A DNA stretch of 64,000 nucleotides from Fimbriosthenelais zetlandica (taxonomy: Eukaryota). Below are positions 1 through 64,000 of the stretch, piece after piece. The translations under genes were made by a program, and so were the position numbers. The stretch is taken from assembly GCA_977030845.1 (NCBI GenBank), contig OZ365117.1:1922001-1986000 (forward strand), in the 5' to 3' direction. The notes beneath the pieces were generated by a model that had not been told where the DNA came from, searched no databases, and saw only the letters and a program-made list of their open reading frames with translations. Position 1 is the stretch's first letter, and every line of letters begins with the position of its first letter.

Positions 1-1933
1 CTTATTAGTGGTGTAATCCACTGCCCCCTGACTGTTACAGTTCACCAAATGTCGCAGGCCCATCAGCCATTGCCTGGTGTTTAGGCAAGATGGCCGCCAT
101 TCTGCTCAAAAGCGTCAGCCATCTTGGATGGCTCATGAGGTAAATGAGTGAAATGTATCAATTGACCGTGAATAGTGATTTTGAAAAGGGCTTGTGCTTT
201 ACTAGTTACATTGCTAGTGTTAGTGCTCTGAGACGAGTTTGTGATTAAGAGAATCTTATTTTAAAGACAACTGCTCGTAACTGTAGGTTAGAGAAATACT
301 GACCGATGTCCAGAGCGAAGCCGCCCGACGCCTGGACGGCATTAATGGGCAGTTCTATCTCAGTGACCTCCATACTGCTAAAACCTGAAAATCAAAACAG
401 AAAATATGTGAAATAAATCTGGGTGAAGATAAACTTAGGTAAGAGATAAATGATGACAGGAGAGATAAAGGCTGACCTTCCCAGGCACGCAGGTCATTCA
501 GCTTATATATAGGCCTATACATACATGTAGAAGTTGATGAAATTATTGACTGATTAGTTAGCAGATTGACTGATTAGAGCAACTAACTAACAGACCTATA
601 GCTTTATAGTGATTTAGACCAGAACAATGAATGCGAACATCATCATCGAAAAGAGCAAAGATACCCAGTTCAATGCAAAAGTATCTGACTGTATTCAAAG
701 AGTCCAATATTCTGATAATATAATTATTACCTTACGGAAGTCAGGATTGATACCTGGTACATTCGCTGTGTAATCTCCGTGTACTGAAATAGTTGAAGCT
801 CTCAGTTCTCAGTGGAGAGATATTCCTTTGATTATAAAGGCTCTCTTATAATACTCTTATACTCTTATCTGGTAGCTATACAAGATGTGTGCACCATAAA
901 CGTGACACTAAATCAATAGGTTATCACATGATTTACTCTGATTCAGGACACTGCTGATAACTGGTGAACTTAATGTGCCAGAGTACACTCATTAAGGCAG
1001 GACTCCACTGATGGCATTTAGCTTGCGTTACTACTGCCACAAAGGCGATGCTTGTACCATGGAACATGCTCAAGTGGAAGACAACTGTAAGAGTTATCGT
1101 CAGGCCTTGAACACTAAAACCAGGTTTATAAATCCGATAGTATCACAAACATGGGCTTTGTCACAGTATGTCACAAGCAAAATCGAGGGAGCGGGGGACT
1201 GGCTTAACTTCCATCACAATTAGGGTATGTATCCATCCAGTAGTCTACTAGGGAGGCGAGGCTTGACATGCAGTCTACATCACAATACAACCAGTATATA
1301 TACTGGACATATAAGTCCAAACATATATATTTAGGTTTCTATGGCAGATTCCCAGAAGCTGATTCATTCTTATCCCAGTAAGCTATAGTAGGGAAAGTTC
1401 ACTTGAGTCTGTAGCCTAGTGACATAGAAGACTAACTAGAACAGCAGATTCATCCCCAGCTCATTCCCTCAGGCTTGGTCTCAACATTACTGTACTGAAT
1501 CAGGTCAAATATTCAATGACTGGATGAATGAATGACAGAATGAATGAATGAATGAATTAATGAATGGATGAAATAGTGGATGGACAAGGGATAAATGACA
1601 GAGACTGGAAGTAATATGTTGGACGCTTTAAACAGGGGCAAAGTCACTCATCCATTGCAAAATAAAAATACTGCAAGACATGAAAATACTTGCGATCTTC
1701 CTGTGAGTGTGAAGTAAGTTAAATACTCCTGTCTCTGGCCTGGCCTGACTGTCTGTGTCCTCAGCTGAGGACGGGTTTGAATGGGTAAAGGGTGGAGGTT
1801 TAGGCTGATCCTCGGGTAGGGGTATTGGGTTAGGGAAGGGTGGAGTTTTTTCATCACTCTGACCCTGTTTTCTCAGTTGATCATATTTGTACAGTGAATC
1901 TAGATCATGGTCCCCCAGATACCGTACTACCAT
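1..1933 (-). CDS. Unidentified multi-exon protein, 3' end outside the window
   Basis: Phase-consistent GT-AG exons at about 1690-1933, 736-783, 304-384 and <1-101 join into one frame: MVVRYLGDH...PPPF...GVFNLLHTHRKIA/IHGDYTANVPGINPDF/RFSSMEVTEIELPINAVQASGGFALDI/EWRPSCLNTRQWLMGLRHLVNC. The start codon is uncertain and I do not recognise the family. Confidence 0.5.
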
Positions 1934-2225
1934 CCACACAAAACAAACACTCGCTTTACAAACAAATCAGGACAGGAATTCTCAACAAAACAATGACTAA
2001 AATTACATTATCATCAAAATTCCTGTACAAAAATGCTATGGAGGTTCCAAAGATTCATACAAACTTAAAACAAGAAAGCAAAGAAATCTTACAATGAGTT
2101 AAATTGAGAGGTATCACCAGTGCTTTTTAACTTCCACTAAAAAACCTTTAATATCAATAAATCTTAGTCAAGGATACAATGTAAAGGTGTTGAGGTGAGT
2201 ATAAAGTAAATGATAGATGACTTAC

Positions 2226-2294
2226 CTGGTGACTGGTGTGTAGGACTGAGGGATGGCGAGTAGAGTTGACAGAGGAGTTGAGATGACTTTTATA
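2226..2294 (-). promoter_or_regulatory. TATA box and short non-coding first exon of the left-edge gene
   Basis: TATAAAA on the minus strand at 2288-2294, followed by an ATG-free segment ending in the donor CAG/GTAAGT near 2226. Confidence 0.45.
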
Positions 2295-3378
2295 GAAGAA
2301 GGGATAACAGGTCAATATTATTACTGCCCTGGGAGTTGGCTGGGGGTGGGGAGGGGGGGGGGTGGGCTGGGGATAAGGCTTTATAGTTAGATTAAAACTT
2401 AAGGTCAGTAGATTAACATTAGTCTGACAACCTCTTATTTGTACTTCATTTGCTGAACCAAAATAGCATAAATGACCCAGTCACCAGACTGACACAGATA
2501 AACAATAATGTGAAAAGACATTGTGAAAGTAAAAAAGACAATAATAAAGGTCCATGTAAATATTGTGGACGCAATTTCCGCTCCGAAATAGACACCCAGT
2601 GACACGATAACCCAATGATTTACCAACGGGGACATAACCCAATCCTAATCATAAATTTGTACCCATAAACTTTAGGACATAAATGGTGTGCAAGCCTCAA
2701 TGTGGAACAGTTATTAAGTCAATAACATGGGGTTATCCTCAGGTCAATAATAATCTTAGTTAAGTTGTTTTTAATACAAATCCTAATCAAATATGTTGAC
2801 AAAGCTGATAAAGCTGGTAGTAAAAAAGAAATCTATATTTTTATATTATGGTATATAATTTTATACTTTAATCAACATGCATCCTTCTATCACCTACGAA
2901 CTATTCCAATAAATCATTTTCTCCGGGAAGATTGTCAAGCCAAGGATACTGGACTAGGCTACATTGTTTAAGTAGTGAATAGTTTCTTCCTTGTGATGAG
3001 TATTTGTACTCAATAACGTCTCAGTCATTGGGAGGATCATAGGTGAAGAATTCATCTGAAATGAATTATTCCAGTATTAGTCTTCAGTATAATGGTTATA
3101 TATAAATATAGCAGTGTTTCTAAATCAATTTAAAGTACATTATAGACTGAATATCAGCCTTGTAGGCTGACTAGAGAGACGTCTGGAGTCAATCTCAGAT
3201 ACTATACAACTATACTGGCAGGACTCGCCTGCCAGAACAGCTGGGCCTGTTTCATAACCATTGTTATGAAACCACTGTTATGAAACAGGCCCCTGGGGAA
3301 TACAGGACCAACATTGAACATGGACAGATTCAGGACTAGGAAACGTGTGGGGTCCAGACACGTGGCACGAAGAGATTA

Positions 3379-6300
3379 CTACTCAAGAGACAAAAAGACT
3401 GTAAAAGGAGGGAGGTGGCCGAGGGAGGGTGTGAGCTTACGTTGGGTGACGTCTACGATCCATGGCATGAGAGAGGAGATCTTGGTGTAGACACTGGCGA
3501 GGCCGAGACGTCCACAACCAATACCCCAACTCGTCAGTCCATACAGTGTAGCTCGATCAGTGTGTCCACGAGGAATCCTGGTCATCGGTCCGCCTGAATC
3601 CCCCTATAAACAATAAAACGTCATCAGCTTCCTCTCACCCACCATTAAATACCACGCAACGACCTAGTACATTATTTTGGTTCCCAACAAAAAAGAAGCA
3701 CCCATTTGTGGTGAAGTTAGTCCAGGCACGTTCCCCTGGGACAAGTCAAATACTACAGACACATAGAGCATCGTAACTCATTGAAAAATGTGAATTGAAA
3801 TACTCCCATGAAGGACTCAAAAACTACAGCATGTTATCTTGTTCACAGTCGTTTGGTGAACCGGTACAATTAAGTTCTTAAGAAGATTATTTTGGTGGAT
3901 GGCAGGATGGAGGGATGGATTTGAATTTAGAGATCAAACTCTAGAGATAAAGAACTAGAAGGAGTTGTAGGTACCTGACAAGCATCGTCCAGTCCATCAG
4001 AGCTGGTGTGATCTCCTATAGCACAGATCTGAGTCAATGTGAGCAGCGAGTACTGTGAATGACGCTTCAAGGCTTCCTTACACTCAGTGTCAGACACTAT
4101 GGTGACACGGGCGTATTTCAGTAGAGAGCTCATGTAGCCATTCTCCTTGGTGTTTCCCCAGCCAGAGATATAGCAACCAGAGCCGGGTTTAATGTGGGAC
4201 GTCTCAGGGAGACAGACAGGGCTGGTGTGGTTATTAAAGGTGACCGGTGATGCCAGCTTTAACAGGGCGATGTCGTTATCAAACGTCTGAGAATCAAAGT
4301 GACAGTGGAAGTAGATGTGACTGACGTTGACATGTTGTTCTAGCTCATGTTTGTCACCGTCCTTCAGATGAAGATGTCCCGTCTTCACTGAGACGACGCT
4401 GGGTGATTCTAAACCATATCTATCACAAAATACAAATCATACAACAGATCTCAGAAGTAAGTTCTCAGGCAATGTAGATGTGCACGTAGATAAAGAGCCC
4501 CCAGCTGAAGATCATACGTAAAAACTTTTATCATCAAGATTGTGAGCTGGCTTCACCAATAATATGGCTCTATAAAAATTCTAACTAAAAAAAACTGCCG
4601 CAAGTGTGAGGTGCCGAATTCCTGTGTGGCGACCCCGCTTATTTAAAACATGGGGCACAGATCCCTGCAACGACCAAATTATAATATGAAACTAGAAACT
4701 ATGACTTACATACAGTGAGCGGCAGTGAGCACCCACGTATCATAGATGAGCACGCCTCCACAGAAATGATAATATTCACCATACAGTTCATAGTTGAGGG
4801 ATACCTGCCAGGGTATGTCACCTTCTACAGGCACAAACTTACCACCTACAAAATACACAATACACATCACTGTATCTCTTACTTAACAGGCACAGACTGA
4901 GAGATAGACAGAGAAAGTACAATACAGACGTTATACAGAAAGAGACAAGGCCATAATGAAGTAAGTTTGATTACCTACGATTCGGGAATTGCCCTGCTTC
5001 AACCTGCTGATCCCACATGCAGGAGAACTGTAACTCTGAGCTGAAACTAAACATACACAAATAAAAGAGACAGTTCTTATCTTTCAGGGTATTATTTTCT
5101 TAGTTTAGAAGATCTCTACAAGGAGGCAGGTTAGCAGATCAGTAGCGATGTACCGGTACATAGCAACTAAACGACTGGTAAAATAGTAAGAGTTTGACTG
5201 ACCTTGAGATTTCCCGGTAACAATGAGCTCAGGGGCTTCGAACACTTTGAGAATGACGGAGAAGCCCTGGTCTGTGACGCTACCATCAGACATGAAGCGC
5301 AGCTGAAAACATCAAACATCATGTTACAAACTCACGCCAGGCTCTACTTGAATATTGTATTTATATATGTTATTTGAAGGTGACAGCAGAATGTTTTCCC
5401 CCTTGTTTTTCTCTGTCTTGCTTCATTGTATATGAATGTACTAGTCCGGAATACAGAATTGAATTGAATTGAAATGAGATATGAAGTAGAATGATGTGAC
5501 ATGAATTAATCTAAAGCCGGGAATCCACTGCTGCGATTTTGCTTGCGACACTACTGCGACAAAGGTGATGCTTGTGAAGTTGTGTAAGAATAAAATTTAT
5601 AAATTGTGGTTCAAGTGTCCATGGCCTTAAGGCCGTCCTCCAATGGTAAATTTACCATTGAAACACAAGCATCACCTTTGTCGCAGACGTGTCGCTAACA
5701 ATATCGCAGCAGTCGAGTCCCGGGTTAACTTACTGTGAACATATTACTGACTGAGCGGAGCAGCCTGCCGGAGATGTAACCACAGAGACAACCCAGCAGG
5801 TTACACGCCTGAGACGGCTGATCATGGCAGTCATCACTACGACAGCCGTACGCCAGGAGACGGTCATACGTGCAGAAACTGTAGAACTCTATAGACCCGC
5901 TTACTACATGCATCTCTATAATCTACACCAAAATACACAGAAATACAAGATAAATATAGAGAAAACATCTTTGTAGTCAAAACTTATGGGATTGAGAAAA
6001 GGTAAATGGAGGTGGTCTTCATAACAGGTGTTCACTAATGGTTCCACAGAATGCCCTTTTCCTGCGCAACTTTTCAATTCTGGTACTACACACATTATAA
6101 GCAGGGTCACTTACTGTACCGACAGGACTGCTGAAGATCCACTCCATGTCACAGTTATTAGGGTAGGTTGTAGACGCAGCAGGGAAGGTTAACGTATAAC
6201 TCTCATTGTACTTCAAACTCGTGTGGTGGTTTCTCTGATGACAACTTCCGGCGGCCATGTTGGATTTGAACCGTGCCACGCTTCTTATTGTCGCTACATT

Positions 6301-7328
6301 GTTTGCAGAAGTATCTGAAAAAATAATAATAAAGACTAGATAGAGTGCTGTCTCCACATAGCAGATGGATACATACTCTTTCTTACATTGAATAAAGGAA
6401 GGTGCAGATTGCACTAGAGCGATCTCTATCGTCATATTACTCGGCTAGATTAGTATAGATTCTGTGAATAGAAGGGCGGTTTATGACGTCAATAAATGTC
6501 TCACTTTTCTCGTTGTACATGGCGTATCTGATGTTAAATGAAGGTACCGGAAGTCCTGGTACCCCACCATGCTCCAGGATGATCATGAGATGGTTAGATG
6601 ACGTCATGTAGCCAGCAGTTCGCGGTGGAGCACCGGAGAACAGCAGCCAGTACTCATCCAGCTTGATCTTCAACATGCTGTACTTAGTCACATTCTTCTT
6701 TATACCAAAACCAACATTAAAGTTGAGAAAGCTGAAATAGATGACCTGTAAGGTTGTCAGTAATACAGCTGGAATGGTTGTCATATCGCTATAATAGTTG
6801 ACATATAGTAGGCCTATACACAGCATTGAGCCCAAAACAGGCAAATCAAACATGGATGCCATGGCCATATGTTGATGCACAGAGCTGCATCAACAAATCC
6901 CACGAGAATTTAGAATTTAATGGGCAAGGCGAGCCCCAAAATGCTTACCTGGCCTTCTGGCGCTCTGATGGTCCAGAAACACATATATCTACTGACGTTA
7001 GAGTTGGTGAGGTGAGGGGCTGCTATTCTACCCTGTGACTGAAGGAGTTCCACACCCCCATGACATGCTACAAAAATAATTATAATTACGTTAAAAAGAC
7101 CGCAGTTCATATATCCAGACGTAGAACAGTGACAAGGTTAGAACGTGCAAGTGTATTGACCACCAATTGTTAAGGAACTACTGAATGTCCATATGTTACA
7201 GAATTTATCGGAATTTCTCCGTTTTTAAACAACAAAAACTCACCCCTGTTTGCAGTGTTAGTGAAGAGAAAGGAGAGTACAGTGGAAGGCAGTAGGAATA
7301 GGATGAAGACGGCTAATATTACAGACAT
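3379..7328 (-). CDS. CUB-CUB-trypsin-like serine protease (ovochymase/TMPRSS-like architecture), 598 aa from Met 7328
   Basis: Ten phase-consistent exons: 7244-7328, 6949-7067, 6505-6745, 6115-6314, 5734-5913, 5203-5302, 4975-5040, 4710-4845, 3975-4419, 3379-3603. Hydrophobic N-terminus; CUB motifs ([31 protein letters not shown]); activation site R/IVGG; intact triad TAAHC, DNDIAL, GDSGGP; S1 Asp (DACQ) implies trypsin specificity. Confidence 0.9.
4541..4593 (+). mobile_element. Short dispersed repeat with A-rich tail (probable retroposon 3' end); second copy at about 41675-41727
   Basis: gtgagctggcttcaccaataatatggctctataaaaattctaactaaaaaaaa recurs almost exactly in an intron of the cyclase gene. 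Confidence 0.45.
5515..5725. mobile_element. MITE family 1 (Tourist/PIF-Harbinger-like), copy 1
   Basis: About 210 bp with long imperfect terminal inverted repeats AGCCGGGACTCCACTGCTGCGA, flanked by a TAA...TAA 3-bp direct repeat; no coding capacity. Confidence 0.85.
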
Positions 7329-9074
7329 GTTCTGCAGTGTAGAGTAGACTACAGGTGCTCGTCTACCTGTAGCCATTACAGGTGGTTCGTGAGATAGACT
7401 AATATTTCCAGTAAACTCCACTTTGATTGCTACCAAAGCTTCCAGGCATTTCTAATAGCACGGTACTGACTGGTAAGATTTGTTTGTGTGTGAATGTGTG
7501 TTAGAGAGAAAGAGAGGAGCGGAGAGAGAAAGTGTTGTTTTATTACCATATTTACTTGGTATTTCTTGCTGCTCCCTTTGCTTTGCTCTCTAGGCTTATA
7601 ATAGGTACTCAGATATTGATATGTGTGTGATGTTAGTTCATGAAGGGCCTGATACCTACTCAGTCAAACACTGAATGAAGCTTGAGTTTTATTTTTAGCC
7701 TCTTTAGTGTTGAACACTCGGGTGTGCAGGGCAATATGCAACACCATATCACACGGAAAGATTTGATCAGATTAGGTAGAGGGATTGTTAATTTATAGTG
7801 ATGAGATATAAGGTAGAGGGCGTTTAGCAGTGATAATACGGTAGACTATGATGAGGGGATGTGTGAGTGGGGGAGCACTGGTACTTGTCAAATAATGAAC
7901 TTCCTCTTGTTGACTTTGTGCTTCTGTCAAACACTGTTTTTATGTGCCTACAAGATTTGACTGGAGAGAGATTTCCTCCTACCCTTACATCTCGATCATT
8001 CCCTTCCTCAGGTTTTTCAATCAGTGGTATAGATTGGTAGACAAGTAGCGGATAAACCAATAAGGTTGTAATTATATATATATATATAATATATATCTAT
8101 ATAGACACGTTACAAGTTAATATTGACATTAAAGATATATGAAGAGGAAACATGAGGAGAGAATGAGGTAGAAGACACAAGGACCAATGATGAAATAGTG
8201 AGGGTAAACATGGCGACCACAGCGCCCTCTACCTTCATCTACCCCACAATAACATTAACAGGTGCATCAACGTAAAAATAAATAATTATTTTTAATATTT
8301 TGAACATGTATAACTTTTGTCACACAAAGATAGAACAATCTGCGTAGTGTTTAATTTCTTTATTTGTCTGGTTTTTCCTTTGAACATACTTCCTGCCATT
8401 ATTTCAGTATTTCTCACTCAATAAATATTATTCTTTCGTTGACTAGAAGTTTCTACTTACAACAATATATTTGTTCATCAATGAGCTAAAATGTTCAAAA
8501 AATGTGTCTGAAATATTTTATCACATTTATAATATATTTAAAATACTCACAAGTCTTTTTCATATTATCACATCATACTCCATTTTGTTTTGTATAATTT
8601 TCAAATCCATTTTTACATCACTTGACACTTTTTTACACATTTTTCACACTTGGACGGATTGCTATACGGATACTGTGTCGTCTGATAGTGAATACTCGGC
8701 TCGGCAGTCTATCCTTTCTCCAACTATAGGATATACTTGTTCTTTATATAAAGGTCTACCTGCCTTCTCCTGACAGGATGAATTAAAATCTCTCAGTAAA
8801 ACCTTGAAATTAAAAGTTTGCCGTACAATAAATAAGATATTGTCAGGTTTTCTGGGGAGAAATCCAGTCTCCACTTACTGTTTCTCAATATTAAATGAAC
8901 ATCTTTCTCTGATACATTTGTACTAGAATAATGATAAATATACTATAAATACACAAGTAAAAACACTCATTCAATCTGTCTTGGACTGACTGACAAGAAT
9001 TAAAAATTCCTCAGTTTTGTTTTTTATAAATTAAAATATATAACAACAATTAGCAGAGTGTAGGTGAAGATGAT

Positions 9075-9466
9075 TCTATAGAGGTCAAGCTGGGTCGTCT
9101 AGAGGTCAAGCTGGGCCATATAGAGGTCAAGCCGGGCCATCTAGAGGTCAAGCTGGGCCATCTAGAGGTCAAGCTGGGCCATCTAGAGGTCAAGCTGGGC
9201 CATATAGAGGTCAAGCTGGGCCAGCTAGAGGTCCAGCTGGGCCATCTAGAGGTCCAGCTGGGTCATCTAGAGGTCAAGCTGGGCCATCTAGAGGTCAAGC
9301 TGGGCCATCTAGAGGTCAAGCTGGGCCATCTAGAGGTCAAGCTGGGCCATCTAGAGGTCAAGCTGGGCCATCTAGAGGTCCAGCTGGGCCGTCTAGAGGT
9401 CAAGCTGGGCCGTCTAGAGGTCAAGCTGGGCCATCTAGAGGTCAAGCTGGGCCATCTAGAGGTCAT
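9075..9466. repeat. 21-bp minisatellite (ctagaggtcaagctgggccat)n, about 18 copies
   Basis: Direct tandem units with no spacers, starting about 10 nt after the stop codon of the C7orf57 homolog (3' UTR). Confidence 0.95.
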
Positions 9467-9476
9467 CTATCGTGGA

Positions 9477-12400
9477 TTAGATGCCCGCCTGCACGGCTGG
9501 GGGACGGTGGCTGTCTGTGCGTGCTGGAATATTCTTAAACCTGAAAATATTCAAATAAAAAAGAAAGATTACTTCAGACGTTCTCGCTTCGGCTAGTATT
9601 TTAGAGAACTACTCTCTATTTTCGTACAAACATGAGATAAAGGCCTGGTGATAGAGTGAGCCCATACCGTGTCATTTTAAATGGTTCCTTGTCGCCGTCG
9701 GGCGCTTTCTTCACGCCCTGAGCCGCCGTTCTGGGAGGTGGTCGCCTGAAGTTGACAAGTAAATACTCACAGTTACTAATAACTACAATTTACAATACAT
9801 TATTCTAAAGTAATAAATATAAAGAACTAATAAAAACGTGATAGAAAAAGATATCATTCTGTGTAAGATATATCGATAAAGTAATCAATATTTCTGTAAG
9901 TAGTAGAGGGAAGGCGACCATTTCTGTATGTTTACAGAGACGTTTTCTTGATTAACAGTCACCTTAAGAGTTTCCTTGTGAGGTTAGGATATTAGCGCAG
10001 CATGCATAGGTTAGGTTTATTAATACATGTGAAGTCCTTAGAGTAAAGTGGGAAGACAGTAGAAGGAGTTAACTTTTAGAGGTAATTCACTGCTGTTAGA
10101 TGTGGAGAATGACATGACAGAGTAAGAGCTGAGAGAGTGTGGGGCAATCATTCCAATCAACATGCATCACTCCTGGAGATCTTAGTTATAACAAAAGCAC
10201 ACAAGTCCTCCTTCACATCATATAGTGTCTTACCCATCCACATCGAATAGATCCTCACTGAATCACAAAGTATTTATTGTAAGATATTTTTGACTTAATT
10301 TCCAAAAGTTGTGAGAGATTTTGTTGAATACATGCAGCAATATGTAACAGTCTGATGTGAGGCAGCAGAGAGAGAAGCGTGGTGAGATAAACCGTACGAT
10401 AGTGACAGACACGGTCACTCTGTCAGAACAAAGTCTGTGACCTCAGACACTGATAAGAGATACTCACTAGAATCCCATATCGCTACCAGACATAAAACGT
10501 AGCAGCAACATCAAACTTGTTAAATACTTTTGCGATTTTTGCAAATTACAGAATTTGATGGAGAACAAGCAACAGCTTTGAAGCAGTTTAAGCATCTGAA
10601 GCCATGATTAAGGTACTTACTTTTCTACCATGTTTTTGGGTGTGGCACGTCGCCCGGCTTTAGGCTCACGTTTAGTAAATCCTGATTGATACTCTGACAG
10701 CAGGTCAGTCTGTCTGCTCCCCGCTGACATGTTACCTGGGTTCTTCTTCTGCCAACTGTAAAGTGACAAATGTAAAGTCTTTACTTCCCACCAAGAGATT
10801 ATACACTGTTAAATAAGTGAGACATTATACACTGTTAGAGAAGTGAGACAGATACACTGTGAAATGTTAGATGATAAGTGGAAATAGCAGCACCAGGATG
10901 TAGCTAAACCTGTGAGCATCTAGTAGGACTAAGATGAAGTGAGTTAGTACTGATCATGATGGGCTTGTATGAGCTTAGGAAGAAGCATTTAGCAAGAGTG
11001 AATCAAGTGAAATTCACGAGCAGTAGAACTAGAGAATTATGCAAATGTATATCACATTAGAAGACTAAAGAAATATATCTATCGCAATATCTATTTTATA
11101 TTTAAAGAATATCATAAAATCATGCATAAATATCAAAACAAGCACACACACTGAGTACATGAGCTCGTACCTGGACTGAGAATGACAATCTGACCTACAA
11201 TTGATAATTATAACCAATACCAACCATTACCACTGGGTCAAATAAGACAATGTCATTACAATACGTCATTATGAGACGACATTCAATACATTATACATGT
11301 AGACTAAGATTACCGCGCCCCATCTAGCCAGTCAAACCAGGAACGGAAACATATCAACAAGAACATGAATACGAACATACTCAACAAGGATCTACATGGT
11401 CACATGTTGTCACTTACTCCATCTTAAAGTTCTGCCACTCGCGATTGTATTCATAGGACAGGATTTTACCCATGTCTGCCCGCTCCTTGCCTTCATATTT
11501 AGGCCTTAACAAGGGAACATAATCATCAGTGAGGGAAAACTTGGTTATAATGATAAAGTGATGAAGATTATCATGAAATAGTGGGCAAGGCTTGACATTA
11601 AATATATCCAACATACCCAAGACACTCAAAATATGAGGAGGAACACCCAGCAAATAGCAGAATACCCAACAGGCAATGAGGATAGACTAATTAAGGATTT
11701 TGTTGAGGGTATAGGTAGATGTTGGTTAATGCCCAGCCCTGCTGTGGTAGGAGGATGAGTGACTGTACTTACATGGCCTTGTAGTTGTGTATGGCCGTCG
11801 CCTCCTCCTGTTTGATGGGTTTAGGTGGAGGAGGGTTGTTGTGGCGTACTGGTCTATTTTTCAGTTTCTCTGCTCTCACTCCGTAACCTTGACGAAGATC
11901 CTGCAATAAACCAATCACAATCCCCATATTAGTCTACCTCAATATCACCTTAATATACAGTTGTCTAAAAGTCAATGTCTGTTGTTTTGACAAAATGGCC
12001 GTCGTTCTGTTCAAATTCGCTAGCAATATTGGCTGATGAAGTAAATAAGTAGAAATGAACAATTCTTTGGCTGGTGATCCAGAAATACTATTCGCCAATA
12101 TGAGAATCTGACTATGATAGAGCATACATCTGTGAAGCCTACCTCTGGTAATTTGATATCTTTTTTAGTTGGATCGTTGTCCGTCTCGAAAATGTTGTGT
12201 CTGTCGTAGCCGTAGGGGGCGCGCTTAGGTCGAAAGTTGGCGTCTTTAGATTCATCCTCATACTCATCATGAACCATGTACTCGGGCAGGAGGAACTTGT
12301 AATCTCTGTAACCAATGATATATCACTTAATACAAGCTGTGTAATACAATCTTTGTAATCATTGATATATCATTTATTACAGGCTCAATCTACTCTTTGT

Positions 12401-15400
12401 AATCATTGATATATCACTTAATACAAGCTTAATGCATCAACCAGCAATCATGAGACAAGGGATAACATTTAAGTTGAATTTCTCTGACATTGAATCATCA
12501 TAAAGCCTGGAGCACACTAATCCGATTCTCCAATCCATCGCCATCCAATACCCTATTTCTAATGGCATCTAAAGATTGAAATAGTGTCAGTGGTTAGCCT
12601 TACCTAGGTGTATAAAGGACTGTTCAAATTACGAGCATTTGGTGTGAATAAAAATAAAGTTTAGGAGAGCTATCGGATGGTGCCGGATAGAGAATGGGAT
12701 TAGTGTGTTTCAGGCTTAAGAGGTATAATAGATACTGACTGTTTGTCGTCCTCCTGGTTGTTCATGTGGTCCTCTGCTCGGTTGTCCTCCAGGTAGAACC
12801 AGTCTACTCGGGGGTAGTTGACGGCTTCCTTTGACCGCCCACGGTCTGAATAGTTAAACTGTAGCAGGTCTTCTCTCCCGCCCTTCTTGGCGAGCCGCAC
12901 GTATTTACTGTCCGTATCTTTAAAGACGAGCCTCTGTGGGGGCTCGTACGGTACGTCTGATTGGTCAGCTAACATGGGGATCTGACTGACCGGTGGTACA
13001 CCCACAGGCTCACTGCTCCTAGTCTTAGCCGGGGCATGGTAGAACCACCCTGAAATAACGAGAGTTAAATGACTAACAGATCAACTCAATCAACTCACAA
13101 GTAATCATTATATTAGTACCCAATAGATATCTAATTTTCTATCATAATAAATCACAGGAATTGTCGCAGTATATTAGAGAAAAGGGCTATGAAATTGTAT
13201 CAGAATTGAACCAGATTTTCTTTGATTAAAATCAGAAAATGACTAAAAATGTTCAGTAGGTAATAGATATAAGAAAATGTGACAAAAATATATACAAGAG
13301 CTGTGACATTCAAAAAATATCCCCAACCCCCATTTTTCCTAGTGGAATATAGATAGCATACACCTATAATAAAGTGTTTAGTTACTGCTATACCTTCATG
13401 TCTCTATTAATAATATTGAGACACGTCTGATCTGACCTACCTGTGTAGTTGCCATAGAAACATTAAATATATTAGAAGAACACACATTAATGTGAGCTTC
13501 TCAAGCTATGTGAGTCTCCATGTGAGGCCATAGAGGGGTGGATTTTGATCTAATCAGATTCTCACTACTTATTATTCATCAGTGAAAGTTGTGTGAGAAA
13601 ACATACCCAAGTCATCATCTTCAATGTGAAGAACCATGAGGAAAGTAATCACACATTGAATACATCACATTCATAGAAATGTCACAGCAATAAATTCACT
13701 GACAACATGCCATCATACACATGCTGCTAATGTTACATTCTGTACCCAGAAATCCATCATTATAGTCTATCATCTCTTACTGTAGATATTTTAATCATAT
13801 AATCTGGATTCTTCAAAACATGTCAGAAAGTCAATATAGCTGAGGGATGGAGAGTGGGAGAGAGCGAGGGAAAGGGATCCGGAGAGAGGGAGAGAGAGAG
13901 ATAGATATAGGGGGGAGGAATAGATGGAGAATGGGGGGGAGAGTGAGAAAGAAGAAGGGGAAGTGTGGGTGGGGGGGGGGGGGGGGGAGAGAAAGAATAA
14001 TTATAGGTAGGGGGATATGGCTATTGGGTTGATTTTAAGATAATATAAAACCTACAGTGAGTAGGGAGAACATGGAAGTGTTGGGTCAGCTAGATACAAC
14101 ATACCTGAGTGAGATTTACCTGCTTGTAATGAGGCAGGTAGAACTACAGGTGAGCAATGTACCTCTCCCACTAACACTTAACCCAGGCTAATGGCTACTA
14201 CTACATCTATTGGGGATAACATGTCATTGAACCATTAACAACAATTTCTAAAATTGAGAAGGCTACAATTACTCAAAGAGGTGACTATTATCTACTTTGT
14301 AAAATTAAATCAGGTAGGGGGCAGTGCACCTGTCACATGCATTGTTCATTAAACAATTGGTTATAATAATACATGTACAAAATGGTACATGTATGAGGGT
14401 AATGCTCAGTGGGTGGTGGGGATATTAGACCACTCTGTGTGGTAGAGCCCAGCCCTGTTATTACGGCAAGGAGGGCTATACATGTATATGGACATTATGG
14501 TAATTGGGTGTTCTAGTAACTATAGTGTTTGGATGAAGGTGTTAAGTTCAATGTGAGCCCCTGTATTTAGTTGGCCTATACCTTCATTGTTCTGTTCTTT
14601 CCTGCGACCATGCATCTTTAATATATGGCTGAAGTCAAAGTGTAATAAAAGAGAAAAAATACGTGAATTGAATACACTCACATTCATAGTAACCATGCCG
14701 AACCATTCGTGATATGAATACAAGACTCAATTCAATGAAATGGAAATGGATCCCCCCTCACACACAGGCCTAATTAGGCCGCCTATTATATTATAACAAT
14801 TTGTTTACACACCATGCACTAAGAAATATTTCAATGTGCTTCGATCATATAATTCATGACATGGTAGAATAGATATAGGCCTAACGTAGCATTCATAATT
14901 AGGCCTATTTCAATACAATAAATCATGCAACACTCCCATACTAGGCCATACCCATAACACTTGGGGTGAACTTGGTAGCATATATTTTAGGAATAATTGG
15001 GAATAATCCTACCTTGATCGTGTTCTCTCCTTACAGAGACATATTTGGGGACTGTTATTAAAATCAAAGTTATTAAATCAAGGCTGCTCAACCCTCCCTT
15101 CCCTTCACTGTCTCACTGCCCAACGCACCCCGCCCCCAAATAATCAATATTTCCGAGATAACATTTACACATGGCACACACAATATATCAAATCCCGCCA
15201 GGTAGACAGTGAGAGATCAATGCTGGTTAGATGTAAGATTAGAACAGGGACTGGACTCATGTTACGACATATTTCTACACCTGTCTTTTAACTGTCAACT
15301 CGGCGTACTCGCCTCTATGGGCTAGTATGGCTATGCCTGGCCTCGGTAGGCCTCATATTTTCAACCAGCCGGCGCTTAGACCGGGATTTAACCCAACACG

Positions 15401-15490
15401 TATAGCTGATAAAGTAATCTTTCACACACAATTCGCCGGCAATAGAAAGTCAATGAACTCACCTTGTTCCGCTGGCTTTTGGAAAGGCAT
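9477..15490 (-). CDS. C7orf57: C7orf57 homolog (uncharacterised, cilia-associated family), 330 aa
   Basis: Eight phase-consistent exons: 15463-15490, 12740-13049, 12143-12305, 11773-11900, 11418-11504, 10621-10755, 9668-9745, 9477-9540. Motifs WFYHAP, PPVSQIP, KDTDSKYVRLAKKGGREDLL, LPEYMVHDE and MGKILSYEY match my recollection of human C7orf57 ([42 protein letters not shown]). The exon 5 acceptor is AAG and less certain. Confidence 0.88.
12504..12716. mobile_element. MITE family 2 (Tourist/PIF-Harbinger-like), copy 1
   Basis: Terminal inverted repeats AGCCTGGA(A/G)(T/C)ACACTAATCCGAT with a TAA...TAA target duplication; related copies elsewhere in the window. Confidence 0.85.
13448..13461 (+). 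promoter_or_regulatory. RFX X-box (GTTGCCATAGAAAC) in intron 1 of the C7orf57 homolog
   Basis: A 14-bp near-palindrome matching the GTTnCCATrGnAAC consensus, inside a gene of a cilia-associated family. Confidence 0.6.
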
Positions 15491-15579
15491 TCCCCCGGTT
15501 AGAATCCTTGTTGTGGGAGATGGTGATGTTGATGTTGGAGTGGAGAGATTGTTTATGGAGGAACGTGACGTGTTGCTAT

Positions 15580-15700
15580 GTGGGATCACGTGATCACGCG
15601 CTAGTTGCCGTCTTGTCCTGAAGGTGGCGTCATGGTGACAGGTGAAAAACAAGATGGCCGACAAAAAGACGTCTGCTCGCGGGTCAGTCCAAACCGAGGG
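15580..15700. promoter_or_regulatory. CpG-rich promoter region upstream of the C7orf57 homolog, possibly bidirectional
   Basis: TCACGTGATCACGCG E-box pair, a YY1-like CAAGATGGCCG and local CpG enrichment about 100-200 nt upstream of the ATG. Confidence 0.5.
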
Positions 15701-17372
15701 GACAAATCGCGTTTAAATGGATGTTGTACCGCTATTTACATGGGTGTCAGCCCTATCACTATGGCAGTATTTACTCTCCTGTCGTTTTTGTACACATACC
15801 GAGTCCCAGACATGTTTTAACGTGGAGAAATGTGGGAATACTTAGACAGAGCATCCGTCCCTTCTGACTTCCCTAAAGTCCGCTAGGGGGCTTGATGACA
15901 GGCTAACCTCGGGCTAAGGCTAAACCTAGGGTAAAGGCTAACACTAGGGCTAAGGCTAAACATAGGGTACAGGGTAAACATGGGGTTAAGGCTAACTCTA
16001 GGGCTAACTCTAGATTGGAATTTTTCATTTTTAGGGGTAGGCAAAGGGGGCCCTAAACTTCTCCCACTTTTTGGTTGTAACTCCAAGGCCTGCATGTTTT
16101 TTTTTCACTTTCAGTGGAGCAACGACCATTGTGTCAAAAGTCACCTCGTAGCCTACTGGTTATATAGGCAACAGGGCTTCGGATAACACCATAGAACTGT
16201 AGGAGTTGAAGTCAGTTCTATGGTAACACCTACCACAGGTCTGGAGGTAGGCCTACAGTGATCTATATATCAGGGAACCTCTGGCATGGACACAACAGTC
16301 AACAGACCAAAACCACCGCATAAACACTTATGTGATGGTTACGCCTAATGCATTCAAAAACATCTGGAAAATATAACCACCTTTATCAGAGAGAAGAGTT
16401 TTTAGGTGGTTGGTTGGTGGTAGGCTTATTTTCAAACCATGGGAGAAGGTGAGTTAAAATTCATATCTTAATAATTAATGGGTATTGATCTAGAGATGGG
16501 CTCACCCTCCTGACTACCAACACTATAAACTCACGTTATTTTAGGCTAAATTTTCAATGAACCGTTCAGGATGAATGTTGCATTGATGTTCTATTGTCTC
16601 AGAATGTTAGAAGCATATCCAAAGGTGCACGGAGGTCGGGACACTGGATCGGACTCTGCCATTTGGGAATTGGAAATACATTTACCCATCAGTATAATCG
16701 ATCTGTAACATTGACTCAGCATTGATCAGGGAACTGTACAACAGAACTGTATTTGATGCTAATCTCATACTTCATCCCAACTGGCCAAGCTAGTCAATGT
16801 CCATATAGGCCTACCCATACGTCTCATTTCATCTCATATCTATCATTTTTATAGCCAATATGTACAATATTTTATTGTTTATTTTGTAGTATTCCTAAGA
16901 AATATCGAACCCAACAAAGAACTGGGCCTATATTCACTTGTAGCCTACATGCGGGCTAGTGGAATTAATATTTCACTGATGGATAGAGAACTAGAGGCAT
17001 TCAGAGACCCACCCGGTATAAAAACCTATATATTAGCCTATATGCCATTGCATTGAGTAATAGAACCACAGTACCAAGGTACAGTGTTCTATTACTCAAT
17101 GCAATATATATATAGGCACACTGAGTTTGGACAAATTGTAAAAGAGGTATAGTTAGACTTTCCCAAGTCTTCGCCTATATTAGAGTAGGCCTACTAATTT
17201 GACTTTAAGTCTTATTTGGTAGAGATTTATCTAGTATTACCATTGCTGTGAGGAGTTGTGTATAGCGTCAGTGCACGCATCACTTTAAACCTTGTGCCTC
17301 ATTTTATTTTTTCACCAGATTTCTCATCAAATGTAGGTCATTGTTTCTGTCTTGTCCAGGTATATAGTGAGA

Positions 17373-17423
<51 letters not shown>

Positions 17424-17769
17424 GAAAATAGAGAGGTTCTGTGACTAATGTTTACCTTAAAGCTCTATGTCATCTTTTTCAGTGGATGGCCAGGCCCTGC
17501 TTAGACTTGCCGCAGTCTTCATCCTCATTCTACTTTTCTTCTTCCTTCAAGTTCTCATGAGTCCTGAAATTACAGAGAGAAGAGAAATTCTTCAATCACA
17601 GCGGGAATGGAGCAACTCTACACTGATCAGACTGATGAACAGACTGTATATTAATACAGACAAAAGACATGCTTTCTACACATTCACAGAATCGGTGAAA
17701 ATTAGTGTGAATAAAAAATGGCGTTCAGGAAACACATCACGTCTATTAGAGACAGTGTATGTACCTTAG
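15654..17769 (+). CDS. Possible small single-pass membrane protein divergent from the C7orf57 homolog, 118 aa
   Basis: Exons 15654-15682, 17319-17359 and 17483-17769 are phase-consistent: MADKKTSARG/FLIKCRSLFLSCP/VDGQALLRLAAVFILILLFFFLQVLM... No family recognised; this could be chance. Confidence 0.3.
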
Positions 17770-18308
17770 CCACTAGACGACCCTGCTACATGTAAATAAT
17801 CATGGTAACTTATACAGAGAACTGACACAGACATGTTAATTGTACCTCCAAACTTCTTGTAAGGTATATAGGCCCTGTTATTTTTTATTAGTAAAGTTAA
17901 TGGATGGTTATGATTTGAATTGTTTAAAGGTTAACATGCAATAAAATCAAATGAAAGAAATCCCACTTGATAGTAAAACTATATATAAAAACAATTGTTA
18001 AAGACGCGCCTCAGAGGAGCATGAACGCAGGGTCATACGTGCTGATCTGCTCTAGTGAAGCAGTCCCACGCTAGGGGCGTGTGCTACTCGGGCACCAGGG
18101 GCATGTTACAGAACCATAGGCTAAAGTATTGTTATGAAACAAGCCCTACTGGCCGTGGCACAGACATGTATAGTATTTATAAATGACAAGTCGTGGATGG
18201 GATGCTAGGAGTAATTTATTATATGAATATGTCTTAAAGCATAAAATATTCATCGTGATTCTTGTCTCCAAATCGCCAAATAGAGCCATCAATTCATCCT
18301 CATTTATT

Positions 18309-20155
18309 CTACCACTTTCCATGTCCATGTCCATGGTGACCGTGATGTCCATGTCCATGGTGACCGTGTCCATGGTGACCGTGATGACCGTGTCCATGGT
18401 GGCCGTATTTCTTGCCGTGATGTCCGCCATGATGACCGTGATGATGGTGTCCACCATGTTTATGACCGTAACCGTGACCACCGTACTTTTTGTGACCGTA
18501 ATCATGATGATGAGAACCATAGCCCTTCTTGTGACTGCCTTTCTTGTACCCATGGTGACCGTGATGACCTGACTTGTGACCGTAGTGATCGTGACTGGCC
18601 TTGTGACTGTGGTGGGAGTCTCCGTGATGTGAGTATTTTTTATGTCCATGTTTACCGTAATGGCCGTGTTTAGCGTGTCCACCTTTGTGTCCGCCATGTT
18701 TTGAGCCGTGCATGTGATGTGAGCCGCCTTTATAGTACTTATCATCGTAGCCGTACTCCTTCACGTAAGACGAGCCGTATTTCTTGCCGGCCTCGTAGCC
18801 GTAACCTTTCTTGTGGCCGCCGGAGTACTTCTTACCGTGGTCGTCGTACTTCTTACCGTGGTGCCCGTGGTGGTATTTTTTAGCAGAGTGTGAGCCATGT
18901 TTGCCGTGATCATAATGACCTTTAGAGCCGTGATGTTTAGAGCCGTAGTGTTTTTTCTTGCCGTAGTGGCCGTGAGAATGTTTGTGACCGCCATGCTCCC
19001 CGCCCCCGTAACCATGAGTGTGTTTCTTGTAGCCGTGTTTTGACATTTTGTGACCGTAATCTTTGTGACCGTGGTGTTTGTGACCGTAGTGTTTTTTGTG
19101 GTGATGACCTTCGTGATGGCCACCATGATGATGCCCGTATTTCTTACCATGATGTCCTAAAATATACAAATATAGGAATTAGGATTTTTGAAGGGAAAAC
19201 TAAGGGAATCCTTCCAAATTTGAAGTGAATGAGATGCTAGCTTAAAGTGGAAGTAAAAAGTTCCATCCCTCACTTTACATACCGCCACCATGATGTCCGT
19301 GGTGACCGTGATGTCCGTGGTGCCCTCCATGGTGACCGCCATGGTGACCATGATGACCTCCATGGTGACCTCCATGGTGACCATGGTGTCCATGATGTCC
19401 TGAATATAGACATCAGATTAATGAACATTTGTTAATAAAGATACCTCCTACACAAAACACACAACTCCTCTAAAGCAATAGAATGTGTATAAATCTTACC
19501 ACCCATGTGACCATGGTGTCCGTGGTGTTTGTGGTGTCCATGGTGACCATGATGGCCATGGTGTCCATGGTGACCGTGATGACCATGATGACCTTTGTGG
19601 TGTCCATGATGTCCGTGATGGTGTCCATGGTGACCTTTGTGGTGTCCATGGTGACCATGATGTCCATGGTGACCATGATGACCGTGATGACCATGGTGAC
19701 CATGATGGCCATGGTGACCTATAATACAAGTGATTAATTGGTCAACCAACATGTCACAATATTAACAGTTAGAGAAATGATACAATCTCAGTGAGCACAC
19801 TACTTACCTCCCATATGGTGGCCGCCATGATGGCCGCCATGATGGCCGTGGTGACCTTTGTGGTGTCCATGGTGACCGTGATGTCCATGGTGACCATGAT
19901 GGCCGCCATGATGGCCGCCATGATGTCCCCCATGGTGACCATGATGTCCCCAACCATCAAGTTTCTTAATGTTCATAGCCTCCAGAGCCTCCACGGCTTT
20001 CATCACTTCAGATTGAGAAAGCGCTGAAAGAAGCAGACAGAGATTGAAGACAATGTGTTAATAATTAAAATATTTACAATAAAATAGAATAAAAATGGCA
20101 GCAAATACTTACCAACAAAGGCGGAGAGGAGGAGGAAGGCCACGGCTATCTTCAT
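18309..20155 (-). CDS. Secreted His/Gly/Lys/Tyr-rich structural-type protein, paralog A, 480 aa
   Basis: Five exons (20113-20155, 19808-20023, 19500-19718, 19283-19399, 18309-19156), all introns phase 1. Signal peptide MKIAVAFLLLSAFVGA, pro-like segment ending KKLDGWGH, (GHH)n blocks, a K/Y-rich core and the C-terminus HGHGKW. Synonymous codons vary across the repeats. Confidence 0.9.
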
Positions 20156-20320
20156 CTTGTCTCTGATAAATCCACAGCCCGAAAAATGAAATAAGGCTGG
20201 ATGGAGCCGGAGAGACGCTGGAGACGTGCTCCAGGAAGTGACGTAGACGTGACGTTTAGTGGAGAAAGTGAGGAGTGAGCGGACACAGAAATAAATGTTC
20301 ACATGATGCCAGCCTTACTG

Positions 20321-20328
20321 CTTATATA
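20321..20328 (-). promoter_or_regulatory. TATA box of His-rich paralog A
   Basis: TATATAAG about 165 nt upstream of the ATG; paralog B has the same motif in a similar position. Confidence 0.6.
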
Positions 20329-21814
20329 CTGACACAAGTCACACAACCTGACACATTCCATCATAACATCACACATGTTGACACAACCAAATTTACATGA
20401 CCACTAAAATAATGTCAAATTCATTTAATAATTATCAAAATTGATAATATTAAGGATCAAATAATCCATGAAAAATGTTTGATATAGGAGAACTAATTGT
20501 ATGATATACGAGGACTTCTTTTATCTTATGCGATAAAAAGATGATTTCAAGATTTTCTGGATATTTTGGAGAAATTTTAAATTTAATAAGATAATTAGTA
20601 TGAGGAGTTTATGGTGAGTGGACGGAGGGCAGTGAGCCGGGAAGGTAAGTATCTTACACGTCACGGGTCAGTGAATTTATAAAATCCACAATCAACAAGT
20701 TCTTTACATTCACAGACATTTTTTTTTATCCCAGAAAAGTATTAATCAAATAAAGGATTAATTATAAATCACAGTCGTGATGAAGGACTTTCTGATATTT
20801 TTGTTCAGATTTGGTATAGAAATAAGATATTATGACGCCTTTATTTTTTGGGGGAGCATTCCTTTGGGGGGAGAAGATAGAGAGCAAGATATTGGACGGT
20901 ACTACAAATGTGCGATGACCGATTCGTAGCAATGTGCGCCCCCCCCCCCCCCCACCCCCCCCCCCCCCCCCCCCCAACCGCTCATCATTTGCAGGCACCC
21001 ATTTCTTAGTTAACTAGCGAGATGTAACCAAAGCTTTTTGAACGAGTTTTGTATTAAAATTGATGAGGAAAACGAACTTAATGAAGACAAAACTAACCTA
21101 GGCTAAACAGGAATAATTAACGAATTCGAATTGGTTCTAACATAGAGATTTTAGCGCACTCCTCACTGAATGTGCTCCAATAATACTCAATGAATTCAGT
21201 CACCTAGTGACATGGATATCAACCTCTCATCACTGGCGCCCTCTGGTGTGACGAGGTGTCATCACACTCAGACAGTCGGTCCAAACTAATTTAATGTCTG
21301 TGGTTTCGGTCCAACTTAGTTTGAACAGACTGTACTAAATATGGGGCTTTTACTGCATTTTGTCAGAGGCAAAATACAGACCCAATTATTATTTGTCACA
21401 AGTAATTATATTAAATTTTAAAAGCTATTCATCTCTTTTAGTAGTTCTTTATTGAAAGCTTGTCACTGCAATGTTAAAGACTTATTGTATGTATATAATG
21501 TATACATATTCTTTATTTTATATCAATAATATGAATCTGCCAGATATGGATAAGGAAATACTTGGAACAACAGTTGAATTGCCATGCTAGTAATGTTTTA
21601 TTTCTCATGTTGATGTAGTCAGACAGGAAGGGTAGAGCCATCAGTTTCATTATTAAATCATTTGTACAAATCATTCAAATCAGTATAGGGACTGGAGAGA
21701 TTAAATATATAAAGAGAAAATGCTCAGACCAGACAATTTATTAGTGTCTGTATCAGGACTGAATCTGTTCACAGAGTTGAAGCTACCTTATTAAACTTTA
21801 TATCTACTACTGTA

Positions 21815-23237
21815 CTACCATTTACCATGACCCCCGTGACCATGGCCTCCGTGACCATGGTGGCCATGGTGACCTCCATGACCGTGGTGTCCATGGTGAC
21901 CATGGTGTCCATGGTGACCGTGATGTCCATGATGTCCACCATGATGACCTCCGTGATGATGACCGTGATGACCTTTGTGATGGTGACCATGATGATGGTG
22001 TCCATGGTGATGGCCGTGACCATGGTCACCGTATTTTTTGTGACCGTAACCATGTTTGTGACTGCCGTAACCCTTCTTGTGACTGCCCTTCTTGTAACCG
22101 TGGTGACCATGGTAACCCTTCTTGTGACCGTACTTATCGTGCTCGTATTTGTGACCATGTTTGTAATGACCATGTTTAGAGTATTTCTTGTGACCATGTT
22201 TACCATGGTGACCGTGGTCATGGTAACCATGTCCATGGTCACCATACTTCTTGCCGTGCATGCCATGTTTAGAACCCTTGTACCACTTCTTCTTGTGCCC
22301 CCACTTCTTGACGTATGATGAGCCGTATTTCTTGCCGGCCTTGTAGCCCCAGTGCTTGCTGTGACCGCCCTTGTAATGCTTGCCGTGCTTCCCGTACTTC
22401 TTGCCGTGATGATCGTGATGATATTTCTTGGCTTTGTGACCGCCATATTTCTTGTGACCGGAGTGACCGTGAGCATGATGACCTTTGTGACCGTAACCTT
22501 TCTTGCCGGCCCAGTGACCGTGACCGTGCTTGTGACCATGGTGTTCACCTGCCCCGTAACCATGGCTAGCCTTCTTGTAACCATGGTGACCCATATGGTG
22601 ACCGTAACCTTTCTTACCATGATGGTCGTGACCGTAATGCTTCTTATGATGATGACCGTCATGATGACCATCGTGATGGTCACCATGGTGATGACCATGA
22701 TGTCCTCCATGGTGACCGTGGTGTCCATGGTGACCGTGATGACCATGATGTCCACCATGATGACCGTGACCATGCCCGTGACCATGGCCGTGACCGCCCC
22801 ACCCGTCATCATGCCCCCATCCATCCAGCTTCATCAAGCTGAGAGCCTCCAGTGTTTTAACCTCCATAGCTTCACTCTCAGCTGTAGCTGCAAGATTAAA
22901 AAAACCCACGTTAAATAATGATTAAAAACATGCTGGTTAAATAATAACACACAAGATATTAAAGCTGAATCCATACTAAATCTGAATACTTATGCCCTAT
23001 CAAATAATTTGCAAGGTATATAATCTGAACATGGTTAAATAATGACAGGACACACAAGATAATAAAGCTGAATCCATACTAAATCTGAATATATAGAATC
23101 ATTTCAAGGTTAACATCTGAATGCAGATCATTAGATTTATACTGAAGTTTTCTACTGAAAGTTTTTTTTCAATAAAAATGTTTGAACTCACCTATGAAAG
23201 CTGAGAGGAAGAGGAGGATGAGGAAGGCCAGCCTCAT
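21815..23237 (-). CDS. Secreted His/Gly/Lys/Tyr-rich structural-type protein, paralog B, 372 aa
   Basis: Two exons (23192-23237, 21815-22887). Signal peptide MRLAFLILLFLSAFIGA, then ...MKLDGWGH, His/Gly blocks, a core containing AGKKYGSSYVK and the C-terminus HGKW, all shared with paralog A. Confidence 0.92.
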
Positions 23238-23358
23238 TGTGGCTGGAGGACGCTGGAGCTACACCAGGGCTAGATGAGACGCGGAGTATGACGTGGATGT
23301 GACGGTGAACAGTAGAGCGGAGTCCCCGCCTTCTCTCCTCCCACCACCCTACACCACT

Positions 23359-23366
23359 CTTATATA
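23359..23366 (-). promoter_or_regulatory. TATA box of His-rich paralog B
   Basis: TATATAAG about 120 nt upstream of the ATG. Confidence 0.6.
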
Positions 23367-23852
23367 TCACACACTACACTCTTATTTTCATTCACCTTTA
23401 TTTCCGTCTTTAGTTAATTCTGTTATTTTATATTTTAATGAGGCTGGGGCATGGCGATGTTTGTCTGGCAATCAACTGTGACCCTCAGCATACAGACTGA
23501 CCATGGGAAAAAATGACCATCTTTTAGAGAATTAGAAAAAAATGTAATCCTTGATTTTGATTCGTGTGTTAGCTTTATTACTTGGCGACTGTTTGTCAAT
23601 GAGATGAAGCTTACTGCATTCTTAACAGGCGAAGCTGCAAGTCGTGCATGTTAAACAAATTAAACCTCGAACAAATACAAAATTGTAACTGTAGACAATT
23701 CATCAGAATGGGAGGAGAGAGGACCATGGTGTAAGGCCTTCCGTGGAATATATGGTAATGTTTTCTGTACTTTTTAACCAATTTATTGTCATTGTTCACT
23801 TTAGTTTCACTATGTGTAGCAGGATAGTTTTATTTTTTATTATTTGTGGGCA

Positions 23853-35380
<11,528 letters not shown>

Positions 35381-36393
35381 GATTGGGCACACCACTCAGA
35401 AGCTGAAAAAAGAAAATATCCATAAATTATCGCTCAAAATCTCATTAATCTAAAACCTTCTTACATTTTTATATCATTTGGAAATGTTTATCAAAGTTCA
35501 TTCTGGATATTTGGAATATTATGATCACAATTAAAGTAAAAATGGGTAACTTACCTATAAAACACTGACTTTCAGAGAAGCAGTGTGTGAATTATAGAAC
35601 TATAACTCAGTGTTTCCTGGTAGTATAAGGTGTGAAGAGAGGTCCAGGAGGCGAGCACTCTTCACATTACATCATTAGCTCACAATTAACACCTACACTC
35701 CTCACACCTGTACCCCCCCCCCCCCCCCCACCCCTCACTGGTTCCTATCAAGGTCATTAGTAGAGCTAATTCATGTTTACGTCTGTTTATCTGTGACCCT
35801 GACAACCGCGTCATATATATGTCCTTGTTGATGGAGACGCCAAAAACAGGAGGAAGTGACGTCACGTAAAGTGTTAAAGGTTATTCTTAATGGATAAACA
35901 AATCTTGCTATTGTTATGCTGACAGATATTCCTAACTTTATTAAGGGAGTGAACAAGACAACATTGAATCAACCAGGGACAAGGGAGGACCCATGATGGT
36001 GCCCTGGGGTACACCAGCCTTATTTCACCCTTTTATCATCATACAAATTGAGATTCACATAGGTAGATACTATATCCTAAATAGTAAAAGAAAAAAACCT
36101 TCATAACTAGCCACATGAGTGGTGGAAAAAGGAAATATAGATGAACTTAACACACATAAAACAATACTTCAGTAAATGTTAGTACATTAGTTTACCACTA
36201 AATTAGTAATGAAGAGATTGAGTAAAGTATTCACTGTCTGGACTGCATGATTTGTGATTGAATACCAGCTACTACTACTATATCCATGGCTATGTTGCTA
36301 TGATATTATATGTTTATTTACTAGAGTCATGACAACCATTATTAGACAAGTCTTTAAGAACACAGGAGTGGTTAGAGATGAGGGTGTGTTGTT

Positions 36394-48255: not shown

Positions 48256-51002
48256 ACCATCCGTACTATATTATAATGAGTTGAGTTTGAGTTCAAAACA
48301 AATGTATTCACGATTTTAAGCCCTCATTGAAAAGAGAACTACAACATCCACAATAATTGATTGTTTTAAGTGGAAAGGAGCTGCGTCTCAGTGAAGCTGA
48401 GACAATACTTTAATAATGAATTAATATGAATTATATCTCCGGCAGGTAATGAACGTATTGTTATCCTAGCATATAAATTATAAGCTTTGTTATAGGTACA
48501 TGTATCCTACTATATCACTTTTAACCTTTGTTTTAGTCACCTGTATTTATTATAACTTTTAACTTTTAGTCACCTGGGATCACTTTGGGAATAAAAGCCC
48601 GGATTGTATATCGTAACAAAGCACTTAAAACAGGTTCAAATGTGAACATAGAAGCCCGCGGTGAGAGAAGCGAGGTGGAAAGTTGTGCTGAACGGGCGGA
48701 GAGCGTTAAATCAGCTCAGTTAGTAAATACCAAATACTCCCCACACCCCACGAGGTGAAACCGAGGCTACTCATTCATGAAATGTCAAATCTACATCATC
48801 CAAAACTGCCTGTAGTCGTGGCTACATATAAGTCAATATATCATTATTACTGCCAAGGTGCCGTGAAGTACCATAACCTAGACACTGCCCACAACACTGA
48901 TAGCTGCTAGTCTACATCGTTAATTCATTCAATGTGTGTTTTGGTGAACTTTAACAAACTAGTTAGTAAAAAATGGCAGGTGTAGAGTAATATATAGTCA
49001 CGTGACTGTATTAGGACAATGGTTACTATGGTTACAGTATATGTTAATCACGTGGTGTAAACTGTCTATGTACACATGTAGATTACATAGAATTCATGCA
49101 TAGGACAGTTCGCTTACTTCCAGACAAATCTCTGTCAATATTAGTAAGTTGATGATTTGTGAAACCTTATTGTAAATAAGCATCGCCTGTCTTAGAAGCT
49201 TCACTGACTTAAACAACCAAAGTGATTTCTAACTCGCGAAGGCTGAACACCATGACACTCAACATCAAGCTCGTACTGAATCAATACAATAGGTGTTTTA
49301 CTTGACTGTCCTCACAGTAAAAGCATAGATATCTAATGAATACATCAACTATTTTACATATTTTTTCTCCTGCATACTTCCCACACATGCTAGGTCTCCT
49401 GAACCTCACAACACGTTATTTTTGTAGATGCTCTGCATAGATATCTGTCATGTATTCTTAAACATAAATTATAGAGTAATGTTTACAGAATGAGAGCAGG
49501 GATGTACTTTATACAAGCCTCGTCATGTTAAAAAAACCACCCCCTTTAGACGTCGCCAAGACCGGGAATTTACATCTACCTGTATATAGGACATTACCTG
49601 TTATAAAGCACCATGTAACACTAAATAAACAAGTAAGTTAGTCCTGGGGCCTATTTCAAAAGAAAAATTAGCAATGCTAAGTCTATGGCTAATTTTTGTT
49701 TTGAAATGGGCTCCAGATATCAGACACATTCACCTAGCATTATACCTACACATTATAGGAGTGCACAAACGTGAAAACAAACCTTAGTTGAAATAAAGAA
49801 AGTTATACTTCTCAAAAATCCCACTATTTTTGCTTTATCAATAATAATATTTCATGTTCTATACCTATAGGACAGTATACCATCCCACATCCCGTTTATA
49901 GTCTGTGAATACTGGGATGAGTGGTACTGAGGGAAGGTGCATCCTCCTTAGACATGTTCCCATTCACTCTCATGTTTTTATTTTCTGTAATTATATTTTT
50001 TTTGCACCAGAATCAATTAGACCAGTTATCAGACTGAATCAAAACTGGGAAAAATATACATGTCTTATTGCCTCCAAGTTTGGTTTTTTGTTAGTGGATC
50101 ACTTGTAGTTCTATAGTGTGTTTCTTTTATCACTTGGGCTTTTATAATTTCTTTGTAAGATAATGTTATATTATTCCATAATAAGCGGACCCAGTGACAA
50201 CCCTGACTAACCTTTAATATAGAGGATCTCAGTGTGGACGTTATTTAAGGCATCAGATGTAAAACCCTTCTGTATTACAAACATTACTAATCACTTTCAG
50301 ATCTTTTCTCTGCAGGAGATCTGACACTTCTTCCAGTTATCACAAGATGTCATTGGCAAAGATATGTGAATCACATCAAAAATTAAATTAATTCTCTCCC
50401 CAAACTTTAGATAATTCCATCTGCATCGTATTTTCTTGTATCACTTCTCTTCCTTTGATATCACATTTTATCATCTGATTTTCGTCACCTAGTATGTATA
50501 CATCTATACACGAGTAGGCCTATATATAGATCTATATATCCTAGTATATAATAGATGTACATATTACAAATGTTTTACAGGGAAATATATGTCAACATAC
50601 AGAATTGGAGTTGGTGTAAATGCATCATTCAGCATTTGAAGTTATTATGGAAGGACATGAATATTTCTATATATTGTACAAAACATACTATTGTGTTGGT
50701 GATAAGATTGTCAGCCGGCAAGAAACAAATAGATGTTAAATATACAGGCATTCAGTGTAAGACCATGGACAGAACATCATCCTAAGGCAAGACATTGTAA
50801 GAGGACCGGACTATTACTACTAGTCATTCACTTCACATATCTTAATCATCTTGTTAGTTGGACAGAGCACGAATTTGGTTTTCATTTATAAACAAAACCC
50901 CACTACAGTTTTTCACCACCCCTAATTTGTAAATTTTCCCTACAATGAGACATGATCAGTGTGAATTTAGCCCCTAGAACCCTACAAGAATGTACACGTC
51001 CA

Positions 51003-51809
51003 TTATACAGAATACAGCAAGGCTAAAACAACCGCCAAGCTCGTCATAACGCTCAGTGACGTCATTCTACTTCCTGTTCCGGTAGGTAGAGTAGAGGTCA
51101 TCTTGATGACATTGAAGGTCGCGTCCCCCTTGTCTGAGGTTCTCTCTAGCATGGCAATCACTCTAAACTTGTCACACGGTGAGATGAGAACGTTCTCTGT
51201 ACGTCCTGAGACTACATCAGACATGTCTACGTTACGTAGCGTGGACAGTGAATAAACTGTGCCGTCATTTCCGGCGTCCTGCTCTGCTCGGAGTAGATTC
51301 GTGTGAGCCATGGCATATCCAGGGTACTTGGTGGTTCCGTTAATATCACACCCTGACTGTGAAGACGCTCTCTCCGTCACTCCGACGTGCACAACACGTC
51401 TCCTCACACCCCAATCCTTCTTTAATTCAGTATAAGCTTGACTCAGGAAGTAATGTAGACCTTTGTATTTAAAGTCTGGCGCTTTAACAGATCCATGTTG
51501 ATGGAGCTGGCTGACATAGTCCTTATAGATGTCACTAGACGCCGGCGTGAACACTCTCACTGCACGGTAAGCCTCCTCTCCCAGCCCCACATCATCCTCG
51601 ACCTTGATCCGGTTCCATTCATTGTGAAGGACATTATTCTCCTGTAATTCGTCATTGAGGATTGATTTGTATTCCTCATATTCCTGATTAGTGAAGGTAT
51701 AATTAACACATATGGCGGCCTCGTCCACCTCGGTTTTCGTCAGACATCCCGTGGACTGAGATGTAGCGAGGGTCCACACAGTGACCAGAACCAACAAAAT
51801 ACGCTCCAT
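51003..51809 (-). CDS. Ecto-ADP-ribosyltransferase (ARTC)-like protein, probably GPI-anchored and catalytically degenerate, 268 aa
   Basis: Single coding exon with an acceptor at 51832. Signal peptide MERILLVLVTVWTLATSQS; FKYKGLHYFLSQAYTEL matches the ART motif FxFKxLHFLLTxALxLL; ENVLISPCDKFRVI matches EEVLIPPxExFxVI; hydrophobic C-terminus SVMTSLAVVLALLYSV*. Confidence 0.8.
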   Translation of the reverse strand: MERILLVLVTVWTLATSQSTGCLTKTEVDEAAICVNYTFTNQEYEEYKSILNDELQENNVLHNEWNRIKVEDDVGLGEEAYRAVRVFTPASSDIYKDYVSQLHQHGSVKAPDFKYKGLHYFLSQAYTELKKDWGVRRRVVHVGVTERASSQSGCDINGTTKYPGYAMAHTNLLRAEQDAGNDGTVYSLSTLRNVDMSDVVSGRTENVLISPCDKFRVIAMLERTSDKGDATFNVIKMTSTLPTGTGSRMTSLSVMTSLAVVLALLYSV

Positions 51810-53063
51810 GACAAGACGAGAAAGTCTGGCGACTGGGCGAGCAGAGAGAGAGTTGTGATTTGTATTGAACGGCGAGAGGAGGAGGAGGAGGAGGAGGGAG
51901 GGAGGAGGGAGGTCTGATAGTGATGATGATGAGGAGGGGAGATCCAGGATGAGGAGAGCTGTGTAGAATAGTGAGATCACTCCTACAATCACCTCTACCA
52001 GGATATGTTCTCTCTTTCTCTATATGAACCGGCAAAAATAGATGTATAAACACACTGCCAGTGTCTGGGACTGGGTGGTGGGTGGGTGGGGGAGAATGAC
52101 ACCCCCCCCCCCACCCCCAGGGCTGAGCACTCTCCACCATGAGGCTACCTGCTGCTGCCGCTGCCGCTCCTCCATCAATACTCTCCTCCCTCCAGCTTCA
52201 ATATTTACTTACTCCTAAATCTAATGATCTATTATCTTAATAGATTATTTTAATAGATTAAATATTATCTCCCCCTCATAAAAGGAAGTAAATACTATTC
52301 AAAACGCCATGTTCTAGTTTTGCAATAGAAAGAAAAGCTCCACTTGTGCAAGAAAGTACATTTGGAGCATGAAAAGTTGGCGGTAACTTCTTTATGTTTT
52401 GGAGCCAGAATTTGACACATGAAGACATGACATGAATGAGTTGATTTCCGCATGAAACGACATGTTAACACCTTACAACGAACGCCTTACAACTTGAAGA
52501 AACTATACTGAGAGACTCAGACAAGACTAGTTGAGTTTGTCCTTGGAATCTCTTGGATCCCCGTTCTGGAGCAGGGATCCTTTTCATTCTAGTCTCGTCC
52601 GTCAGAGTGCTAAAACTCACTTTCTGGCAAGAAGCCGAAAAGTATGGGTCTCCCTTTTTTTATGCGTGTGTCAGAATGTCTCATGATAAGAATGATTCAA
52701 GTCATGTGTCAGTTTGTGGCAGCTCTGTGCGTCGCACATTAAAGAGCCTGTGTCAGAATGTCGCCCTTTATTTAGGGCTGTGTCGCTGTGTCGATTTTAC
52801 CCATGTACACTCATAAAAGTAACCGAAAACGAACAGTAACGACTTCAACTCAGTATAGTGTTGTTGGAGAGTATCCCCCGCCTGTTTCAGGTAACCACAC
52901 CCCTAGCCCTCCTCCCCCCCCCCCCCCCACCCCCACCAGCCCACACCTCTCAACCCACCCCCACCCCCCACCCCCAGGCCTTGCAATACGGATCTTTTAC
53001 CTGTAGTGTTTCAAGCAGTGTTTATAAATAATTGTTAGATCATTGATCTGAACCAGTTGCCTT

Positions 53064-53360
53064 CCCAGGAGAACTGAGAACAGGTCAGTCAATAGAGGTT
53101 AGACGAGTAACCAAAATAGAGGACAAAATGTACAATGATCCCAGAAGAACTGAGAACAGGTCAGTCAATAGAGGTTACACGAGCAACCAAAATAGAGGAC
53201 AAAATGTACACTGATCCCAGGAGAACTGAGAACAGGTCAGTCAATACAGGTTACACGAGCAACCAAAATAGAGGACAAAATGTACAATGATCCCAGGAGA
53301 ATAGAGAACAAGTGAGTGAAGACAGGTTTTAAAACGAGTAACCAAAATAGAGGACAAAAC
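53064..53360. repeat. 76-bp tandem repeat, about 4 copies
   Basis: cccag...aaatagaggacaaaatgtaca recurs at about 53064, 53140, 53216 and 53292. Confidence 0.85.
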
Positions 53361-56300
53361 GTGCCGCATATTGCAGTCAAATGTACATTATTATGATTCA
53401 GCATTTATAGGCCTATATATAGTGCCTTCATCATCAGAGATGCTCTAAACTTAACGCTCTAAAGTGTCTTACAAATATCGACGACCTTGTTATCATATCT
53501 ACATTTAGTACACGGTTGTGGGTTTTTGTTTACATATAGACCAATTACTAAATGTTATAGAAATGTCTAGGGTGTGTATAGAGACGGTTTTCTATACAAT
53601 TGGAAAGTTTTATAATTTCTAACGGTAGGTCAAAGGCCGTGTACTAAAGGCAATAAAACACTCCAGCCGGATTCCGGTCCCAGCCAGAAATAGAAGCACT
53701 CGCCCTTCGTCTTCGTGCTTCTATTTGCTGGACCCTCAGCCTGGGCTGTCGTGTTTTATCGCCTACGTATAATCTTTATGTCATAAATCGAGACGTTGGT
53801 CTGCTTGAGCTAATGGGTCGCACTTGGGGTGAAAACATGCAAATAAGCGCCTTGCCACAAGTGTTTTCACCCCAAGTGGGACCCATCTGCTCAGGCAAAT
53901 CAATGCTGAGTTGTATTCCATATTTATATCACAACTTCTACCTCAAAACATGATGAAATATGTTCATCTTTCCTCTCTTTGCTTGTTTACATGATAATTG
54001 CCAATTCAAGTGCGATTTAATCAAGAAAACGCAACAGCAATATGGTCATATATATTTCGGCAAACTTGTTACTTTCGCTTAGTATATTAACAGCACATAT
54101 TTCAATAAGGACACAAGACAAGTTAAGAGTAAGAGAGTGCTTTTATTGACTTCCCATATATAGAAAATGTTGAAGACATATAGAAGGACTATACCAACAC
54201 CTTTTTTAAAACACAGAGATTCTAAAAGGGATCACCAGACGCTAATATAGACATACAAAGAGGGTCTAATCTGAAAAAATAACCTCCTTCCTCATCTTCC
54301 TGGATTTCTGAGGACTATAACCAACCCTTTATCACCAAAAAGTGTACCAAAATAGCCATCTATGTCTCTGCGAGGAGGGTTAGTTCTCATGGTCAGTGAT
54401 CGTTTGAAATTTGTGCCTTGAAGTGGTATATTGTGAAGTCTAACATATGTATATATATGGAATTATTCATGGTTCCAAACATTATTATTGTAAGAGTTAA
54501 CATTTTTTTTGAAAACCGGGTCAAAGGGAGAGATTCTGGAAACGTTGTTGTAGGAAAGTGTCTCGGATGTCACCGAGGCTGGTATGAGAGGTGAAGGTAG
54601 TAGGGGGCTGGACGGGGATGGGGTCATTTATTACAATAAATCCACCACTAGACGGGGCTTAATACACACGTCTACCAAACCAACCTGTCACCATAAACCG
54701 GGCTTACTACTCATGTCTACCATCTTCCAAAATTTCTGAGATTCAGTCCCAAACCAAACTGCCATCGTCCAAGATTTTAAAACAGATTCAGTCCCAAATC
54801 AAACTACCATCGTCCAAGATTTCTGAGATTCAGGACCAAACCAAACTGCCATCGTCTAAGATTCTCAGACTGAGATTCAGTGTTTTGATTACCTCTACTA
54901 GGTGGCAGCACGGTAGAGCTCGTCAGGTGAGTGACATGGATTACATGATGTTACATGATGTGACTTGTTGTCATGTATAAAGATGGTAAAGTCCACTAAA
55001 GTGATCAGGTTTATGGCCTCAGCCATTTTAACCATTTCTGCCAACAACTCCCTCTAAAGTTGAAATCTCTGGATGTTCTAGGGTTCAATATAGACTTCAG
55101 ATCTTAATCGGTATTAATATGTTCTTCAGATCTTAATCGGTATTAATATGTTCTTCAGATCTTAATCGGTATTAATATGTTCTGCAGAATATCATCTTTA
55201 AACACTTTACAGATATAATAGTTTGGTAACCAGCTGATGGAGAAGGTGACAAGTTGAGTTGATAACCATGGTAACACTAGGATAGCACTCTCATTGGGTG
55301 TGAAGCTGACATGAAGGGTGTAGGGGGGGGGGGGTGGGGGGGTGGGTGGGTGGGTGGGGGGATTATCACATAGTGATATCCTCCACCCAGCCCATCACAA
55401 CACTCAGTTTGACTTCTACTTCCTACAAAAGCTTCCAACCACAAGACACACTGGGACTACAAGACACACACTAGGCCACCACCAACTGAGGTCCTCATAA
55501 AGGTGTAAATGCCGCTCGAAATGTGGATTGGTAGCTTCTTCTTCAAGGGACAGAATACAACAAGAAAACTTTGCCGTGCTCTTTGGTTGTTGAATGGACC
55601 ACCCTGCCCATGGTGAGACGGGAGGTGTGCCGAGCGGATCATTCACCACACTATTGGTGAACATCCTCAGGCAAAACTTTCTTCATGTAATTCAGGTCAC
55701 TTATTGTACAAAAATACCTCTGAAAGCTTAGCTACATTGACCTGGTCACATGAAAAAGCAAACTAGAAGAAGGCGAGGACTAAGAACTGTTGTTTACTAG
55801 TGAACTAGAGCTACGACTATTTCAGTAAAGATGTCCTGGTGATGAGAAATTCATCAAACCATGGAGGAGAGTGATGATTGACCACACGCGTACATTACAG
55901 AACACGGGATGGGGAGAGGTGAACTTTACTATTCACACATTGATTTTCTTGTCAATTATTAAAAGATTTCACACCAAAGACGGCATAAACAACCCAAATA
56001 TAAAATTTATAGTTCTTTAAAGGCCAACACCGTTCTTCAAAGGCCAATTATCTTTCTCTAGTACCAATAAGATCTACTATAAATGTCCTGGAAAGTGGTT
56101 TTGCCGAATTCTCAAGATCTATAGAAATTTAAGAGTTTCTGATGTGGATTCTTTTTCTGTGGTAATGCAACATCATACACGGTTGTTACAAAACCAGAAA
56201 TATAAGTAGGCCTATAGTACATGATCTATATATAGATATCTAGGGTATGAATATTGTGAACATATATATATATATATCTTACCACACCTGATGGAATATA

Positions 56301-58240
56301 AAGTCCCATGAAATGAATCAAGTAATATTCCTAACCAAGACAGTGTTCAGATTCCCTGTTATATAACATCCCAATGATTATAGGAACAGATTCAATAAAC
56401 AACTAACTTTTACCAACAAAAAACTTATTCCTTCAACTCCTTAACACTAATCAGATCGCACTGAATCAGATTGAAACTTCCTGAAAATGTTTTCTCAACA
56501 AATAACAAGAGTAACCGTCAAGTATGAAATATTTCATCACCGTATCCACGATATGAAACATGACTTAGCAATGAGTACACTGGTATATATATGTACACTG
56601 TAAAAATGCTCAAAGCAGGAATTCCCAAGAGGCAACATTGATTTGTTCTGGCTGTAAAGATTCACGAAAAACACGCATGATTTGACTGGATATAGAATAC
56701 ACCCACCAATGTTTATAATAGTCACCTCTGACAAAACCTCTCTACATCAACATGCAGTCATCCCCACCTAACAATCATCTCACTGGTCTTAACATACCGT
56801 AGTTTCCATCTAAAAGTACTTTGCTCTTCCTGCGCCAAAAATACAATTTTCACTAAGAGAGATTCACATTTTCGTGTCTAAAAGGACTCCAGCTCTACAC
56901 CCGAGCATCACTGCATGTTGATGTACCATCTCAGACCTCCCAGTGTTTGTTTCCCACTTTATTTTAAAGATTCCGAATCAAAATGTAGATTTAACAAGTG
57001 TTTTCTCGCCAAAAATATGGATTTCTGCATGATGTAAGAGTGAGAATGAGATCCTAGATTAAATTACTTCAGGTCCTTACTTAAAATTCAATGAATTTTT
57101 TGAAAAAGTTAAGTTTCTATAGGTTTCACTGGGAGGTCTGAAACTTAAAATTTGATCTGTTACGGAGACTGTTATGGAGGCATGAGAGTACACAGAATGA
57201 AAGGTCTACCCCTCATTATATAAAACACCATATCACATGACATTTATCTGTATATATAATATATCATTCTGTATATATATATATATTTGCATCAGGCTAA
57301 CAGAAGAGAGGGTTTTTATTCTTCACAATCTATCGATCTAAGTTTGGGACAGAATGTATGCGAGATGTAAGGAAGGCATGGCTCAGGCATCTTGACATCT
57401 TGTTATTATGTTGATGATTATCTTTTACCAGCCTCAACTCCATCCATTTCCCACCAACACAGCACCAGTATAATGCCAGGCGAACTTCAAGAGGTTTTGT
57501 CTCCTTACTGGCAACTAGTGATTTTAAAATTCATTGATTTTAAAACTGACTGGGTGTGTGTAAGACATGGTTGGTATTGAGTGAGGTTTTATTGGGTTGA
57601 GGAGGTCATCTCGGGGTTTATATAATAGGATCTGTTCATGTAACGCCTTACAGAATAAAGCAGACTCAAGCTCATCACGACACTGACTACACCACACTGT
57701 CACCGGACCCACAACCCCCCGACAAGCTCCTCAACCCACCCCCCTCATCTCTCACAGACCCCCCACACATATCAACATCCATTATATTTAGTATCCATGA
57801 CTTTCCAAAACCAAAACATGTCAGGTCAGTTCCATAACTATTTTCATTGGCCAAAGTATCTTAATATTATAGATTATTACATTTTTGACCACCACAGAAA
57901 CATTAGTATACTACATTGTAAGTAGCCACTGCAGGATGTTGATTTTCCAGAACTTTTCAGACTCATTCCATGACTTTTGCTAAAACTGAATGATTCCATA
58001 ACTTATTCCGTGATTTTTGCTAAAATTGACATGATTTCATAACTTTTCCTTTCATAAATTGACATTTTTTCCATGATTTTTCAGGATGTGTCAGACCCGG
58101 GGGCAGCCTGTGAGATGTCTTCTGTTATCTCTGACACGTTGATGTTGGCTTACTGATGTTCTTCTTCCACTGTTAATAATTTGGATGTTGTGTGATCTAA
58201 TGTACAGTGTCAGCTTGTAGTAGTAGGTAGATGGTGAGGT

Positions 58241-58306
58241 CTACACCACCTCATACTCCTTCTTGATGCTACGGCCAAGGCAGCATGCCATGGCGATCCC
58301 AAATAC
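58241..58306 (-). CDS. Terminal coding exon B of a CD63-like tetraspanin: VFGIAMACCLGRSIKKEYEVV*
   Basis: Strong acceptor ttttatttcag, phase 0; end of TM4, CC palmitoylation motif and a C-terminal YxxPhi motif as in CD63 (ACCLVKSIRSGYEVM). Confidence 0.8.
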   Translation of the reverse strand, partial: VFGIAMACCLGRSIKKEYEVV

Positions 58307-58354
58307 CTGAAATAAAACAAAAAATCACTTAACTTCAACTTCTATTGACTCTAA

Positions 58355-58516
58355 GGCCTGGAACACACTAATCTGATTCTCCAATCCGTCGTCATCCGAT
58401 CCCCCATTTCCAATGGCGTCCAATGATTGAAATTTTGTCAGTGGTTAGCCTTAACTAGGTGTAAAGGTCTGTTCAAATGGATCCAGATCGAGTATCGGAT
58501 TAGTGTATTCCAGGCC
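58355..58516. mobile_element. MITE family 2, copy 4 (internally deleted)
   Basis: GGCCTGGAACACACTAATC inverted termini with TAA flanks. Confidence 0.8.
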
Positions 58517-59299
58517 TAAAAGAGTTAACTTAAATTTATATTGAGTCTAAAACACAACTACAATCTTTAATACATATATTAAATACATAGTAAAGCTTGT
58601 GTGGCTGCTAGCAGGATAAATTAACCGAGAATTAATGAAGTAGAAATCCTTGTTTGGCAACATGACACAAACATTCCTACAACACCTGGCTCGGTACTGC
58701 TGGCAACTACACAAGCCTCATAACCTATATTAATGTTTATATCAATATCAGTTATAATTCTCGATATCCATATCGAGTTATTTCTTAATTAATCACGAGA
58801 GAATTTACTTTTCAGTAAAAAGTAATTTTAATTTTAATATATAAATACTTTCATGTGTAGACATTAGTGTTCTCACAAGTATGAATAGTGTAGCAGTAAA
58901 GATATCTAAAAATCAAAATAGTTCCAAATTCAACAAAAATGAAAAAGTCACTCAAAAAAACCACACATTTACTTTTCTTCTAAAATTTAAAACCTCCAGA
59001 TTTTATCAAAATTAATCTTGATAAACAACCCAAAAAATATATATACCTGGTACAAATAATAGAGCTTATTGCCTAAAAAGTGATCGAGCTCTAAAAGTAG
59101 GAATTTAGTTAGACAGGCATTAGGGAGAGGGAGCATGTCATGAGGTTAGGGAGGTTAAGGTATATTGTTAAGCCTCCGTCAAAGTAAATCCAGGCCTAGC
59201 CTTAAAATTAAGGCCTTTTCATTGACAAAATTGATCCTAGTTATAATATCCCCAGTTTTCCAGAACCTGGAGTTTTTAATTTAAAAAGTAAGGACATTT

Positions 59300-59880
59300 C
59301 CAGGTTTCCAGGATGTGGAGGAACCCTGGGATAGGGCTCAGGACAGGGAAGAACCCTGGGATAGGGCTCAGGACAGGAAGGAACCCTAGGATAGGGCTCA
59401 GGGCAGGTAGGAACCCTAGGACAGGGCTCAGGATAGGGAAGAACCCTGGGATAGAGCTCAGGGCAGGAAGGAACCCTGGGATAGGGCTCAGGACAGGAAG
59501 GAACCCTAGGATAGGGCTCAGGACAGGTAGGAACCCTAGGACAGGGCTCAGGACAGGTAGGAACCCTAGGATAGGGCTCAGGACAGGTAGGAACCCTAGG
59601 ACAGGGCTCAGGACAGGTAGGAACCCTAGGATAGGGCTCAGGACAGGTAGGAACCCTAGGACAGGGCTCAGGACAGGTAGGAACCCTGGGATAGGGCTCA
59701 GGACAGGTAGGAACCCTAGGACAGGGCTCAGGACAGGTAGGAACCCTAGGATAGGGCTCAGGACAGGTAGGAACCCTGGGATAGAGCTCAGGACAGGTAG
59801 GAACCCTAGGACAGGGCTCAGGACAGGTAGGAACCCTAGGACAGGGCTCAGGACAGGTAGGAACCCTAGGACAGGGCTTG
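59300..59880. repeat. 30-bp minisatellite (gggctcaggacaggtaggaaccctaggata)n, about 19 copies
   Basis: Direct tandem units between the two tetraspanin terminal exons. Confidence 0.95.
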
Positions 59881-60006
59881 TAGAGTGACATAAGACTAGT
59901 AGGACTTTCCACGACACTACGAACCCCCGGTGAGAGGAGGTGCAATCATGACAGGTTTACCTGACGTTAAAATCGAACCTTTCTTTTTAATTAGGTCGCT
60001 GTTTGA

Positions 60007-60072
60007 TTAGACAGTTTCGTATTCTTTCCTGATGGCTTGAGCAAGGCAGCAAGCTATGATCACGCCGAAGAT
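60007..60072 (-). CDS. Terminal coding exon A of a CD63-like tetraspanin: IFGVIIACCLAQAIRKEYETV*; upstream exons not found in the window
   Basis: Acceptor gtctatttcag, phase 0, same length (66 nt) and motif as the exon at 58241-58306. Confidence 0.8.
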   Translation of the reverse strand: MFGVIIACCLAQAIRKEYETV

Positions 60073-60249
60073 CTGAAATAGACGAGCAAGGGCAGAGGAG
60101 GGAATGAGATGTTAGTGGGACAACCAGAACCACAGAGCCGTCAACGATATGACAGAACATCAGGCAGAGTTAGGAGGTGGATAGGTGAGAGAAAGGGGTG
60201 GATAGGTTAGAGAGTGAGAGAACAGGCAGGGTGAGGGTGAGATTATTAA

Positions 60250-60980
60250 GTGAGTGTAGACTAATTGGGGATGTTGGAGGGCTTGCTACACACTATATGG
60301 TAGTGTAGACTAAACGAAGATGGTGGGCGGTGGGGCCTTCGTAGACACTATGAGGGAATAGAAACTAAATGGAGATGGTCGGTGCCTTCCTAAACACTAT
60401 AAGGTAGTGTAGACTAAAGGGAGATGGTGGTGGGGCCTTCCTAAACACTATCAGGGAGTGTAGACTAAACAGAGATGCGGCCCTTACTAGACACTATAAG
60501 GGAGTGTAGGCTAAAGAGAGATGCGGCCCTTACTAGACACTATCAGGGAGTGTAGGCTAAACAGAGATGCGGCCCTTACTAGACACTATAAGGGAGTGTA
60601 GGCTAAACAGAGATGCGGCCCTTACTAGACACTATCAGGGAGTGTAGGCTAAACAGAGATGCGGCCCTTACTAGACACTATAAGGGAGTGTAGGCTAAAC
60701 AGATGCGGCCCTTACTAGACACTATCAGGGAGTGTAGGCTAAACAGAGATGCGGCCCTTACTAGACACTATCAGGGAGTGTAGGCTAAACAGAGATGCGG
60801 CCCTTACTAGACACTATCAGGGAGTGTAGGCTAAACAGAGATGCGGCCCTTACTAGACACTATAAGGGAGTGTAGGCTAAACAGAGATGCGGCCCTTACT
60901 AGACACTATCAGGGAGTGTAGGCTAAACAGAGATGCGGCCCTTACTAGACACTATAAGGGAGTGTAGGCTAAATGGCGAT
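60250..60980. repeat. 46-bp minisatellite, about 11 good copies plus degenerate ones
   Basis: gagtgtaggctaaacagagatgcggcccttactagacactat(c/a)agg units. Confidence 0.93.
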
Positions 60981-61446
60981 GGTGGGAGAATTCCTAAGCT
61001 CTATAAGGAGATGGTGGTAGTGGATTCATGTTCATGAATGTTTAAAGTTTCTTTATGAAGTGAGGATAGCAGTGGATAAGGTTGAGAATACAGAGGGGTG
61101 AAGGTATACAATAAGAGAGGTGAAGCTCTAGGAGCATAATGCACTGAGTTCCAGATCTATCATTTATCGTAACGAGTAACAATCAGATTGGCTTAGAAAT
61201 CATTGCGATCTATTGTTAACAGATAATACTTGAGATCATTTAGTGATTAACTTACATTTAATGGAGATATAATAGGAAGCGATTATTGTACAGAGATGGG
61301 AGAGGGAGAGGGAGTTCACACGACTTAACCTAATACTGTACAAGGCTGCAGGGACCATCAAGCTGAGCTGTGGTGCTATATATACACTATATACACTATG
61401 GTACAAGATACATGCATACAGGGGTAGGGACCAGTGGATGGGACTT

Positions 61447-61842
61447 AAGGCAATACTCTACTGCTGCGATTTTGCTTGCGACACTACTGCGACAAAGGTG
61501 ATGCTTGTGAAGTTGTGTAAGAATAAAATTAATAAATTGTGGTTCAAGTGTCCAAGGCCTTAAGGCCGTCCTCCAATGGTAAATTTATCATTGAAACACA
61601 AACATCACCTTTGTCGCAAACTTGTCGCAAACAAAATCGCAGCAGTGGAGTCCCGGCTTTAAGGCAGTGCTCCACTGCTACGATTTTGCTTGCGACACTA
61701 GTGCGACAAAGGTGATGTTTGTGTCGCAATGAGAAATGTGTCTAGGACACTTGGACCACAATATATTAATTTGATTGCGACAGAAACGTCAAAGTTGTCG
61801 CAGTAGTGTCGCAAGCAGTATCGCAGCAGTGGAATATAGGCT
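61447..61842. mobile_element. MITE family 1, copy 5 (to 61658) with an adjacent diverged relative (about 61662-61842)
   Basis: Shared ctgctgcgattttgcttgcgacac...gcagcagtgga arms in both units. Confidence 0.75.
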
Positions 61843-62814
61843 TTAATATGACTACAAGGACAATAAAAACATGCACACCTATCACTACACTCAGGCCTGT
61901 ACCCACCCCATAGTCATCCCTTCTAATTCTTCTAAGACTTTATTGTACCAAACATTTTCAAAGTCATGAAAATGTTTTCAGTTCGCGCACAAGTTCGCTT
62001 CTCCCACCCCAAAATGAACAAAACAAACTGAACAAGAACAGGACTTAACTTATCTTAACTCTATGAGCCTACCTTCTAGCTCTATCACCCACTTTAGATG
62101 TCCATGGTTCATTCAGGATGCTGTAGACGGTACAGACTGTAGACTGTACAGACTGCAGATCTTTGTGAGATACGCATTAAAACTCTCCACGTGCAAGTTT
62201 TCGTCTCGCAATATTGGCTATATTAAGCCGTCGGTTTTGGCACGAATCGAAAAACCAAGAGGTTCGGCGCAAAATAACCACACAGAGGGTCTTTATTATA
62301 TACACAGGTTTTAGGCTGATTGTAATTGGCGACCTGGACAGGAGGTAGATAATTACCTTCAGTCTATTTGTATAAATTAATTCTATAATTATATTCTATA
62401 TGAATCATGAGAATTCTTGGTAATGCAATTGAATACTTGATCTCTAAAGATAAACGCTGCCTGATTTAACGAGGTTAATCATTGAGGTGTGAGACTGTCT
62501 TGAAAAACTTTCCCGGGTACCATATGTCATGATGACATTATAATGGCTTAGTGGATTTTTAAAGCTTAGTCTGGCAGGGGAAATGGGATTATTAATGATT
62601 ACTGGTAACATTATGGCTAGTTAATATGCTATCGCTAGTATTACTAGAGTACTCTTTCCCCTATGAGAGAGAATCCAAAGTAGTAAAAAAGCGACATCAA
62701 ATATGATATCTAGATAGAGAAATAAAATCATTTTTCTGTTGTTGTTCCAGTGTATGACAATCTCAATTAATATGCTATTGCTAATATTACTACAGTACTC
62801 TGTTATGTGATTGA

Positions 62815-64000
62815 TGTATATAAGTACTAAGTATTATTTTTTGACGAAGAAAATTACCAGAAAGCTACTGAAGGTATGAAAACCTACTCGACCATATAGA
62901 TACCTCCAGTCTAATCCAAATTAAAAAAAATAATAGTCCTCAATTTATGGGAGAAAACAGAAGGAGAGGACAAAACAGCCGTCCCCTCCTGCCTTCCCCT
63001 CCTGCCCTCCCCCCCTCCGAAGAGAAGTGGAGAACAAAAGTCTCTACATTGCCATTTGGTCTCTACATTTGGTACCTACATCACCATGACGGTTTTGAGA
63101 GATAATTCACAAAAATCATTGGAAAATTAGTTGGTGAAGTGCTTCATCAGTGTCAATTTATGGGAGAAAAGAGAAGGAGAGGACAAAATAGCCGTCCCCT
63201 CCCACCCTCCCCTCCTGCCCTCCCCCCCTCCGAAGAGAAGTGGAGAACAAAAGTCTCTACATTGCCATTTGGTCTCTACATTTGGTACCTACATCACCAT
63301 GACGGTTTTGAGAGATAATTCACAAAAATCATTGGAAAATTAGTTGGTGAAGTGCTTCATCAGTGTCAATTTATGGGAGAAAACAAAAGGAGAGGACAAA
63401 ACAGCCCTCCCCTCCTGCCTTCCCCTCCTGCCCTCCCCCCCTCCGAAGAGAAGTGGAGAACAAAAGTCTCTACATTGCCATTTGGTCTCTACATTTGGTA
63501 CCTACATCACCATGACGGTTTTGAGAGATAATTCACAAAAATCATTGGAAAATTAGTTGGTGAAGTGCTTCATCAGTGTCGGACATTAAGAGATAAATGA
63601 TGTGCTAAAGATGGCACTATTTACTCAAAACACAGGAAAGAACTGGTGACAATGTAAAGACCAACTATTTGGTCTCTACGTTTTTCAGTTTTTCACACAT
63701 AAATAGGAGGGAGATTACACAAAGGACTTGGAATCAAATGGAGCTTGATTCGTGAGAACTGCTCATTATATATGTACTAAGTATTATTTTTTGACGAAGA
63801 AAATCACCAGAAAGCTACTGAAGGTATGAAAACCTACTCGACCATATAGATACCTCCAGTCTAATCCAAATAAAAAAAAATAATAGTCCTCAATTTATGG
63901 GAGAAAACAGAAGGAGAGGACAAAACAGCCCTCCCCTCCTGCCTTCCCCTCCTGCCCTCCCCCCCCTCCGAAGAGAAGTGGAGAACAAAAGTCTCTACAT
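62815..64000. repeat. Higher-order repeat: about 960-bp unit containing 213-bp subunits, continuing off the window
   Basis: 213-bp subunits at 63131-63343 and 63344-63556; the segment from about 62815 recurs from about 63775. Confidence 0.8.

What the first reader, a model, noticed from the sequence alone, without database searches (positions are those of the whole stretch)
18309..23237. Tandem pair of secreted His-rich / Lys-Tyr-rich / His-rich triblock proteins: candidate metal-crosslinked biomaterial system
Seen: both proteins have a signal peptide, a short pro-like segment ending KLDGWGH, long (GHH)n/(GHG)n blocks at both ends, a central K/Y/H-rich block, the end HGKW, and no Cys. Synonymous codons vary, which points to selection on the protein. 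Known: His/Gly-rich secreted proteins harden Nereis jaws (Nvjp-1, Zn) and Glycera jaws (Cu/melanin); G/K/Y/H polycations form sandcastle-worm cement; His-rich ends crosslink mussel preCols. Inference: a pH- and metal-switched coacervating or sclerotising protein family in which His ends bind Zn/Cu and Tyr/Lys allow DOPA-quinone crosslinks. It is more basic than Nvjp-1 as I recall it. An antimicrobial or metal-sequestering role is the alternative.
Basis: partly seen in the sequence, partly recalled or inferred. Interest (0 to 1): 0.8.

Follow-up and report, generated by a model that had tools for sequence, protein, structure and literature searches.

The report
Two secreted histidine-rich triblock protein genes
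Two neighbouring genes of an invertebrate (probably a marine worm) encode secreted, floppy, strongly positive proteins that are one-third histidine, built like the metal-hardened proteins of worm jaws and mussel threads but unrelated to them in sequence; their tissue and job are untested.

Summary
Two minus-strand genes encode secreted, Cys-free proteins. Gene A has 2 exons and gives 372 aa; gene B has 5 exons and gives 480 aa. Composition is His 33-39%, Gly 26-28%, Lys 12-14%, Tyr about 6%. Each has a (GHH)n-type block at both ends and a 209-aa Lys/Tyr/His/Gly middle, and ends in HGKW.

They are real, old paralogues. The middle blocks align without gaps at 69% identity, with saturated synonymous sites and dN/dS about 0.12. 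The end blocks hold 190 His codons and no Gln, although Gly third positions vary freely.

The proteins are predicted to be disordered (pLDDT 40). The calculated pI is 9.9, and the charge falls from about +150/+210 at pH 5 to about +35 at pH 8.2. Aromatic residues are the best-conserved class and are evenly spaced.

No relative turned up in Pfam, PDB, 5.8 billion clustered proteins or 1.84 billion representatives, and a control shows a paralogue-level relative would have scored E = 1e-62. The conserved modules of the Nereis jaw protein family (Nvjp-1) are absent.

Best reading (about 0.45): a pH- and metal-switched extracellular structural or adhesive polycation. It is an analogue, not a member, of the known jaw, cement and byssus proteins. 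There are no expression data. Earlier notes in this scan report other Gly/His-rich loci in this genome.

The parts
23359..23366 (-). Gene A TATA box (TATATAAG), 129 nt upstream of the ATG
   Evidence: The identical octamer lies upstream of gene B.
23289..23304 (-). Gene A conserved 16-mer CGTCACATCCACGTCA, about 62 nt after the TATA box. It is a probable 5' leader or downstream promoter element with two ACGTCA half-sites.
   Evidence: The pattern has only two matches in the 64 kb window, one before each gene (0.12 expected by chance).
23192..23237 (-). Gene A exon 1: ATG plus most of the signal peptide, with a GTGAGT donor and a phase-1 junction
21815..22887 (-). Gene A exon 2, the rest of the 372-aa protein and the TAG stop. 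Sub-parts: conserved N-segment 22885-22811; N-terminal His/Gly(/Asp) block 22810-22655; central K/Y/W/H/G block 22654-22028; C-terminal His/Gly block ending HGKW 22027-21818.
21737..21742 (-). Gene A AATAAA polyadenylation signal, 72 nt after the stop
20321..20328 (-). Gene B TATA box (TATATAAG), 173 nt upstream of the ATG
20239..20254 (-). Gene B copy of the conserved 16-mer (CGTCACGTCTACGTCA)
20113..20155 (-). Gene B exon 1: ATG plus signal peptide, with a GTAAGT donor and a phase-1 junction at the same place as in gene A
19808..20023 (-). Gene B exon 2 (216 nt, phase 1-1): end of the signal peptide, the conserved N-segment ending KLDGW, and the first (GHH)n module
19500..19718 (-). Gene B exon 3 (219 nt, phase 1-1): a pure (GHH)n/K module
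19283..19399 (-). Gene B exon 4 (117 nt, phase 1-1): a (GHH)/(GGHH) module
18309..19156 (-). Gene B exon 5: end of the N-terminal His block; central K/Y/H/G block 19106-18480; C-terminal His/Gly block ending HGKW 18479-18312; TAG stop 18311-18309
18303..18308 (-). Gene B AATAAA directly after the stop codon. A second AATAAA lies at 18220-18215.

Best explanation
The two genes encode paralogous extracellular, intrinsically disordered 'telechelic' polycations that most likely serve as structural or adhesive material. The target could be jaw, bristle, tube lining or cement; the tissue is unknown.

Shown here:
- secretion signal
- triblock layout
- purifying selection
- predicted disorder
- a large pH-dependent charge swing

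Inferred mechanism:
1. In an acidic secretory granule the 120-190 histidines are protonated (about +150 to +210 per chain). The chains therefore stay expanded and soluble, or are packed with a polyanion.
2. On release into seawater (pH about 8.2) the histidines lose their charge and about +35 remains, from lysine.
3. The (GHH)n end blocks then become free ligands for Zn2+ or Cu2+. Because each chain has two such ends, metal bridges link chains into a network.
4. The evenly spaced Tyr/Trp 'stickers' flanked by Gly, together with His and Lys in the middle block, give His-Tyr hydrogen bonds, cation-pi contacts and aromatic contacts. These favour a dense liquid phase, alone in high salt or with a sulfated or phosphorylated partner.
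5. Tyr could later be oxidised (DOPA, di-Tyr, quinone-Lys) to cure the material.

The three in-frame (phase 1-1) His-module exons of gene B would let splicing tune the length of one sticky end.
For: Gene reality:
- Canonical GT..AG introns, a shared intron position in the signal peptide, TATA boxes and AATAAA signals.
- The 209-aa middle block aligns ungapped at 69% identity, with pS 0.71 (saturated), pN 0.22 and dN/dS about 0.12.
- 190 His codons and no Gln in the end blocks, against 37% purines at Gly third positions.

Chemistry:
- His 33-39%, Gly 26-28%, Lys 12-14%, Tyr 6%, no Cys.
- pI 9.9; charge +150/+209 at pH 5 and +34/+37 at pH 8.2.
- AlphaFold pLDDT 39.7 with no secondary structure.

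Sticker pattern:
- Aromatic positions are the most conserved residue class: 22 shared of 28 and 25, with four W<->Y swaps.
- They are more evenly spaced than in shuffles (CV 0.47 against 0.88) and are flanked by Gly (z about 3).

Precedents from papers:
- Glycera MTP (Gly 49%, His 40%, GGH/GGHH/GHH repeats) binds Cu2+, which triggers phase separation. Nvjp-1 (His 27%, Gly 36%, Tyr 7.3%) assembles with Zn2+ and with rising pH (PMC9999432).
- Squid beak His-rich proteins phase-separate on His deprotonation, followed by His-Tyr hydrogen bonding (PMC6884462).
- A Gly/Lys/DOPA mussel peptide coacervates in seawater (PMC9526746).
- The His-rich ends of mussel preCols cross-link with Zn, and Pc-4/Pc-5 are His-rich basic cement proteins (PMC12621633).

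The end blocks obey the MTP grammar: the longest His run is 4 and the longest Gly run is 2-3.
Against: - There are no expression, localisation, proteomic or biochemical data.
- I did not verify the species, so whether it has jaws, builds tubes or uses cement is unknown.
- A residual charge of about +35 at seawater pH opposes self-association unless salt, metals or a polyanion intervene.
- There is no sequence homology to any characterised material protein.
- No tyrosinase, peroxidase or other curing enzyme was seen among the larger ORFs of the window.
- The composition fits antimicrobial or metal-buffering roles equally well.
Confidence: 0.45

Rival explanations
1. A humoral defence protein. 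It would be a secreted His/Lys-rich polycation, or a precursor cut into peptides, that binds microbial surfaces and polyanions (LPS, DNA, glycosaminoglycans). Its activity would be switched by pH and Zn2+/Cu2+, like histatins, shepherins or the His-rich region of vertebrate histidine-rich glycoprotein.
For: - pI 9.9, a net charge of about +35 at pH 8, and disorder.
- Gly/His-rich peptides such as shepherin I gain antifungal activity and form fibrils with Zn2+ (PMC10698721). Histatin 5 is Zn-dependent (PMC7559477).
- The Atlas look-alikes are auto-named 'histidine-rich glycoprotein-like', but at a weak score of 0.82.
- Tandem duplication with divergence is common for immune effectors.
Against: - The proteins are 40-51 kDa, far larger than known His-rich antimicrobial peptides.
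- The mature proteins contain no Arg and show no conserved dibasic KR/RR processing pattern.
- dN/dS of about 0.12, with strict conservation of aromatic positions, is unlike the diversifying selection often seen in effectors.
- A symmetric two-sticky-end layout has no obvious use for killing microbes.
Confidence: 0.2
2. An extracellular metal buffer, store or carrier. It would be a high-capacity Zn/Cu/Ni-binding protein of body fluid or mucus, used for metal homeostasis or detoxification rather than for building a material.
For: - 124 and 186 His per chain, arranged as HH, HGH and HxH motifs, could bind tens of ions per molecule.
- The protein is secreted and has no fold to disturb.
Against: - The conserved Lys/Tyr middle block, with evenly spaced aromatics, is unnecessary for chelation.
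- 12-14% Lys contributes nothing to binding these metals.
- Known invertebrate metal carriers are folded or Cys-rich (from general knowledge; not tested here).
Confidence: 0.12
3. A matrix protein for a mineralised or chitinous structure, or an egg, cocoon or mucus coat component. It would act as a polycationic binder of chitin, sulfated mucins or mineral precursors.
For: - The composition is basic, Gly-rich and disordered.
- A heparan-sulfate-type sulfotransferase gene lies 23 kb away, which is a very weak link.
Against: - No chitin-binding or other domain was found.
- Nothing ties the pair to mineral.
- This rival overlaps the best explanation and differs from it mainly in the partner.
Confidence: 0.1

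Closest known systems
Glycera (bloodworm) jaw multi-tasking protein, MTP
   Same: - Secreted, Cys-free and disordered.
- His about 40%, built of GGH, GGHH and GHH units with occasional Lys and no long His or Gly runs. This is exactly the grammar of the end blocks here.
- MTP shows Cu2+ binding and Cu-triggered phase separation.
   Different: - MTP is 30 kDa, Gly 49%, lacks Tyr and has no block structure.
- The proteins here have Gly 26-28%, Lys 12-14% and Tyr/Trp 6-8%, plus a 209-aa non-repetitive conserved middle and a conserved N-terminal segment.
The exhaustive HMMER search gave no hit.
Nereis jaw protein Nvjp-1 and its paralogues (e.g. Nai11527)
   Same: - Signal peptide, with His/Gly-rich stretches at both ends.
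- Tyr-bearing middle with GY, YG and KY motifs.
- Disordered.
- Nvjp-1 assembles with Zn and with rising pH.
   Different: - Nvjp-1 is acidic to neutral (Asp 9.1, Glu 6.4 mol%), with His 27% (16% in Nai11527).
- It carries two conserved modules (..SHYxYKGYD..GGY..). These are absent here: alignment scores equal those of shuffled sequence, z 0.1-2.8, against 7.6 for the family's internal control.
- Anchor motifs from the proteins here do not occur in the published N. aibuhitensis set.
Sabellariid (sandcastle/honeycomb worm) cement polycations Pc-1, Pc-2, Pc-4, Pc-5 and Sa-5
   Same: Basic, Gly-rich, Tyr(DOPA)- and Lys-bearing, partly His-rich secreted proteins. They condense with polyanionic partners and divalent ions (PMC12621633). 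The middle block here has this chemistry.
   Different: - Cement proteins have far less His (Sa-5 8.6%).
- They use short peptide repeats and have no (GHH)n end blocks.
- No sequence match was found.
Mussel byssal preCols (His-rich terminal domains)
   Same: Block-copolymer logic: two His-rich metal-coordinating ends flank a different central block, giving reversible Zn/Cu cross-links.
   Different: - The preCol centre is a collagen triple helix with silk- or elastin-like flanks, and its ends are much less His-rich.
- There is no homology, and it comes from a different phylum.
Squid beak histidine-rich proteins (HBPs)
   Same: Disordered His/Gly/Tyr proteins. Their phase separation starts with His deprotonation and His-Tyr hydrogen bonds (PMC6884462).
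   Different: - HBPs also rely on hydrophobic residues (Ala, Phe; PMC9999432), whereas the proteins here have almost none.
- HBPs are not Lys-rich.
His-rich antimicrobial peptides (histatins, shepherins)
   Same: Gly/His- or His/Lys/Tyr-rich, disordered, and activated by Zn/Cu.
   Different: Those are peptides of about 24-40 residues. Here the proteins are 356-464 mature residues with a conserved block architecture.

Membership tests
Nvjp-1 family (Nereis jaw proteins) | Detectable sequence homology, including the twice-repeated conserved module (F/Y-x-S/T-H-Y-x-Y-K-G-Y-D ... G-G-Y ... G-K-Y) seen in all published members | tested here: not met
   Smith-Waterman scores of two modules against both middle blocks equal those of composition-preserving shuffles (z 0.1-2.8). 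The family-internal control gives z 7.6. The exhaustive phmmer search returned no hit.
Nvjp-1 family (Nereis jaw proteins) | Composition: His about 27%, Gly about 36%, Asp+Glu about 15%, Tyr about 7%, few Lys | tested here: not met
   Here His is 33-39%, Gly 26-28%, D+E 3.6-4.8%, Lys 12-14% and pI 9.9, against the values in PMC9999432. Only Tyr (about 6%) agrees.
Nvjp-1 family (Nereis jaw proteins) | Located in the Zn-rich jaw; assembles with Zn and rising pH | not testable with these tools
   No expression or biochemical data are reachable.
Glycera MTP-type Gly/His jaw protein | Sequence made almost wholly of GGH/GHG, GGHH and GHH/HHG units, with at most about two consecutive Gly or His and interspersed charged residues | tested here: inconclusive
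   This is met by the end blocks (longest His run 4, longest Gly run 2-3, only K/D/M/W/Y interruptions). It is not met by the whole protein, because 209 of 372 or 480 residues form a K/Y-rich non-repetitive block.
Glycera MTP-type Gly/His jaw protein | No Tyr; Gly about 49%, His about 40% | tested here: not met
   Tyr+Trp is 6-8% and Gly 26-28%.
Glycera MTP-type Gly/His jaw protein | Homology to the MTP sequence | tested here: inconclusive
   No MTP sequence could be fetched. There were no hits in 1.84 billion representatives, but I do not know whether MTP is in that library.
Sabellariid cement polycations (Pc-1/2/4/5, Sa-5) | Sequence similarity to Pc/Sa proteins, with short Gly/Tyr/Lys or His peptide repeats | tested here: not met
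   No hits in any protein search. The middle block is not a tandem repeat: TRF finds only short 15-30-nt two-to-three-copy matches.
Sabellariid cement polycations (Pc-1/2/4/5, Sa-5) | Polybasic, Gly-rich, Tyr-bearing secreted protein | tested here: met
   This is a property shared by many unrelated proteins and is not proof of membership.
Secreted His-rich disordered material proteins (functional class, not a homology family) | Signal peptide, disorder, His of at least about 20% together with Gly, and no Cys-based fold | tested here: met
Secreted His-rich disordered material proteins (functional class, not a homology family) | Presence in an extracellular solid or adhesive, with metal- or pH-driven assembly | not testable with these tools
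   This needs in situ hybridisation, proteomics and recombinant assays.
His-rich antimicrobial peptides | A short mature peptide released from a precursor at defined processing sites | tested here: not met
   There is no Arg and no conserved dibasic-plus-spacer pattern. The KK pairs sit inside the conserved block, and the only N-terminal KK (gene B) is not conserved in gene A.

The most novel reading that the evidence does not exclude
These genes found an undescribed, lineage-restricted class of extracellular 'telechelic' metal-coordination polymers. The class would have arisen independently of the Glycera MTP and Nereis Nvjp-1 proteins. In it, two (GHH)n sticky ends and an aromatic/lysine sticker-spacer middle together encode a pH- and metal-gated transition from liquid to solid. 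Cassette exons would set the length of one end, and so the valency of cross-linking.
Probability: 0.3. Interest if true: 0.75.

Novelty: new variant of a known kind. Interest (0 to 1): 0.5.

Why it matters
Only a handful of natural proteins show how histidine-metal bonds make hard or self-healing materials without mineral. Those are MTP, Nvjp-1, preCols and the squid beak proteins. This pair would be an independent solution that joins three design ideas in one small, Cys-free and easily expressed chain:
- MTP-like metal-binding ends
- a mussel- or cement-like Lys/Tyr middle
- a block layout that should give a network of defined valency

If it is expressed in a secretory gland, it would give materials scientists a ready template for pH- and metal-triggered coacervate glues or hydrogels. 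It would also show that such proteins evolve repeatedly in worms.

If it turns out to be an immune or metal-buffer protein, it would still be among the most histidine-rich secreted animal proteins described.

Tried and rejected
Searches and tests that led nowhere:
1. Word-indexed homologue searches found nothing. I ran the whole protein, residues 1-60 and residues 80-290.
2. Exhaustive phmmer against 1.84 billion representatives gave 0 hits. The control was phmmer of A against B at the same database size, which gives E = 1.7e-62. The blank is therefore not just HMMER's composition filter.
3. Pfam and PDB sequence searches found nothing.
4. The ESM Atlas returned only compositional look-alikes from arthropods (DUF4779, score 0.82), below the level that means anything.
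5. Full-text searches for the anchor peptides found nothing, either in 8 million papers or in the N. aibuhitensis jaw-protein supplement.
6. Similarity to the Nvjp-1 modules is rejected by the shuffle test.
7. The idea that the N-terminal segment is an amphipathic helix or pro-peptide has no support from the hydrophobic moment, AlphaFold or a conserved cleavage site.
8. Exon duplication with related introns in gene B is rejected; the introns show no similarity.
9. tblastn with filters off finds no extra family members elsewhere in the window.
10. The species could not be identified. An exact look-up of the neighbouring ART protein is not on record, and Atlas neighbours of two flanking genes are uninformative.
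11. No cross-linking enzyme was found among the larger ORFs of the window.


Full report
**What is there**

The region 18309-23237 holds two tandem genes on the minus strand.

| | Gene A | Gene B |
|---|---|---|
| Exons | 23237-23192 and 22887-21815 | 20155-20113, 20023-19808, 19718-19500, 19399-19283, 19156-18309 |
| Protein length | 372 aa | 480 aa |

- All introns are GT..AG.
- Both genes have a phase-1 intron at the same point of the signal peptide.
- Both have a TATATAAG box, 129 and 173 nt upstream of the ATG, and AATAAA signals after the stop.
- Both carry a shared 16-mer, CGTCAC(A/G)TC(C/T)ACGTCA, 62-74 nt after the TATA box. It occurs nowhere else in the 64 kb; a scan allowing two mismatches found only these two sites against 0.12 expected.
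- Its conservation stands out because synonymous sites between the genes are saturated. It is probably a common regulatory or 5'-leader element. That is an inference.

**The proteins**

Composition:

| | His | Gly | Lys | Tyr | Trp |
|---|---|---|---|---|---|
| A | 33% | 26% | 14% | 6.5% | 1.9% |
| B | 39% | 28% | 12% | 6% | 0.4% |

- Neither protein has Cys or Pro, and the mature chains have no Arg.
- After the signal peptide comes a conserved non-repetitive segment of about 25 aa: TAESEAMEVKTLEALSLMKLDGWGH in A and LSQSEVMKAVEALEAMNIKKLDGWGH in B.
- Next is a His/Gly block of about 52 aa in A and about 176 aa in B.
- A 209-aa Lys/Tyr/His/Gly block follows.
- A 56-70-aa His/Gly block ending HGKW closes the chain.
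The refinements are that B has five exons and that the end blocks are mainly (GHH)n and (GGHH)n.

**Are they real genes?**

- The middle blocks of A and B align without a single gap over 209 residues, at 69% amino-acid and 69% nucleotide identity.
- Over that block pS is 0.71 (saturated) and pN 0.22, so dN/dS is about 0.12 or lower. This is an old duplication held by purifying selection in this reading frame.
- The repetitive ends cannot be aligned, but an internal test works. They hold 190 His codons (110 CAT, 80 CAC) and not one CAA or CAG, while 37% of Gly third positions are purines.
- If His third positions drifted like Gly ones, the chance of seeing no Gln would be about 1e-38 (a crude but clear test).
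- TRF finds only 64-100% matching DNA repeats beneath nearly perfect peptide repeats.
- The many other ORFs over this DNA (Val/Thr/Met-rich) are frame artefacts of the CAY-GGN periodicity.

**Physical properties**

- The calculated mature masses are about 40 and 51 kDa, and the pI is 9.9.
- The net charge is +150/+209 at pH 5, +64/+81 at pH 6.5 and +34/+37 at pH 8.2 (standard pKa values).
- AlphaFold2 without an alignment gives mean pLDDT 39.7, pTM 0.16 and no secondary structure. This is the behaviour reported for Nvjp-1 (PMC11090348).
- In the middle block the aromatic positions are the best-conserved residue class. Of 28 and 25 positions, 22 are shared, with four W<->Y swaps. Acidic positions are hardly conserved at all.
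- Aromatics are more evenly spaced than in shuffles (CV 0.47 against 0.88 +/- 0.15 in A, and 0.63 in B). They sit next to Gly more often than chance (z about 3).
- This is the 'sticker and spacer' layout typical of phase-separating disordered proteins, a point I take from general knowledge.
- The longest His run is 4 and the longest Gly run is 2-3.

**Relatives**

None was found in any of these searches:
- Pfam and PDB sequences.
- 5.8 billion 90% clusters, searched by whole protein, N-terminus and middle block.
- Exhaustive phmmer against 1.84 billion representatives.

As a control, A against B at the same database size scores E = 1.7e-62. A relative as close as the paralogue would therefore have been seen.

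Other checks:
- The Atlas gave only arthropod 'histidine-rich glycoprotein-like' compositional look-alikes, at 0.82.
- The anchor peptides occur in no paper of the library, nor in the published Nereis aibuhitensis jaw-protein set.
- The window holds no further copies.
- Caveat: these libraries cover invertebrate genomes only partly, and this genome's own proteins seem to be absent from them. 'Orphan' here means orphan in these libraries.

**Comparison with known systems**

- **Nvjp-1 family.** Every member printed in PMC13120676 carries two copies of a conserved module (..SHYxYKGYD..GGY..GKY..). Against the middle blocks here these modules score no better than against shuffles (z 0.1-2.8), while the two modules against each other give z 7.6. 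Composition differs too: Nvjp-1 has Asp 9.1 and Glu 6.4 mol% and few Lys (PMC9999432). This pair is not a member.
- **Glycera MTP.** It is 30 kDa, Gly 49% and His 40%, built of GGH/GGHH/GHH units, and lacks Tyr. It shows Cu2+-triggered phase separation and catechol-oxidase-like activity. The end blocks here follow the same grammar. The whole proteins do not.
- **Sabellariid cement proteins.** They share the basic Gly/Lys/Tyr chemistry of the middle block but have far less His (Sa-5 8.6%).
- **Mussel preCols.** They share the logic of two His-rich ends around a different centre.
- **Squid beak proteins.** They supply the mechanism for pH-triggered His-Tyr phase separation. A Gly/Lys/DOPA mussel peptide shows coacervation of a polycation in seawater.

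**Most likely mechanism (confidence about 0.45)**

Shown here: the proteins are secreted, disordered, under selection, triblock, and carry a large charge swing across the His pKa.

Inferred sequence of events:
1. The chains are stored protonated and soluble (or packed with a polyanion) at acidic granule pH.
2. On secretion into seawater the histidines deprotonate.
3. The two (GHH)n ends chelate Zn2+/Cu2+ and bridge chains into a network.
4. The middle block adds His-Tyr, cation-pi and aromatic contacts that favour a dense phase.
5. Its Tyr and Lys later allow oxidative curing.

Exons 2-4 of gene B are all phase 1-1 (216, 219 and 117 nt). Any of them could therefore be skipped in frame, which would change the length of one sticky end. 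This too is an inference. Their introns are unrelated to each other, so the split is old.

**Rivals**

- A pH- and Zn-switched antimicrobial or polyanion-binding humoral protein (0.2). Precedents are shepherin I and histatin 5.
- An extracellular metal buffer (0.12).
- A binder for chitin, mineral or sulfated mucin (0.1).
- Arguing against the first two are the size of the proteins, the lack of processing sites, the low dN/dS and the conserved aromatic pattern. None of these is decisive.

**Limits**

- I could not identify the species.
- Several independent notes of this scan call the genome annelid. Examples are s1-196127 and s1-198367, the latter citing a Platynereis-type sCAP peptide.
- Other notes report further Gly/His(/Tyr)-rich secreted loci elsewhere in this genome (s1-210709, s1-210718, s1-191757).
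- I did not test any of these notes.
- No transcript, tissue or biochemical evidence was reachable.

**Verdict**

The pair is a new variant, by convergence and not by homology, of the known kind 'secreted His-rich disordered material proteins'.

Noticed in passing
window 20939-20975 (+): A 37-nt homopolymer C run (G on the minus strand) in the spacer between the two genes. It produces the poly-Gly ORF listed at 20762-20998.
   Followed up: no
window 17374-17419: A perfect (TA)23 microsatellite about 900 nt downstream of gene B.
   Followed up: no
window 22888-23191 (-), gene A intron 1: The intron holds two copies of a 27-nt motif (TTCAGATTTAGTATGGATTCAGCTTTA) 103 nt apart, so part of the intron is internally duplicated.
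   Followed up: partly
window 31052-32034: A long 21-nt-period tandem repeat that is open in several frames on both strands (PEALSTS-type, mucin-like). It lies inside the mosaic receptor gene that another note (s1-223692) describes.
   Followed up: no
window 59241-59945: A tandem repeat open in three frames (PEPCPRVPTC-type), near the tetraspanin gene noted as s1-223694. It is probably intronic or a minisatellite.
   Followed up: no
window 12700-13005 (-): An ORF piece that matches Pfam DUF5524 (E 4e-13). It is an exon of an uncharacterised conserved gene.
   Followed up: no
window 45981-46817 (+): A long exon for a heparan-sulfate 3-O-sulfotransferase-like enzyme (Pfam Sulfotransfer_1 and Sulfotransfer_3; Atlas score 0.95), 23 kb from the His-rich pair.
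   Followed up: partly
window 3927-4388 (-) and 33277-33702 (-): A trypsin-like serine protease exon (E 1e-26) and a discoidin/F5-F8 type C exon (E 7.5e-11).
   Followed up: no
window 51006-51809 (-): A single-exon, signal-peptide-bearing ecto-ADP-ribosyltransferase-like gene (Pfam ART, E 6e-9). Its exact product is not on record in the assembly collection.
   Followed up: partly
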